Shown: positions 1-64,000 of the stretch, piece after piece | How positions within the stretch are numbered: the stretch's first letter is position 1 | Layout of the letters: each line of letters starts with the position of its first letter | NCBI GenBank assembly: GCA_963728565.1 | Contig: CAVSLC010000013.1 | Location: 384,001-448,000 of the forward strand | Length of the DNA stretch: 64,000 nucleotides | Direction: 5' to 3' | Origin: an uncultured delta proteobacterium | GTDB taxonomy: Bacteria; Desulfobacterota; Binatia; UBA9968 | Made by a program: the position numbers and the translations under genes | Notes under the pieces: generated by a model | What the model was told of the DNA's origin: nothing | The model's input: only the letters and a program-made list of their open reading frames with translations | The model's database searches: none

Positions 1-33
1 CCGCTTTCATAATTCAAACTAGTCAATCGATGA

Positions 34-510
34 CTAGAAAAGCATTCCCCACGCGAGAAAACCCATGCCGACTAAACCGGCCATGGCACCGGCGGGACCG
101 GTCGCGTACTTCCAAGCCAGGATAAGCGGGACGGCTTTCTTGATAGTCTCAAACGGCAATAACTTTTCCATTCCCCATCGGGCGATCAGATAGCGCTCCC
201 CATCAAGCACACCAACCGCGATCGGATCCTTACTTACATCGCGTTTGCGCCATACTTCGACCTTGTCGAAAAACTCCGTAGCTTTCTGCACCTCTTCTGT
301 AAGGGCGTACGGAATTCCGTAGGAAAAGTGCAGAGACTCTTCCTTGATGGCCCGAGCGGAAATTCGATTGATGTTGGCTGCTCGGACAGGGAGAAATAGA
401 GTCCAGACGCGCCAATCCTCCTGAGAGATCTTGGGATAGGGTATCGGTCTTGCGTCCCCTCCTGCCATTATGGATCCGCTGTTTTCCTGCCTGTAGGTTT
501 CAACGAACAT
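34..510 (-). CDS. Hypothetical protein with C-terminal hydrophobic/TM tail
   Basis: 158-aa ORF; ATG preceded by GGAGGTG RBS; contains KDPIAVG...YLIARWG and a hydrophobic C-terminus. Confidence 0.7.
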   Translation of the reverse strand: MFVETYRQENSGSIMAGGDARPIPYPKISQEDWRVWTLFLPVRAANINRISARAIKEESLHFSYGIPYALTEEVQKATEFFDKVEVWRKRDVSKDPIAVGVLDGERYLIARWGMEKLLPFETIKKAVPLILAWKYATGPAGAMAGLVGMGFLAWGMLF

Positions 511-1218
511 AATTTCACCTCCCTCTCTGTTTTTTAATCTATCTAAATTCTCACATGATCAGGCCGACTATCGTAGTCACTGGAGGATGGCGAGTTGCTC
601 TTAAAAGTGGCGCAAATTTTGTACCAGCAAAATTCTTCGATCCGTCATGATTGCAGTCTCTATGTTCGGACAAATCCCCGCGCACTGTGTCAGTTACGAG
701 ACAACATTCGTTTTCGAATTGGGTTGGATCCCGCACCGAGATCGTCAACCATACAGATTGGTTCCAGGGGAATTTGGCGACTGAATTAAGAACTAAATAG
801 CAGTGATAACAAGATTTAGCACACCTTTCTAAATGAATACTTCATCCACGCGAGCAGTTTTTAACCTATCCCTAAAATCGATCCTCGATAAGCTCATTAA
901 TACTTTGCTTAAGGCGCAACCATTTGTTTCAGATGTGAGATTGGTTCGATCATTTCGGAAACCGCGCGGTCCGTTCTCCAATGGCTAGCCTTGGTTGTTG
1001 AACTCTCTATGACCGCTCGTGATGCTGCAGATAGGCCTGACAGGCAGCTGCCTGTGGCATAGAAGCTGCGTTTTTTCAATCCGATACCGATAGAAAAGTC
1101 ACATCACCGCGATTTAACCGGCGTAATACCGTTTGGCGTTAATTCAAACGAACGCTTGTTGATCTCATACCCGAATTCTGAATACCTCGGATGCATGGAG
1201 AGGTACCCGGGAGGACGA

Positions 1219-1935
1219 ATGTTTCGTGAAAAAGTTGAGCTTAAAGATCTTGAACAGATGGACCCTGAGTATCGCGATCTTCTAACCCGAGTCGTGACAA
1301 TCCAGGCGGATTGTGAAATTGGCGGGCCACATCTTTATGCAAAGGATATTTTGCCGTCCGCTCCGACGAAGACCGACCAATTACTTGTCGCGCGCACTGC
1401 ATCTGAAGAGCTTGACCATTACCGCAAGATCGCCCGCGTAGCCGGAGATTTCGGCGTCGATGTGTCGTTCGTATTAAGCTGGCCCAACCAGGAGCGCTAC
1501 CTGGAGGCATTCCGAGGAACCATCAACACGTGGGCGGACTTCGCAGTCTTCGGATTCCTAATCGATCGTGTGGGACGTTACCAACTCGAAGAGTTCTTTG
1601 GTTGCAGCTATCAGCCGCTCACTGAGATTCTGCCGACCATCATCAAGGAAGAGATTGGCCACGTGGGGTACGGCGAAAGCAAAACAGCCGAGCTCGCGGC
1701 TAAAGGAGAAGAATCGAGAGAGAAAGTGCAGGCAGCGCTTGATAGATGGTACGTCAAAGCCCTGGATATGTTCGGCCGATCGGACTCGACCCGCGACCAG
1801 CGATACATCTATTGGGGGTTAAAACGTAGAACCAACGCCCAAGCGCGGCAGGAATTCATTCGCGAGGTTGACCCGCTCATTGAAAAACTAGGGTTGAGAG
1901 TGCCTGATCCTATTCAGGGCCGGCAATATCTTTAA
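1219..1935 (+). CDS. PaaA/PaaC-family ferritin-like di-iron protein (phenylacetyl-CoA epoxidase catalytic-subunit-like)
   Basis: Motifs QADCEIGG, EELDH, EEIGH, ALDMFGRSDS; GGAGG RBS before ATG 1219 (ORF track starts 1156). Confidence 0.8.
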   Translation: MFREKVELKDLEQMDPEYRDLLTRVVTIQADCEIGGPHLYAKDILPSAPTKTDQLLVARTASEELDHYRKIARVAGDFGVDVSFVLSWPNQERYLEAFRGTINTWADFAVFGFLIDRVGRYQLEEFFGCSYQPLTEILPTIIKEEIGHVGYGESKTAELAAKGEESREKVQAALDRWYVKALDMFGRSDSTRDQRYIYWGLKRRTNAQARQEFIREVDPLIEKLGLRVPDPIQGRQYL

Positions 1936-3889
1936 TAAAAAAAATAAAGAAAAGTGAAAGGATACGGACAATTCAAGATCATACCGCGGGCACTCAGCTG
2001 GGATTCTAGCGATTGCCACCGCGCGTAGCATTCTTCCAATTGATTTCCGAGCGCCTCGAGTCGCTCGAGAGCCGAAGTAATTGTCGCGCCGGGTTGCCGG
2101 TAGAAATCAGCTTGTGCCATCTTAAGTTGTAGTTCCGACTGCTCTGTCTCCAGCGCTTCAATTCTGGCCGGTAGCGATTCAAGCTCGCGCCTCTCCTTGT
2201 ACGACAACTTACCGTTATTTCTGCCGGGCCGATCAGGCTGGGCGGCGATTGCGGCCACAGGACTTTGGTGCTGCGTCTTAGCACGGCTTGCCTGACTCAG
2301 TTCCCGGCAACGAACCCAGTCCGAGTAGCCGCCGGCATATTCGACGAACCTCCCAGCGCCTTCATAGACCAATGTGCTGGTAACGATATTATCTAGAAAC
2401 GTTCGATCATGGCTTACAAGCAACAGTGTTCCTTGGAAGTCGGCTAGCAGATCTTCCAGCAGCTCTAGTGTATCGACATCGAGATCATTGGTGGGCTCAT
2501 CGAGAACTATCAGGTTGGCGGGTTGGGTAAAAATTTTGGCCAGCAGCAATCGATTGCGTTCGCCGCCGGACAGAGCCTTTACCGGCGAGTCGATCCGTTG
2601 CGGCGGGAACAGAAAGTCTTTCAGATATCCGATTACATGACGCGAACGGCCTTGAACGGAAACGTAATCGGAGTCGCTGAGGTTTTCGCGTACGGTCTTT
2701 TCGGGATCGAGAATACGCCGATGCTGATCAAAGTAGGCCAACTGGAGGCGCGTGCCCAAGACGACTTCTCCGCTGGTTGGCGTTATCTCACCCAAAATCA
2801 GCTTGAGCAGCGTAGTCTTGCCGGAACCGTTCGGACCGATAATGCCGACTCGATCACCGCGTAAGATGCGCGTCGACAACTCCCGAACAACCAGATCATC
2901 GCCATAGCCGAAACCTACACGATGCATATCGACCACCAGCTTTCCGGACAAAGCGCCGGCATCAATACCAAAACTGGCTTTACCCTGGGCGTCCAAGCGC
3001 TGGCTACGCTCCCGGCGCATCTCCTGAAGAGCCTGCACGCGTCCCTCATTGCGCGTTCGCCGTGCTTTGACACCGCGCCTGATCCAGGCTTCTTCCTCGG
3101 CCAGTTTTTTGTCAAACTTCGCGGCGGCGCGCTCTTCGACCGCCAGAAGCTCGTCCTTTTTCCGTAGATAGGCGTCGAAGTCGCCGGGATACGAATTCAA
3201 CCTACCGCGATCAAGCTCGACGATGCGCGTCGCCAGGTGGCGCAGAAAGCTTCGATCGTGAGTGATAAACATCAATGCGCCGCGAAAACCTAGGAGAAAC
3301 TTCTCGAGCCAGATAATCGTGCTGATATCAAGGTGGTTAGTCGGTTCATCCAGCAACAGGAGATCGGGCTCGCCAACCAGGGCCTTGGCCAGCATCACCT
3401 GACGACGGACACCGCCGGAACAAGCCTTCATCGGCTTGTCAGGAGGGAGCGCCAGCCGGGTCAGTACCGTTTCAACCTTCTGGTTCAGGTTCCACCCGCT
3501 CAAATAATTCGATACGCGCGTCCAGTTTTGCTAATTCATCGAGCGACAGGCCGTTCCGTCGCAGCAGCCTTTTGCGTCGCCTGATGATATTCGAATAAGA
3601 GCATTCCCAGCTCACCCAAACCGGAAGCAACCACCTCGAAGATCGTTTGTTCCTCGTCCGGTGGCACTTCTTGCTCTAAATGCGCAACCCGCAAACCTTC
3701 CTGAACCCAAACCTCGCCTGCTTCCGGAACAGCGTCGCCCGTGATGACACGGAATAATGTTGTCTTTCCAGTTCCGTTTCGACCGACAAGACAGACCCGC
3801 TCACCGGCATCGATCTGAAACTGAACATGAGCGAGCAACGGCAAATAACCGTAGGATAGCGAAATATTATCTAGGCGTAATAAAGGCAT
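1932..3889 (-). CDS. uup: ABC-F ATPase Uup, split by a frameshift near 3540
   Basis: Two ORFs (3536-3889, 1932-3503) give two NBDs (GRNGTGKT, GPNGSGKT, LSGGE, LLDEPTN), linker WIRRGVKARRTRNEGRV and C-terminal KLSYKERRELESLP coiled coil. Confidence 0.88.
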
Positions 3890-4059
3890 CGTTGTCGACG
3901 TCAGCGTAATTTACTAATGTAACAGTTTTGCCGACGAACTCAAAAAACTACGGTCTTTAACGAACAAGCATCAGTGGAGTTGGAACGTATGGGAGGCGCG
4001 CTGTTCGCGGTTCAGCGCTATTCAATCACACGCATTATATCCAACGCTGCAAATCGGCA

Positions 4060-4594
4060 TTACGGATCATGGTAGTTCGTCTCATCATGTTGAATCGTGT
4101 TGATGAACACGAGCTCTAAAGGACGCTGAGATTTCGTTGCCAGATCGACAAGCCGCTCGGCAGCCTCGCTTCTACGAAAAAAATTGCGAAAGCCAATCTG
4201 TTGGTACCTGCTCATCTGCGGCAGGCTTTCGAGCGTAAATTACCGCGGCACGATCGGCCATCAGATTACTGGATAAGCTTTGCGCCAGCGGCAAACCCTG
4301 TCCTGCGTTATTGCCGAAGATGATGTAATCGACGGAGTCACCAAGCGCCGGCAATGCAGCAATGATAGCGCCTAATGAGACATCGTCCCAGTTTCTCATT
4401 TCCAACGTGGCTTGTGCCTCGGTCAGTAGAGTTGGATAGCCTTCTGCAACTTGAAACACCCCATTGCGCTGAATACAGCGAGTCCAATGAAGCGGCGGTT
4501 GCATGACAAATTCTCCCACCGTGACTTCATTGTCCAAGATGAGGCCAAGGAAACGGTCGCTTCTACGTGCGGCAAGTTCAGCAGCTAATGTCAT
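4060..4594 (-). CDS. Conserved-looking hypothetical protein, frameshift near 4220
   Basis: ATG 4594 with GGAG RBS (MTLAAELAARR...GNNAGQGLPLA); after the shift the frame continues SLPQMSRYQQIGFRNFFRR...FINTIQHDETNYHDP to TAA at 4060. Confidence 0.6.
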
Positions 4595-4824
4595 GGTATC
4601 CCTTCTCCTCCTAGTCATCGTCGAGTGCATGCTCTCACCTACACCGTAGCGGAAGTTGCCGGTGAAGTCACCGTGGCGCTCTGTCCTAAGTGTAAGAACG
4701 GATTCAATCAGTGCAACAGAAATGCGACATGTGCAACGCGCTAATCCCAAAATTTTTTCAAAAGCCCTATGCGGCATAAGAATTGCCTTTTGATAATAAG
4801 CAAGAAACAGGAAAGGAGAACAGT

Positions 4825-5058
4825 ATGAAGAATGCTATTTACGCATTGTTGTTTACCGCCGCTCTAGCCCAGGCAGGATGTAGTCCGGAGTTCTGGGGAG
4901 GAACAGCGGTCGGTGCTCTGGGCGCCGGCGGAGGCTATGAATACAATAACAAACGGCAAATGGATAAGCTCGAAGACGATTTTCGAGCCGGTCGCATGGG
5001 CCGCGAAGAATATAATGACCGTAAGAGACAAATCGAGCGCGGATCAATAATCTACTGA
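4825..5058 (+). CDS. Small lipoprotein (glycine-zipper plus SHOCT-like C-terminus)
   Basis: AAGGAG RBS; signal peptide ending in lipobox-like QAGC; GGTAVGALGAGGG; ...GRMGREEYNDRKRQI. Confidence 0.75.
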   Translation: MKNAIYALLFTAALAQAGCSPEFWGGTAVGALGAGGGYEYNNKRQMDKLEDDFRAGRMGREEYNDRKRQIERGSIIY

Positions 5059-5138
5059 AAAGAAGACTCTGATCCAGCTTCTCGGTAAGCATCATGCCTG
5101 CCGTTCGGATGAGTTTACACCGAGAGGTGACAATTAAC

Positions 5139-5813
5139 TCAGGCTGAACGGCAGGCGGCGGCTGCCTGCTGTAGACGGGTCTCGGTCGGATGATTCTTAT
5201 CGCCGGAATAATTTTGCCGTTGGAACTCCTCTAAGATCCGCACCCAAATGCTGCAATCCCACTGCAAGCTTTTCCAATACTGCATTCCATCAAGGTCCGC
5301 CTGAAGTTCCTTCTCCAACGAGTATGGCTGAAAGATGACATACCAGGGTAATCCAACATCGCGACTGGTCATTCCATATTCGTCGGACGAGCGATTGAAA
5401 TTAATCTGCCGATAATCGGCGTGACGCGCGATCTCGTGAGCGATCTCATGCGCCAAAGTTTGCCTGAGAAGCCAAAGATAACGCCGACTGTGAAGCGCAC
5501 GTTGGCCGAGCTTGTAACTGATATAAATTCGGCGTTGCCCGATGCTCATACCGAGAATGTCTGCGCGAGGGAAATCAGAGAGCGAAATTTTATACTTAGA
5601 TGTATTTGTTGCGTCTTCCGTGACCGCAAGAATTCGTTCCGCTTCGTCCTTGAGCAATCGTTCGATCGGCTCATCTTTGACAACAGAGATACTCGGCACC
5701 AGTGAGCAGGCAGGCAAGAACACAGTAAGAGCTAAGCTCAAGATTCGGACAACACCTGCCGAGCGCAGCCAAGGCTGACGTTTCGCTATGTTTGAGGCGA
5801 TTTTATTTTGCAC
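5139..5813 (-). CDS. M48-family zinc metallopeptidase, probable lipoprotein
   Basis: HEIAH motif, downstream ELQAD, C-terminal HPTETRL; LPAC lipobox; start uncertain. Confidence 0.75.
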   Translation of the reverse strand: MQNKIASNIAKRQPWLRSAGVVRILSLALTVFLPACSLVPSISVVKDEPIERLLKDEAERILAVTEDATNTSKYKISLSDFPRADILGMSIGQRRIYISYKLGQRALHSRRYLWLLRQTLAHEIAHEIARHADYRQINFNRSSDEYGMTSRDVGLPWYVIFQPYSLEKELQADLDGMQYWKSLQWDCSIWVRILEEFQRQNYSGDKNHPTETRLQQAAAACRSA

Positions 5814-6099
5814 GTCAACTGAGTTCCGTGAAGAGCCGAGAAAACTAGTTCGATCCCGCCTGCCCCCAAGGGATAGTATATTGACAATCAAGACGCAACG
5901 GTTTTCATCACGGCTAATCTAAAACACCGTCGGGGGTGAAAGCGGCGCTTCGCCCTGCAATATCTTCGGCTATGAAGAAGTACAACAAACATGTAGTCGC
6001 AGGAACTTAGCTGGCGGTGATATCAAGTAACGGAGATTTCCGGACCTTCGTACACTTACTGGACTTTCTCGCGGCGCGGGCTTAACGTTTGCCCGGAAC

Positions 6100-6979
6100 A
6101 TGCGAAGATCACTCATTATTCTTATCTTAGTTTGCGGCGGGCTCGGAGTCTTTGTCCTCGCCTTGCTGCTGTCCAACAGCGAATCTCTTCTACTGCAGCA
6201 TCTAGAGCGGAGCTGGGGCCGCAAGATCTCAGCGCGGGAAGTACGGATGACCTTTGTGCCCGGGATTGGATTGCATTTAAAAGAGTTCTCCATGGCGGAC
6301 GATCCGGTCTTTTCGAAGAACGCTTTTCTGACGGCCAACGATGTCACGGTGACTTTCAAGTTTCTGCCGCTTTTCCTTTATCAGCTTCGCATTAAAGAAG
6401 TCATCGTTCACGCTGCCGTGATCACAATTCTCCGTGACAGTGCCGGTGTTTACAATTTTTCCTCCCTCGGACCGGAAAGCACGAGGAAACAAAGCAGTGA
6501 GAGGTCGGTAACATCCCAGAGCCAAACGAGACGTTATTCGCCCGCGCTAATTCCCAACTCATTGATTCAGATCATGAACGGCACCATCCATTATGTCGAT
6601 CAGACGAACGGCAGTGATTTGACGGTGGACCGACTCGATTTTAAGACGACTGATTTGGACCACGAGAACTCTTTTGCGTTCGAACTGGCGATGGCCGTCT
6701 TTGCGCCGGAACAGAATCTAAAAATCAGAGCCGCCGTAGGTCCTCTCGGGGCCGAAAAAGGTCTTAGAGGACCTGCCGCTCGACGGCGAGCTGCGTTTTG
6801 ATCATTTCGATATGGGCAAACTCCGAGCTGCCTTGCCTGTCATCAAGCGAGAATTGCCCAAGGCCTTGGACCTTCGCGGTGTGTATTCAACCCAGGGTGT
6901 CAGATTCAAGGGAACTTTTAACCGGCCGTCGCTAAAGGGGCAGATTGAGGGAACGGATGCGTCATTCCGTTTTGATTAG
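6100..6979 (+). CDS. Short AsmA-family protein (N-terminal AsmA domain only), frameshift near 6765
   Basis: N-terminal TM anchor; colinear similarity to the N-terminal third of 9232-11658; shifted frame continues LPLDGELRFDH...QIEGTDASFRFD to TAG 6979. Confidence 0.7.
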
Positions 6980-6986
6980 TCGACCA

Positions 6987-7613
6987 TCAGAAGCTCTGCC
7001 AATTCAAAAAAGATTTTTTCGCGTAGAACGAATCGATGCTTAGCGGGACAGCAATGCCGCGGTCCTTCAGATACTCGGCAATCGCCTTCAATGGAAGGCC
7101 CACCGCCGCCAGATAGTCGCCTTCGATAGAGGTTATCAACTGACGCCCCTCGCCTTGTATCGAATAGGCGCCGGCTTTATCGAGGGATTCACCGCAAGCA
7201 AGATAATCTTCAACTGCAGCATCGGAGAAATCGCGCATTCTCACGGTGACTTTCTCGATGATCTTCAGGCCAGAGCCACCCGATCCATCGATGATCGCCA
7301 CACTGGTGTAGATGAAATGGGTTCGTCCCGCGAGCTTGACAAGCATCGCTCGAGCATCGGACAGGTCACGCGGTTTGCCGATTTTCGCCCCATCGAGTGA
7401 GATCATCGTGTCACTACCGATAACGATGGCTTGCGGATTCTGCCTTGCCACCGATTGAGCTTTACCGACCGCAAATTCGATAACCTCTTCTTCGATGCTC
7501 CGTAGCGACGACAAGGCTTCTTCAAAATCCGGCTGGATTACATCAAACGGCAGGCCGAGAAGCGCCAGTATTTCCCGGCGGCGCGGTGAGGTTGAAGCAA
7601 GAATCAGCCTCAT
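6987..7613 (-). CDS. maf: Maf-family nucleoside triphosphate pyrophosphatase
   Basis: LILASTSPRRREIL, IGSDT, IGKP, DKAGAYSIQG motifs. Confidence 0.93.
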   Translation of the reverse strand: MRLILASTSPRRREILALLGLPFDVIQPDFEEALSSLRSIEEEVIEFAVGKAQSVARQNPQAIVIGSDTMISLDGAKIGKPRDLSDARAMLVKLAGRTHFIYTSVAIIDGSGGSGLKIIEKVTVRMRDFSDAAVEDYLACGESLDKAGAYSIQGEGRQLITSIEGDYLAAVGLPLKAIAEYLKDRGIAVPLSIDSFYAKKSFLNWQSF

Positions 7614-7687
7614 GGTATCGACGAAGTCTTGTTGGCTTGGCTTAGAGGCTAACGTGGCGCTCCGGCGTTACGATGGCTGCCGGATCT

Positions 7688-8863
7688 TCATGCCACTCGA
7701 TTGGTTCTGCGCTCCGCTTCGGTAGATTGGAAGGTGAAATTAAGTAAGCATTGTCTGACGTCCTCGGCGGTTTTTACTCGAACCATTTGCGAGCGCATTT
7801 CCGCCGCGCCGCGAAAGCCCCGGCAATACCAGGTTAGATGCTTTCGAATTCCGACGAAATTTTCACCCGATGCCTGCAGCTCATGATGGCTGCTATGCTC
7901 GGAGATGACGCGAAAGCGCTCTTCCAGGGTCACAGGCATGCTGGAAATGGATGAGTCCCGGTTTTCTGCGAGCGCGCGCTTTACCTGATGCTTGGCTCTA
8001 AAGATCCACGGATTGCCTTGAGCGACGCGCCCGAGAAGCACTCCGTCCACTTGTGTCTCACGAACACGGCGCTGGACTTGCGTCATATCCTGCAGATCGC
8101 CATTGCCAAGAATAAGGGTTTCCGACCCTTTGCCGACTTCCACGGCCCGCGCTATGGCGCCCCAATCGGCGTTGCCTTTGTATCCCTGCTGCAAAGTGCG
8201 GCCGTGGAGCGAGATAGCAGCCGGATTTTCTTCCAACAAAGTTGCAATCCAATCCGCGACTACGATGCGATCATAACCCAAGCGAGTCTTGACCGACACC
8301 GGGATCGGCAGCCGCTCACTCGGGCCATTTACCTTTGTGCGCAACCAATTGGCATCTCTGATCTTTGCGATAAGTTCAGGTTCCAATTGGATATCGCTGA
8401 GCGTCTGTCCGGCGCACCAGTCTTTGATACCGCGTTTTGCCGCTCTGATGATCGCACGAGCCAGTTCCGGCTCTCGGATCAGCGCCGCGCCGCACCCGGC
8501 TGCCGCGACTTTTTTCGCCGGGCACCCCATATTGATGTCCAAACCGTCAAAACCGAGCTCACAGACAATATGCGAGACTCGATAAAACATTTCCGGCGAA
8601 CGCCCGTAGATCTGCGCCACCACCGGTCGCTCGATTTCACAATAGGTCAGATCCTTAATCAGCGTGTGCGCCGCGTGAAAAGCGGCTTGGATATTAACGA
8701 ACTCGGTAAATGTCACATCGGGCCCGCCGTATTTGGCGGTGATGTAGCGAAACGATGCGTCGGTGACTCCGTCCATGGGCGAGAGACCGATAATTGGCGC
8801 GCTGATGGAGCGCCAAAAATTGGTCTGGTTAGAAAGAGCTTTCGAAGATTGCTGAGATGACAT
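7688..8863 (-). CDS. tRNA-dihydrouridine synthase (Dus family)
   Basis: LSPMDGVTD, DINMGCP, SVKTRLG, LHGRT, GNGD, GNPWIF motifs. Confidence 0.9.
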   Translation of the reverse strand: MSSQQSSKALSNQTNFWRSISAPIIGLSPMDGVTDASFRYITAKYGGPDVTFTEFVNIQAAFHAAHTLIKDLTYCEIERPVVAQIYGRSPEMFYRVSHIVCELGFDGLDINMGCPAKKVAAAGCGAALIREPELARAIIRAAKRGIKDWCAGQTLSDIQLEPELIAKIRDANWLRTKVNGPSERLPIPVSVKTRLGYDRIVVADWIATLLEENPAAISLHGRTLQQGYKGNADWGAIARAVEVGKGSETLILGNGDLQDMTQVQRRVRETQVDGVLLGRVAQGNPWIFRAKHQVKRALAENRDSSISSMPVTLEERFRVISEHSSHHELQASGENFVGIRKHLTWYCRGFRGAAEMRSQMVRVKTAEDVRQCLLNFTFQSTEAERRTNRVA

Positions 8864-9231
8864 GACTATTATCCCCGGGACTAAAGCGGCTTATGGAGCT
8901 TAATCCATGTGACGGCCTAAACCAACCGACGACGACCAGCGGCTTAAAAATCATTCCCAAAAAACGTCCTCGATGCCGACCTTACCGGCACGGTCATCCC
9001 TATCCGAATGGAAATCAATGTGCGCGCCCTCTGGATGAGGATCAGGTCGTGAGCTAGGAGCGAAGATGCATCCAAAGAGAAGAGCGCCAAAGCTTTCATC
9101 CGCGCATTTTTCAGTTACACTGTATAGTACTCGTGCCGTGCATACTCAAATAAAAATCGCCCTGACCATCGGCCATCGCAAGTCGACTTCAACTATTCCC
9201 GCCGCTCGTATCGATCCTCCTGAGACAGGAG

Positions 9232-11658
9232 ATGGGAATTATGCCTAAATGGATACTTATATTCGGCGGTATTCTGCTGGTAATCGTCATCGCCGCTGCC
9301 GTTGCCGTTTTGAACATCAATTCGTACGTGCAACGCAATCGCGAATATCTTATTCAACAGGCCGAAAAAGCCGTTGGACGCCAAATCGACGTGCAAAATA
9401 TTGAAGTAAATCTCTGGAACGGTATCGGCGTCCGTTTTGAAAACTTTAGACTCTCGGATGATCCGGCGTTCTCCTCCGATCCATTCGTGCAGGCGAAAAG
9501 TCTTCAAGCCAACGTCAGGCTTCTACCACTGCTGCGCAAGGATGTTCAGGTCAAAAGACTCATTCTCCATCAGCCTGGGATCAATATCATCCGAAATCGA
9601 CAAGGTGTTTACAACTTCGCGAGTCTCGGCGGGTCCGATAAGAAAAAAGATGCAGAAACAGAAGATTCTCGCGACAGAGCGGCGCGGCAACGTGCCGCCC
9701 TTTTGATTTCTCTAGTGGAAATATCCGGGGGAGTTGTACGGTACCGTGACCTGACAGACGGCACGGATTTAGCCGTTCAGCAACTCGATCTAAGGGCACG
9801 AGACCTCAATTATGATCGGCCTGTATCAATCGATCTCGCGGCGGCAGTTTTTGCTGCAAAGCAAAATGTCAATCTCAAGCTGCGGGTCGGACCGATCTCT
9901 CCCGAAAGCGACTACCGCAACGTTGCAGTGGATAGCCAGCTCGACATCGATCCTGTGGATCTGAGCCAGTTGAAAAAAGCGGTGCCGAAGATCTTCACCG
10001 CGCTACCGAAAGACCTGGCAGTCGGCGGTATTTTCAAAGTGAGCGGCCTAAAAGTCAAAGGAACGCTTCATGATTTCGCATTGAACGGCGGCATTGAAGG
10101 CACCCAGGGTTTTATTCAATGGGGTGATTATTTTCACAAACCCGCGGGCATCCCTCTAGTCCTCGAGAGCGCTGCCCATTACAGCAAAGATAGGATTGCC
10201 ATCCGAAACGCCAGCCTCAAGCTTCACACGCTGCCTTTACAGGTCAAAGGTGATATTGCCCTGGGCAAACCGCCGGTAGCAAACATATCGCTTGATTCCG
10301 ATCCAACCTCCTTGGAGGGTTGGGGTAAACTCATTCCGGCCATAGCTAATTACGACCTCCACGGCAAAATGGGTCTGCGCGTAACACTCCGTGGCCCGAT
10401 CGGATCAGGAAAGAATCCGCAGGTGGATGGAAACCTGTCCTTACAGAGCGCCAGCATTAAGGTTCCACAATTGCCCAAAGCTATCGAAAACCTAAATGCC
10501 CAAGTGAAGTTCTCTGATGCACGCGCCGAAACTAAAGAAACACATTTCAATCTGGGGAATTCGCGTATCACTTTGGCAGCAGTGGTCGAGAAATTCTCGC
10601 CGCTTACTCTATCCTATAAGTTGACTACTGCCGAGTTGGCGCTGGCGGATATCCAACCTTCTCTGCCGCCAGAGCGTAGTAGCGATGTCCTCCGCGATCT
10701 CGGCAGCGATGGCCAGGTAACCACGGCCAGCGGCCAAACCACCGTGGCGGGTAAGATTCTTTCCAGCGATGGAAGACTCTACAACATGGATTACAAGAAT
10801 CTTGACGCTAATCTCTCCTACGCGAAGAACAACGTGGTTTTGCGTAGATTTCGCGCCGACGTGCTTAACGGGTCGGCGCAGCTGAAGGGAGAATTCGGTT
10901 TTGATGAGAGTCCAAAATTCTCCATGGCTTCGGAAATCAAAGGCATCGATCTGGTGCAATTGCATCAATACTTCACCAAGGACCAACCGGACATGCGAGG
11001 GAGCTTGAACGGTAATCTCAAACTGTCGGGTCAGGGTGATCAGTGGCAGGAGATTAAACCTACTCTGCGCGGGGATGGGCAAACCGAAGTCCTGAAGGGT
11101 ACGTTGTTGAATTTCAATATTGCCGATGCCGTGCTCTCCGGCGCCACCGGAATACCCGGCCTGACTAATCTCATCAATCCGGCTGTTCGGAGAAAATATC
11201 CTGAAACGTTCGAGGCCAGGGACACGGTTTTTAAAGATTTGCAGACTCAGCTTTATATTGGTGATAGCCGGCTAAACTTAAAAAATTTGCGCATTGCCGC
11301 GGCCCAGTTCAGGGTCGCAGGAGATGGTTGGGTGGACTTCGAACGCCGGGTCGATTTTCGCGGAGTGATCCGATTCTCTCCGGAGTTATCTGGTGACATC
11401 GCCGGAGCGGTCCGCGAAATAAGATTGCTTTTCAATAAAAACAACGAGCTGGAGATTCCGTTTACGTTGTCGGGGCAAATGCCCAACGTGAAACCGCGCC
11501 CGGATGCAGGCTTTTTAACAAAGGCGCTCCAGCGCGGACTGTTTCAAAGAGGCGCCGAAGAACTTCAAGAGCAACTCTTCGGCGCAAAAGAACGCCGTGC
11601 TCCGGATCGCCAGCCGGACCAAGAACGCCAGCCCAGTCCAAATCACCGGAAGACTTGA
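9232..11658 (+). CDS. AsmA-family protein (full length); possible C-terminal frameshift extending to ~11703
   Basis: 808-aa ORF with N-terminal TM anchor, beta-rich repeats and AsmA-type C-terminus (EIPFTLSGQMPNVKPRPD). Confidence 0.85.
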   Translation: MGIMPKWILIFGGILLVIVIAAAVAVLNINSYVQRNREYLIQQAEKAVGRQIDVQNIEVNLWNGIGVRFENFRLSDDPAFSSDPFVQAKSLQANVRLLPLLRKDVQVKRLILHQPGINIIRNRQGVYNFASLGGSDKKKDAETEDSRDRAARQRAALLISLVEISGGVVRYRDLTDGTDLAVQQLDLRARDLNYDRPVSIDLAAAVFAAKQNVNLKLRVGPISPESDYRNVAVDSQLDIDPVDLSQLKKAVPKIFTALPKDLAVGGIFKVSGLKVKGTLHDFALNGGIEGTQGFIQWGDYFHKPAGIPLVLESAAHYSKDRIAIRNASLKLHTLPLQVKGDIALGKPPVANISLDSDPTSLEGWGKLIPAIANYDLHGKMGLRVTLRGPIGSGKNPQVDGNLSLQSASIKVPQLPKAIENLNAQVKFSDARAETKETHFNLGNSRITLAAVVEKFSPLTLSYKLTTAELALADIQPSLPPERSSDVLRDLGSDGQVTTASGQTTVAGKILSSDGRLYNMDYKNLDANLSYAKNNVVLRRFRADVLNGSAQLKGEFGFDESPKFSMASEIKGIDLVQLHQYFTKDQPDMRGSLNGNLKLSGQGDQWQEIKPTLRGDGQTEVLKGTLLNFNIADAVLSGATGIPGLTNLINPAVRRKYPETFEARDTVFKDLQTQLYIGDSRLNLKNLRIAAAQFRVAGDGWVDFERRVDFRGVIRFSPELSGDIAGAVREIRLLFNKNNELEIPFTLSGQMPNVKPRPDAGFLTKALQRGLFQRGAEELQEQLFGAKERRAPDRQPDQERQPSPNHRKT

Positions 11659-11719
11659 TTCGCAGAGGACTAGAAGGGTTGTTTGGCCGGCAGAAGCGAT
11701 AATAAGAGTTGCTCTTGTC

Positions 11720-12943
11720 TCACCGATCGAGCGTCTCTTTACCGACTAATCCGAGAAGTACGGCAGAAAGAAGTAGCAGAGGGGCATACACCAGAAACGG
11801 CACACCGGGATTGTAAGCGTTGGCGAGATAGCCGCCGATCATTGGGGCAAGGCCACTGCCCAACTCGGCAACGGTTCGCCGTACTGCTTGCAACCTTCCA
11901 CGCACGTGCGAAGGCACCACATCGTACGTCGAAGTCGCTATCGACCCAAGTGAGAGCCCTTGAGCCAAGCCAGACAATCCGACGAGAATTGATAGTTGCG
12001 TGAAACTTCTCGTCGCCGGGATCAGAAGAAAGACCAGCGCCGGGATTCCGGTGCTCGGAACCGTGCACCACTTCCGCCCTATTCGATCCATAACCAAGCC
12101 TGCGGGAATAATCATCGCGAAAACTACGATCCCCGAAATAAAAAAAAGCATGCCGATCTGAGTGGGCGATAGTTGGAGATAAAGTCCGGCATAGATCGGC
12201 AGTATGCTCTGCACCAATATTCTTTGCGATTGGCTGACCACTGTTGCAAGCACGAGAGCCAAATAGGTGGATCTTAAGTCTGGGCGTATTTCTCTCAACA
12301 ATCCACCGATGCCGTGGAGTAGCTGTCGTAACCGGCTAAATCCCCAGTTTCCATTCTGCTTGACGTTCGGTGGCGCCAACGTCGAACTTGTCGATTCTCG
12401 GCTCGCGAATCCCAGTCCAACCGCAAGCGCGGTGGCGACAGCATAGCCAATAAACGCCGCTTTATAGCTGAACATGTCCGTAAGCCAGCCACCGAGGAGT
12501 GGACACACGGCCGCGCCCATGTTGTAGGTGCCATGCAGGCTGCTCAGCACCCGACCGCGCTGTTTGCGATCCGCGAGATCGATTCCGGCGATCTCGCGCG
12601 CGCTTGACCAGAGGCTGTCCGCCGCCCCCATTACCAGCACCAGCGCGAGAATCGCGCTCAGCCAAGGCGCAATCACAGTTGCCAACGATGCCACGCTAGC
12701 CACTAAAGGTCCGGCAATGAGCCCCACGCGTGTTCCCATGCGATCCAGCACTATTCCGGCTACCACCGTGCCGACGAATTTGCCGATCGCAAATGCCGTC
12801 ACAATCTGTGCGGCGCCACCCGCCGATACATCAAACTCCCGAGCGATGACAGGAATAGTTGGGATGACCATTGCCCATGCGCCCGATAAAAATGTACTGC
12901 TGTAGAGTGCGGCGAGGGGCCGGGCGGTGGCACTGAATTTCAT
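11720..12943 (-). CDS. MFS transporter
   Basis: About 12 hydrophobic segments; GIVLDRMGTR and GLVMDRIGRK MFS loop motifs. Confidence 0.88.
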   Translation of the reverse strand: MKFSATARPLAALYSSTFLSGAWAMVIPTIPVIAREFDVSAGGAAQIVTAFAIGKFVGTVVAGIVLDRMGTRVGLIAGPLVASVASLATVIAPWLSAILALVLVMGAADSLWSSAREIAGIDLADRKQRGRVLSSLHGTYNMGAAVCPLLGGWLTDMFSYKAAFIGYAVATALAVGLGFASRESTSSTLAPPNVKQNGNWGFSRLRQLLHGIGGLLREIRPDLRSTYLALVLATVVSQSQRILVQSILPIYAGLYLQLSPTQIGMLFFISGIVVFAMIIPAGLVMDRIGRKWCTVPSTGIPALVFLLIPATRSFTQLSILVGLSGLAQGLSLGSIATSTYDVVPSHVRGRLQAVRRTVAELGSGLAPMIGGYLANAYNPGVPFLVYAPLLLLSAVLLGLVGKETLDR

Positions 12944-13006
12944 AGATGGATGAGACCAAACAATGGAAAGCCAGCTTCGACAGCTTTAGCCGAGTATAGC
13001 CACAAC

Positions 13007-13034
13007 AAAAAAGCCCTCGATTTCTCAAGGGCTT
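13007..13034 (-). terminator. Intrinsic terminator downstream of tRNA-Gly
   Basis: Minus strand AAGCCCTTGA-GAAA-TCGAGGGC followed by T6. Confidence 0.75.
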
Positions 13035-13039
13035 CAAGA

Positions 13040-13116
13040 TGGAGCGGGTGAGGAGGGTCGAACTCCCGACCTTATGCTTGGCAAGCATACGCTCTAGCCA
13101 ACTGAGCTACACCCGC
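13040..13116 (-). tRNA. tRNA-Gly (anticodon GCC)
   Basis: Reverse complement GCGGGTGTAGCTCAGTTGGCTAGAGCGTATGCTTGCCAAGCATAAGGTCGGGAGTTCGACCCTCCTCACCCGCTCCA: cloverleaf, TTCGA T-loop, encoded CCA; lies downstream of pgsA as in the classic pgsA-glyW arrangement. Confidence 0.97.
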
Positions 13117-13160
13117 ATGATCTAAAAATTATACGAAGCCAGAGATATTGTCAATTTAGA

Positions 13161-13736
13161 TCAGCTATGCGCGGAGACGCGAGACTGTCGAAGGCGGAAA
13201 AACTGCACGTGATAATTGACGCCCGACCATAACGCGAGCACAGCCGCCAGCGTTAAAAAATAAATTCCCGCCGTATAAAAATCCACACCCCAATAAACGT
13301 AGTGCACCAAAAGCCCCACCACCGCGAAAGATTGTAAAATAAATTTGTACTTACCGAGTGCCTCGGCATGCATAACGATTCCTTCAGTCAAAGCAATGCC
13401 GCGAATAATCGTGACAGCGGTTTCCCTGGCAATAATAATGACCACAAGCCAGGCGGGCACACTGGGCTCGCCCGGACGGTCCATGGCTGCGAGCATGATC
13501 AGAGCCGAAGCCACCATCAACTTGTCTGCAAGCGGATCGAGGATTTTGCCGACATCGGAGACGCTCTTATTACGTCTTGCCAGATAGCCATCGAAGTAAT
13601 CGGTTATCGAAGCCAGTAAGTACAGGACTGCGGCGATCAGGCTCGAAGTGCGATCTGTCAGCGTCAGCAAATAAACAAGGAGCGGGATGATTAGAATTCG
13701 GATCAGACTTAGAAAATTGGGAAACGTCCAAACCAC
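13161..13736 (-). CDS. pgsA: CDP-diacylglycerol--glycerol-3-phosphate 3-phosphatidyltransferase
   Basis: PNFLSLIRI and TDYFDGYLARR...GKILDPLADKLMV CDP-alcohol phosphotransferase signature. Confidence 0.93.
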   Translation of the reverse strand: MVWTFPNFLSLIRILIIPLLVYLLTLTDRTSSLIAAVLYLLASITDYFDGYLARRNKSVSDVGKILDPLADKLMVASALIMLAAMDRPGEPSVPAWLVVIIIARETAVTIIRGIALTEGIVMHAEALGKYKFILQSFAVVGLLVHYVYWGVDFYTAGIYFLTLAAVLALWSGVNYHVQFFRLRQSRVSAHS

Positions 13737-13772
13737 GTGAAACTCAATGAGGACGGTTTGTGCAAGGCAGCG

Positions 13773-14384
13773 TTATTGCTGCACCTGCCGGACGTTCTGC
13801 AACCCGGTTTCGCGGTAGCCGTCGTAAAAATGCAGGACGCGCCGCACGTATTGGCGAGTCTCGGCATACGGAGGAATACCTCCATGTCTTTCAACAGCGT
13901 TAATTCCGGCGTTATAGGCCGCGAGACTCAGTTCCAGATTGCCGCGGTAACGGCTGAGTAGCAACCGAAGATGTCGCGCACCGCCCTCGATATTTTCTAG
14001 CGGATTGTACGCATCAAGAACATTGTGTTGCCGAGCCGTGTCAGGCATTAGCTGCATCAATCCCATTGCTCCTTTAGACGAGCGCGCGTTTGAATTGAAA
14101 TCCGATTCCGTTTTGATGACAGCGCGAATCAAATCTGGGTCGATGCTGTGGCGAGCCGATGCGGAAAGAATAAAATCCTCGAAGTTTGATGTATAAGTCT
14201 GCCGGCTCAGTGGTGCGACGATGGATTCACGAATCACTCGGCGGAAACCGCTGTGATTAGGGACGTTGGTGAAGGTTAAGACTCCTTGTTTATCTTTATG
14301 CACATAGACATCCGCCAGAGCGGTGGCCACGGTGGACAACTGATAAAGAAGGAAAAAAAACCGAATTAAAGCCCTTTTTGTCAT
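13773..14384 (-). CDS. Lytic transglycosylase (SLT domain) with N-terminal DUF4124-like domain
   Basis: AVIKTESDFN, GAMGLMQLMP, AAYNAG, PPYAETRQYV; N-terminal DVYVHKDKQGVLTFTNVP. Confidence 0.9.
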   Translation of the reverse strand: MTKRALIRFFFLLYQLSTVATALADVYVHKDKQGVLTFTNVPNHSGFRRVIRESIVAPLSRQTYTSNFEDFILSASARHSIDPDLIRAVIKTESDFNSNARSSKGAMGLMQLMPDTARQHNVLDAYNPLENIEGGARHLRLLLSRYRGNLELSLAAYNAGINAVERHGGIPPYAETRQYVRRVLHFYDGYRETGLQNVRQVQQ

Positions 14385-14483
14385 AGCTGCAGTTGAAAAA
14401 GTGTCGCTAGAATACTGATGGGCTGCGCATCTGTCAAATCTCCAGCAACCTGGACTCCATTGGAATCGACCACAGCCGCGATA

Positions 14484-14895
14484 TCACGCAAGTAATTCTC
14501 GGCCCGAAGCGGATAGCAACAGATTTACAAGTGGCAAGTCTCCGTCGAGGAAATCGAACGTAGCGAGCCTGTCGATCCCCGCCCAGGCCAGATTCTGGAA
14601 CGCACGATTTCTTAACATACCGGTGAAACTATGAACCCGATAGAATCTAAGATTGACCACGAACGCATCCGAATACTTATGCGTGTGTCTGAAGATTTCA
14701 CTCAGCTTATCGGCTCTGATACCGAGTTCTTCCATCAACTCGCGGCATAAGGCATTCTCGTGCCCCTCGTCACTTTCCACTTTGCCACCGGGAAATTCCC
14801 ACTTGAGGCGGAAAGGTTCCCTCCTCCTTACGCTGGCAAATGAGCAACAGCCCTTCTTGAACGATCAAACCGGCGACCACTTCGACGCTGTTCAT
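14484..14895 (-). CDS. mutT: MutT-like NUDIX hydrolase, frameshift near 14808
   Basis: MNSVEVVAGLIVQEGLLLICQR...(shift) LKWEFPGGKVESDEGHENALCRELMEELG Nudix box. Confidence 0.75.
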
Positions 14896-15152
14896 CTTGT
14901 TCAGGCAAACGTCACTGAGAAACTATCACGGCCTCAGTGATCATCTTGTGCTCCCATAGTACCTTTCAAAACTAAATACCGAGTGACGGGCAAAGAAGGC
15001 GACATCTATTCATAGATTGGTTTGTGCTGCACGCGGCGCTATTTACTACCGGTGGTCGGGCCTCTAAAGGTTGTCATTCGACCCAGCTGCCGACACCGGC
15101 GCCGCTCGGAATATCGCGCGCTATGAAACCTGAACGCCATGGAGACCACGGA

Positions 15153-15380
15153 TCAATGTTGTGCCGGCTTTCCTTCGTCGATCCATCTCTTGGTGAACTC
15201 GATGCCTTCGAGCCTGGCATTATGCGCCGTCTCGAAGGCGCGCCCAATGCAGCTCAAAGCTCGTATGCGCCTGATGCCTTCACTTTCCCAGCACACTACG
15301 ACGCTAAATTTCCAGCGTCTGCCACTGCTGGTGGGTAGTTCGATAAGATGAACGTGATGTCCATCATGTTCGAATTCCAC
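15153..15380 (-). CDS. Small hypothetical protein (F.T...A....K.WIDE family)
   Basis: 75-aa ORF; C-terminal pattern shared with 35222-35503. Confidence 0.55.
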   Translation of the reverse strand: MEFEHDGHHVHLIELPTSSGRRWKFSVVVCWESEGIRRIRALSCIGRAFETAHNARLEGIEFTKRWIDEGKPAQH

Positions 15381-15771
15381 AATTGCCTCGCCATCGGTTT
15401 TGAAGCACCTTCGTAATCTTCCCTAGCTCGAGAAATTCCATTTGGGTCGGAGACTGTCAATCCAACAGCGAAACTGATCGAACATGTTCGACGTGCGCAA
15501 GCAAAGCCCGCCTCTATGATCCTCTGACAGTCTCATCCGGACAGAGCGTCAGTGCGATCTCATGCAGCGGTACGAATCTATAGTCGCCAAGCTCTCCCAG
15601 GGAGGGCGTGAACTATAATCAATTACTGTAACTCTGCGCCGCAACTATCTATAAACAACAGATAATGACCTGAGAAATACTCATCAGAAAAGCCCCGGGA
15701 CAAATCGACGTTTATCTCAGCACTGCTTTCACCTGAACGCGGTGTGATGTCCTGACAACCTGATCGCCATT

Positions 15772-18033
15772 TCAGCTCTTGATCTTTTCCTGCAACGCCC
15801 AGAAGACCTTTTCCGGCGACAAGGGCAAATCAAAAACTCGCGCGCCGCAGGCATCCGCCACTGCATTGGCAATCGCCGCCGCGGTCGGCACATTGGGATT
15901 TTCCGCAATGGCTTTGCCGCCGAACGGTGTCGGACCCGTCGGACTTTCTACCAGAACGGTTTTCAGCGGCGGCACATCGGCAATGCATGGCAGCTTGGAT
16001 TCGCCCATTGTCAATGAAGCGATCTTGCCATCCACCATCGGGTTCTCTTCCATCAACGCAAAGCCGAGGCCGGTAATGATTCCGCCTTCGATCTGCCCGG
16101 TCAGCGTGAGATGATTGAGCACCGTGCCGGTATCATGGGCGGTAGTCAAATTTAGAACCCTCACTCTGCCGGTACTCGGATCAACTTCCACCTCAGCCAC
16201 TTGCGCGGCGAAGCCGGTCACCTTCGGCATGTCCTTGGGGACAAAATTGGTCAGGTGAAAGACTGGGCCACCGTTTTCTTTGACAGCCAGCTCGATCATC
16301 TCTTGCATTGTCGTCGACTTCTTGTTGGGTGCCGTAAGCTTGCCGCCCTCCTGCCGTATCTCCTCCGGCTGACAACCGAGTTCCCGCGCCGCCAGGGCGA
16401 CTAATCTTTCGCGCACCTCATGCGCGGACTTATTGACCGCGTGCCCGGAAGTATTCGTTTGCTTGCTGCCGCCGGTGCCGGGATCAAAAGGCAGGCTATC
16501 CGTGTCTTTGAAAACCACGCCAACTTTCTCCGGCGGCAACCCGAGCGTTTCACAAACCATTTGCTGGCTGACGGTATAATAGCCGGGACCGACATCGGGC
16601 ACGCCGGTGAGGATATTGACCCTGCCATCGGCCTCCAGCGTCAAGGCCGAGCTCGCCTTCCCTTCCGGAGTGCCCCGATCATAGAGCGCCATGCCCCAGC
16701 CGTGGTTTTTCTTCGCTCCGTCCTTCTTCCAGCCCGAAGCTTTCACCACTCGCTCCAGTACTTCGCCCATGAGAATATCGCTCCACTTCTCACCCATGGG
16801 ATTGGCATCGCCATCGTGCAGAATATTCCTTCGGCGCAGTTCGAGAGCATCGATGCCCATCTCCTTGGCGATGATGTCGACCTGCGACTCGAACGCGAAC
16901 ACGACCTGCGGACTGCCCGGCGTGCGCGTCTGGGTACAAGGAACTTGATTGGTATACGAGCAATAGGTCTCGCAGCTGATCGCCGGCACTCGATACATGC
17001 TCGCGAGGCGCCGTCCGCCGAGAACGGTCACCTGAGGATTGGCTTTCTGCGAGCCGTAAGCGCCACCGCTAAAGTGGATAGTCGCTTTGATCGCGGTGAA
17101 ATGGCCGTCCTGATCTACTCCCGTTCGTAGCGCAAGCACCGCGGGATGGCGGTGGCCGCCGGCGAGAAGCTCGTCCGTGTAGTCGAAAACCAACTTTACC
17201 GGCTGTTTGGTCGCTTTCGACAGGTAATAAGCCACCGGAACATCGATCAACGATGCTTTAGCGCCGAAATCGCCGCCGACGTGAACGATATGGACTTTGA
17301 TGTTTTCCTTCTGCAGGCCGAAGTCTTCGGCCATCTGTTCGCGCAACCCCCAGGGTCCCTTGTTCGACGCCCACACTTCCACCCGATTATCGTCGTGAAC
17401 CTGCACCGTGCAGGCACAGGGCTCGATATAACCGTGATGAGATAACGGTGTGCGAAAAGTATGCTCGAACACTCGCGCGGCCTTCTGGAAACCGGCTTCG
17501 ACGTCGCCGTTTTTCCACAATACATAGGACTGCAAGTTGTGGGGGGAAACACCTTCCGGCAATTTCGGCGCGTTTTTATATTTGCCACGGTCCTCGTGAA
17601 TCAGTGGGGCGCTAGGTTTCAACGCTTCGACCGGATCTTCGACATAAGGGAGCTCTTCGTACTCGACATCTATGAGCGTTATTGCCTGCTCGGCAATCTC
17701 CACACTCTCGGCGGCCACGGCGGCAACGGCATCACCGCTCATGCGGACCTTATCATGCGCCAGGACCGGTTGATCCTTCACGCGCGTGCCGACATAGATA
17801 TCTTTGACATCCGCTCCGGTCAGCACGGCGCGCACGCCTTTCAAAGCCTTCGCCTTGGAGGTATCGATATTGACGATCCGCGCGTGCGGCAGCGAAGCGC
17901 GCAAAACTTTAGCCCAAAGCAGATTTTCAAACGGCAGATCTGCCGCATACTTTGTTTGCCCGGTGACTTTGCCTTCGCCCTCGACTCGGGGCAGTGATTT
18001 CCCAACGGTCCGATACGCCACTTTCACCTCCAC
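15772..18033 (-). CDS. Xanthine dehydrogenase/CoxL-family molybdopterin-binding large subunit
   Basis: KVTGQTKYAAD, HGYIEP, VGGDFGAK, GQIEGG, GGKAIAE; likely start GTG 18021 after GGAGG. Confidence 0.92.
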   Translation of the reverse strand: MEVKVAYRTVGKSLPRVEGEGKVTGQTKYAADLPFENLLWAKVLRASLPHARIVNIDTSKAKALKGVRAVLTGADVKDIYVGTRVKDQPVLAHDKVRMSGDAVAAVAAESVEIAEQAITLIDVEYEELPYVEDPVEALKPSAPLIHEDRGKYKNAPKLPEGVSPHNLQSYVLWKNGDVEAGFQKAARVFEHTFRTPLSHHGYIEPCACTVQVHDDNRVEVWASNKGPWGLREQMAEDFGLQKENIKVHIVHVGGDFGAKASLIDVPVAYYLSKATKQPVKLVFDYTDELLAGGHRHPAVLALRTGVDQDGHFTAIKATIHFSGGAYGSQKANPQVTVLGGRRLASMYRVPAISCETYCSYTNQVPCTQTRTPGSPQVVFAFESQVDIIAKEMGIDALELRRRNILHDGDANPMGEKWSDILMGEVLERVVKASGWKKDGAKKNHGWGMALYDRGTPEGKASSALTLEADGRVNILTGVPDVGPGYYTVSQQMVCETLGLPPEKVGVVFKDTDSLPFDPGTGGSKQTNTSGHAVNKSAHEVRERLVALAARELGCQPEEIRQEGGKLTAPNKKSTTMQEMIELAVKENGGPVFHLTNFVPKDMPKVTGFAAQVAEVEVDPSTGRVRVLNLTTAHDTGTVLNHLTLTGQIEGGIITGLGFALMEENPMVDGKIASLTMGESKLPCIADVPPLKTVLVESPTGPTPFGGKAIAENPNVPTAAAIANAVADACGARVFDLPLSPEKVFWALQEKIKS

Positions 18034-18179
18034 GAATGATCACCTAGATTTTGAATCGTTCTATTCAACATCCTTTAGTCGGTTCAGGATGACATCGTTA
18101 TAATACGATTCATTCTGAACAAAGGAAGATTCGATTGGCTTTTTTGTTACGAATAGCGCTCAAAAATTTCTTCGGCTCT

Positions 18180-19289
18180 CTAGGCCAGATTGTAAAGCCG
18201 AGCGCAGTTGTCCCACAAAATTTTCTTCTGGCTCTCTTTCGAAACCCCGCCCATTTCCAAAAATTCTTCCACGGCGCGCGGAAAGTCGGAGTCGCCGTGC
18301 GGGTAGTCCGTGGAAAACACGATGTTGTCATCGCCCACCAGGCTTATGATCATCGGCAACTCTTTCTCATGCTCGGTCGAGATCCAGCATTGTCGTTGGA
18401 AATATTCGCTGGGTTTTAACTTGCCGGCGGTGGGAAAGCGTCCCTTCTCCATAGCGTTGTCCATGCGGTGCAAGAGAAACGAAACCCAACCGCAATAACA
18501 TTCGAGAAACGCCACCTTGAGTCTGGGGTGCCGATCGCATACTCCGCCGCCGATAATATCCGCCATTGCCAGCATGTTTTCCATCGGATGAGAGACCACG
18601 TGCCGGAGCAGCAGATTATCGCCGAAGCGGTCGCCGATTTGCGCTAGCTCGCCTGCCGCCGCCGCCGAATGAAAACCCAGGGGAGCTCCAAGCTCTTCCA
18701 GGGCCGACCAGACACTATCGAAGTACCGCGAATGCCATGGCAGATTGCGCAACGGCTCGGGCCGCGCGAAAACTCCGACAAATCCAAGCTTGCCTACCGC
18801 GCGCTGCGCTTCCTTGACCGCTTCATTGGGATCATGCAGCGGTAGCATCGCCACACCCTTCAGTCGTTTCGGATCGGTCTGGCAGAAGTCATACAGCCAA
18901 TCGTTGTAAGCTCGCGCGATCGCCGCGGCAAGCTTGGGATCCATATCGTCGCGCATCATGATACCCAGGCCGATCGAAGGATAGAGCGCGGCGACGTCCA
19001 ATCCTTCCCGGTCCATCGCCTGCAATTGCGTCTTTGCGTCGAAGCCGTGGGCTCGGTAATCGGCGATCTCTTCGTCGATCCGCGTCGCGTCAAAAATCCC
19101 ACCACGGTAGCTTGGTTTATAGCCCTGGAGGATTTTGCCTTCGATCAGCACCATCGCCGAGCTGCGCGCCGTGGAGCTAAGTATTTTCGGCGCCCTGTCG
19201 CGCCATTCCGGTTCGATGTATTTGTCCCAGAGATCTGCCGGCTCGCGCAAATGCATGTCCGAATCCATTATCTTGAAACCCGATTTCAT
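18180..19289 (-). CDS. Amidohydrolase-2 family protein
   Basis: MDSDMH, LGFH, AFLE, FSTDYPHGD, KILWDN motifs. Confidence 0.88.
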   Translation of the reverse strand: MKSGFKIMDSDMHLREPADLWDKYIEPEWRDRAPKILSSTARSSAMVLIEGKILQGYKPSYRGGIFDATRIDEEIADYRAHGFDAKTQLQAMDREGLDVAALYPSIGLGIMMRDDMDPKLAAAIARAYNDWLYDFCQTDPKRLKGVAMLPLHDPNEAVKEAQRAVGKLGFVGVFARPEPLRNLPWHSRYFDSVWSALEELGAPLGFHSAAAAGELAQIGDRFGDNLLLRHVVSHPMENMLAMADIIGGGVCDRHPRLKVAFLECYCGWVSFLLHRMDNAMEKGRFPTAGKLKPSEYFQRQCWISTEHEKELPMIISLVGDDNIVFSTDYPHGDSDFPRAVEEFLEMGGVSKESQKKILWDNCARLYNLA

Positions 19290-19470
19290 CCGAATCGCTC
19301 CCTATCACCGCGTATTTAAAAGATACTTGACCGCTCAAAACTATCATGATCACCGGCGACTCTGTCAACTGCCTCCGCCGCATAGACTTTAGAAACGGAT
19401 TTGCAGTAAGATCAACTTTTGAATGTCCGCGCCCCGAAGCGGCGGCAGATTTGACAGGACTGAGGTGATT

Positions 19471-20580
19471 ATGTTCGATTTCTTATTTCCCACAGAACCG
19501 TTTGGCGGCCAAACCTTGAGACTGGTGGCGCAAGCGCAGCAAGGCGGCGGCGATCTGTTCGATATCGCTCGAACCTGCCGAGATATCAAACCCGGAGATA
19601 AACCGAGTTGGGAAAAAGCCTGGCTCGAGCTGGCAGCGAAGACCGAAGCGGCCGCCACCGAAGCGCTGGCGGCCGGAAGAAGGATCACGGCGCGAGATTA
19701 TTTTTTCCACGCCAACCAATACTACCGCATGTCCGATGTGTTTCTCACCTATCAAGAGAATGACCGCAAAGCAGAACGCTTCCGCAAAGCTCAAGAGTGC
19801 TTTCGTGCCGGCGCAGGATTGAATAAGCCGGCCATCGAAGTGATCTCTGTTCAATGCGGTGAAGACGAGTATGATGGCTATTTCTGTCATCCCAACAACC
19901 CCGTGGCCGGTAAGTGGCCGGCGATTTTTTTTCTCGGCGGCGCCGATGCCTATGCCGAGGAGATCTACTTCGCTGCCAAGCTGATGACCGAACGGGGCTG
20001 GGCCGTGCTGCTGGTTGACACGCCGGGACGCGGCTCATCGATTTATCTCAAAAACATCGGCACCCGGCCGGATTACGAAGTCCCGGGCAAGGCCTGTCTC
20101 GATTACCTGATCTCTCGTTCGGAGATAGATCCGGATCGGATGGCCTTGATCGGCATCAGCATGGCCGGTTATTACGCGCCCCGTGTAGCCGCATTCGACA
20201 AGCGCATCAAAGCTCTCGTCGCCTGGAGCGGTTGTTACAGCATTCTCGACGATCTCTACGATTTCTGTCACCACTTGCAACCGACCGTGCAGCGCTTGCT
20301 CGGCGGAGTCAGCCACGAAGAGGCCCGTAAGCGATTGCAAGATTTCACCATGGCGGGTATCGCACGTAACATCACCTGCCCTACTTTGATTACTCACGGT
20401 GACAAGGACACTTTGATGTCGGTTGAAGGCGCCAAACGACTGTTCTCGGAAATTGGCGCCAACGACAAAACTCTCAAGATATACAATGAGGAGGATGGCG
20501 CCGGGCGGGTTCACTGCAGCCATGACTATTGGGCGCATAACGTTCCCTACATGCTTGACTGGTTGGAAGAGCGCGTCTGA
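19471..20580 (+). CDS. Alpha/beta hydrolase, 2,6-dihydroxypseudooxynicotine-hydrolase/FrsA-like
   Basis: GGADAYAEE, DTPGRG, GISMAGYYAPR nucleophile elbow, HGDKD, HC; GAGG RBS before ATG 19471. Confidence 0.82.
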   Translation: MFDFLFPTEPFGGQTLRLVAQAQQGGGDLFDIARTCRDIKPGDKPSWEKAWLELAAKTEAAATEALAAGRRITARDYFFHANQYYRMSDVFLTYQENDRKAERFRKAQECFRAGAGLNKPAIEVISVQCGEDEYDGYFCHPNNPVAGKWPAIFFLGGADAYAEEIYFAAKLMTERGWAVLLVDTPGRGSSIYLKNIGTRPDYEVPGKACLDYLISRSEIDPDRMALIGISMAGYYAPRVAAFDKRIKALVAWSGCYSILDDLYDFCHHLQPTVQRLLGGVSHEEARKRLQDFTMAGIARNITCPTLITHGDKDTLMSVEGAKRLFSEIGANDKTLKIYNEEDGAGRVHCSHDYWAHNVPYMLDWLEERV

Positions 20581-20588
20581 AATTAAAC

Positions 20589-20714
20589 TTCAAAACGTTC
20601 AAGCTGTTTAAATCGTTCGATCCCCCACTTGTTTTTCTCCCTCGTGTCACGGGGGAGGACTTAAGGATGGGCTTGACGGAGCGCAGCGGTTGAGCGACTT
20701 AAACGATTGAACGG
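20589..20714. repeat. Composite palindromic intergenic repeat (TTCAA 9-mer arms with nested GC hairpin)
   Basis: Left arm ttcaaaacg-ttcaagctg-tttaaatcg-ttcga; central tctccctcgt-gtc-acgggggagga; right arm ttgagcgac-ttaaacga-ttgaacgg. Confidence 0.55.
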
Positions 20715-20739
20715 TTATCTATCTCAAGGAGGAATACTG

Positions 20740-22245
20740 GTGAGCGCAACAGGTAAAGACCAACAGTGGGAAAAAGAAACAGACGTCATCGTGGTCGGCT
20801 ACGGAGCAGCCGGCGGGATTTCGGCGATCACCGCGCATGATGCCGGCGCAAACGTTTTGCTGATCGAAAAGATGCCCCACCCCGGCGGCATTTCGATTCT
20901 GTCCGGCGGCGGCGTTGCGTTTGCCCATAACGCTGAGGGCGCCTTTCAATACTTGAAGCGCACCTGCAACGGCACCACCCCCGACGATATCTTGCGCAAG
21001 ATGGCTGAGGAGATGGTCGGCATGATCGACTGGGTTACCGATCTCGCCAAGGTTAGCGGTACCGAGCCGACCAAAACCGAGACTCGCGGCCACGGCACCT
21101 ATCCATTTCCCGGCACCAACGACATCGATTCGATCAAGCTCAAGGATTTTCAAGCCTACTCCGATTTTCCCTGGGCCAAGGGACTGCGCGGCGGCGCGCG
21201 GCTGTTCAAAGTCGTCTATGACAACGTCAAGCAACGCCGAATCGAGGTGATGCTATCGACGCCAGCCAAGGAATTGATCACCGGTGATGACGGGGAAATT
21301 ATCGGGCTGGTTGCCGAGCATGACGGTAAGCCGCTGCGGATCAAAGCTAACAAAGGCGTGATCCTAGCCTGTGGCGGATATGAGAACGATGACGCCATGA
21401 AGCTGCAATATTTCGAAGCGCAGCCGGTCTATCCGGTCTATCTCGGCAATACCGGCGACGGTATCAAGATGGCGCAGAAAGCCGGCGCCGGGCTCTGGCA
21501 TATGTGGCACTTTCACGGCGGCTACGGTTTTAAGTTTCCCGAGCTGCCGTTCGCGATTCGCCATGTCTGGGCCGGTCCGCGCAACGAGAACCGTAAAATG
21601 ATCTGGATCGCCGTCGATAAATTCGGCAAGCGCTTCATGGACGAATACCCGCCGGCGCCGCAGGACACCGGCACCCGGTCGCTGGAATTCTATGACGCCG
21701 ACATTCAGGATTATCCGCGCATCCCCTGCTACCTCATCTTTGATGAGGAAGGCAGAAAGTTGGGGCCCATCGGAATCCCCATCGTCAACGACCAGCGCTA
21801 CGACGCGACTTGGAGCGAGGATAATTTCGCCGAGATAAACAAGGGCTGGATCAAAAAAGGAAATTCCCTGGAAGATATCGCCGGACAAATAGATGTGAAT
21901 CCAAGAGTGCTAAGAGCGACGGTAGAGCGCTGGAATTCACTCTGCGAAAACGGCCAAGATAGCGACCACAAACGTCCGCCGAAAACGATGATGCCGATCA
22001 AAAATCCTCCGTTCTATGTCGTCGAAGCTTGGCCGATTGTGAATAACACTCAGGGCGGACCGGAGCATGATGTCGAGCAGCGCGTCCTCGATCCCATGAA
22101 GAAACCGATCCCAAGGCTCTATGTCGCGGGCGAGATCAGCTCGATCTACGGACATCTTTATCTGGAAGCAGGCAATATCACGGAATGCTTCGTCGCCGGC
22201 AAAATCGCCGGTCAGAACGCGGCGGCGGAAAGGGCTTGGGAGTAA
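20740..22245 (+). CDS. FAD-dependent oxidoreductase (FAD_binding_2; fumarate reductase/3-ketosteroid dehydrogenase-like)
   Basis: DVIVVGYGAAG, VILACGGYE, GNTGDGI, NTQGG, PIPRLYVAGE; AGGAGG RBS before GTG 20740. Confidence 0.88.
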   Translation: MSATGKDQQWEKETDVIVVGYGAAGGISAITAHDAGANVLLIEKMPHPGGISILSGGGVAFAHNAEGAFQYLKRTCNGTTPDDILRKMAEEMVGMIDWVTDLAKVSGTEPTKTETRGHGTYPFPGTNDIDSIKLKDFQAYSDFPWAKGLRGGARLFKVVYDNVKQRRIEVMLSTPAKELITGDDGEIIGLVAEHDGKPLRIKANKGVILACGGYENDDAMKLQYFEAQPVYPVYLGNTGDGIKMAQKAGAGLWHMWHFHGGYGFKFPELPFAIRHVWAGPRNENRKMIWIAVDKFGKRFMDEYPPAPQDTGTRSLEFYDADIQDYPRIPCYLIFDEEGRKLGPIGIPIVNDQRYDATWSEDNFAEINKGWIKKGNSLEDIAGQIDVNPRVLRATVERWNSLCENGQDSDHKRPPKTMMPIKNPPFYVVEAWPIVNNTQGGPEHDVEQRVLDPMKKPIPRLYVAGEISSIYGHLYLEAGNITECFVAGKIAGQNAAAERAWE

Positions 22246-22292
22246 TTTTGGGCGAGAGGTACGATCCGTGACGTCCTACTCAACTCGATGAT

Positions 22293-22514
22293 TTAGCCTG
22301 GGTTTGTCTGAATAATCGCCGGTAGCTTGTTGAGGGTGAGTCTTCTTGAGATCAACTTTTCGGCTAGCATTATCGATGTCAATGCCGACTAGATTTTCTT
22401 CAGCGTCATAATCGAGAACAACACCCTCAGTGATCTCTCGGCTTTCGACGCTCGGCCGCTCAGAAAGGTCGATGTAGAGCGAGTCCGCGTGTCGGCATAA
22501 TAATTGAGCTTCAT
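22293..22514 (-). pseudogene. DUF2283-family putative antitoxin, frameshifted
   Basis: Reconstructed MKLNYYADT-DSLYIDLSERPSVESREITEGVVLDYDAEENLVGIDIDNASRKVDL; two indels. Confidence 0.75.
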
Positions 22515-22692
22515 GGTTTGAATCCTCTATCTGGTAAAGCGTTGTGAAATCGTCACCTTGTCCTCCAACGTGATAACTCTCAGAATCCTGCCTTCAAGCT
22601 CCTCTATCTTGCCCCAAAACCGATAGCGGCCCGTCTTGCGATTCGGTTCTCAGCGGCTCTTCCAAAACCCTAATGCACCAATCCTTTTTCAC
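22511..22692 (-). pseudogene. Truncated toxin-like partner of DUF2283
   Basis: VKKDWCIRVLEEPLRTESQDG-RYRFWGKIEELEGRILRVITLEDKVTI-HNA..DRGFKP; stop overlaps the DUF2283 ATG (ATGA); N-terminus missing. Confidence 0.6.
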
Positions 22693-22872
22693 CTCGTCAT
22701 GGACGCATTCGAAATCAAAGTTGTCTTTCAGGAGATTGACCAAGAACGGATAGTGCTGCACCTGCTCATGGTGAAAGACCTTATCCCGCATCTGATCGGC
22801 AGGGAATCCTCCGAAATTTCGCGTGAAACCGGCGCCTGTGAGTTATAGCGATCCACGGATCTGCATTGCCAT
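22693..22872 (-). pseudogene. N-terminal fragment of a SIR2-like domain protein
   Basis: AAGGAG RBS, then MAMQIRGSL*LTGAGFTRNFGGFPADQMRDKVF...NFDFECVHDE; GAGF motif with an internal TAA. Confidence 0.5.
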
Positions 22873-23219
22873 TCAAGCCGCTCCTTTACACTAGCCACAC
22901 TGAAAGTCAGAACAGGCGGCTTTCTCTCTCGCTCTGATGTCTAACTGTTAACTGAGCCGCCAAAGGCGTCGACAAATGCCGATCCGCCTATCTCCGGCGA
23001 CGGCTCTGAAAATGAATACAAATCGTCCGCAATATCGATCGGACAGATCTTGTCAATGTAAGCCTTACGGAAAGCCAACCGCCGCGGCGGGTTATCTCAT
23101 GAACGGTGGCGGGTTATTTCGGCTGGCGCTCGGGTCGCATCAGCAATCAGCCGACTGTTAACGCCTCTCACGCGCGTAATTCATCGGCCGGAGAGGAACG
23201 ACACGCGAAGGAGTCGCGT

Positions 23220-24209
23220 TCACCTTTTCGACACCTGCTCGAAAAAACCGCTGTCGTCGAGCTTCTTCAGAATCGCGTGATTGATCACCATCTCCGGTTT
23301 CACTTTGGCAACCAACGGATCGGATTCGGCGATGAATTCGATCATTGACGCGATACTGGGGACGTCGACGTACGGCTTTGGCGCCATGACCTTGAGCGCT
23401 GCCTGATAATGTTCTTCAGCTTGCGCCACTCGCTCCAGACGCAGGTACTTGGCGATCACCTGCTTAACCCGTTCTTTATTTTTAGGATCCAAGCTGAAGC
23501 TGTTCCCCGCAACAACACCTTTCATTACTCTCTCGACGAACTCATTGTCGCTCTTCAATGTGCGCTCGCGCACGCTCACGGTTTGCTGCGGATAAGCAAT
23601 CGGCAGCTCTGTGAAATCGGCGATGATATTATTGCCCCGTTCTTTCAGCGATGGTCCCAAGCCGGGATTGACAATGATGGCATCGCTGCCTCCCGACTGC
23701 AGCGAGGCCACGCGCGCCCCTTGGTTGCCGATTTGCAGGATGGTAATTTGATCCCGGCGCGCGTCCAGTCCCCAGTGTTTCAGTCCGAGCAAAACCGCAT
23801 GATAGGACGCGGTGCCGGCCTGTGCCGCGCCGATGCGTTTGCCTTTGAGATCTTCGGGCTTCTTCATGCTTGGCGCGCCGATCAGAACGTAATTCATTTT
23901 GTTGACCGTGCCCGCGATCATCGTTAGATCGGCGCCCCGGGCTCGCGCGCTGATTACCGGTTGCCCGGCCATTCCCATAATCGGAATGTCCCCGGAAAGT
24001 AATGCCTGAGCGCCACGCGTGCCGCCTTCGATGAGGATCAAGTCCGCTTCGGTGCCAAAGCGCTTGAAGAAACCTTCCTCCTTCGCAACCCAAATCGGAG
24101 TTTGGTTCGCGCTAAATGAAGAATAGCCCATGAGGAATTTCTGCTGGGCCTGCGATTCTCCGGCGGCGAGCAGCAATGCGATGAGAAATACAGGTCGAAG
24201 ATGTTTCAC
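23220..24209 (-). CDS. ABC substrate-binding protein, NMT1/SsuA (NitT/TauT) family
   Basis: Signal peptide; PIWVAKEEGFF, DLKGKRIG, LDDSGFF; GGAG RBS before GTG. Confidence 0.87.
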   Translation of the reverse strand: MKHLRPVFLIALLLAAGESQAQQKFLMGYSSFSANQTPIWVAKEEGFFKRFGTEADLILIEGGTRGAQALLSGDIPIMGMAGQPVISARARGADLTMIAGTVNKMNYVLIGAPSMKKPEDLKGKRIGAAQAGTASYHAVLLGLKHWGLDARRDQITILQIGNQGARVASLQSGGSDAIIVNPGLGPSLKERGNNIIADFTELPIAYPQQTVSVRERTLKSDNEFVERVMKGVVAGNSFSLDPKNKERVKQVIAKYLRLERVAQAEEHYQAALKVMAPKPYVDVPSIASMIEFIAESDPLVAKVKPEMVINHAILKKLDDSGFFEQVSKR

Positions 24210-24269
24210 CACTACTCCGTCGCCATTGAGTCGTTGATTCAAAGTCGGTTCACGTGTTTCACTGCTGGT

Positions 24270-25361
24270 CTATGGATGCACATCTTGGGTAAACCAGTCG
24301 AGCGGCACTTCGCGCCCCAAGCCCTTTTCCTTGGCGGCTTCGAACACCTTGGCGCCAACGGCGGCAAACTGAACACCGAGGCCGATGTTGTTGACGAATC
24401 CGGTAATTTGCTCTGCCGTTTCCCGCCCCTTGATACGCCCTGTAATCAGTTCGGGTAACGTCGGCAGGGTTTTCCAATCGATGCCTCTTTGCATCGGATG
24501 ATCGCGGAACTCAAAACCGGGCTTTGCCATTTTATTCAGTTGCGACGAGGTGCTGTTGTTTTCCGTCAGATTGGTATGCACCACCAGCGGACGGCATCGG
24601 GCAAGCGCCTCATCGTTGGCTTCATCCCGTTGCATGCAGCTCAGATGCACGCCTTCGGCGAGCGCCTCCGGCCCGAGAAATGGTTTGCGAGCGTTGGTCG
24701 AGGTGACGATGATATCGACATCGCGAACGGCCTCTTCCTGCGAACTCACCGGCACGATTTCCACACCCACCAGCGCCGCCGTTTCAGCGGCGAACCTCTC
24801 TCGATTGGCCCGCGTCGGGCTATATACTTTGATCTTCTTGAGCGCGCGCGCTTCGCAAATGGCCATCACCTGCGTTCCCGCCTGCCAGCCGGAGCCGATC
24901 AGGCCGACGGTTTGCGCATCCGCACGCGCCAGGTATCTCGTAGCCACACCGTTAGTGCCGCCCACCCGCATGCGTTGAATGACGCCATCGTTCATGATCG
25001 CCAAAAGTTCCCCGTCTGCCGAGCTGAAAAGCAAGACAATACCCAGCCAGCGATTGCCCGGCAGAGCCGGTATCTTTTCCCGGCGCATGCCCTCCCCCGC
25101 TTGACGCCAAGCGACGATGTCAGAAGAAAATCTCAAGGCCGCGGTGCCGAAATGCGGCGACGCGCCGCTCATGCTTTTGAGATAGTGGGCCATGGGCGCT
25201 TCGACACTTTGTGCTGCCGAAGTCGGTGAATGGATATCGGTGCGTGAGGCCGCCACGGCTGTGCCTTCGCCAAGCTCCCGGTAAAGAATCTCCAGCGCAT
25301 CCATGCAGGTTTTCATCGTCAGGAGCTGTTCAACTTCTTCATTATTCAGAAATAGCGGCAT
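24270..25361 (-). CDS. Ornithine cyclodeaminase/mu-crystallin family protein
   Basis: QRMRVGG, VGLIGSGWQA, VYSPT, GLGVQFAAVG. Confidence 0.88.
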   Translation of the reverse strand: MPLFLNNEEVEQLLTMKTCMDALEILYRELGEGTAVAASRTDIHSPTSAAQSVEAPMAHYLKSMSGASPHFGTAALRFSSDIVAWRQAGEGMRREKIPALPGNRWLGIVLLFSSADGELLAIMNDGVIQRMRVGGTNGVATRYLARADAQTVGLIGSGWQAGTQVMAICEARALKKIKVYSPTRANRERFAAETAALVGVEIVPVSSQEEAVRDVDIIVTSTNARKPFLGPEALAEGVHLSCMQRDEANDEALARCRPLVVHTNLTENNSTSSQLNKMAKPGFEFRDHPMQRGIDWKTLPTLPELITGRIKGRETAEQITGFVNNIGLGVQFAAVGAKVFEAAKEKGLGREVPLDWFTQDVHP

Positions 25362-25430
25362 AACTTCCTCGTGCTCAGGCTGAGATGATTAGTCCGAACT
25401 GTCTCATCGTGACGAAGACAAGCATCTCTG

Positions 25431-26534
25431 CTAGTCCCTGATATCCTGCAGCAGCCACTCCGTCGGAATTTCTCGGCCTAAACCGCGGGCCTTCGCAAGC
25501 TCGTAAACTTTGCCGGCCACGGCAAAAAACTGCGCTCCCTGTATATTGCCCCTTTCTGAGTAGGTAATCTGCTTATTCGAGGTGCGTCCCTTCTTGTTGC
25601 CGCTTAACAGCTCCTCGAGAAGAACAGCGCGGTCCTCGGCAATTACGCCGTGCGCGCGTTTGCCCGCGCGCTTCATCTGAAAATCCGCATTATGGTCGGG
25701 GTTCGCCGCGTAGGTGATGTATTCGTCGGCAAGACCGAACTCCGGCAGCCCCCACGGATGGGGCGCATTGCCAAGCCGCAACGAGACATCGATGCGCTTC
25801 AAGGTATCGTCGTCAGGCTTGCCACCGACGCAGGTGACATGCGTCCCCTCTTCGAGCCATTTACCGATGACGATCGGCACTGATGAATCCGTGCAGCCCG
25901 CGACGATATGCGCGCCTTTATAGGCTTCTTTAGGCTGGCTCACGGGAACTACCTCGATTCCATACTTCTGGCTGACTTCTTTTGCGTATTCCTCCCGATG
26001 CGCTTTGGTCGGGCTGTACACCTGTATTCGTTTGATTTTTCTCGCTAAGAGAAACGATTCGACATGCGAGCGCGCCATCCCGCCCGAGCCGATCATGCCC
26101 ACGACTTCGGCGTCTTCACGCGCCATGTACTTGGTGCCGATGCCTGAGTCGGCACCCACCCGCATGTGTTGCAAGTAACCGTCATTGATCAGCGCCAGGG
26201 GTTCGCCGTTTTGAATACTGTTAAGCAGGATCAAGCCGCAGAATCTTCCTGGTGTTACGCAGTATTTCTCCTGAGTGATCGCACCCTGATATTCCTGCTC
26301 ATAGATAACATCGGACTTCATGCGAATCGCGAAATAGCCGGACATCGATCCGCCTTCCATGGTGCCCCATTGGTAAACCTTGTTGGGGTCCTTCGTCGGG
26401 ATCTGAATGTCGATACGAGGGCGGCAGACCGCCTCCTGGCGGGTCAATTCGGTATAAGCCTGCTCCAGCGCATTCATGGTGACTTCCATGGTGAGCACTT
26501 GTTTCACATCGTCGTTATTGAGGATAAGGGTCAT
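25431..26534 (-). CDS. Ornithine cyclodeaminase/mu-crystallin family protein
   Basis: QHMRVGA, VGMIGSGGMA, VYSPT, QGAQFFAVAG; AAGGA RBS before ATG 26534. Confidence 0.88.
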   Translation of the reverse strand: MTLILNNDDVKQVLTMEVTMNALEQAYTELTRQEAVCRPRIDIQIPTKDPNKVYQWGTMEGGSMSGYFAIRMKSDVIYEQEYQGAITQEKYCVTPGRFCGLILLNSIQNGEPLALINDGYLQHMRVGADSGIGTKYMAREDAEVVGMIGSGGMARSHVESFLLARKIKRIQVYSPTKAHREEYAKEVSQKYGIEVVPVSQPKEAYKGAHIVAGCTDSSVPIVIGKWLEEGTHVTCVGGKPDDDTLKRIDVSLRLGNAPHPWGLPEFGLADEYITYAANPDHNADFQMKRAGKRAHGVIAEDRAVLLEELLSGNKKGRTSNKQITYSERGNIQGAQFFAVAGKVYELAKARGLGREIPTEWLLQDIRD

Positions 26535-26547
26535 AGGTTTCCTTTGC

Positions 26548-26589
26548 ATGACTACCGCTCAAAATTGTATGACTACGGCTCAAAATTTT
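26548..26589. repeat. 21-bp tandem duplication upstream of the OCD gene
   Basis: atgactaccgctcaaaattgt / atgactacggctcaaaatttt (2 mismatches). Confidence 0.8.
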
Positions 26590-26761
26590 ACCGGCTTGCG
26601 CGCAGCTTTGGCGCCTGCCGATGTCGAAGACAGGAAAATTATTCGCGCCAAGTCGCCAAGGCCCAAGCTGGAATCCTTGTTCTTTACCTTGCGCCTTCGC
26701 GTCTTTGCGGAAAATCATCCGTATGAGGTTACAGCTTAACGATCCGCTTGGTTGTTTGCGC

Positions 26762-27763
26762 TTAAAGCTTTTTTCCCCATAGCTTGGTAAAGAACCCTTC
26801 ATCAATAAGTTCCTGCACCAGAGTGTTGTCGAAGAACTGCTCGGGTTTGGCATTTCTAGCCTTGGGATTTTTCTTGCCGATCTCATCCAGGGTAACTTGA
26901 AAACCCGCTGCTTTTACCAGCGGAACCTTCTCTATGAAGTCGAGACCGTAAACCACGCTGCCATCGAGCATTCCTTGGTCTTTGATCTTGGTATAGCGGC
27001 TAAAGATCGCCTTGGTTTCTTCTCTGCGCGTATGCATGAAATGAACGGCCCTGGAGTAGGCCCGCACGTAAGCCTTAGCTTGAGCGCGGCGTTCGCGCAC
27101 GAATTTACGAGTGGTCGTGATCCCGACGTGCAGAAACGGAATATTCTCCGTCGCGAGATTGGCTAGGATGCGCGCGCCGCCCTGCTGGGCTAAATAAGCC
27201 ATCGGCTGCGACATGGCTGCGGCATGGATGGTCTTCTTCGAAAGAGCCGCGGCGATCTCGGGAAGACCGCCGATCTGCACCAACGGCACGTCGCGCACCG
27301 GCTCGAGTCCATATTTGGCCAGAAACATGCGAATGCCGACATCGCCGGAAGCGCCGAAGCGTGTCACGCCCACCGACTTGCCCTTGAGATCGGCGATGGT
27401 TTTAATTTCCGGCGTCGCCATGATGTAGAAGGCTACGACATTGGTGATGCCCCCCATCGCCACCAGATCACCGCCCTGAAGGCTAACGTCGGCGATGACC
27501 TGACCATTAGCCGGTGAGATCACCACCTCTCCCGCAAGCGTTGCCTGAGCTACCGTGGAAGAACTGGGAATATAGACAAGCTCCGTTTCCAAACCTTCCT
27601 GTTTGGCAAAGCCGGCATCCTGAATAATCCAAAATGGCGCGTTAAGAGCGCTGACCGAAGAGTAGGCATGAACGAATTTCTGCGCATACGCGGAGCGGTT
27701 CAAAAAGAGAACTGCAATCGCCATCAGAAACAGCGCTAGAGGATACTTCGAAATTCTTATCAT
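26762..27763 (-). CDS. ABC substrate-binding protein, NMT1/SsuA family
   Basis: Signal peptide; DLKGKSVGVTRFG; ELIDEGFF. Confidence 0.87.
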   Translation of the reverse strand: MIRISKYPLALFLMAIAVLFLNRSAYAQKFVHAYSSVSALNAPFWIIQDAGFAKQEGLETELVYIPSSSTVAQATLAGEVVISPANGQVIADVSLQGGDLVAMGGITNVVAFYIMATPEIKTIADLKGKSVGVTRFGASGDVGIRMFLAKYGLEPVRDVPLVQIGGLPEIAAALSKKTIHAAAMSQPMAYLAQQGGARILANLATENIPFLHVGITTTRKFVRERRAQAKAYVRAYSRAVHFMHTRREETKAIFSRYTKIKDQGMLDGSVVYGLDFIEKVPLVKAAGFQVTLDEIGKKNPKARNAKPEQFFDNTLVQELIDEGFFTKLWGKKL

Positions 27764-27895
27764 TAATGGCTCCCCTGGATAGAGTGTCTGCCAAAGGTTC
27801 ATCCAGCTGTACAAACGGCTTGCCCCCGTGTCAAGCGAACGCATAGCGACTGGAAGTTTGCATTTCTCTCTTGAGCCACACTATAACGATTAACT

Positions 27896-29096
27896 ATGAG
27901 TATTCGCGGCAAAGCAGCCATTGTCGGAATCGGCGAGACGCCGACGGATCGTCTCGGTTCAAAACCAGGCGAACCGCGTAAATCGAGCGCTCAATATCTG
28001 GCCTGGGCGATGCGTTTGGCGTTGGAAGACGCGGGACTCACTCTCAAAGATCTCAACGGGCAAGGTTTGGGGGTAACGATTCCCACCGCCTATCCACAGC
28101 CGTTTTGGCCCGAAGAGGTCGCGGAAATTCTCGGCATCACGCCGGGACTTCTGCTCGCCGGCAGCACCGGCGGCGCCGGCGCGGTTTCCCTTGTCGGCGG
28201 CATGGCGGCAGCGATCAACTCGGGTCTAATTAATATCGCTCTGTGCATCGGCGCGGCAGCCCCTTTCTCTGAACATTTCGGCGGCGGCATTCAACCCGGC
28301 GACATGCGCGATTTCGAAATTCCCTTCGGCACCATGGGCCCTAACAGCAAAATAGCCATGGTCATGCGCCGCCACATGCACCAATACGGTACGACGTTGG
28401 ATCATCTCGGCAAGATCGCCGTTGCCGGCCGTTATCATGCGAGTTTGAATCCCAGCGCCTACTTGAAAAAACCGATTACGATTCAAGATTATAAAGACTC
28501 GCGATTGGTTGCAGATCCGGTTCGGCTTCTCGACTGCGTGCTGCCGGCTAACGGCGGCAAAGCTTACATCATGGCGTCGCCGCGAACGAGCGAGAAACCT
28601 GCGCAAGCCGCCGGTTTATCTTCGAGGCTTCGGTGAAAGGAGCAATCCATCTTACGGACCGAGAGCCGGCTCTGATTCGCTGATCATGGGTGTCGCCGAT
28701 GCCGGCAGAGTCGCGATGGAAATGGCCGACGTCAAGCACGGCGATATTAGCTTCCTCGAACTCTACGATGACTACATTATCGTGGTTTACTTGCAGATCG
28801 AAGATTTGGGGTTTTGCGCCAAGGGCGATCTCGGCTTCTTTGAACGCACCGATTTTACGATCAGTGGCCAGCTACCGATTCAAACCGGCGGAGGCATGAT
28901 CAATTGCGGTCAGCCTTCGACCGCGGGTGGAACCATTCACGTGATCGAGGCGGTCCGGCAATTGCGCGGCGAAGCTGGCGAACGCCAAGTGGCCGGCGCC
29001 AAAGTAGGCCTGGTTACCGGCCTGGGAGTCCTGCCCTACGGCAAAAATCTCGGCTGCTGCGCCGTGGCGGTTTTCGATACAGAAGGTGATCGGTGA
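27896..29096 (+). CDS. Thiolase-like (SCP2/Ltp2-type) protein, frameshift near 28585
   Basis: AAIVGIGET, RHMHQYGTT, ASLNPSA, RLLDC, ELYDDY, QTGGG, EAVRQLRGEAGERQV across ORFs 27896-28636 and 28509-29096. Confidence 0.85.
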
Positions 29097-29161
29097 AAGC
29101 GCTCAGGAGCAGTGCAGATCTCTCTCTGTTGTTTTGCGTGCGGATGGCGCGAGCCTCCGGT

Positions 29162-29244
29162 TGTCATCCCGAACGGATGTGAGGGATCTTGGAGCGTTTT
29201 AATTTCGGCCCAAGCAGATTTCTCGCTGTGCGCTCGAAATGACA
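29162..29244. repeat. REP-like inverted pair (TGTCAT...ATGACA type)
   Basis: tgtcatcccgaacggatgtgagggatct ... agatttctcgctgtgcgctcgaaatgaca. Confidence 0.65.
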
Positions 29245-29332
29245 AACGAGAGCGGCTTTGTGACAAGTGATCAGTATTTTCTGACCTTGAACTTTTGAAC
29301 GGTTGAACGTTGAACCAACCCCCAAGGAACCT

Positions 29333-29758
29333 ATGGCTGAGACCAATCTGCAAAAACCATTACCCGCGATCACCAGCGAAGCGAGACCTTTTTGGGAGGG
29401 AGCAGCGAAGCAGAAGCTTCTAATGCAGCGCTGCCTCGATTGCGCCGCCTATATCTGGACACCGCGGCCGAGCTGTTTCGAATGCGGCAGCGAAAACATT
29501 CAATGGCAAGAGCTCGGCGGCCGAGGAGAAGTTTATTCCTTCACCGTGATTCGGCAGGTCGTTGGGCGCGCGGCATCGCAGGCGTTTGAAAAAGATATTC
29601 CTTACGTAATCGCCTGGATCGACTTGGACGAAGGCCCACGGATGATCACAAACGTGATCGGCTGCCCGGTTGAGGCCGTCAAAGTCGGTTTGAAAGTGTC
29701 TGTGGTCTTCGAACAACAATCGCCGGATATCTGGCTGCCGAAGTTCCGGCCGCAGTGA
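29333..29758 (+). CDS. DUF35/ChsH2-type Zn-ribbon + OB-fold protein
   Basis: PFWEGA, QRCLDC, PRPSCFECGS, GEVYSFTV, IDLDEGPRMITNV. Confidence 0.9.
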   Translation: MAETNLQKPLPAITSEARPFWEGAAKQKLLMQRCLDCAAYIWTPRPSCFECGSENIQWQELGGRGEVYSFTVIRQVVGRAASQAFEKDIPYVIAWIDLDEGPRMITNVIGCPVEAVKVGLKVSVVFEQQSPDIWLPKFRPQ

Positions 29759-29863
29759 GGACTGAAGACGGAGGACCGAAGACCGATCACGGTCGTCCGC
29801 CGCCGCGTTCGATCCGAGCTGGAAGGATTGAAAGTCTAAATGCTTTGAAGCTTCTCAACTAAT

Positions 29864-30066
29864 CCCGTATTCCGCAGTGGAACCAAAATGCCGGAAGCGA
29901 GGTCGAATCCTGGAGCAGCCAAGGCGTCCGGCTGTGAAGTTTCAATTATTTTGCGGATCTCGCACGATCGCTGAGTGATCGCTGCTCAGAGGCACAAACC
30001 CATCGACTTCGCTGCGCAAGGGTTCTGCGTCGCGCTTCCTGTCCAATCGCAACTGTGGAATCCGGG
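29864..30066. mobile_element. MITE-like element with 17-bp imperfect terminal inverted repeats
   Basis: cccgtattccgcagtgg ... caactgtggaatccggg (14/17 complementary); no transposase inside. Confidence 0.5.
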
Positions 30067-30236
30067 CTAATTGAATTCTTGTGATTCCCCGCCTTAATCG
30101 GTACCGAGTTTACTCCAACCGAGCCCTGGACTTCACCCGAGAAAAACCTTCGGCTGGTTGTTTTTTCTCGTACCCAGAGCACAAACCTGATTTCATGCGA
30201 ACGGTTTGAACGGCTTGAACGTTTGCAACTTCCGCC

Positions 30237-31736
30237 TCACAACGCTGTGGTGCTTGCCGGCGGGCGGCGATGATGCGTTGCCTGTTCGTATGCGTAAGCG
30301 AATTTGATCAGGTTTCCGTCATCATAAGGTCGTCCGGTAAAGCAAACACCGGCGGGAAGGTTGTCCCGCGTAAATCCCGCAGGGACGACGATCGCCGGAA
30401 CGAAAACCAGGAATGTGTTCAGATGCGGCGCGCCTTTCTGATCGACGAACGGCGGGTTGACGCCATCTTTGATAAGAGTGGGCTGATGCTCTATCGCCTT
30501 ATGAACGATCGCATCCAGGCGATGGTCGGCCATGACCTTCAGGTAATTCGTCATCAACTCATCTTGCGCCTTGAGATGTTCGTAATGGCTTAGTGGGTCG
30601 GGATTCTTCTTGAATCGGTCTTGCGAACGGCGCACGACCTTGGCGAAATCCGCCGCCGCGATGACCTCTTCACGGGATTTAAACGGGGCTCTGGCGCTTC
30701 GTCCATAATAATTCTGAAAAGACTTGTCCGAGTCACCGGGACCTGAAGATCGCTTGGCCATCAATTCATCGAGCTTGGGAATCGTGATCGGATCTACAAT
30801 TTCGGCGCCGCCGGCCTTGAGATCGGCCACTGCTTTGTCGAACACTTCGCCGATCTTCTTGAAGTCTGCTGAATCCGGTTCGCTGCCGAGGCCAATCGAT
30901 TGGCGCAAGATGCCGATCCGCGCTCCTTTAAGACCATTCTTGTCGAGAAAACGTTTATAGGTCTCGGGAATATGGCTGATCCCGCGCGCGGTGATCGGGT
31001 CCTCCGGATCATACCCGACCATGACGTCCAGCAGAGCGGCCAAGTCTCCCACCGTCCGGGCCATGGGACCCAGCGATCCATTGATCTCGGGCCAACACCC
31101 GTAAACTCCGCCGCGGCTGACCAGGCCTGCCGTCGGACGCATGCCAGTAATGCAGTTCCATGTCGATGGCCGGCGGATCGATGCAAGCCCCTCCTGTCCA
31201 ACACCCAGGGTCGAGTAGTTTGCCGAAACCGCCGCCGCTGAACCGCCGGAGGAACCGCCGACCGTGCGTTCCGTATCATAGGGATTGCGGGTCGAGCCAA
31301 ATAGCGATCCGTGCGTGTCGCCGCCGCCCAATTCACCCAACGTCGCTTTGGCCAGGATCACCGCGCCGGCCTTTTTTAGTTTGTCAGCAACAAACGAGTC
31401 CCGGTCCGGATAGTAATCCTTGAACAACACCGATCCCAAAGTGGTCGGCATGCCTTTGACATCGCCCTGATCCTTGAAGATGACCGGAATGCCGTGCAGC
31501 GGTCCCACGGGACCCGAAGCTTTAAAAGCGGCGTCGAGACGATCTGCTTCCCCCAGCGCCTCGGGATTGATCGTGATGATGGCATTGAGCTGCGGGCTCT
31601 TTTTATCGAAAGCCTCGATGCGATCGAGATACATCTGTACTAGCTGACGGCAAGTCAGCCGGCCTGACTTGTAAGCGGTGTGGACATCGTCGATAGTCGT
31701 TTCAATTATATTAAAAGCAGCATCGGACTGAGCCAT
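30237..31736 (-). CDS. Amidase signature family protein
   Basis: GPLHGIPVIFKD, GGSSGGS, ASIRRP (Lys-cisSer-Ser triad present). Confidence 0.9.
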   Translation of the reverse strand: MAQSDAAFNIIETTIDDVHTAYKSGRLTCRQLVQMYLDRIEAFDKKSPQLNAIITINPEALGEADRLDAAFKASGPVGPLHGIPVIFKDQGDVKGMPTTLGSVLFKDYYPDRDSFVADKLKKAGAVILAKATLGELGGGDTHGSLFGSTRNPYDTERTVGGSSGGSAAAVSANYSTLGVGQEGLASIRRPSTWNCITGMRPTAGLVSRGGVYGCWPEINGSLGPMARTVGDLAALLDVMVGYDPEDPITARGISHIPETYKRFLDKNGLKGARIGILRQSIGLGSEPDSADFKKIGEVFDKAVADLKAGGAEIVDPITIPKLDELMAKRSSGPGDSDKSFQNYYGRSARAPFKSREEVIAAADFAKVVRRSQDRFKKNPDPLSHYEHLKAQDELMTNYLKVMADHRLDAIVHKAIEHQPTLIKDGVNPPFVDQKGAPHLNTFLVFVPAIVVPAGFTRDNLPAGVCFTGRPYDDGNLIKFAYAYEQATHHRRPPASTTAL

Positions 31737-32072
31737 GGTATGAACTCCTTTTGATTGCCCTTCGTTCCTTAACTTCTGATATTTAAACCCGGTGAAAATG
31801 TCCAGTAGTTTTAATCGGCCGAGTTTGCTTTCCCTGGATCTCTACGTAAACAGTTGGTGCCGGCCTCCTAGTCTCTTCCAGAGTTTCGAGCGGGAAAGAC
31901 ATTCGCGTATGAAAGCGTGTTTCGTTTTAACAAGACCAGGCCTGTGTGCAATCTAGGTTGTATCCGTATGCACTTGGGTTCGCGCGGCAACCCAAACTCG
32001 ATCGCCGCGCCATTGAAAGCTATCTGGTTAAAGATTATTCCGAAGATTTCTAACAAGGGGGGGGCACCTACG

Positions 32073-33248
32073 ATGTCAGCTATGGCCCGGCGTGTCGCTG
32101 GATTTGGCACCACCGTATTCGTCGAGATCAATGATTTGGCGCGACAATGCAACGCAGTCAATCTCGGCCAGGGCGCGCCGGACTTCGATGGTCCGCCGGA
32201 AGTTCTTGCGGCGGCGGTGAAAGCGATCAACGGCGAGTTGAATCAGTATGCCCCCGGTATCGGTATGCAGGTATTGCGCGAAGCGGTGGCGCAGCATGCC
32301 GAACGTTTCTACAACCAAAAGGTCGATTGGCGGACCGAGGTTCTAATCACCTCCGGCGCGACCGAAGCTGTTTTTGCTGCAATCCTCGGCTTGACCGATC
32401 CCGGCGACGAAGTCATCGTCTTTGAGCCCGCCTATGACAGCTATGTGCCGAACATGGTGATGGCGGGAGTTATGCCGCGCTATGTGCCCTTGCGCGGTGA
32501 CCAGTGGAGCTTCGATCCGGACGAGCTTGCACGAGCTTTCAATGCTCGCACCCGCGCGATTATCGTCAATACGCCGCACAATCCGACCGGCAAGGCTTAT
32601 TCCCGCCAGGAACTTAGCCTGATTGCGGATCTATGCCGCAAGCATCAGGTCGTCGCCATTACCGACGAGGTCTATGAGCATATCCTCTACGACGGAATGG
32701 CGCATATACGACTGGCAACCTTGCCGGGCATGGCAGAACGCACAGTGACCATCAGCAGTATTGGTAAAACCTTTAGTATTACCGGCTGGAAGATTGGCTG
32801 GGCGATCGGTCCGGCAGATTTGGTGAATGCTGTTAATCGGGCGCACCAGTTCATCACCTTTGCTGTTGCCTCGCCCCTACAAGCCGCGGCCGCACTGGCG
32901 CTCAGTTTGCCAGTCAATTATTTCGAAGAGCTGCAGGTGAGCTATCAGTGCAAGCGTAATCGAATGCTCGAGGTGTTCCAACATGCCGGTTTCAGAGTTC
33001 TCAAGCCGCAGGGCAGCTATTTCATTATGGCGGATTGGCGCGCCGTCGCGCCGCGGCATGTGCAGGACGATGTTCAGTTCGCGCGCTGGCTGATAACCAA
33101 GATCGGCGTCGCCTGTATTCCACCCAGCGCCTTCTATCAACAATCCAACAAAGAACTGGGCAGGTACCTGGCGCGTTTTGCAATTTGCAAGAAAGATGAA
33201 ACCCTTGCTGCCGCAGCGCAACGATTTGCGAGGCTAGGAAAACTGTAA
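32073..33248 (+). CDS. PLP aminotransferase class I/II (YbdL/kynurenine-methionine aminotransferase-like)
   Basis: NLGQGAPD, NQYAP, NTPHNPTG, DEVYEH, SIGKTFSITGWKIG. Confidence 0.9.
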   Translation: MSAMARRVAGFGTTVFVEINDLARQCNAVNLGQGAPDFDGPPEVLAAAVKAINGELNQYAPGIGMQVLREAVAQHAERFYNQKVDWRTEVLITSGATEAVFAAILGLTDPGDEVIVFEPAYDSYVPNMVMAGVMPRYVPLRGDQWSFDPDELARAFNARTRAIIVNTPHNPTGKAYSRQELSLIADLCRKHQVVAITDEVYEHILYDGMAHIRLATLPGMAERTVTISSIGKTFSITGWKIGWAIGPADLVNAVNRAHQFITFAVASPLQAAAALALSLPVNYFEELQVSYQCKRNRMLEVFQHAGFRVLKPQGSYFIMADWRAVAPRHVQDDVQFARWLITKIGVACIPPSAFYQQSNKELGRYLARFAICKKDETLAAAAQRFARLGKL

Positions 33249-33469
33249 GCTCGCCCGTTCATGCCTAGTGTTGGAACCATAGGAACCGGGCTGTTATCGC
33301 CGCATTTGCAGTCCCAAGATTTTGCTTCCAGGCGATCACCGCCTCTAAGAGGAAGGGTCCCATGAGGCACTAGTCCGCAGACCGATTGACTCGCCAACCT
33401 GGATGCGGCTAAGTTTAGCTCCGCATCATCGCCACAGGCCAATGCTTCTGAACGAGGTCGCATCGTCCG

Positions 33470-33847
33470 ATGAAGACAAAGGGCGAAATAGAGGCAGCCA
33501 TCAGTGAAGCCATGGTCGGTTTCGAAATCGACTGCATGGGCCGCGGTCCGAAAGAGGCTCGCAGTCATATCATCGAAGATTTGATACTGGTCCGGCTCAA
33601 AGGCGTGCTGACACCGGCGGAGCAACAGTTAGCCAAACGCGCCGACGGCGTGGAACTGATTAAAAAAATGCGTTCCACCTTGATTGAAAGCGCGCGGGCC
33701 CAACTTTCAACCATGATCAGCGATGTTAGCGGCGCCAAAGTTCTCGATATTCTTACGGACATCAATACGACGTCGGGGGAGCGTGTATTCATCTTCATAT
33801 TGGACGCCAATCTGGGCAGGGATCTATCGCGCAAAATAACCGCTTGA
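33470..33847 (+). CDS. DUF2294 / MpsC-family protein
   Basis: MKTKGEIEAAIS...MGRGPK...VRLKGVLTPAEQQL...DINTTSGERVFIF. Confidence 0.88.
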   Translation: MKTKGEIEAAISEAMVGFEIDCMGRGPKEARSHIIEDLILVRLKGVLTPAEQQLAKRADGVELIKKMRSTLIESARAQLSTMISDVSGAKVLDILTDINTTSGERVFIFILDANLGRDLSRKITA

Positions 33848-33872
33848 CATTTACCTGGTTCGTTATTAGCGT
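33844..33872 (+). promoter_or_regulatory. Sigma70-like promoter overlapping the DUF2294 stop codon
   Basis: TTGACA (33844-33849), 17-nt spacer, TAGCGT (33867-33872). Confidence 0.6.
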
Positions 33873-33887
33873 GTGTCTAGTTTTGCT

Positions 33888-33975
33888 GATGACCTGAGGG
33901 GCTGCTTTTGCACACGGATCGCAGCCAGTCGGGCCATAAGCCGACTTGGATGGTCACATCCCTGTCGGCTTTTTT
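33888..33975 (+). promoter_or_regulatory. Structured leader / candidate transcription attenuator
   Basis: Hairpin 1 CCTGA..GGCTGC/GCAGCC..TCGGG; terminator AAGCCGAC-GGATG-gtca-CATCC-GTCGGCTT+T; alternative AGTCGG/CCGACT pairing. Confidence 0.6.
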
Positions 33976-34034
33976 ATTGGTTGAAACAGGCCAATTGGAG
34001 GAAGCCCCTATGAGGGCGTCTCGATCAAAGGTGG

Positions 34035-34070
34035 GCCAGTCTAACCCGATGGGGAGAGGCTGGCTTTTTT
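34035..34070 (+). terminator. Second intrinsic terminator-like hairpin just upstream of the permease RBS
   Basis: GCCAGTCT...AGGCTGGC followed by T6. Confidence 0.55.
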
Positions 34071-34090
34071 CTTGAAAGGAGGGACAGACA

Positions 34091-34942
34091 ATGGCTGATC
34101 AGAATCCCGCGGCAGAAGAGGTCTTACTCGACATCCGCGTAGCAGAGGCTTCAGGAGCTTATAAGTTTTACCTGAACAACGAGAAGAAAATTCTCGGGAC
34201 CGCCTCCGTGGCTATATTCCTGACTGTCTGGGAATTAGTCGGTAACACGTTACAGCTAATCAATCCCATGTTCATGAGCGCGCCGTCACTCATATGGAAG
34301 GCCGCCGTGCAACTGTTCACCTCGGGAGAGATATACAACGATCTCCGGGTTAGCGGCATTGAGTTCGCCTGGGGATACGTGCTCTCGGTGATCGTCGGCG
34401 TTCCCTTCGGCATCGCATGTGGCTGGTATAAAAAAATGGCGTACATCTTCGATCCGTTCATTAATGCGATGAACGCGACCCCGCGCGTCGCCCTCCTACC
34501 GCTGGTTATCATCTGGTTGGGCATCGGCATACTCTCGAAGGTGGGCATTATTTTTCTCGGCGCGGTCTTTCCGATCCTGATCAATGCGCGTGACGGGGTA
34601 AAGACCACTCCATACAACCTGCTTACGGCCGCAAAGAGCTTCGGCGCTTCGGAATGGCAGATATTCAGAAGTGTCGTGCTGCCGTCGACTTTGCCATTTA
34701 TCCTTACCGGCTTGAGGCTCGGGGTCGGCAGGGCCTTGATCGGTGTCATGGTCGGAGAGCTTTATGCCGCTACCGCTGGCATCGGCTTTATGATTACTGT
34801 GGCGGGAGCTACTTTCCAGACCGATAAAGTCTTTGTCGGCGTCCTGATCTTCGCCATCACCGGCATGATCTCCATGGAGCTGCTAACCAAATTGGAGGCT
34901 CGCTTCGAGAAGTGGCGCCCGAAAGTCGGGGCGGCAGCATAG
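34091..34942 (+). CDS. ABC transporter permease, NitT/TauT (nitrate/sulfonate/bicarbonate) family
   Basis: PRVALLPLVIIWLGIG, EAA-like AAKSFGASEWQIFRSVVLP, GELYAATAGIGF; AAGGAGG RBS. Confidence 0.9.
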   Translation: MADQNPAAEEVLLDIRVAEASGAYKFYLNNEKKILGTASVAIFLTVWELVGNTLQLINPMFMSAPSLIWKAAVQLFTSGEIYNDLRVSGIEFAWGYVLSVIVGVPFGIACGWYKKMAYIFDPFINAMNATPRVALLPLVIIWLGIGILSKVGIIFLGAVFPILINARDGVKTTPYNLLTAAKSFGASEWQIFRSVVLPSTLPFILTGLRLGVGRALIGVMVGELYAATAGIGFMITVAGATFQTDKVFVGVLIFAITGMISMELLTKLEARFEKWRPKVGAAA

Positions 34943-34995
34943 TCAGTATCCAGCGCCTCATTAAAAAGAGAAGTTCCCAGATATTTCCGCACAAC

Positions 34996-35028
34996 AAGCC
35001 GATTACCTCTCCAGGTAATCGGCTTTTT
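34996..35028 (+). terminator. Intrinsic terminator after the permease
   Basis: AAGCCGATTACC-tctcca-GGTAATCGGCTT followed by a T-run. Confidence 0.75.
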
Positions 35029-35221
35029 CTTTGGCGATGCTGTCCCCGCTTTTTAAGCTCGAATAACCCTAACAGTCCCTTCGTTTCGAAACTCTTTGCT
35101 TGGCTATCATAAGTTTTTGTACAGCCCTCTTTCTTATAGTCCTTGCCCGGCCTCGAGAAACCACGTATATACCTGCGCAGCTTGAAGGCATAAACGATCT
35201 TCATCGGGAAGGAACACGAAA

Positions 35222-35503
35222 ATGCAACATAAATATAAATCGTATAACATTGTGATCACGAGCTGGGCCAATCTTAACCCGGACGGATTTAGACCGGAAT
35301 ATCGAATCAGTATGAACACTGCTAGTCTCTCCCAAAGTTTAAAAATAAACCTGACGTTTGCTACAAGAAGAGAGGCTGAAGATTACGCGCTCCAAGTCGC
35401 CAAAAAATGGATCGACGAGCAAGGATCCAATCATTCATCGACATTGATCGAAAAGGTCGGTGACAAAAGTCGAAAGCCTCTCAAGAAAGACTCCGTCTTC
35501 TAA
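35222..35503 (+). CDS. Small hypothetical protein (F.T...A....AKKWIDE family)
   Basis: AAGGA RBS; YKSYNI...TFATRREAEDYALQVAKKWIDE. Confidence 0.65.
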   Translation: MQHKYKSYNIVITSWANLNPDGFRPEYRISMNTASLSQSLKINLTFATRREAEDYALQVAKKWIDEQGSNHSSTLIEKVGDKSRKPLKKDSVF

Positions 35504-35831
35504 CGTTAAATCGAGCCTGTCCCGGGTCATCCGACATATGACATCGCGCGAAGCAACACATCGTGGCAGAAATTGTTTTGAATTGGGTACACAAACGCGT
35601 CCGCACTAAAGAGAGACATCCTCTTAGCGCACAACGAGTTGACGTCTCCCCACATCTCACTCCAGTATGAAACCATCCCGGCTCAGCCTAGTCCCCAAAC
35701 GCAAGCCTGCGCTCACCCCCGACAACTAAATATTCTTGACCCGCTTATCTCCAGTCGTTTACTCTTAAGGCCGAAGCCGCGGGTACATCGTACGAGATTT
35801 GCCTACCACCCGTTTTATTCACGGAGAACCG

Positions 35832-37481
35832 ATGGCCAAGAACATTGTGATCTGCTCGGACGGAACTGGAAACTCCGCAGTTAAGGACCGCGGCACGAAT
35901 GTATTCAGGATCTTTGAGTCTATCGATCTCAATGGGCACCGACTTAACCCGAAGCTGGATCCGCAGGTGCCGATCTACGACGATGGCGTCGGCACGGAAG
36001 ATTTCAGGCCGCTCAAAATTTTTGCCGGAATAACCGGGTGGGGTTTAAGCCGAAATGTCAAGCAACTGTACAAGGAGCTATGCCGTATCTATGATCCTGG
36101 CGATAAAATATTCTTGTTCGGCTTTAGCCGCGGCGCTTTCACGGTCCGTAGCCTGGTGGGGCTCATCGTCCGATGCGGGATTATCGATGCACAGAAGCAA
36201 CCTACCGCAGAAGCTTTCGACGATTGCGTGAATAGAGCCTACAAGGCTTACCGCAGTTGTTACCGAACGGCCTTGATGCGACTGCTGCGCGGCGACGCTA
36301 GCGCTGCCGCGACCGATGAATTTAGAATCAAATACTGCCACCCGCAGCAAACCAAGATCCATTTCATCGGCGTTTGGGATACCGTCGACGCGGTCGGGAT
36401 GCCTTTCCACACCAGCGATTTCATCAATGCGGTGATCTATCGATTCAAGTTTCCCAATCAAAGGCTAAGCGAGCAGGTCGACCACGCCTACCATGCGTTG
36501 GCTGTTGACGATGACCGTCATTCGTTCCACCCGCTGCTCTGGGATCAACGGGCATCCAGCCCGGGCAAATCGCAAAAGATCGAGCAGGTGTGGTTTGCCG
36601 GCGCCCATGCCAATGTTGGCGGAGGTTACCCGAAGCAAGGCTTGTCACTCACGGCAATGCACTGGTTGATGACCAAGGCTCAAAACGCCGGGCTGCGATT
36701 TATCCCTGACGAGTACGAATACTATCGAGATCACGCCAACGTTGACGACAAACTTTATGATCCCCGCGCCGGCTTAGGCGTTTTCTACCGCTGGAAACCG
36801 CGCGATATCGGGAAGCTCTGTCATGATAATGGGGTGACCCCCGCGATCCATCTGAGCGTGATGGAACGGATCGCGCACGGAACCGAGGACTACAGTCCGG
36901 GAAATCTGCCACCCGGTGCGAGGATTGTTATCACGCCAGCCAATGACCAGGGAGAAGACGCGACCGCGACGACCCGGGCGCTCGCGGCAGAAATGGTATT
37001 GAAATCTGCCCACGCAAACACCCAAAGCTCCTTGTTGAATCGTGTCCGGGGCACCATCAGCGTCGGACGGCTCTCTTATTATGTTTACTTGTCGTCCTGC
37101 GTGGCCGCGTTGATCGCCGCCTCGGGCGTGCTTGATGACCCTTCGAGGACCGGCATCGGGTCAATCACCAAGGGGGTAGCTGTCTTCCTGGTAAATTTAG
37201 TGACATCACCGTTCGCCACGCTCTATCAGGTAGGAAAAAACTTCTCAGGTGACGTCATCCGGGTTGCTTGGATAGCGAGCGGCTTCCTCATCGCTTACCT
37301 GCTGATGAAGATCACCGATAGACGGATGAGCGCAACATTTTCCAGGTTCTGGTTCGAACAACAGAAGCATTTACGAGTCGCGCTGAAGCAGGCGCGTCAG
37401 GAGGCACACGAAATCATCTCAGCCGGAGTTTCTTCGCGGGAGCCGGCTACGAATCGTGCCGACAAAGAAGCCAGGAATTAA
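35832..37481 (+). CDS. DUF2235 (Tle1-like alpha/beta hydrolase/phospholipase) with C-terminal TM helices
   Basis: KNIVICSDGTGN, YDDGVGT, FGFSRGAFTVR, GVWDTV, VWFAGAHANVGGG; GGAG RBS. Confidence 0.88.
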   Translation: MAKNIVICSDGTGNSAVKDRGTNVFRIFESIDLNGHRLNPKLDPQVPIYDDGVGTEDFRPLKIFAGITGWGLSRNVKQLYKELCRIYDPGDKIFLFGFSRGAFTVRSLVGLIVRCGIIDAQKQPTAEAFDDCVNRAYKAYRSCYRTALMRLLRGDASAAATDEFRIKYCHPQQTKIHFIGVWDTVDAVGMPFHTSDFINAVIYRFKFPNQRLSEQVDHAYHALAVDDDRHSFHPLLWDQRASSPGKSQKIEQVWFAGAHANVGGGYPKQGLSLTAMHWLMTKAQNAGLRFIPDEYEYYRDHANVDDKLYDPRAGLGVFYRWKPRDIGKLCHDNGVTPAIHLSVMERIAHGTEDYSPGNLPPGARIVITPANDQGEDATATTRALAAEMVLKSAHANTQSSLLNRVRGTISVGRLSYYVYLSSCVAALIAASGVLDDPSRTGIGSITKGVAVFLVNLVTSPFATLYQVGKNFSGDVIRVAWIASGFLIAYLLMKITDRRMSATFSRFWFEQQKHLRVALKQARQEAHEIISAGVSSREPATNRADKEARN

Positions 37482-37555
37482 GGTTTCGCGGACAGGTCTC
37501 TCGCAGGTTTCGCGAACAACAGCTTCGCCGGCTACTCCCGCGCTCAGAGCGCACG

Positions 37556-38605
37556 TCAGTTGCCGAGCATCTTTTTGACTCGATCGACGACTTCTTTGGG
37601 CTGATCCATCACTTTCTTGATCAATTCTTCCAGCTCTTCGCCGGGCGTCGGATCGACATCCATCTTGGCCTTTTCGGTTTCAAGCAGAAGCTCCGGATCC
37701 TTCAACGCCTTGGCATAGGCTTCGCGGATTATCTTGACGCGCTCCGCCGGCGTGCCCGGAGTCACCAGCATCGGACGGCCCAAGTCTCCGCCGGTTAGTA
37801 TCACCTGAGCGACGCGCCGGCTGGCGTCCGAGCTGTTATATTCGTCAAACAGCTCATAGATCGTCGGCGTATCCGGCAGGCGCGGGTCGCGCTTGCGGCC
37901 GGTCTGAATGATGTGCCGATCGAAGTCTTTCTTGTGCCAGCTGTTGAAGGGTTCCCGGCCGAAATGCGCAGATATGTTGTGAGCGCGGCAAACAACCTCG
38001 TTCTTTTCAACCGCGAGATCGATTTCCGAACCGCCCGGATAACCTATAACGGTATTGAATTTCGCCCCGATGGAGTCTTCGAGCAATCTCGCCAGCAAGT
38101 AGTCGGTGCTTACTGTTCCCGATGAGCCGCATTTAGGCGGCTCCTTCGCCTTGATGATATCTCGGATCGACTGATATGGAGCATCCTTGCGCATGTAAAG
38201 CAAAACGCTCTCGCTTGCCGGAGAGCCGATCCAACTGAACTTGCGGACGTCGAACTGCACTTCCTTACGCCCTACCAGCTGGTCCATGTAGATGTTGTAC
38301 TGCACCAGTCCCAATGTGAGTCCGTCGGGCTTGGCGACATTGTAGACATAGTTTGCCGCGACCAAAGAGCCGGCCGCGGGCATGTTCTGCACCGCGATCT
38401 CAGGAGTGCCGGGAATATATTTTGGCATGTATCGGGCAAAGAATCGCGCCCAGCGGTCATAGAATCCTCCGGGGGTTGAGCCGACGATCAAGCGGATGGA
38501 CTTGCCTTTGTAGAAAGATTCTTGCGCTGCGGCGAGAGGGACAGAACCGAGGTAACTAAGGCAGGCGAGCAAGACAAACATACCCATAACTAAGCGCTGC
38601 TTCAT
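37556..38605 (-). CDS. TctC/Bug-family tripartite tricarboxylate transporter substrate-binding protein
   Basis: GSTPGGFYD, VQNMPAAGS, KPDGLT, GYPGGSEI, PGTPAER. Confidence 0.87.
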   Translation of the reverse strand: MKQRLVMGMFVLLACLSYLGSVPLAAAQESFYKGKSIRLIVGSTPGGFYDRWARFFARYMPKYIPGTPEIAVQNMPAAGSLVAANYVYNVAKPDGLTLGLVQYNIYMDQLVGRKEVQFDVRKFSWIGSPASESVLLYMRKDAPYQSIRDIIKAKEPPKCGSSGTVSTDYLLARLLEDSIGAKFNTVIGYPGGSEIDLAVEKNEVVCRAHNISAHFGREPFNSWHKKDFDRHIIQTGRKRDPRLPDTPTIYELFDEYNSSDASRRVAQVILTGGDLGRPMLVTPGTPAERVKIIREAYAKALKDPELLLETEKAKMDVDPTPGEELEELIKKVMDQPKEVVDRVKKMLGN

Positions 38606-38645
38606 GACTCCTCCACAAACTCGTACTTCACGCGAACGTCCGATT

Positions 38646-39773
38646 TTACCGAACTTGGAACTCTTTGATTGCGTCATCGTTAAGCTCCAGGCCGAGCCCC
38701 GGCTTTTCAGTCAGAGTTATCCATCCTTTGACCGGCGCCGGCAGGTCCTTATAGATGACGTTTGCCGTCAGCCAATTATTTACGTGAATCTCGGCGCGCC
38801 AACCGTTGGGAACAGCAGCGTGCAGGTGAATATCGAAATGATCGCCATTTCCAACCGGCAAATTGAACGCGTGCGCCAGTCCCGCCGCTTTCATGCCCAT
38901 GGTGAATCCGCCTACGGAAAGGACGTGGATGTTTAAGAAATCGACAGAATTCTGCTTTACCAGGTCGGCAAGCTTGAAAAAATTGTCCCACTGACCGGCG
39001 GCGATAGGGATTGACGTTTGTTTCCGCAGCTCGGCTAATAAGTGTGGGTCGTTGTGGATGATCGGCTCTTCGAACCACATGAGATTATAAGGCTCAAAGC
39101 GTTTACACCATCGAACCGCGGCATCATATTTCATCAAACAGTTGGCATCGGCCATCAGTTCGACATCGTCGCCTACCGCTTCGCGCACCGCTCTGATGCG
39201 AGACTCATCTTCCGCCGGATTGTCTTCGCGATGCTCGCCGCTGGCGCCGGAAGGATCCATCTCGCCACGAATATTTGAGCGGCCGACTTGAATTTTGAGT
39301 CGGCTCTGTCCGTCGGCGACCCAATGCTTGGCCGCCTGGGCGAGCTCGTCACGACTATAAGCGCGCAATCCGAAGGTGATGTAGGAGGGAATGGCTTTTT
39401 GCGCGCCGCCCAACAAACGCCATACGGGAGCGTTGTAGAATTTCCCTTTTATGTCCCAGAGCGCGACATCAATCGCGCTGGCGGCAAAATTCCACACCCC
39501 GGCGTGGGCGCGCGTGTTGAATTTCCAGAGCATCTGATGCATCAGGCGCTCGTTCTCCAGCGGATCCTTGCCCTTTAAAAACGGCAAGAGGTCCTGCTGG
39601 ATAAACGCCGCCGTGGCCGAGTGCATGAACCCACCGAGCTGGGAGATACCGATTCGGCCGTCGTCGGTTTTAACTTTCAGCAGCCGCACGGCCGTGCGCA
39701 ACGGCTGCTTGAACAACGGCGGAGTCACCGGAATATTTTGCAGCTCGAGAATTTCGATAGCAGCTACTTTCAA
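38646..39773 (-). CDS. Mandelate racemase/muconate lactonizing enzyme family protein
   Basis: AIDVALWDIKGK, LLGG, LMADAN, WFEEP, PGLGLEL. Confidence 0.88.
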   Translation of the reverse strand: MKVAAIEILELQNIPVTPPLFKQPLRTAVRLLKVKTDDGRIGISQLGGFMHSATAAFIQQDLLPFLKGKDPLENERLMHQMLWKFNTRAHAGVWNFAASAIDVALWDIKGKFYNAPVWRLLGGAQKAIPSYITFGLRAYSRDELAQAAKHWVADGQSRLKIQVGRSNIRGEMDPSGASGEHREDNPAEDESRIRAVREAVGDDVELMADANCLMKYDAAVRWCKRFEPYNLMWFEEPIIHNDPHLLAELRKQTSIPIAAGQWDNFFKLADLVKQNSVDFLNIHVLSVGGFTMGMKAAGLAHAFNLPVGNGDHFDIHLHAAVPNGWRAEIHVNNWLTANVIYKDLPAPVKGWITLTEKPGLGLELNDDAIKEFQVR

Positions 39774-39891
39774 AATGGTTCTCCTTTGAAGTTTTTATCG
39801 ACGCGTTAGGTAAACAGCAGGCACTGACAGCCCCGCGAAGATGATCGCGGCGATTGCACTGTCAGCAACTGACTTCTCCGCCGCCGTTTCG

Positions 39892-40920
39892 TTACTGCGC
39901 CAGTATTTTTCGGATGCGATCGACGACATCCTGCGGCTGATCGATGACTTCACGAGCGATCTTGGCGAGCTCCTCGCCCGATACCGGTGTTATGTCCAGC
40001 TTCTTTTGCTTTGCTTCCTCCAACAGCCCTGGATCACTCATGCTTTTCATAAAGGCATCGCGTAGCAACTGGGTGCGATCCGGCGGCGTGGCTGGGGAGG
40101 TCACTACGGGTCGGCCGAGCTCGCCGGAACCGAGCATCACCGTCGCTACTCGTCGACCCAGGTCCGGTGTTTTGACTTCGTCCATCAGCTCGCTCAAAAG
40201 CGGGGTATCCGGCAATCGCGGATCGCGGGTGCGGCCGGTTTGCATAAGTATCCGGACAAAGTTTTTCTTGCGCCAAGTATGATATGGCTCACGCTGGAAA
40301 TAGGCCTGAGTAGTAAATGAGCGGCAAACTACCTCGTTGCGCTCAGTGGCGAGGTCGATCTCGTTGCCGCCCGCATAGCCGGTGACGATGGTGAATTTAG
40401 TCCCGAGAGTTTCCTCGAGCATCCGCGGGATATAGTGACCGCTGGTTCCCGTCCCAGTGGCGCCGCATTTGGGAGGTTCCGCCGCTTTGCGGACGTCCTG
40501 CATGGTCTTGTAAGGTGTATCGCTGCGCATGTAGAGCATGTGCTCCGATTTGTCCATGCTGGCAATCCAGGCGAACTTCGTCCAGTCGAATTTCACTTCT
40601 TTATTGCCCTGGAGCTGATTGAAGTAGTGCGCCGGATTGATGGAAGCCAGAGTCAGGCCGTCAGGCTTGGCAACTCCGTAAACATAATTGGCTGCGACCA
40701 ATCCCCCTGCCGCAGGCATATTCTGCACGACAACGGTGGGGTTGCCGGGCAGATACTTTCCGATGTGCGCCGCCAGCAACCGCGAGTAGATGTCATATGC
40801 CGTGCCTGAGCCGGAGCCGACGATGAACGTAATCGTTTTGCCTTGATAGAAAGGCGCTTGGGCGTGCAGTTCAGTAAGAAGAGCGAACACAATCAAAAGC
40901 GATAAAAACAATTTCTCCAT
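39892..40920 (-). CDS. TctC/Bug-family substrate-binding protein
   Basis: VQNMPAAGG, KPDGLT, GYAGGNEI; paralogue of 37556-38605. Confidence 0.87.
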   Translation of the reverse strand: MEKLFLSLLIVFALLTELHAQAPFYQGKTITFIVGSGSGTAYDIYSRLLAAHIGKYLPGNPTVVVQNMPAAGGLVAANYVYGVAKPDGLTLASINPAHYFNQLQGNKEVKFDWTKFAWIASMDKSEHMLYMRSDTPYKTMQDVRKAAEPPKCGATGTGTSGHYIPRMLEETLGTKFTIVTGYAGGNEIDLATERNEVVCRSFTTQAYFQREPYHTWRKKNFVRILMQTGRTRDPRLPDTPLLSELMDEVKTPDLGRRVATVMLGSGELGRPVVTSPATPPDRTQLLRDAFMKSMSDPGLLEEAKQKKLDITPVSGEELAKIAREVIDQPQDVVDRIRKILAQ

Positions 40921-41000
40921 ATGACCTCCGTACGCTGTTTCGAAGTTGGCCTGAGCGCCGCATACCAGGCCTCGATGAGAATTGTGAAATATTTTTGGAT

Positions 41001-42053
41001 CTATCCGCGCGGCGGCAGCGGCTCATGCTCTGCTAACTTTTTATAAAGCCCAATGACTTCCGGGTCGCGCGGTAACTCTTTTACCAGCTTCTGAACATCC
41101 TCTCCCGTGAGCGGCGTCGGTTCTCGCCCCATCAGTTTCTTGAATTCCTGCTGGAATGCCGAATCGTTGAAGGTTTTGATCATCGCTTGCCGCAGTATCA
41201 TGACCAGTTCCGGAGGAGTTCCGGGCGATAGATGATGCGGCCAGCGCGGCACCTGGAAGGCACGGAACAATTCTATGACGTTTCGTTCTTTGTCGTTCTT
41301 GGCGAATGTGTCGAGGTCAGGCAGGCCAGGGAGGCGGGGATCGGTTCTCCCTTTGGGATTGCTGATGGTGGCGTGGACGTGAATATTATCCATCATGTCT
41401 TTTCGCAGCAGGCTGTCGGTGTTGCTCGTGGTTCGGGCGTCGAGCTCGTTGTTCTGCATGGCGACGTCCATCTCAGGATCGGTAAAGCCAACGACGAACT
41501 TGGGCTCTTTCAAATCCAGCATATAAGCAAACATACGCGCGGTCACATACACCGAGTGTCCCACCGAGTGAGCTCCTATGCGCAGTGCCGGCGCGCGCCG
41601 CATTTTGTCGAGAGTGTCCAGTCCGGCTGCTTTGCGGGTAAATAGAATGTACGGATTGCCGGTTTCGGTAGAGCCTATGTATGGAAATTTGTCGATATCA
41701 TAATTGCTGCCTGGCAAGCCCAAAATAGGCCCGGGAATCATCGCGCCGGCGGACGCGATCTTTAGACCATCAGGTTTGGCGGTGTAGAAATAATTCGCCG
41801 CCTTCCTTCCACCCGCGCCCGGCATGTACTCCATCACAATCGTCGGATTTCCTGGAATATATTTCTGCAGATACGGCATCAGAGCCCGCGACTGAAACTC
41901 ACCCGAACCACCGGGGCCTCCGCCGCGGATAATCGCAATCGTCTTGCCGACATAGTACGGCGTCTGTGGAAGCACGGGCGCCGCGAAAAACACGTTGCTG
42001 AATGCCAGCGCGGCCAGCGCGCACCGGATGACCCTTCTATCCGCGCGATCCAT
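41001..42053 (-). CDS. Divergent TctC/Bug-like substrate-binding protein
   Basis: GGPGGSGE, EYMPGAGG, KPDGL, PGTPPE. Confidence 0.78.
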   Translation of the reverse strand: MDRADRRVIRCALAALAFSNVFFAAPVLPQTPYYVGKTIAIIRGGGPGGSGEFQSRALMPYLQKYIPGNPTIVMEYMPGAGGRKAANYFYTAKPDGLKIASAGAMIPGPILGLPGSNYDIDKFPYIGSTETGNPYILFTRKAAGLDTLDKMRRAPALRIGAHSVGHSVYVTARMFAYMLDLKEPKFVVGFTDPEMDVAMQNNELDARTTSNTDSLLRKDMMDNIHVHATISNPKGRTDPRLPGLPDLDTFAKNDKERNVIELFRAFQVPRWPHHLSPGTPPELVMILRQAMIKTFNDSAFQQEFKKLMGREPTPLTGEDVQKLVKELPRDPEVIGLYKKLAEHEPLPPRG

Positions 42054-42209
42054 GCTACCTCCGAGAGATTTGCTACCGGTATGCCGATGTTGTGAAATCT
42101 GTGATTACTACATATCTAAATTGCCCCTTAGCTGTCGAGCAAATTCTAGCGGACCACATCACAGTTCGGCGCGCCCTTCGATTCCGACAGAGGCGAAATG
42201 GAAAAATCG

Positions 42210-42580
42210 TCACTCTCGGCAAGCCGATGCTTTGACATCGACGATTGAATAAGCAATTTGATCGGGTTGCCGGGCGATGAGACCACCCCGGATCGCGTAG
42301 CGCTTGGGCCAAAAGTCTTCACCCTCATCATAGAACCGCTTGATCTGTTTATTGACGACGATGCCGAATGGCGCGCTGTCTAAAACGGGTAACGATCCGC
42401 GCGGTCGAACTTGGGCGCCCGCGGTCGGGCTCGAGATGAGGCGCGATCGCCCAAGTTCGACGCCGCGCTCGAGGAGCTCTTTTGACATTCGTCCCTGGTT
42501 GTGCCGGGTGCCGCGGATGATGAAGTTGTCCGCGGCCTCGCCCCAGTACTCTCTCAACCACGATGAAAATGTTACGCGCC
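42210..42580 (-). pseudogene. tcuA: Fragment of FAD-dependent tricarballylate dehydrogenase TcuA
   Basis: PFGIVVNKQIKRFYDEGEDFWPKRYAI.G.LIA.QPDQIAYSI resembles the TcuA mid-region; no N-terminal FAD motif; broken frames. Confidence 0.6.
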
Positions 42581-42771
42581 GCGCATGCTGGGAATCGAGT
42601 CGTCACTGCTCATCTGGTCCTAACTTAAATACTTCAAATCTCGAAAGTACTGCTTCTAGCATCTCGGTACTGAGATAATCCTATTTTCTTGACTCGCCAT
42701 TCGCTCACGACTAGTGTCCACATCGAGTGAGATTTACTGTCAGGCAAGACCCGAAACGATAGGAGTCGAGG

Positions 42772-44226
42772 ATGAACCAACAGAATACAATCAGTCGCCG
42801 GGGTTTCTTGGAGGCCGTGGCCGCATTGGGCTCGCTCGGTCTCGCGAGCTGCGCCAGCAATGACCGGCAAGCGTCAAGATCGGCGGCGCGCGGCCGAACG
42901 GGGCCGCTCCCCCATCGCCGTGAATTCGTGGTGCGCAATGCCTATGTGGTGACCATGGACCCTAAACTCGGTGATATCCCGCGCGGCGATGTCCACGTGC
43001 GCAACGGCGAGCTGATCGCAGTAGGCCCGAATCTTACCGCGCCCGGCGTCGAACAGATCGACGGCAGCAACCGCATTGCTTTACCGGGCTTCGTCGATAC
43101 TCATTTTCATCTGTGGGGCAGTTTCGCGCGCGGCATCGTCGCCGATGGCGAGTTCGATTATTTTCCCGTGATGAGCCGGCTCGGACCAGCGATGACTCCC
43201 GACGAAGCATATGACAGCGCCCGGCTCGGCATCGCCGAAGCCATCAACTCCGGGCTTACGACGATTCACGACTGGTCGCATAATATTATTTCCGGCGCTT
43301 ACGCCGACGCCGATCTACGCGCAATTCGCGACACCGGGATCCGCGCGCGCTTTTCTTACGGCTACAGCAGGAACTTGCAGACCAAGCCGGAGCAGACCGC
43401 CGACTTCGCCGATATCGCCCGGGTCAAGGAAGAATGGTTTGGCTCATCGAACGACGGTTTGACGACCCTGGGATTCGCGTCGCGCGGCGCGGGCGATACG
43501 CCGCCCAAGGTTTACCGGGCCGAGTGGGAGTTCGCTCGCAGCCAGGGACTGCCGATTACACAGCACGCCGGGCGTTCGCTCGCGGAGATCAAAAGATTTC
43601 GGCGCATCGAAATGCTGTACAAGGACAGGCTATTGGGTCCCGACGTGCAGCTCATTCACACTTACAGCGCCTCGCCCGAAGAACGCGCCATGATTGCCGA
43701 AACCAAAACACACGTGAGTATCGCGCCGTTCACCGCGTCGCGGCTAGCTTCCGGACTTCCCTACCTCGGCGATCTCCTGAGTAGAGGGGTTCAATGCAGT
43801 CTCTCTGTCGACACCACGACCGTAGGGGGTAATGCGGATATGTTCGGCATCATGCGGCTGATGCTCCAACTCAATCATCTGCGCTCGATGAATGTCATGG
43901 AAGTGCAACCACGCCGGATATTAGAGCTGGCCACGCTCGATGGCGCCAAGGATCTCGGCATCGCCGATAGGATCGGATCGCTGAGTCCCGGCAAACGCGC
44001 CGATTTGATCCTGGTACGAACGGACGACCTCAATGTCGCGCCGTTTTTCAATCCCGCCCTGTTGCTGGTGCAGCAGGCGCAACCCTTTAACGTCGATACG
44101 GTGGTGATCGATGGGCGCATTCTCAAGCGCAAGGGAGAGTTGCTCGCGTTGGATGCTCAGGAGGTGATCCACAAGGCTGCCGAGTCATTCAATGCGGCGC
44201 GCAAACGGGCCGGCGGCCCGTACTAG
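42772..44226 (+). CDS. Amidohydrolase (Atz/Trz/MtaD-like) with twin-arginine lipoprotein signal
   Basis: SRRGFL Tat motif, LASC lipobox, PGFVDTHFH, LSVD, ATLDGA, GKRADL. Confidence 0.87.
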   Translation: MNQQNTISRRGFLEAVAALGSLGLASCASNDRQASRSAARGRTGPLPHRREFVVRNAYVVTMDPKLGDIPRGDVHVRNGELIAVGPNLTAPGVEQIDGSNRIALPGFVDTHFHLWGSFARGIVADGEFDYFPVMSRLGPAMTPDEAYDSARLGIAEAINSGLTTIHDWSHNIISGAYADADLRAIRDTGIRARFSYGYSRNLQTKPEQTADFADIARVKEEWFGSSNDGLTTLGFASRGAGDTPPKVYRAEWEFARSQGLPITQHAGRSLAEIKRFRRIEMLYKDRLLGPDVQLIHTYSASPEERAMIAETKTHVSIAPFTASRLASGLPYLGDLLSRGVQCSLSVDTTTVGGNADMFGIMRLMLQLNHLRSMNVMEVQPRRILELATLDGAKDLGIADRIGSLSPGKRADLILVRTDDLNVAPFFNPALLLVQQAQPFNVDTVVIDGRILKRKGELLALDAQEVIHKAAESFNAARKRAGGPY

Positions 44227-44416
44227 ATTGCACGAAGATCATTGAAGAGAGATGCCCAGATTTCTAGGTTAGGTAACGGTGGTTAGAAGCTAAGACGTTC
44301 CGCCAAAGTGTCACTCCGAATGTTTGGTAGCGGTCATTTCGGAGTCTCGCTCAAATTCCACTAAAACATAGCGGAAAGACGGACTTTGATTCAACCCACA
44401 AATGGGCAGTTAAGTT

Positions 44417-44543
44417 GCAGGCTGTTCAAAAAGCGTCCAGATGCGAGGCGCGCGATAGATCGATGAGCGGAGGCGTACTTTTAGTACGTTGCAGCGAGGC
44501 GATTGAGCGCAACAAAGCATGTGGGCCTTTTTGGACAGCCTGC
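44417..44543 (+). repeat. ~125-bp TIR-bounded structured repeat, copy A
   Basis: GCAGGCTGTTCAAAAAG...GAGGCGTACttttaGTACGTTG...CTTTTTGGACAGCCTGC. Confidence 0.8.
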
Positions 44544-44544
44544 T

Positions 44545-46227
44545 TCATGCTCGCGTCAGTGGCCGATACTTGATTCGATGCGGTTGTTCCGCTGCGGCGC
44601 CCAGCCGCTGCTTGCGGTCCGTCTCGTACTCCGAGTAATTGCCATCGAACCAAACGACTTTGCTGTCGCCTTCGAATGCCAGGATATGGGTCGCGATGCG
44701 ATCGAGAAACCAGCGATCGTGGGAAATTACCACGGCGCAGCCGGCGAAATTCTCCAGCGCCTCCTCCAGAGCGCGCAACGTATTAACATCCAGATCGTTG
44801 GTCGGCTCGTCGAGCAACAAAACGTTGGCGCCCCCTTTCAACATCTTTGCCAGATGGACCCGATTGCGTTCGCCGCCGGACAACATCCCGACTTTCTTTT
44901 GTTGATCGGTTCCGGAGAAATTAAACCGCGCCACGTACGCCCGCGAGTTCATCTCGCGCGCGCCGAGCTTCAGTGAATCCGCGCCGCCGGTGATTTCCTC
45001 CCAGATCGATTTTTCCGCATCGAGGATTCGGCTCTGATCGACATATCCGAGGACCACCGTTCCACCGATGCGAATCGTTCCGCTGTCGGGTTGCTCCTGC
45101 CCTGTAATCATCCGAAACAACGTCGTCTTGCCGGCGCCGTTCGGACCAATGACGCCGATGATGCCGCCGGGAGGGAGCGAAAAGCTCATATCGTCTACCA
45201 GCAGGTGATCGCCGTAGGCCTTGGAAACCCCTTCCGCTTCGATCACGGTGTTGCCCAGGCGCGGCCCTGGCGGAATGTGAAGGTCTAGATCTTCGCGGCG
45301 CTTCTGTGATTCCTGCTCAAGCAGCGCATCATAGGCATTGATGCGCGCCTTGCCCTTGGCCCGCCGCGCCTTCGGCGACATACGAATCCACTCGAGCTCG
45401 CGCTGCAGTGTCTTTTGCCTTTCGCTTTCGGATTTTTCCTGGCGGCGCAGACGTTCCTGCTTCTGTTCCAACCACGAGGTGTAATTCCCTTGCCATGGAA
45501 TGCCCTGGCCGCGGTCGAGCTCAAGAATCCAACCCGCGACATTGTCGAGAAAATAACGGTCGTGGGTCACCGCGATGACGGTTCCGGGATAACTCTGCAG
45601 GTGATGCTCAAGCCACGCGACGGACTCGGCATCCAGGTGATTGGTAGGCTCATCGAGTAAAAGAATATCCGGCTTCTGCAAAAGCAAGCGGCACAAGGCG
45701 ACCCGGCGACGCTCGCCCCCTGAAAGCACCTTGACCGGCGTTTCCGGAGGCGGGCAGCGCAGCGCATCCATGGCCATCTCCAGCCGCGCATCAAGATCCC
45801 ACGCATCTTGATGATCGAGCTTCTCCTGCACCGCACCCTGGCGCTCGAGCAGCGCGTTCATTTCATTGTCGGACATCTCTTCCGCAAACTTGGCGCTGAT
45901 GTCTTCAAACTCTTTCAACAGATCAACGGTCTCTTGGACGCCTTCTTCGACAACTTCGCGCACGGTACGCGCCTCGGCAATCAATGGTTCCTGCTCAAGA
46001 TGGCCAATGGTGTAGCCCGGCGAGAGGATCGCCTCGCCGTTGAAATCCTTGTCAACTCCAGCGAGTATGCGCAGCAGCGAGGATTTGCCCGATCCGTTGA
46101 GACCGATGACGCCGATCTTGGCGCCGTAGAAATAGGAAAGATAAATATCTTTCAGGACGGCCTTCTTGTCGTAAAACTTACTGACGCCGACCATGGAATA
46201 GATGACCTTATTGGGTTCTGTGCTCAT
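44545..46227 (-). CDS. ettA: Energy-dependent translational throttle protein EttA
   Basis: [55 protein letters not shown]-terminus. Confidence 0.95.
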
Positions 46228-46319
46228 TGTCTAAATCATTTCCCTTGAAAGTGGGTTTTTCAAGCTAGCCTGTCAGATCGGATTGTGCAAGAAATAATCA
46301 AATCGGCTGCGATTACGTT

Positions 46320-47312
46320 ATGGGGACAAACCTGAAGTTCGGGCTGCTGCTACCGCATTTCTGCGAGCATGCATCAGTGGCAAATTGCCTTGAAGGGGCG
46401 CGACGCGCGGAGACCTATGGCTTCGACTCTGTCTGGGTGCGGGATCACCTGGTGTTCGAACCGCATGGTATCGAGGGCAGCGACAATACTCACGTTGAAG
46501 GCTTGTTGCTGCTTTCGGCGATTGCCGCTGTGACAAAAAGCATATCGCTGGGGACTTCGATGGCGATTTGCCATCGCCACCCGATCCACCTAGCGCAACT
46601 CTTTGCCGGTTTGAGCGTGATTTCGCGCGGCCGCGTCATCATGGGCATTGGTTTGGGCGGATTCCCGCACGAGTTCGCCGCGGCAGGTTACCCGACGGCG
46701 ATCGATCAACGCGCCGAGTTGGTTAGAAGCAACGTGCAGATTTGCCGGCGGTTGTGGGCGGGTGAAAGGGTCTCTTTTAAAGATGACTATTTTCAGTTTG
46801 CCGAAGTCGCGCTGAAGCCCTGTCCGGTTCGCCCGATTCCAATCTGGTACGGCGGTGGCACACCGGCCGCCTGCCGGCGCGCGGTGGAGTACTGCGACGG
46901 CTGGATGCCGGCGCGAACCACCTTGGCGACTTTCGAGAAACTCATCGGTTACCTGCGAGAGCTCTGTCGAAACGCGAACAGACCGATGCTTAGCGCGGCG
47001 GTGATGCCCTTTACCAGCGTCAGTAAAGATCGCGAGACAGCGCTGAGCAAGATAAGCATCGAGTCATTGCTGCGAGAGGCCAACAAGTTTCCAACCTGGG
47101 TTAAACCGCCGAGCGGCGTGTTTTCAAGATTGGATGATATCCGGGGTTTGATCCTGGCGGGAACGCCGGCAGATGTGATCCGTGAGACGCGCGCCTATGA
47201 AGACGCCGGCGCCGATCACATCGTTTATGATCTGCGTTTCCGCTATGCCGATTGGCACCAACAAGTGGACCTTTTGGGACAAGAAGTCTTGCCGGCGTTT
47301 ACACGCCGCTGA
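46320..47312 (+). CDS. LLM-class flavin-dependent oxidoreductase
   Basis: GFDSVWVRDH, SRGRVIMGIGLG, PIPIWYGG, DGWMP. Confidence 0.88.
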   Translation: MGTNLKFGLLLPHFCEHASVANCLEGARRAETYGFDSVWVRDHLVFEPHGIEGSDNTHVEGLLLLSAIAAVTKSISLGTSMAICHRHPIHLAQLFAGLSVISRGRVIMGIGLGGFPHEFAAAGYPTAIDQRAELVRSNVQICRRLWAGERVSFKDDYFQFAEVALKPCPVRPIPIWYGGGTPAACRRAVEYCDGWMPARTTLATFEKLIGYLRELCRNANRPMLSAAVMPFTSVSKDRETALSKISIESLLREANKFPTWVKPPSGVFSRLDDIRGLILAGTPADVIRETRAYEDAGADHIVYDLRFRYADWHQQVDLLGQEVLPAFTRR

Positions 47313-47433
47313 AAAAGACCCATACGCTTCGTTGCTCTTAAACTTCTCGCGTCAACGTACTGCAGGCGTACGCCTCCAGCGCGTCGAGGTTCGATTTCAC
47401 GCGCCTCGCCTTTGGATCTTTTTGAGCAGCGTG
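47302..47433 (-). repeat. ~130-bp TIR-bounded structured repeat, copy B
   Basis: Reverse complement CACGCTGCTCAAAAAGA...GAGGCGTACgcctgcaGTACGTTG...GGGTCTTTTTCAGCGGCGTG; supplies the LLM stop codon. Confidence 0.75.
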
Positions 47434-47441
47434 CTAAGAGC

Positions 47442-48590
47442 CTAAGCGCCGTGTGAGAGATAATAGACGCGGCGCACTACAGATCGTAAAATCTCGACAG
47501 CATTCTCGCCGAGGATCTTTTTCTTTACGGTTTCGGAAAGATCGCTGCGGGCGCGCACGACGTCCATGGAGCGCTCACGCGCTTCACCGTGCGGAATATC
47601 CGCGGAAGCCATCATCTGGTCCTCGCCGAGCAGCTCGAGGACCTGCGGCAACGACGCCTCCTCGGCTTCGCAGGTGAAGAACACCCGCCCTTCTTTTAAG
47701 TATTGCGGCGGACGCTTTTTTGGCATGTACCCGCCCCGCGCATTGCCGGTATCGGCGTGATAGTAGTGATCCATCCGGCCGATCCAGTACGGCAGCCACT
47801 CCGAGCCGGCCTCAAGGAAGGCCACGCGCAAGCGAGGGAATTCATCCAATACGCCGCCGCCGAGGATGGACCAGAAGGCCGCGAGCACCGGCAGGGTGAA
47901 TGAGATCCTCGACATGTAAATATTCTCGCAGCTCTGGTTGAGCCCGGGATGACTCCAGCCGACGTGAACACAAAACGGCAGGTTCTGCCGTTCCATTTCC
48001 GCATAAACCGGGAATAAGGACTTATCGTGCAAGAGTCTCTCACCGGCTGTTCCCATCGTGGTGATCGCCGAGGCGCCGAGTTCCTTGCAACGCCGCACCT
48101 CTTTGGCTGCCTCGGCCGGCGAGCGCAGCGGCACGACACCCGCCCATTTCAAACGATGCGGAGCCTGAGCGCAGGCGCGCGCGAGATAGCTGTTGTACGC
48201 GCGCATCAGCGCAGCTTCGAAGACCAGGTCATCGGTTAACGTGGCGAGAAACAAGGTGGGATAGATAACCTGAACGTCAAGACCAAAATCGTCGAGATCT
48301 CTCAAACGCGCCTTGACATCGGTAAGGCCCTGGCTGCCGACGCTGAACGGCTTGGCTTGCGCGTAGGTTGAAGTCAGCGGCGTCGCAATCAGGATCGTGC
48401 CGGGCCCCTCGAGTTTCGGCACCGCAGCTCCGTCTATGTACCAGAACGCGTTGAGATTCGTGTGGCCGATATTCTTCTCGAGAGTGACGGGAAACGGTCG
48501 CCGTGATTGGAACTCCGGCTCTAGATGATCCCAGATCTGAGTCACCTCCTCGATATGGGAATCCGCATCAACGATTTTAAACTTTTCCAT
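47442..48590 (-). CDS. Amidohydrolase-2 family protein
   Basis: DADSH, CVH, AFLEAG, ADIPH, KILGENA; the C-terminal tail is probably frameshifted (expected ...ENAVRFYDL). Confidence 0.87.
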   Translation of the reverse strand: MEKFKIVDADSHIEEVTQIWDHLEPEFQSRRPFPVTLEKNIGHTNLNAFWYIDGAAVPKLEGPGTILIATPLTSTYAQAKPFSVGSQGLTDVKARLRDLDDFGLDVQVIYPTLFLATLTDDLVFEAALMRAYNSYLARACAQAPHRLKWAGVVPLRSPAEAAKEVRRCKELGASAITTMGTAGERLLHDKSLFPVYAEMERQNLPFCVHVGWSHPGLNQSCENIYMSRISFTLPVLAAFWSILGGGVLDEFPRLRVAFLEAGSEWLPYWIGRMDHYYHADTGNARGGYMPKKRPPQYLKEGRVFFTCEAEEASLPQVLELLGEDQMMASADIPHGEARERSMDVVRARSDLSETVKKKILGENAVEILRSVVRRVYYLSHGA

Positions 48591-48612
48591 AACAAGCTCT
48601 CCGATGATCTCC

Positions 48613-49593
48613 TTACAGTCCTAGCTCTTTCTGCGCCTGGCGCAGATAACTCACATCGATATATTTTTCCGGTCCCGGCAGCGGCTCTTTCAGCACCCCG
48701 TCCTGCGCCTGCACCTCAATGTTCACTTTGAGCCCCGGCAACGTCACCTCGCCGTTTACGGCATAGACTTTTTTCTTGATGTAATAATCGATCCCGCGAC
48801 GCGAGTAAGGCGCCTGCAGGCCAAGCTCCTTCGTTAAAAAATCCGCGGCTTCGGCAGGCCGGTCATAAATCCAGCGCAAAGCCTGAATGTGGCCCTTGAT
48901 GAATTTGACCACTGAGGGGCGATTTTTTTCAGCCCATGCCGGATTTATATTGATGGAATTGAATTGATAGGTCGAGATCACCTCCATCGTGTCGCCCAGG
49001 CTCGGGAATCCTTTGTCGACGGCAATGTCCCCGTAGGGAATCCCCAAGACGGCGCCGGCAATGGCGCCGCTTTCAAGAGCGCTCAGACGCGCCGGCGTGC
49101 CGCCCGCGATCACCACCATCGAAAAATCCCGCGGATAAACAAGCCCTTTGCTCTTGAGATAAGACAGCAGAATGGACGTGGCGCCGCCGCGCAAGCTCGC
49201 AACCCCAAGTCTCTGTCCCTTGAGATCCTCGATCCGCTTGATGTTTTTTGCCCCGACCAGAAGATAAGGCGCGGCGTTGCTCGAACCCGCGGCAACCTTC
49301 AGCTCGCCGCCGCCACCGCTGCGCTCGTTCCAGATGATAATGCCGTCGGCATTGATATTAGCAAAATGAAGATCGCCGGTGACCAGCGCCTGAAGCTGAA
49401 CATCGCTCCGGCCGATGCTCACAAGATCGACTTGCAAACCTTCTTTAGGATGGAAGTGCTTGCGCGCGATGAAAAACGGTAGGTAGTTAAGATCTCGAGA
49501 CGTATACCCGGCGCGAACCGTCTCGGCTCTGCCGGAGTGCGCAAGGATCAAAGCAGATAGAAGCAGCAGAATGAGAATGACTGTCTGTTTCAT
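48613..49593 (-). CDS. ABC substrate-binding protein, NMT1/SsuA family
   Basis: Signal peptide; DLKGQRLGV; GGTPARLSALESG. Confidence 0.86.
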   Translation of the reverse strand: MKQTVILILLLLSALILAHSGRAETVRAGYTSRDLNYLPFFIARKHFHPKEGLQVDLVSIGRSDVQLQALVTGDLHFANINADGIIIWNERSGGGGELKVAAGSSNAAPYLLVGAKNIKRIEDLKGQRLGVASLRGGATSILLSYLKSKGLVYPRDFSMVVIAGGTPARLSALESGAIAGAVLGIPYGDIAVDKGFPSLGDTMEVISTYQFNSININPAWAEKNRPSVVKFIKGHIQALRWIYDRPAEAADFLTKELGLQAPYSRRGIDYYIKKKVYAVNGEVTLPGLKVNIEVQAQDGVLKEPLPGPEKYIDVSYLRQAQKELGL

Positions 49594-49907
49594 AGCGCAA
49601 TGTCTCTCCTTTTATGCGGCGATCTTTGGCGTTGTATCAGCGCTCCAGCTACACGTCAAAGGAAGCTTCTTAAGCATTTCAGACACGACAGCAAGCATCG
49701 CATCGAATCTGCTCTCGAATGAGTTGCGGCTGCGGATTGATAATGGCGAATGCCGGTAGACTAGGTGAATCGTGGTTGCTCCGACAACAACGATAAAATG
49801 TTTTCAACTTGAGTGTGACAAAGAAAAATACGTCCGTGGAGTCGCCAGAACAAGAATGGTTACTATAAACATCGTCTCCAAGTCAAATCACACCGATGGG
49901 TAAACCG

Positions 49908-51275
49908 TCACCTGTCCCGCACTATTTGGCTTGCGTCGATCTCGCTCACCCTACCGATGCATAGCCGGTTTACAAACCACAGGACGACGCCGATCGCAAT
50001 CAGCACGCCCACTCGCACATAAACAGCGGTGTCGCGGCCGGTGATCGGTAGGGCCAGGATCAAGCACACCAAAGCGCCGAGAACCGGCATCCATGTCGGT
50101 GCGCGAAAGTGCTCATGATCGACCCGGTCGCGCCGCAGCACCAGCACGGATACGTTGACCAGCGCAAATACGCACAGCAGCAAGAGCACAGTGGTTTCGG
50201 CCAGGCCGCCGATATCTCCGGTAGCCACCAGCACAGCAGCGATTGCGGTCGTGAACAGGATCGCGACCCATGGGGTGCCGCGTACCGGGTGGACACTGGC
50301 AAATATAGCTGGCACGACGCGCTGACAGGCCATGCCGTAGACCAGACGCGACGCCATAATCATGTTCATGAGAGCGGTATTGGCGACGGCGAATAGCGCG
50401 ATCAACGCGAACAGCTTGGGCGGAAACGGCAGGCCCGCAACCTTGACCACCTCAAGGAGCGGTCCGGAAGAATTCGTCAACGTCTGAGTGTCGACCAGCA
50501 TAGCGGCGGTAAAGGCTACCGCCATGTAGACGACCGCCGCTACGACGATGCCGCCAAACAGCGCGTAAGGAAAATCCCTCGCCGGATCCTTCGCCTCTTC
50601 CGCAAGATTAACCGAATCTTCAAAACCGAGCAGCGCATAGAAGGCCAACGCGGTCCCCTGCAGCACACTGAGAAAAGCGCCAGCGCGCGGGTTGAACTCT
50701 AACGCCCGGCCCGGATCGCCTTCGCCGGTAAGTAACGCATAAATTCCAATGACGACAATCACGACCAAGCCGGAACCTTCGATGACGGTGAGCGTCACAT
50801 TCACCTTGACGGACTCGGAAATTCCGACAAAGTTTACCAGGGTTACAAGTGCGAGAAAGATCAGCGCGCCGGCAATAACCGGTAGTGTTACGAACTCGGC
50901 GAGATATCGGCCGCCGAAGGCCTGGGCCGAGACGCCTGCTGAAGTCACACCGCTCATCATAACCGCGAACGCCACGATGAACGTCACGAAAGGAATTTTA
51001 AATGCCTTATTGACGTAAAGCGCCGCGCCCGCCGCTTGGGAATATTTTCCCGCCAGCTCGGAGTACGCAGCTGCGGTCAGTACCGCGAGGACGAAGGCGA
51101 GCAAAAACGGCAGCCACAGCATGCCCCCGACATGGCCTGCCACCCTGCCGACCAGCACGTAAATGCCTGCTCCCAGGATATCGCCAATGATAAAGAACAG
51201 CAGCATCCTCCTTCCGATGACCCGCTTGAGGGAGGATGGCCTGGACTCTTTGGGTGCTTCGCCTGTATTAGCCAT
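49908..51275 (-). CDS. APC-family amino acid permease
   Basis: GDILGAGIY, YSEL, FYALLGFED, AEEAKDP, SRLVYGMA. Confidence 0.9.
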   Translation of the reverse strand: MANTGEAPKESRPSSLKRVIGRRMLLFFIIGDILGAGIYVLVGRVAGHVGGMLWLPFLLAFVLAVLTAAAYSELAGKYSQAAGAALYVNKAFKIPFVTFIVAFAVMMSGVTSAGVSAQAFGGRYLAEFVTLPVIAGALIFLALVTLVNFVGISESVKVNVTLTVIEGSGLVVIVVIGIYALLTGEGDPGRALEFNPRAGAFLSVLQGTALAFYALLGFEDSVNLAEEAKDPARDFPYALFGGIVVAAVVYMAVAFTAAMLVDTQTLTNSSGPLLEVVKVAGLPFPPKLFALIALFAVANTALMNMIMASRLVYGMACQRVVPAIFASVHPVRGTPWVAILFTTAIAAVLVATGDIGGLAETTVLLLLCVFALVNVSVLVLRRDRVDHEHFRAPTWMPVLGALVCLILALPITGRDTAVYVRVGVLIAIGVVLWFVNRLCIGRVSEIDASQIVRDR

Positions 51276-51494
51276 GATTGTTTTCTTTAGCTTTTCATCG
51301 GATCTACTAGAGCACGATCCTATGTGCAAGAGGAGGCGCTGCCCTGGTACGGCTCAGGGCGGTATGAAGAAGGCAATCGCGTATGCGTTTGCCCGCATCA
51401 TTTTCGACGAATATACTCCGACACACATCGGCTCGAAAGGAAGTCCCAATCAGTCGATCACCGAAGGGATATTTCCGGTGAAAGGATCAGAGCA

Positions 51495-52481
51495 ATGTTT
51501 CAACTTGGTGTGTTCTTAGCAGTTGTCATGACCGCTTTTGCGGCAAACGTCTGGGGTCTGGATAAAATTCGGATCGGCATGGGCGCATTCAGCCCGACCA
51601 ACAGCGCGATCTGGGTCGCCGAGGAGCGCGGCTTTTTCAAAAAGCACGGCATCGAAGCCGAAGCGATCTTCATCGGCGGCGGCGCAGCGCGCGGCGTCAA
51701 TGCCTTGCTTGCCGGCGATATTCAGTTCGCCACCGCGGGCGGCGGGGCCGTGATCACCTCAGCCCTCAAGGGCGCCGACGTCGTCATGGTCGCGGCGCAG
51801 AACAATAAAGGAGTTCATCGAATTCTCGTGCGGCCCGAAATCGATACGCCGGAAGCGATCAAAGGAAAGAAAATCGCGATTACTACGTTCGGCTCTTCAT
51901 CCCACGCCGTGCTGACGATGGTCCTCGACGTATGGAAGATTCGTCCCGACGAGCTGCAGATATTGCAAGTTGGCTCCTCGCCGACCATGCTGATCAGCCT
52001 GCAAAAGAAATTGGTCGACGGCGCGGTGCTGACCGATCCGTCTTATTTCATCGCCGAGGATCACGGCTTTCGCGTCATCGCCGATCTCGCCAAGATGAAC
52101 ATTCACTATCTTCAGAGCATGATTGTATCGACACGCAGCTACCTGCGCTCCAACCGTGATCAAGCGACTCGGGTCCTTCGGGCCTTCGTCGAGGGCATCG
52201 CTTATTTCAAGAAAAATAAGAAAGACAGCGTGCGCATTATACTTAAAAAGATGCGTATGGATGCGGATCAAGCAAAATACGCCGAGCGCACTTACGATCA
52301 GTACGCCGAGCTCTACTTCGACCGGATCCCCTACCCGTCACCGACGGGAATCAAAACCGTCCTGGAGAGTCTCGCCAAAGACAACCCCAAAGCCAAAGGC
52401 GCCGATCCAAGCTCCTTCGTAGATGCCAGTATCCTGAAATCGATCGAGGACAGCGGGTTTATCAAGAGTTTGTACGAGTAG
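51495..52481 (+). CDS. ABC substrate-binding protein, NMT1/SsuA family
   Basis: IWVAEERGFFKKHG, KGKKIAITTFGS, IEDSGFI; start uncertain. Confidence 0.86.
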   Translation: MFQLGVFLAVVMTAFAANVWGLDKIRIGMGAFSPTNSAIWVAEERGFFKKHGIEAEAIFIGGGAARGVNALLAGDIQFATAGGGAVITSALKGADVVMVAAQNNKGVHRILVRPEIDTPEAIKGKKIAITTFGSSSHAVLTMVLDVWKIRPDELQILQVGSSPTMLISLQKKLVDGAVLTDPSYFIAEDHGFRVIADLAKMNIHYLQSMIVSTRSYLRSNRDQATRVLRAFVEGIAYFKKNKKDSVRIILKKMRMDADQAKYAERTYDQYAELYFDRIPYPSPTGIKTVLESLAKDNPKAKGADPSSFVDASILKSIEDSGFIKSLYE

Positions 52482-52509
52482 TGGTTTGCAGGACGAGTTA
52501 AGGGGCGGT

Positions 52510-53379
52510 TTATAAGCTCTTCACAAAATCGATTATCAATCGATTAACGTGTCTCGCCTGTTCTCGAAACACATAATGACCTGCATGATTAAATGCGTGG
52601 AATTCCGTCCTATCTACCACCGAGCTGATCACGTGAAGTAAATCGATTCCCAGCTTCATGGGGGAGGACTGATCGTTGATGCCCCAGATGATCAACGTCG
52701 GAGCCTTCAATCCTCCGGCTTGAATCAGTTTCAGGGTCTCATACTTTTTCTCGCGCATACTCGGAAGAAATACCTCATCGAGAAAACGCTCCATCTTCTT
52801 TCGCGCGTCGAGGGTCCTTGGGAGCCGGCCTATTCTCAGCATCTCTTGAACGAAATCTTCAGTGATGTGCTCATGCGAGTAGGAGTTGGCGATGGGCTCT
52901 TTTAAAATAAACTCTCGATCCGGAACGGCGGGCGCGCCGACTTCCAATTTCGTATAGAAATCATATGGCAGTGACGCATCTTCCGCAGGGAGAGTGTTGC
53001 TGTCAAAGATTATCAGGGCTTTAACCAATTCGGGGTGATCGACCGCGAGGCGCGCCGCCGGCAGAGCTCCCCTGGAATGGCCCGCCAACGTAGCGTTTGT
53101 TATCCCGAGAGTTCGTACAAAAGCACGGGTGTGCTCGATCACTGCGGCCATCGTATAATCCGCGTCGCTTTTAGGATTATCGGTATCGCCCATTCCTAGT
53201 TTATCGAATGCGTAAACATGAAAGTGCTGGCTCAGCTCGTGGAAGTTCAAGCTCCAGTGATAAGCGCTATAAAATGTCCCGAACTTTCCCCCGTGAATAA
53301 GAACGAGGTTATCGCCGGTTCCGGCCTCGAAATATCTGGTTCTTATACCGTCTAGCGTGACATATTTGGCTTTGTCCAT
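52510..53379 (-). CDS. Alpha/beta fold hydrolase (meta-cleavage-product-hydrolase-like)
   Basis: LIHGG, DKLGMG, GHSRG nucleophile elbow, WGIND, AGH. Confidence 0.85.
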   Translation of the reverse strand: MDKAKYVTLDGIRTRYFEAGTGDNLVLIHGGKFGTFYSAYHWSLNFHELSQHFHVYAFDKLGMGDTDNPKSDADYTMAAVIEHTRAFVRTLGITNATLAGHSRGALPAARLAVDHPELVKALIIFDSNTLPAEDASLPYDFYTKLEVGAPAVPDREFILKEPIANSYSHEHITEDFVQEMLRIGRLPRTLDARKKMERFLDEVFLPSMREKKYETLKLIQAGGLKAPTLIIWGINDQSSPMKLGIDLLHVISSVVDRTEFHAFNHAGHYVFREQARHVNRLIIDFVKSL

Positions 53380-53421
53380 CGTTTCCTCACGGCGGAATAA
53401 AACACAGAGCCGAGCTGCCGG

Positions 53422-54429
53422 CTACTTGCTAAAAAGTTTTCCGTACTCCCTGCTTTTTTCTTGATATGCATTTTTATCGAGATCGAGCATCTCGACAAAT
53501 TGGATCTTGTCCGCACCGGGTAACGGCGGCTTGATGCCTTGGCGATTTACGAACTCGCCTCCGATTTTGGTCATGAGCTCCATACTCTCGTCACCGAGAA
53601 AGAAATCGATAAAGGCCTTTGCCGCGTTCGGGTTCGATGCCTTACTGCTGGACGCAATATGATGTCCATCGCCTAACATCTTCCCCAATCTCACGTAATC
53701 AAGCGGCGCTCCTTTTTGCCCGTAGAGAAAAACATACCTGACGAAAGCTATCGCGATAGGCGTCTCTGCGGTTATCACCCGCTCCGCGGCCGGAATATAC
53801 GATTCCACCAGCGCCGGCTTGGTTGCTGCCAAATCGCGGATGAATCTATCTGCCTTTTCCTGTCCCATGACTTTATGAAGGCTGGCAAGCCACTGCGTAG
53901 TCGTCGTGTGTTGCCTCGGATCAGCCATAACTACTTTGCCTTTGTACTGAGGCTTGACCAGATCTTCCAAAGATTTCGGAGCGTCCGCAGGCTTGATGGC
54001 ATCTTTATTATAGATAATCCCAATGATCACGTTGCGATATCTTGGACCCAAGTCAGGATCGATCACATCCTTTGCAAAACCTTTGGCCGAAGGAGAGTCG
54101 TACTTGCCTACAATTCCTTCCTTGAAAAGGATCTGCATCGGACTGGCATTGTTAATGAGCACGTCAAAAAGCGGTTTGCCGGCGCGGTATTCGCTCGTGG
54201 CCCGATCCATGACCTTGGTCGACGACGCCCGCCAATATTCCATTTTGATTCCGGTCTTCTTTAGAAAGGCATTGCCGATGGCATCTCCCGTATCGGAATC
54301 GAGAGAGCCGTAAACCACTACTTTGCCTCCCTCTTTTTTAGCCGCCTCGATCAGTTTTGCATCTTGGGCAAAGGCTGTGCTTGATAGGGATAGAAACAAA
54401 CCAGCTGCGATCAATGCGATGCTCTTCAT
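53422..54429 (-). CDS. Extracellular solute-binding protein (iron/AfuA-like family)
   Basis: AAKKEGGKVVVYGS, IYNKD, PKSLEDL, NPNAAKAFIDF. Confidence 0.85.
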   Translation of the reverse strand: MKSIALIAAGLFLSLSSTAFAQDAKLIEAAKKEGGKVVVYGSLDSDTGDAIGNAFLKKTGIKMEYWRASSTKVMDRATSEYRAGKPLFDVLINNASPMQILFKEGIVGKYDSPSAKGFAKDVIDPDLGPRYRNVIIGIIYNKDAIKPADAPKSLEDLVKPQYKGKVVMADPRQHTTTTQWLASLHKVMGQEKADRFIRDLAATKPALVESYIPAAERVITAETPIAIAFVRYVFLYGQKGAPLDYVRLGKMLGDGHHIASSSKASNPNAAKAFIDFFLGDESMELMTKIGGEFVNRQGIKPPLPGADKIQFVEMLDLDKNAYQEKSREYGKLFSK

Positions 54430-54555
54430 CTCTGGATCTCCCAATTTTTGTTATGGTTGTTCTTAGCTTCCATTTTCTGATTTGACTAAGGCATCCGAAA
54501 CATACGACCTCCGCTGGTTAGTACATCTGACAGGAACAACGTTTTTAGGTCCACT

Positions 54556-55300
54556 TCATTTATGGTCTTTATAGGCGTAGCCACGCTTCTGGATGAACCG
54601 ATCAACTATCAACATGATCGTTTGGTTTAAGTCGGTGGTTATGTCTGCCAAACGATTTATCAAGTCGGTCAATTGTTTGTTATCGGCCTGCGACTGTAAA
54701 TATCCTTCTGCAGCAGCATCTACAAAATAAAATCTGGAACCTTTCATGTTGCTTCCTCTCGAAATAAACGCCGGTTCGATTGAATCGGCGCTTTTAAAAG
54801 AAATGCTCTCGGTAGCCTCTATACAGTTCTCTCGGATCGTAATGGAACGACACTTTGTTACGAATCATCAACAAGGATTTCGTTAAAGGCGTTGAAGTTG
54901 CTTTTGACAGGGAAGCATCAACTAAAGAATTCCATTCGACGCGCACACTGCTAGGTAGCGATCTAACTACTGAAATAAAGAATGGATGGTTAATGGCCGC
55001 CTGATTAGCCTCAATTAGCTTCAGCAGTTCATGTATAAGAGCGCAATGAAGTCTTACGTAATGAAGCTTCATTCCACTATACGTACCCCAAGACCGGGAA
55101 ACCGGGAACTGACTATCTGGTTTTGCTTCAGCCAAAAGCAAGTTACTAAAGATCCCGTTTTTGCAATCGTTATAGATGAGGGCCAACGCTAAAACGAAGC
55201 TGCGAATCTCTTGCGGGGCATCGCTATCGCCCACAAAAGCCTGTGGATCGAAACTTTGCAGGGGAGCAAGTTGTGCAGTTTCTTCGGAGAAACTTCTCAT
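54556..55300 (-). CDS. Hypothetical protein with HEPN-like Rx4-6H motif, frameshift at ~54795
   Basis: ORFs 54794-55351 and 54556-54747 join by removing one base in TTTTAAAA; LLMIRNKVSFHYD; AT-richer than flanks. Confidence 0.55.
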
Positions 55301-55603
55301 CCAATATACCTGTGCGACCAGGGTGAATATGGCTGCCGATCTTGCGAGCAAATTTTGTGGCCCATCATGGAGGCCTCATGACATTACCGGCTCCCGTTAT
55401 CTATTTTCCATGCATTGCCGGCCGGTAAGTCTCAGGTTTGTTTCCGTAATTCGCCCTTCTTCTACCGTGCTCGTTAGCATACGAATCATCATGGAGAACA
55501 GATTTTTTACGGAACTTTTACCCATTATCGTTCGTGTTCGGTGACAGCGAGATAGTCGGTTGAGTTTTTTCAATCACGACAAATGTTGGGTGGAGACGTC
55601 GGA

Positions 55604-56611
55604 TTAACGATTCCTGTAAAGTCGATCGATAAAACCTTCACTTACGAGCTTGTCGATGATGCGATTGTCGGCGATCGTTTCGACCGAAATGGGCTTCTTG
55701 CCCATGAATTCCACAATCGGTGCAATCGCTTCTTGTTCCACCCGTGGTATGCGATCCAAAAATTTAACTGCGTCGCTGTAAATTTCTTCGATCAACTTCG
55801 GCTCCTTGAGGCGGGTATATTTCGCGATTACCTTGAATGCCATTTCCTTCTGCTGGTTGACCGCCGCGACACCTTCAAGATACGCCCGCACCATTCCTTC
55901 CACGGCCGGTGAAGAGCGGCGGTAAAAGTCCTGAGGTACCGCAATCACAACGTTGGAGTACTGAATCCCCAGTTCATCCAAATCCACCAGCATCCTCACC
56001 GGCGCATCCACGCGCAGCACCGCTAAGACCGCGCCGGCAATTTGCCGGCGCCCAAACGCGACCGACATTTCTGCCGTGCCGCCCATTTGCCGCACGTTGA
56101 CCGCGCCATCCAACCCTTGTTTGCGAAGCAAAATCCGCGTCAGATTGTCAGTCACCGATCCGAACCGGGAAACGCCCAAAGTCTTGCCGCGCAGCTCGTC
56201 GATCCGGGTAATCTCCGGCTGTACCCACAGTCGAAAGTAGGGGCGGTTAACCAGACTCATCACCGAGACCAGCGGAGCACCGGCCATCACTGCCGAGATT
56301 ACCGCATTGGTTGCCGCCAACCCGCCGTGAAGGTCGCCGCCGATCAGCGCCTGAACGACTACCGGGCCGGATGAAATGAAAATCAGGTCGGCGTTGATGC
56401 CATATTTCTCAAAGGCGCCGATCTCCTTGGCCATCCACAGTCCGCTTCCTGACGGACCCACTGTGGAATATGCCAGGCTGAGTTTTTTGAGCTCGGCAGA
56501 ATAGCCGCCGACGGCAAAAAACAACAAAAATCCCACCGCCAACATCATTGAGGCCCGTTGGGGTCGCGTCTCGAATCTTGATGTCCACTTAACCTGCACG
56601 CCTGAATTCAA
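55604..56611 (-). CDS. ABC substrate-binding protein, NMT1/SsuA family
   Basis: LWMAKEIGAFEKYG, LRGKTLGVSRFGS, LVSEGFI; start may be 56548. Confidence 0.86.
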   Translation of the reverse strand: MNSGVQVKWTSRFETRPQRASMMLAVGFLLFFAVGGYSAELKKLSLAYSTVGPSGSGLWMAKEIGAFEKYGINADLIFISSGPVVVQALIGGDLHGGLAATNAVISAVMAGAPLVSVMSLVNRPYFRLWVQPEITRIDELRGKTLGVSRFGSVTDNLTRILLRKQGLDGAVNVRQMGGTAEMSVAFGRRQIAGAVLAVLRVDAPVRMLVDLDELGIQYSNVVIAVPQDFYRRSSPAVEGMVRAYLEGVAAVNQQKEMAFKVIAKYTRLKEPKLIEEIYSDAVKFLDRIPRVEQEAIAPIVEFMGKKPISVETIADNRIIDKLVSEGFIDRLYRNR

Positions 56612-56743
56612 GTTCGAGCCTTTCTTAATATCGCCGCCTCAGATAGCGTTTCCGGCGCAATATGGGCCCAATTGGACCCCGCGATAAAGGACATAAAAAC
56701 CTTTTCTCGGCTCGATTTGGCGGCTCACGGATCCAGTAGCGGC

Positions 56744-57139
56744 TTATCGTACGTTCTCAACCACAATTCCAAGCGAAGGCGCACGCGAAAGTGGACCATC
56801 CGCGGTGATAAGCGGCGCGTCACATAGACTTGCTGCCGCTACATAAAACGCATCATAAGCGCTCACATTATTACGGTGTTGCCATGCTGCCCAAAGGAGC
56901 GATGTATGAGGAATACGATCGATATGCCAACTCATAAGATCTTCGAGGGCGCGCAATGCGCGCTGCTCGTCAAGCTGCCGGCGCAATACAGCGCGTCTTA
57001 GAACCGAGAGCACTTCCACATCCAATAACTCAGGGGCCAACAAGAGACCATCTTCAATGATGTTAGCAACTTTGAGCCCCAAGGATGTTCGAAGAAGGTA
57101 CTCCGCGGCCGCGGAGGCGTCGATAACATAGCGACTCAC
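56744..57139 (-). CDS. vapC: VapC PIN-domain toxin
   Basis: YVIDASA, APELLDVEV, SAYDAFYVA, LITAD. Confidence 0.9.
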   Translation of the reverse strand: MSRYVIDASAAAEYLLRTSLGLKVANIIEDGLLLAPELLDVEVLSVLRRAVLRRQLDEQRALRALEDLMSWHIDRIPHTSLLWAAWQHRNNVSAYDAFYVAAASLCDAPLITADGPLSRAPSLGIVVENVR

Positions 57140-57369
57140 AGAAGATCACTGTCGCGATGCCAGCGTTCTTCCTCGAGCAGCTTAGCCGCCGAGCTACGAA
57201 GCTGCGTTGAAGGGCGGCCCGAAAAACGTTTGTGCCATTCTCGCCGCGAAACCTCTCGCTCGATGGCTTCTAAAATGATCTCCCCTAGGGTGCAGCCCTT
57301 CTCCCGGGCATAGCGACGAAGCTGATTGTGCAGTTTCTCGGGAATATTTTTAACTTGAATATTAGCCAT
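57136..57369 (-). CDS. FitA/VapB-like ribbon-helix-helix antitoxin
   Basis: MANIQVKNIPEKLHNQLRRYAREKG; 4-nt overlap with vapC. Confidence 0.85.
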   Translation of the reverse strand: MANIQVKNIPEKLHNQLRRYAREKGCTLGEIILEAIEREVSRREWHKRFSGRPSTQLRSSAAKLLEEERWHRDSDLL

Positions 57370-57374
57370 AGCTA

Positions 57375-57403
57375 ACGGTAGCATGCCTGCGGCATGCCCG
57401 CAA
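57375..57403 (-). promoter_or_regulatory. vapBC promoter with palindromic operator
   Basis: TTGCGG-(GCATGCCgcaGGCATGC, 17 nt)-TACCGT, 5 nt before ATG. Confidence 0.6.
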
Positions 57404-57645
57404 TGATTCGGTAAGATGGAGGAGAATAGTTTCGCAGTGAATAACGATCCGGGGCTCTTTGCTATCGCGGAGCGTTGTTCTGTATTATTTTGATGGTTCA
57501 CGCCAGCATAATTGGCGTCGCTTCGTGACCTTGAGCGATGCGCGCTTACGGCGCGATTCAGGGATTAGGGTCGCGTCTTGAATCTCCATGGTTCGAGACA
57601 CGGGTGATTACAACCTGAGAAATGTTTGTCCCAGGCATGCGCGAA

Positions 57646-58683
57646 TCAGTAGCCCACATCCACAGGGCAGCGCCACGTGATTTCGGCGATGCTTTTTCCG
57701 GTTGGCGTCAGGAGTCCGGGTTTGGCTTCCAAAATCGGAGCAACAGCGTTAATCAGAATCGCCACGGTGGCCTGGTCACCGGCAATGCCATCTTTGATCG
57801 CGACATCGATATTAGTCATTCCCTTAACCACGATCCGATCCTGCGGCTCCGTCGCTCCCACGCAAAAAAGCACTTCGAGGCTGACGCATTCCTTGCCGTT
57901 GCTTAGACAGCGCGCGACCTGGCGCATGCCGGAAACCTCACCGGATTTTACTTTTACGTGTTCCGACTCGACGTTGCCTTCCGCGATCACCGGCTCGACG
58001 GATTGGGTAATTCGATCGGGAACCATACCGAGTGCGTCAGCCACGAGCGCCGCCGACTCCATCAGTCCGAGATGGCCGAAAATTTTACTGCCGAGACTGG
58101 CCTTAAACTGATCAACCCGCAGACCCGCTCCCACCTTCATTTGCAGCTGTCTGCGCCGCAGCGAACAATCCACCACCCGTTTCGCCCACACATGTTCGAT
58201 ATCCGCCGAGGCTGTCGCTAGAAATACGATGAGGCTGTCCATCACGAAGCCGGGATTGATACCGGCGGCCTTGATCGTAACGCCCTTTTCTTTGGCGAGC
58301 TGATCGAGTTGTTCGGCCAGCTGCGCGCTTTGCAAAGTTGGAAAAGCGAGCTCCTCTGCCGAGGTGACCACATTGAGCCCGGCCTGGACTGCGGTCTCGA
58401 GCTGATCGTATATGGCCGGCAGGAAGGAACCGGTTGTGAGCACCACGACATCCGCTTCAACCTCGCTGAAGAGCGCAGCGGGATCGCCGCTCACTTTTAT
58501 GCCGAGGTTTTTCTCAAGTCCTAGAACCGTGCCGAGATCGACTCCAATTTTGCCTGGATCAGAATCGATAACCCCGACTACCTCCAGCCCTGGGCGGCTC
58601 AAACCAAATTTAGCCACCTCACTGCCGATCGCGCCGACACCGTAAAAAATAACTTTTATTTTTTTATTGCTGGGAAGGTTCAT
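57646..58683 (-). CDS. DapB-like / 2,4-diaminopentanoate dehydrogenase-family NAD(P) oxidoreductase
   Basis: YGVGAIG, NVVTSAEEL, GINPGFVMD, LQMKVGAG, GIAGDQAT. Confidence 0.8.
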   Translation of the reverse strand: MNLPSNKKIKVIFYGVGAIGSEVAKFGLSRPGLEVVGVIDSDPGKIGVDLGTVLGLEKNLGIKVSGDPAALFSEVEADVVVLTTGSFLPAIYDQLETAVQAGLNVVTSAEELAFPTLQSAQLAEQLDQLAKEKGVTIKAAGINPGFVMDSLIVFLATASADIEHVWAKRVVDCSLRRRQLQMKVGAGLRVDQFKASLGSKIFGHLGLMESAALVADALGMVPDRITQSVEPVIAEGNVESEHVKVKSGEVSGMRQVARCLSNGKECVSLEVLFCVGATEPQDRIVVKGMTNIDVAIKDGIAGDQATVAILINAVAPILEAKPGLLTPTGKSIAEITWRCPVDVGY

Positions 58684-58737
58684 ATGAAGAGCAACTGCCT
58701 GTGGAATGGATTTGCACAGTGATGAAAAACTGTGTTT

Positions 58738-58862
58738 GCAGGCTGCTTAAAAGATCTCAGAGGCAAGACGCGCGAAGTTCGCTGAGCTGAGGCGTACGCT
58801 TCAGTACGTTGAAGCGAATCAGGCGAGCGCAACGAAGCATATGAGTCTTTTCAGCAGCCGGC
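58738..58862 (+). repeat. ~125-bp TIR-bounded structured repeat, copy C
   Basis: GCAGGCTGCTTAAAAG...GAGGCGTACgcttcaGTACGTTG...GTCTTTTCAGCAGCCGGC. Confidence 0.8.
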
Positions 58863-58866
58863 TAAG

Positions 58867-59826
58867 CTAGGCGGCCTTCTTGCTTTGCCAAAGAGTCATC
58901 AGACGATCACGCTCCGCCTTGTCGAGATGGCTCAAAGCCTGATCGACGATGTCTAGTCCGACCATTTGGTTCCAGGCGCCGATTAATCGCAGCGTTATCG
59001 GTCCCGGTGCACCCTTGCCGATTTGCAGACCGTTGACCGTCTTGATCGGAACGAATGTCGGGCTGGTGCTAGCTAGAAAAGCCTCTTCGGCGGTGTACAG
59101 ATCGAATGGCGTATAGTTTCCCTCGACGACCTCCACGCCCAACTGTTTGGCGAGCTCGAAGATCGCCGCTTTGGTAATGCCGCCGAGGACGTTCCTGTCC
59201 GAGGGCGTGCAGAGCTTGCCGTCGATGACCAGGAAACAATTGTGCGCGCTGGTCTCGCTGAGGTTGCCATCGATGTCGAGCATCAACGGAATCGCCCTGG
59301 GATCGGCCTGCTTGGCCTCGAACGCCGCCATGTTGTGATTCATCTTGTTGGTGATCTTTGCTTTGGACTCGAGGCACTGTGGCGGTATGCGTCTGGTAGC
59401 CGGAATGACCAGCGGCGCGCCCTCGACATAAAAACTCGCAAACTCGGGAAAATTGACAATCACAGGATAGACGGTCACGGTGGCGCGGCCGCTCACGCGA
59501 TTGCCTCGCATGGAGCGAACGCCCCGGCTCACTACTTGCCAGAGGGCGCAGTCTTCGTTATCGCGTAAGAGCTTCTTGTTGCGCTCCAAAACCTCCAACG
59601 TCGTCTTTTCCATGTCCTCCAGCGACATGCCGCAGTCGATGCGGGTATATTGAAGGGAGCGAAACAGCCGCTCGGTATGCTCCCGCAGCCGGAACGGTTT
59701 ATGGCGGAACGTGCGGGTCACATCATACACGCCGTCACCGGCGTTAAAGCCGCTGTCCAACACCGAAACCTTTGCCTGGCTCTCCGGTACGAATGCGCCG
59801 TTAAGGTAAACGATCGTCTCTTCCAT
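58867..59826 (-). CDS. PLP aminotransferase class IV (branched-chain/D-amino acid type)
   Basis: GDGVYD, HTERL, AKITNK, LGGITK, EEAFLAST, PGPIT; ATG 59826. Confidence 0.9.
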   Translation of the reverse strand: MEETIVYLNGAFVPESQAKVSVLDSGFNAGDGVYDVTRTFRHKPFRLREHTERLFRSLQYTRIDCGMSLEDMEKTTLEVLERNKKLLRDNEDCALWQVVSRGVRSMRGNRVSGRATVTVYPVIVNFPEFASFYVEGAPLVIPATRRIPPQCLESKAKITNKMNHNMAAFEAKQADPRAIPLMLDIDGNLSETSAHNCFLVIDGKLCTPSDRNVLGGITKAAIFELAKQLGVEVVEGNYTPFDLYTAEEAFLASTSPTFVPIKTVNGLQIGKGAPGPITLRLIGAWNQMVGLDIVDQALSHLDKAERDRLMTLWQSKKAA

Positions 59827-59853
59827 CGCTTTATCTTCCTTTCGTTGTTTCTG

Positions 59854-59978
59854 GCAGACTGCTGAAAAAGACCCATTTGCTTCGTTGCCGCTCAATCGCC
59901 TCGCTGCAACCTACTGTAGTACGCCTCCGGCCGCCGATTTTCCCGAGCCTTGTATCTTGATCTTTTTGCCCAGCCTGC
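59854..59978 (-). repeat. ~125-bp TIR-bounded structured repeat, copy D
   Basis: Reverse complement GCAGGCTGGGCAAAAAG...GAGGCGTACtacaGTAGGTTG...GGGTCTTTTTCAGCAGTCTGC. Confidence 0.8.
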
Positions 59979-60056
59979 AAGAGGTTTTTTTCAGCACCTC
60001 CTAGAGAATGCAACTGAATCACGATTGTGCTGTTCACTTCAATGCGCCGCGGTGAT

Positions 60057-61069
60057 TCATTGGGCAAAGAAGATCTGGCGAAACTCGCTACTTAAATTCT
60101 TTGCCTCCTCCTGCGTCGGATTGTCCATGGGTATCATGTTCGGAGTCACCTTCTCAGCGCCTTGAATCGGCGGGTAGACACCGGGCGCCAGGACGAATTC
60201 GCCGTCTTGTGCGATGATTCTCTGCCCTTCGGCGGAAACTGCGTACTCGATGTAGAGTCGGCCCGCGTTTGAGCGCGCCGCTTTGGCTCCAAGCGCCAGG
60301 TGATTAGGGTCGGAGAGATATTTATCAAGCGGCGACATAAGAAACCGGACCTTTGTATTGCTTGACGAATTTTATGTAGGCGATGCCGACCTGCGCTTCT
60401 CCTTTTATGATCGCCGGAGTTACCGGCGCCAGGGATTCCAGCAGAAGCGGTTGTTGCTTCGCCAAACCTCTCACATACTCGCGCCATTTCGGCCCCATCA
60501 GTTTTTCGAGATTCCATAAAAACTTTGCCGTCGTCGTGTGCCGCGAGGGATCAGGCATGCTGATTTTTCCTTTCCATTTAGAGTTCAGGAGATCTTCTAA
60601 ACTCTTGGGAGCGTCAGCGGCTTTGACCAATTCGGTGTTGTAAAGAATGCTGATCGGCAAGATACGCCACGGCGTGATCAGAGCATCTTTTTCCTTGAAC
60701 TGGTCGGCAAAGCTTTGTGCAGACGGCGGAACATAAGGTGCGAAAATCCCTTCCTTTTTCATTAAAGCCATGACATCCCAACTCGACTCGACCACGTCAA
60801 ATGCGGGCCGGCTGGCGCGCCATTCGCTTTGTGCGCGCTCAGCTACCGCGGTCGAGGACCCGCGCCAATAGTCGACTCTGATGCCGTGCTTTAATTCAAA
60901 ATTTTTGTGCAGCTCTTCCATCGCCTGCGGCACCACACTGCCGTAGACGACCACCTTGCCCTCCTTCTTTGCCGCGGCAATATCAATGGCTTGTCCCCGG
61001 GCGTCGACAACTAGCGAATAACCACAGAGCCAGAACTATTCCGACGCTACAGGCTTTAACCATATTCAT
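60057..61069 (-). CDS. Extracellular solute-binding protein (paralogue of 53422-54429), frameshifted near 60335 and 60970-61000
   Basis: KKEGKVVVYGS, YWRGSST, PKSLEDLL, DPSRHTTT; pieces 60325-60954 and 60057-60338; GGAGG RBS before ATG 61069/61063. Confidence 0.78.
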
Positions 61070-61490
61070 GCCTCCGGTCGCTAGAGCTAGTTCGCCAGTT
61101 TTGGCTTTCTTAGATGACGCGCCTGGTTTTCTGGCCGGAGTCTATGTTGAGTACAACTGCCCCATATACGCTTTCAGGGGCACATCAGCACCGTTAGACC
61201 ACGCGATTGTCAGACCGTCAATAAAAAACTTCTTGAATAGTGTTTGTTCAGAGGTTCGAAAATCGGTCCGGTGAGCCACGACTAAGTCGATGATTCTCTG
61301 GTGCTGTCGATACATGGCCCGAAGAACCTCTTACTACATATTCCGCATAGATATTCCACTCCATGGGAAGATTGGGTAATTTGTACCGTCCCGACTGATG
61401 CCCTGTTGAAGTCTCCCGTCCGGGTCAGATCGGCAGTAGAACCACGGCCGCGAGCGGGACGGGGAAGCCGGGCAGCTGGCTTATCTTAAC

Positions 61491-61526
61491 AAAAGGAGCT
61501 AGCGCGGCAAGCCCGCGCTAGCTCCT
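61491..61526 (-). terminator. Intrinsic terminator downstream of the methyltransferase
   Basis: GGAGCTAGCGCGG/CCGCGCTAGCTCC 13-bp stem with a T-run on the minus strand. Confidence 0.8.
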
Positions 61527-61553
61527 AAATCGCTCATTTCTGGACCGCCTACT

Positions 61554-62611
61554 CTAAGGTTGAGCTTCGAGAATCAGGTTAAACGGGGTTTTCTTGGCCG
61601 CCCGGATAGTCCGGAATCCAGCTTCTTTTAAAATCTTCGTTAACTTCTTCTCGCCCGCTTGGGCTCCGAGCGCCATCCCTTCTTCGGACAATGAATGCGC
61701 GCAGCAGAGCGTCGTCGACGCGGAATAGTAAAGGCGTCCGATGGGATTTAGATTATCTTCGACCCGGTCGTTGGCGTACGGTTCGACGAGCATGACGGAG
61801 CCGTTTGGCGACAACGCTTCGCGCGCGTGGCGCGCCGCGCCCACTGGATCTCCCATATCGTGCAAACAATCGAAGAAACAGATCAAATCGAACCCTTGCG
61901 CGGGATAGTTCTTGGCATCCGCAACCTCGAAGGTAACACGATCGCCGATACTGCGCTTTTTAGCATTCCCTCGCGCGGCATCGATCGAATCCGGGTGAAT
62001 GTCGAAGCCCCAAAATCGAGATCCGAGGAAACGCTTCGGCCATGATGATCGTCGAGTGTCCGTGGCCGCAGCCGACGTCGGCGATCTTGGCCCCGGCATT
62101 TAACTTCTCCGTGCCGTTTTCCAGAGCGGGTAGCCAATCTGAAACTAACTGGCCCTGGTATGCGTTTCGGTAAAAGGCGGCGACACCCCGGTACAGTCGC
62201 GGGTTGTGCTCGTCCCAGCCGATGCCTCGCCCGGTGCGGAACGCCTCGATTGTTTTCTCTTCATCGAACCACATGGACGCCGGCACTTCCCAGGCGGGCG
62301 GCAGGAAAAGCGGGCTGTCCTCGTTAGCGAGCACCATCGCCTGCTCGGGTGTGAGCTCGTAAGTCTCGCTGGACGGGTGATAGACGACATAACCCGCGGC
62401 TGCCTGGCTGTTGAGCCATTCGCGCACATACCGCTCTGCGCAACCAGCTAGTTTGGCGACCTCCGTGGAGCTTAAGGGACCCTGTCCTGCCATTGCCTTG
62501 TACAAGCCGAGTTTATCTCCCAAAGCGACCATCACTCCGCCATAACCCGCCGCCAGATCATTGATCGCTTTTTCCACGAAGCTCATTTAGCTTTTGCTCG
62601 TTGACCTTCAT
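61554..62611 (-). CDS. Class I SAM methyltransferase with N-terminal wHTH (Rv2258c-like), frameshifts near 62030 and 62585
   Basis: GDKLGLYKAM, ERYVREWL, ADVGCGHG, FDCLHDMGDP, ALGAQAGE, TPFNLILEA; AGGAGG RBS. Confidence 0.85.
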
Positions 62612-62727
62612 CGTTCTATCCTCCTAAGGTAGATTTGTTTTCACGCCAGTCAAAATAATCTCTCGAGCCTGTCGGTAGAAGAGCGAAAACGGTCAAAACA
62701 GGTTCGTTCGTGCCAGAGGGAAAGAAA

Positions 62728-63779
62728 ATGAAGGGTGGAAAAAAATCGATTAGCGTCAGTCTCTTGGCTATTCCCGAGGTCATGGCCTCGACGCTTAATC
62801 GGACTCCACGACGTGTTGAATTCGTTCGCTCTGCTTTCCACTTACAATGATGCTTTACCGAGCGATCCGCCGTTCACCGTGGAAATCGTCGCCCCCAGTT
62901 CGCGGCCTGACGCACACTGCCAGCGGTATGCCGATCCCAGCCGGGCGATCCATCGATGACATCGATTCGACCGATGTGATCATTGTACCGTCGGTCATCG
63001 TTGCGCGGGGCGAGTGGCTTAAAGGCAGATATCCGAGCATCGTTCGTTGGTTAACCGAGATGCATGCCAAAGGCGCGCAGTTGTGTTCGACGTGCTCCGG
63101 CGTACTACTGTTGGCGGAAACCGGTTTATTGGAGGGCAAAGAAGCAACCATTCACTGGATTTACGCGCCGACTTTCCAAAGAAACTTTCCCGGTGTTCGT
63201 TTGCGCGTGGAGAAAGCCTTGGTTGCGATCGGAGAAAATAATCAATTCATCATGTCCGGCGCGTCCACGGCATGGCACGATTTGATTCTCTACTTGATCT
63301 CCCAGCATGCCGGTCCCACAGCCGCGCAAGCCATCGCCAAGTTTTTCGCATTTCAATGGCATGCCGACGGCTTGTCTCCCTATGTCATGTTCGAACCAGC
63401 TACGGATCATGGCGACGCCGTAATTCAAGAGACTCAGAAATGGCTCAACAAGCATTTCTCGGTGCCAAGCCCGATCGAGCAAGCGGTGCGCCAATCCGGC
63501 ATCGCTGAGCGCACCTTCAAACGGCGCTTCAAGAACGCAACGGGTCACACGCCCATTGAGTATGTCCAGCGCCTGCGCGTGGATGAAGCAAAGCGGCGGT
63601 TGGAAAGAACAACCGCGCCCATCGATGAAATTGGCTGGCAGGTCGGCTACGAAGACCCGACCTTTTTTCGCCGCTTATTCAAGCGTCTCACCGGCGTTAC
63701 CGCCGGCGCATACAGACGCAGGTTCAGGATCCCGGAGTCTGTGCCTCTCGCAAAGATGAAAAGTGGGATTCGATTGTGA
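62728..63779 (+). CDS. GlxA/FtrA-family AraC regulator (DJ-1 domain + HTH), 5' frameshifts
   Basis: CSTCSG, ATIHW, ERTFKRRF, VGYEDPTFFRRLFKR; upstream broken frames give SLLAIPEVMAST..GLHDVL. Confidence 0.85.
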
Positions 63780-64000
63780 TGGCCGATTCGGTCGTAATGA
63801 TCCCGGATTCCGCAGTTGAAGGAGAGGTCATGAGCGAGGAGCAAACCTTCCGCAGCGGCGAGCCAAGCATCAAAAAGGACTTTGAAACGGAACACTCCGG
63901 TGTCTTCGCTTCTCCAGGCTGCCCCTCGCTCAGTTTTTAACTGCGGAAGGCGGGTTGATATCACCGCGACTGTTTGCAGTTGCAATTCCCGGCGCAACCA

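Follow-up and report, generated by a model that had tools for sequence, protein, structure and literature searches.

In the hut operon of Bacillus subtilis, a small regulator gene lies directly before a terminator-containing leader, and its product, HutP, which binds single-stranded UAG repeats, allows read-through on the nascent RNA. BglG, SacY, LicT and GlcT stabilise an RNA hairpin, the RAT, the 3' side of which shares bases with the 5' half of a terminator; termination is the default, and one protein serves several leaders. PyrR, a protein of the phosphoribosyltransferase fold, promotes termination upon binding. Na+ (DUF1646 motif) and Li+ (nhaA-I) riboswitches are terminator-coupled ON switches built on rod-like aptamers.

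Here we describe a locus that resembles each of these systems in part. It lies within a 64,000-nt stretch of DNA (hereafter the window) from an uncultured delta proteobacterium (GenBank assembly GCA_963728565.1, contig CAVSLC010000013.1, positions 384,001 to 448,000). A DUF2294/MpsC gene is followed by a leader RNA of two modules and an orphan ABC permease gene (Table 1). The leader RNA is uncatalogued: it is conserved, structured and outside Rfam. On balance, we favor a reading in which the leader terminates by default and a rod hairpin, competing with each terminator, is held by the DUF2294 protein to give antitermination.

Table 1. Features of the DUF2294 locus (window coordinates)
Feature	Position	Strand	Basis or comment
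Possible promoter of the DUF2294 gene, TTGACT-18 nt-TAAGTT	33386..33415	+	Read from sequence; weak
DUF2294/MpsC gene, 125 aa	33470..33847	+	Candidate trans-acting factor; Pfam PF10057
Leader promoter: -35 TTGACA (33844-49), 17-nt spacer, -10 TAGCGT (33867-72)	33844..33872	+	Sequence and comparison
Module 1 rod: 5' leader (AGUU..GCU), GAU/AUA extension (33888-90/33936-38), P1, purine loop, P2	33879..33937	+	R1 match and covariation
Terminator 1: AAGCCGAC (33938-45)..GGAUG-GUCA-CAUCC..GUCGGCUU + U6	33938..33975	+	Sequence and fold
Module 2 rod: 5' flank, CAGGCC, hairpin GGAAGCCC/GGGCGUCU (34000-34021), 3' flank	33976..34032	+	R2 match
Terminator 2: GGGCCAGUC..ACCC-GAU-GGGG..GGCUGGC + U6	34033..34070	+	Sequence and alignment
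AGGAGG RBS and orphan TauC/SsuC-like ABC permease gene (34091-34942, 283 aa)	34078..34942	+	BPD_transp_1, E 2.9e-29
Intrinsic terminator closing the permease unit	34996..35035	+	Terminator scan: 13-pair stem, then T run

The DUF2294 gene, its leader and the permease

A Pfam profile search assigned the 125-aa product to PF10057 (MpsC) with an E-value of 1.2e-35 (122.4 bits; the curated cut-off is 23), residues 3-112 aligning to profile positions 1-110 of 111. The gene occurs once in the window's genome, which is 80.55% complete; the control of this genome search showed that Bacillus subtilis carries a PF10057 gene as well. An AF2 model of the protein had a mean pLDDT of 96.5 and no clear structural relative, as the best Foldseek (E 0.012) and VIA (Z 6.7) matches fell within the range that both tools call common. 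The weak matches were mixed (uL23, H-NOX, Bet3/V4R and an FtsK domain), and a PDB sequence search returned none of relevance. A homodimer prediction scored 0.25 against a mark of 0.42 and weighs neither way. In alignments of related loci, the possible promoter upstream of the gene was kept only in the five closest (L005-L008, L013); the upstream region was elsewhere unconserved across the family, with no RNA element seen. The literature searched, with subscription journals outside its coverage, held no published description of a DUF2294-linked leader RNA.

The earlier note, made from the sequence of the window, had placed the DUF2294 stop codon inside a promoter, TTGACA-17nt-TAGCGT, and all of these coordinates check out, with the stop TGA (33845-47) sitting within the -35 hexamer. 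This overlap is widespread. In 62 of 67 loci the DUF2294 gene ends on the TGA within TTGAC, and TTGAC(T/A/G) was found in 68 of 78 distinct upstream regions, 60 of which also carry a -10 hexamer beginning with TA 17 nt further on; the sequence of the spacer is variable. A TTGAC-type promoter also precedes leader copies without an upstream DUF2294 gene (e.g. L052). A simple promoter scan listed no promoter at this position because TAGCGT matches only three of the six TATAAT positions, making the -10 element weak by consensus. We read this element as a sigma-70-type promoter of the leader itself, overlapping the end of the DUF2294 gene. A leader-peptide (ribosome-mediated) attenuator was considered and rejected, as the AUG of the short frame AUG-ACC-UGA (33889-97) is unconserved: many relatives have AUA, AUC or a different codon there (alignment column 14: 56 G, 15 A, 14 C). 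No RBS precedes this frame in the window.

Module 1 was detected by our R1 model at 33878-33975 with 95.3 bits. Its rod contains two helices, P1 (CCUGA/UCGGG; CCTGA at 33893-97 and TCGGG at 33929-33 of the DNA) and P2 (GGCUGC, 33900-05, with GCAGCC, 33921-26), the latter closed by a variable tip. Between them is a 2x2 purine loop, GG/AG in the window and AG/AG in most sequences. Terminator 1 is a G+C-rich stem-loop (33938-33969) whose 5' strand AAGCCGAC pairs with the 3' strand GTCGGCTT, directly before a U6 run (T6 at 33970-75). The hairpin 1 and terminator coordinates given in the earlier note were correct, and the structure is beyond chance: the 106-nt stretch folds at -44.9 kcal/mol (z = -4.48), a value equalled by none of 200 shuffles. 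Across 88 distinct sequences, 96.6% of module 1 cells were paired and 14 of 21 pairs changed on both sides, compared to only 11-51% paired in slid controls. P1 and P2 covary, with GC/AU exchanges in 30 rows and UA/CG exchanges in 35, and the extension pair (columns 13-72) appears as UA, UG or CG. In terminator 1, where 98.5% of cells are paired, the outer stem GCCGAC/GUCGGC is near-invariant in the 88 sequences and the inner stem covaries. A further pairing suggested earlier, TGACC (33890-94) with GGTCA (33952-56) at the terminator loop, is complementary only in the window and the two relatives closest to it (3 of 86 sequences) and was dropped.

The switchable terminator leader of the earlier note stood up as a concept, but its one-module view overlooked a second module at 33976-34070. 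The leader is in fact two terminators in series, the second being GGCCAG...CTGGC-T6 within this interval. The R2 model matched at 33970-34070 with 88.1 bits. In the module 2 alignment, 94.8% of cells were paired and 11 of 22 pairs showed compensatory changes, with far lower values in slid controls; the hairpin GGAAGCCC/GGGCGUCU covaries, and the outer stem of terminator 2 has 96.4% of cells paired and 4 of 9 pairs changed on both sides. Terminator 2 (34033-34064 plus U6) likewise has the form of an intrinsic terminator, a G+C-rich stem-loop directly before a U run. A simple terminator scanner listed neither terminator because their stems are interrupted. Folds of the RNA gave z-scores of -4.3 and -4.5. 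When module 2 was folded as a truncated transcript, its 5' flank and GGCC paired with the 5' strand of terminator 2. This folded rod was preferred over a base helix built by hand from UAGC-like and GCUA-like flanks, the variants of which were inconsistent between clades. As module 2 begins at most about 25 nt past terminator 1, it can only be transcribed by read-through.

The permease gene scored below every equivalog cut-off (TauC 154 bits against 342, SaoP 147 against 295, SsuC 117 against 347). In the window its neighbours include neither an ATPase gene nor a binding-protein gene, and the 252 ORFs surveyed downstream of the leader in related loci likewise yielded no full ABC ATPase and no binding protein. 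In 36 of 82 copies, the first gene that can be recognised after the leader encodes an orphan TauC-like permease. Other copies precede small membrane proteins, HtpX, HPF, TerC, Tmemb_14, Usp and a second type of DUF2294, and one downstream ORF (L024) resembles a cation antiporter as judged by eye.

Conservation of the RNA and its linkage to DUF2294

R1 gave 92 matches at E <= 1e-7 and R2 gave 70 at E <= 1e-9, together representing 84 loci, and alignments of these loci contained compensatory changes in both modules. Some loci hold several leader copies, each ahead of a gene. Certain positions are conserved beyond what pairing needs: GAU, AU.RGCC, the terminator strand GCCGAC and the 3'-side AG of the purine loop (33927-28 in the window), whose two bases are kept in 84 and 88 of 88 sequences. 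These elements persist across G+C contents from 34% to 66%. Such sequence conservation fits recognition by a factor.

The earlier note had recognised no known riboswitch here and had called for a search for conservation and covariation near other DUF2294 loci. Both points held: the leader architecture is conserved and covarying, and Rfam searches of the window and 20 related loci gave no leader match. Across the whole window, the sole Rfam 15 match was a tRNA at 13043-13116. At a threshold of E <= 10, the interval 33700-34200 gave two matches of chance level (E 4.7, E 5.5) that fell far short of their gathering scores, and the 20 related loci yielded only a tmRNA, elsewhere in L137. A second R1 match in the window's genome (17.7 bits) lies inside an ORF of >1000 aa and was taken as chance. 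In soil RNA libraries, contigs from four runs match DUF2294, the leader and the permease in part, at 90-99% identity; they speak to presence there and not to starts, ends, levels or the stretches left uncovered. A 193-nt contig in one library, as opposed to reads, covers just 33892-34082 and bridges terminator 1.

The RNA and DUF2294 are tightly linked. A DUF2294 ORF ends just upstream of 67 of the 75 leader copies with room for this test and is missing from the other 8; 7 further copies had no such room and stand outside the 75. Among 61 relatives the RNA is present in 18, all of them among the 21 with DUF2294, and none was found in the 40 relatives without the gene. The three DUF2294 genomes without an RNA match comprise two contig ends and one divergent copy. 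Outside the family, 11 of 13 DUF2294 loci had an R1 match (E<0.01) within about 400 nt, one was marginal (E 1.1) and one had no match. Arrangements vary, including RNA-DUF-DUF-RNA in L041 and a divergent orientation in L146, so the linkage is not a single inherited layout. Leader copies without an adjoining DUF2294 gene occur in genomes that carry the gene elsewhere (G021), as expected of a trans-acting factor, and the locus is gained or lost as a unit; within the genus, for example, 4 of 7 genomes have it. This co-occurrence is confounded by common descent and physical linkage. The linkage within and beyond the family makes DUF2294, with putative RNA binding, the obvious candidate for the trans-acting partner that the earlier note had proposed. 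Type B DUF2294 was rejected as the partner of module 2, as the window's genome, at 80.55% completeness, has module 2 and only one DUF2294 gene.

The idea that DUF2294 responds to CO2 or bicarbonate, with a bicarbonate-related permease, was unsupported and we rejected it. DabA (PF10070) lies on a different contig (C6) from DUF2294 (C13) of the same genome, its locus carries no leader (no R1 match better than E 0.99), and the leader copies of this family precede an orphan permease, small membrane proteins, HtpX, HPF, TerC and Tmemb_14. The MpsABC/DabAB placement, with DUF2294 adjoining mpsA/dabB and mpsB/dabA, was not found in the window's genome. A study of Staphylococcus aureus (PMC6689103) reports that MpsAB functions without mpsC and that, outside staphylococci, mpsC does not collocate with mpsAB.

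A proposed antitermination switch and its alternatives

The RNA is a leader and not merely a 3' end: its promoter is conserved, module 2 is reached only by read-through, and an RBS and gene follow terminator 2. We propose a cis-acting transcription attenuator of two switches in series, where each module could adopt two folds. In the rod form, the base of the hairpin would borrow the first bases of the terminator 5' strand. The module 1 rod would comprise the 5' leader, GAU..AUA, P1, the purine loop and P2, and the module 2 rod the 5' flank, a GGYAGGCC:GGCAGGCC helix with an AG/AG loop, and the hairpin. In the terminator form, a shorter hairpin would stand beside a strong intrinsic terminator. 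Without protein the terminator would win, setting a default OFF state. DUF2294, probably upon sensing a stress-related signal, would bind and hold the rods, and RNA polymerase would then pass both terminators into the orphan permease gene or, at other copies, into genes for small membrane proteins, HtpX, HPF, TerC, Usp or the second DUF2294 type. RNA binding by DUF2294, the ON-when-bound direction and the signal are inferred parts of this model.

The two alternative pairings of each module are predictions. For the window, the terminator form was computed at -44.7 kcal/mol versus -31.4 kcal/mol for the rod form. When module 1 was cut before the 3' strand of the terminator, the predicted partner of the CCGAC strand was the 5' leader in 69 of 86 sequences; the counterpart strand of module 2 paired with its 5' flank in 53 of 62. 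Of 12 divergent copies belonging to other families, 7 were predicted to pair likewise (L149 left out). These switch-defining pairings, P0 and P0', use near-invariant bases with little or no two-sided covariation and draw mainly on energy models.

The same architecture, with purine-rich internal loops and a base helix overlapping the terminator, is like that of terminator-coupled ON riboswitches. The rods would then be aptamers for a small molecule or ion (e.g. a cation, metal or stress alarmone), and the ligand would steady the base helix and block termination, with DUF2294 merely co-located or co-regulated in a stress island. Tandem arrangement is known among riboswitches, most genes behind the leader encode membrane or transport proteins (including TerC and the antiporter-like ORF identified by eye), and at some copies a DUF2294 paralogue is itself a regulated gene downstream. 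We nonetheless consider a riboswitch unlikely. Beyond the chance-level matches above, Rfam gave no family at gathering score or at E <= 10, and only a very small unpaired core is conserved. A riboswitch would also leave unexplained why, at 67 of 75 copies, type-A DUF2294 lies upstream of the RNA's promoter and so beyond its control, and why the RNA is absent from those of the 61 relatives that lack DUF2294.

More doubtful is the four-segment attenuator of the earlier note run in the opposite, PyrR-like direction, where DUF2294 on hairpin 1 (an anti-antiterminator) would favor termination and, without the protein, AGUCGG:CCGACU would give read-through. The earlier note had read this antiterminator from AGTCGG (33927-32) and CCGACT (33941-46). 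The strands are complementary and could pair: 85 or more of the 88 sequences allow the five core pairs GUCGG:CCGAC, conservation is highest in hairpin 1, which adjoins the terminator, and in pyr operons the regulator gene comes first in the unit. However, the pairing is not favored. It shows no covariation (observed values equal those of shuffles), its sixth pair fails in 51 of 88 sequences, and it was predicted in 3 of 86 truncated transcripts, compared to the 69 with 5'-leader pairing, and in none of 12 divergent copies. Hairpin 1 forms first and is far stabler than the 5-bp antiterminator; with the pairing so rarely predicted, protein-free read-through would therefore be difficult to achieve. 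In module 2 this pairing has no counterpart. The least probable account, to which we give little credence, has no switch at all. The terminators could also merely end the DUF2294 transcript, with terminator 1 closing it or a stable small RNA of ~100-200 nt that starts from the stop-codon promoter, and the permease expressed from an unseen promoter or by leak-through. Both terminators are strong, no terminator lies between DUF2294 and the leader, and the 193-nt soil RNA contig is a weak hint in this direction, being a contig and not reads. Against this, there is no room for a promoter before module 2 or in the 20 nt separating terminator 2 from the permease RBS, the copies lie consistently ahead of same-strand genes, and plain terminators would not hold a stem sequence invariant over 34-66% G+C.

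Extending the protein-held antitermination model, we suggest, at slightly less than even odds, that DUF2294/MpsC is the founder of a new class of signal-gated RNA-binding antiterminators. Such proteins would recognise a purine-loop rod set against an RGCC-type terminator and, via one to several leaders per genome (here two in series), control an envelope and stationary-phase stress regulon in many phyla, spanning HtpX, HPF, Usp, TerC, the orphan permease, small membrane proteins and elsewhere IDH and DUF4914. If DUF2294 operates the leader RNA, PF10057, a widespread function-less family with a misleading transporter name, mislabelled as part of a Na+/bicarbonate transporter, would gain a function as a gene regulator. 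An uncatalogued RNA would join the protein-dependent terminator switches (HutP, TRAP, PyrR, LicT and ANTAR), and a stress regulon would be defined in soil and groundwater lineages known solely from metagenome-assembled genomes. Its two terminators in series would make the leader a naturally occurring case of tight, two-step control. With parts of 125 aa (the protein) and 200 nt (the RNA), the question would become directly testable.

Comparison with described systems

With HutP, the locus shares a small regulator gene before a terminator leader, and DUF2294 would likewise act on nascent RNA, probably activated by a ligand. However, the protein matches only PF10057/MpsC in Pfam, and its fold searches listed no HutP-like match, which by itself carries little weight. 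The conserved element here is a rod hairpin with purine loops; UAG triplets, by eye, are frequent in some leader clades and replaced in others. The pairing of a HutP-family protein with UAG-repeat sites that marks HutP-type systems was not found for the DUF2294 leader, which differs further in its two serial terminators and in a promoter of its own, placed at the stop codon of the regulator gene.

The pyr operons offer a regulator at the head of the unit, serial attenuators and competition between hairpin, antiterminator and terminator, as here, whereas our energy models favor protein-dependent read-through. Na+ and Li+ riboswitches share the rod with conserved internal loops, the base helix over the terminator, and membrane or ion genes downstream. 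In contrast, the DUF2294-linked RNA has no Rfam match at E <= 10 above chance level and is tied strictly to one protein family.

In BglG and LicT systems, as is predicted for the DUF2294 leader, a hairpin overlaps the 5' strand of the terminator. DUF2294 differs in having no CAT or PRD domain in Pfam, and its linked RNA is longer, with two internal purine loops and no PTS genes nearby. By its predicted folds, the DUF2294 leader would work like BglG/LicT-RAT antitermination without being a member of that family.

A tandem terminator element downstream of DUF2294

The earlier note had described a hairpin (hairpin 1), a terminator, and two complementarities within the leader between the DUF2294/MpsC gene and an orphan permease gene, and every coordinate it gave for these was correct in the window sequence. 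The 106 nt from 33875 that form hairpin 1 and its terminator (module 1) fold at -44.9 kcal/mol (z = -4.48), with 0 of 200 shuffles as good. Beyond this first terminator we identified a second unit, overlooked in the earlier note, that also comprises a hairpin and a terminator (module 2). The complete leader (221 nt) reaches -94.5 kcal/mol (z = -4.34; 0 of 200 shuffles as good), and terminator 2 is followed by AGGAGG and then the permease start codon.

Features of the leader locus and its surroundings (window positions)
Feature	Position	Strand	Details
DUF2294/MpsC ORF	33470-33847	+	125 aa; Pfam MpsC/DUF2294 over whole domain, E 1.2e-35
Leader promoter	33844-33872	+	TTGACA 33844-49, 17 nt, TAGCGT 33867-72
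Module-2 hairpin	34000-34021	+	window sequence, fold
Terminator 2	34033-34070	+	GGGCCAG...CTGGC + U6
Orphan permease	ATG 34091	+	283 aa; BPD_transp_1 domain
Terminator of permease unit	34996-35025	+	terminator scan
ORF without Pfam match	35222-35503	+	93 aa
Tle1-like protein	35799-37481	+	560 aa; N-terminal T6SS Tle1-like (DUF2235) phospholipase domain, E 5.9e-74

Protein searches revealed DUF2294 homologues in 21 of 61 related genomes, all members of the family to which the window belongs (20 of 36, not counting the window); the two sister families had none (0 of 5 and 0 of 19). Conservation is visible in the 330 nt 3′ of these genes and takes in TTGAC at the stop codon, the -10 hexamer, and module 1; module 2 is shared by most loci. 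Alignment of related loci gave no family-wide conservation of the DNA 5′ of the gene. An exact module-1 pattern occurred in 19 stretches among 185,579 species genomes, titled MAG Candidatus Binatia bacterium or Deltaproteobacteria bacterium apart from one Nitrospirae bacterium and one Syntrophobacteraceae. A looser pattern, with one T fewer in the closing run, recovered 73 metagenome contigs.

Covariance models were searched against 84 loci, yielding 92 matches for module 1 (model R1, E<=1e-7) and 70 for module 2 (model R2, E<=1e-9). Each model also weakly matched the other module (20-29 bits), suggesting that the two are probably diverged copies of a single design. Across 88 distinct module-1 sequences, 96.6% of cells were paired with two-sided changes in 14 of 21 pairs, while sliding the partner by 1-3 columns as a control left only 11-51% pairing. 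Module 2 (62 distinct sequences) was paired in 94.8% of cells, with two-sided changes in 11 of 22 pairs. Two loci from one genome that is flagged as unpublished (L011 and L030, G012) form a single row in several alignments and counts, and no claim depends on that genome. Rfam returned only tRNA for the whole window, two chance-level matches for the leader at E<=10, and only tmRNA, located elsewhere than the leader, for 20 related loci. This agrees with the earlier note, which had not recognized the leader as a known riboswitch.

High-G+C loci of two other families (L139, L138, and L146-L148; f28/f67) have a second module of their own beyond terminator 1, CCCAACGGCGCAAGGG...CCCGACGGCCGG..., which R2 barely detects. 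From this, tandem modules would seem to be a general trait whose sequence is lineage-specific. Separately, 8-22% of the words sampled from window positions 33300-35100 were present in each of 24 soil RNA libraries, which came from 17 studies. Soil RNA contigs (runs X1, X2, X4, and X10) include one spanning only the two-module leader (33892-34082), and several lie on the permease at contig depths above that on DUF2294.

Promoter conservation and linkage to DUF2294

The leader promoter overlaps the upstream gene, with the DUF2294 stop codon TGA (33845-47) lying inside its TTGACA hexamer. The same overlap is present in 62 of 67 loci. Among 78 distinct upstream regions, 68 contain TTGAC(T/A/G), 17 nt is the best spacing in 60, with a -10 that starts TA, and 54 conform to a strict rule (TTGAC, 16-18 nt, TAnnnT/A). 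The spacer sequence varies among loci, and the same promoter precedes RNA copies lacking an upstream DUF2294 (e.g. locus L052). Judged by these alignments, the promoter belongs to the RNA unit. A simple consensus scan of the window did not list it, as TAGCGT agrees with TATAAT at only 3 of 6 positions, and we therefore infer the start near 33879. As DUF2294 and the leader are not separated by a terminator in the window, DUF2294 transcripts should also enter terminator 1.

A conserved leader near other DUF2294 genes, as the earlier note's attenuation system implied, was found both within and outside the window's family. A DUF2294 ORF ends just 5′ of 67 of 82 distinct module-1 copies identified by pattern search; it is absent from eight, and seven had no contig room to test. 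Several of the eight have DUF2294 elsewhere on the same contig. Two DUF2294 types occur among leader loci, and in L072 and L081, both among the eight, the divergent paralogue (type B) lies directly downstream of the RNA. DUF2294 is single-copy in the window's genome (80.55% complete). The RNA was present in 18 of the 61 relatives, all 18 among the 21 with DUF2294, and in 0 of the 40 without it. Two genomes with the gene and no RNA (G032 and G035) have contigs ending at or right after it, and in the third (G014, locus L024) module 1 is divergent and module 2 intact. Since inheritance and loss affect the locus as one block, these 18 co-occurrences are not 18 independent cases.

Linkage across the wider phylum is more telling. 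There DUF2294 is rare (found in 13 of 400 genomes sampled, not counting the window), yet in 11 of 13 DUF2294 loci from 12 genomes of other families, ranging from 34% to 66% G+C, R1 gave a match within ~400 nt at E<0.01 (50.2 to 17.6 bits). One of the remaining loci was marginal (E 1.1) and one had no match. The RNA is downstream and in the same orientation in 10, divergent in L146, and arranged RNA-DUF-DUF-RNA on a Nitrospirae-labelled contig (L041). In genome G021, one RNA copy is on a contig without DUF2294 and the gene is on another, an arrangement that a trans-acting factor allows.

Going by this genomic association, DUF2294 may be an RNA-binding protein. The AlphaFold2 model (61 aligned homologues as input) is a confident alpha+beta fold (pLDDT 96.5), for which the matches from Foldseek and VIA-align were unconvincing (best E 0.012; best Z 6.7). 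Sequence searches of the PDB found no relative, and the open-access literature matches listed included neither a DUF2294-linked RNA nor an RNA-binding role of MpsC/YbcI.

In six loci (L011, L012, L016, L017, L022, and L026) a further member of the orphan permease family, with a terminator after it, ends just 5′ of DUF2294; thus, the permease can flank the DUF2294-RNA unit on one side or the other. In a low-G+C relative (L137), a tmRNA gene (1955-2306, - strand; 210 bits) is directly 5′ of DUF2294, and a leader-like element is located before monomeric isocitrate dehydrogenase.

Genes downstream of the leader

The first recognizable gene after the 82 own-family copies was the orphan permease in 36, a ~35-aa membrane peptide in 12, a ~190-aa membrane protein without Pfam match in 7, type-B DUF2294 in 3, another small membrane peptide in 3, and PurC in 1; the other 20 had nothing recognizable or reached the contig end. 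Further downstream are HtpX (Peptidase_M48), a ribosome hibernation factor (Ribosomal_S30AE), TerC, and Tmemb_14. In other families the element precedes Usp, HtpX, monomeric isocitrate dehydrogenase, DUF4914, or type-B DUF2294. The permease scores under the TauC, SaoP, and SsuC cut-offs, and an ATPase partner was never present in the leader loci examined.

These genes have an envelope and stationary-phase stress flavour, not an inorganic-carbon one. The window's genome does encode DabA (DUF2309; G000:C6:63096-66080, - strand, locus L150; 912 bits), far from the DUF2294 locus on another contig that has no leader copy. Both observations speak against the CO2/bicarbonate link proposed in the earlier note. 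In S. aureus, moreover, mpsC is reported to be dispensable for MpsAB function and, in genomes other than those of staphylococci, not to sit beside mpsAB (PMC6689103). On one metagenome contig (L076:3-233, - strand), a hydrophobic N-terminus (77 aa, no Pfam match) comes after the element. By eye this could be a NuoL/MpsA-like membrane protein and, if so, the only hint here of an MpsA link.

Homologues of the window's 93-aa ORF (family F6) follow the permease in five related loci. The Tle1-like protein, two genes past the permease, has a hydrophobic C-terminal part.

A predicted rod-terminator switch

In the window, module 1 folds at -44.7 kcal/mol in its terminator form versus -31.4 kcal/mol with the terminator 3′ strand blocked. 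As the terminator form prevails in full-length RNA, the default state would be OFF.

As the antiterminator, the earlier note had proposed AGUCGG (33927-32) paired with CCGACU (33941-46). Five of these pairs are possible in at least 85 of 88 sequences, the sixth fails in 51 of 88, and there is no covariation (observed values equal those of shuffles across the 88). To mimic what polymerase would encounter, we folded transcripts truncated within the terminator loop. The CCGAC strand paired with the conserved 5′ leader in 69 of 86 (as GGUUUG, AGUCUG, or, in the window, AGUU..GCU) and with the 3′ strand of P1, the CCUGA/UCGGG helix, in only 3. Among 12 divergent other-family copies (L149 was left out), 7 paired the 5′ leader with the beginning of the terminator strand and 0 had the earlier pairing.

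The predicted module-1 rod would thus consist of a base helix, a GAU/AUA extension, P1, a 2x2 purine loop, and P2 (GGCUGC/GCAGCC). The extension pair at columns 13-72 is UA in 65, UG in 19, and CG in 2 sequences, and C-G in other-family copies. Truncated module 2 formed a rod in 53 of 62 sequences, the window's own included, in which GGYAGGCC and GGCAGGCC form a helix that holds an AG/AG loop, and CCAGCU, the 5′ strand of terminator 2, pairs with the 5′ flank. The base helices lean on energy models and recurrence across families, not covariation, because their bases hardly vary.

Several bases are conserved beyond pairing needs: G11 A12 U13 and U73 of module 1 (alignment columns), AG on the 3′ side of its loop (84 and 88 of 88), and the RGCC that opens every terminator. 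On the 5′ side of the loop, the window has GG instead of AG. Taken with the DUF2294 linkage, this conservation is most economically read as the mark of a protein that clamps the rod. The DUF2294 protein would be that clamp, and two terminators in series would provide tight, two-step control. That the element is a cis-acting attenuator is very probable; that DUF2294 operates it by antitermination is somewhat better than an even proposition. Of the attenuation system first proposed, the association with DUF2294 is supported, and the CO2 link and the exact alternative pairing are not. What the leader comprises, set against the catalogued RNA families, is an uncatalogued, conserved, tandem terminator switch.
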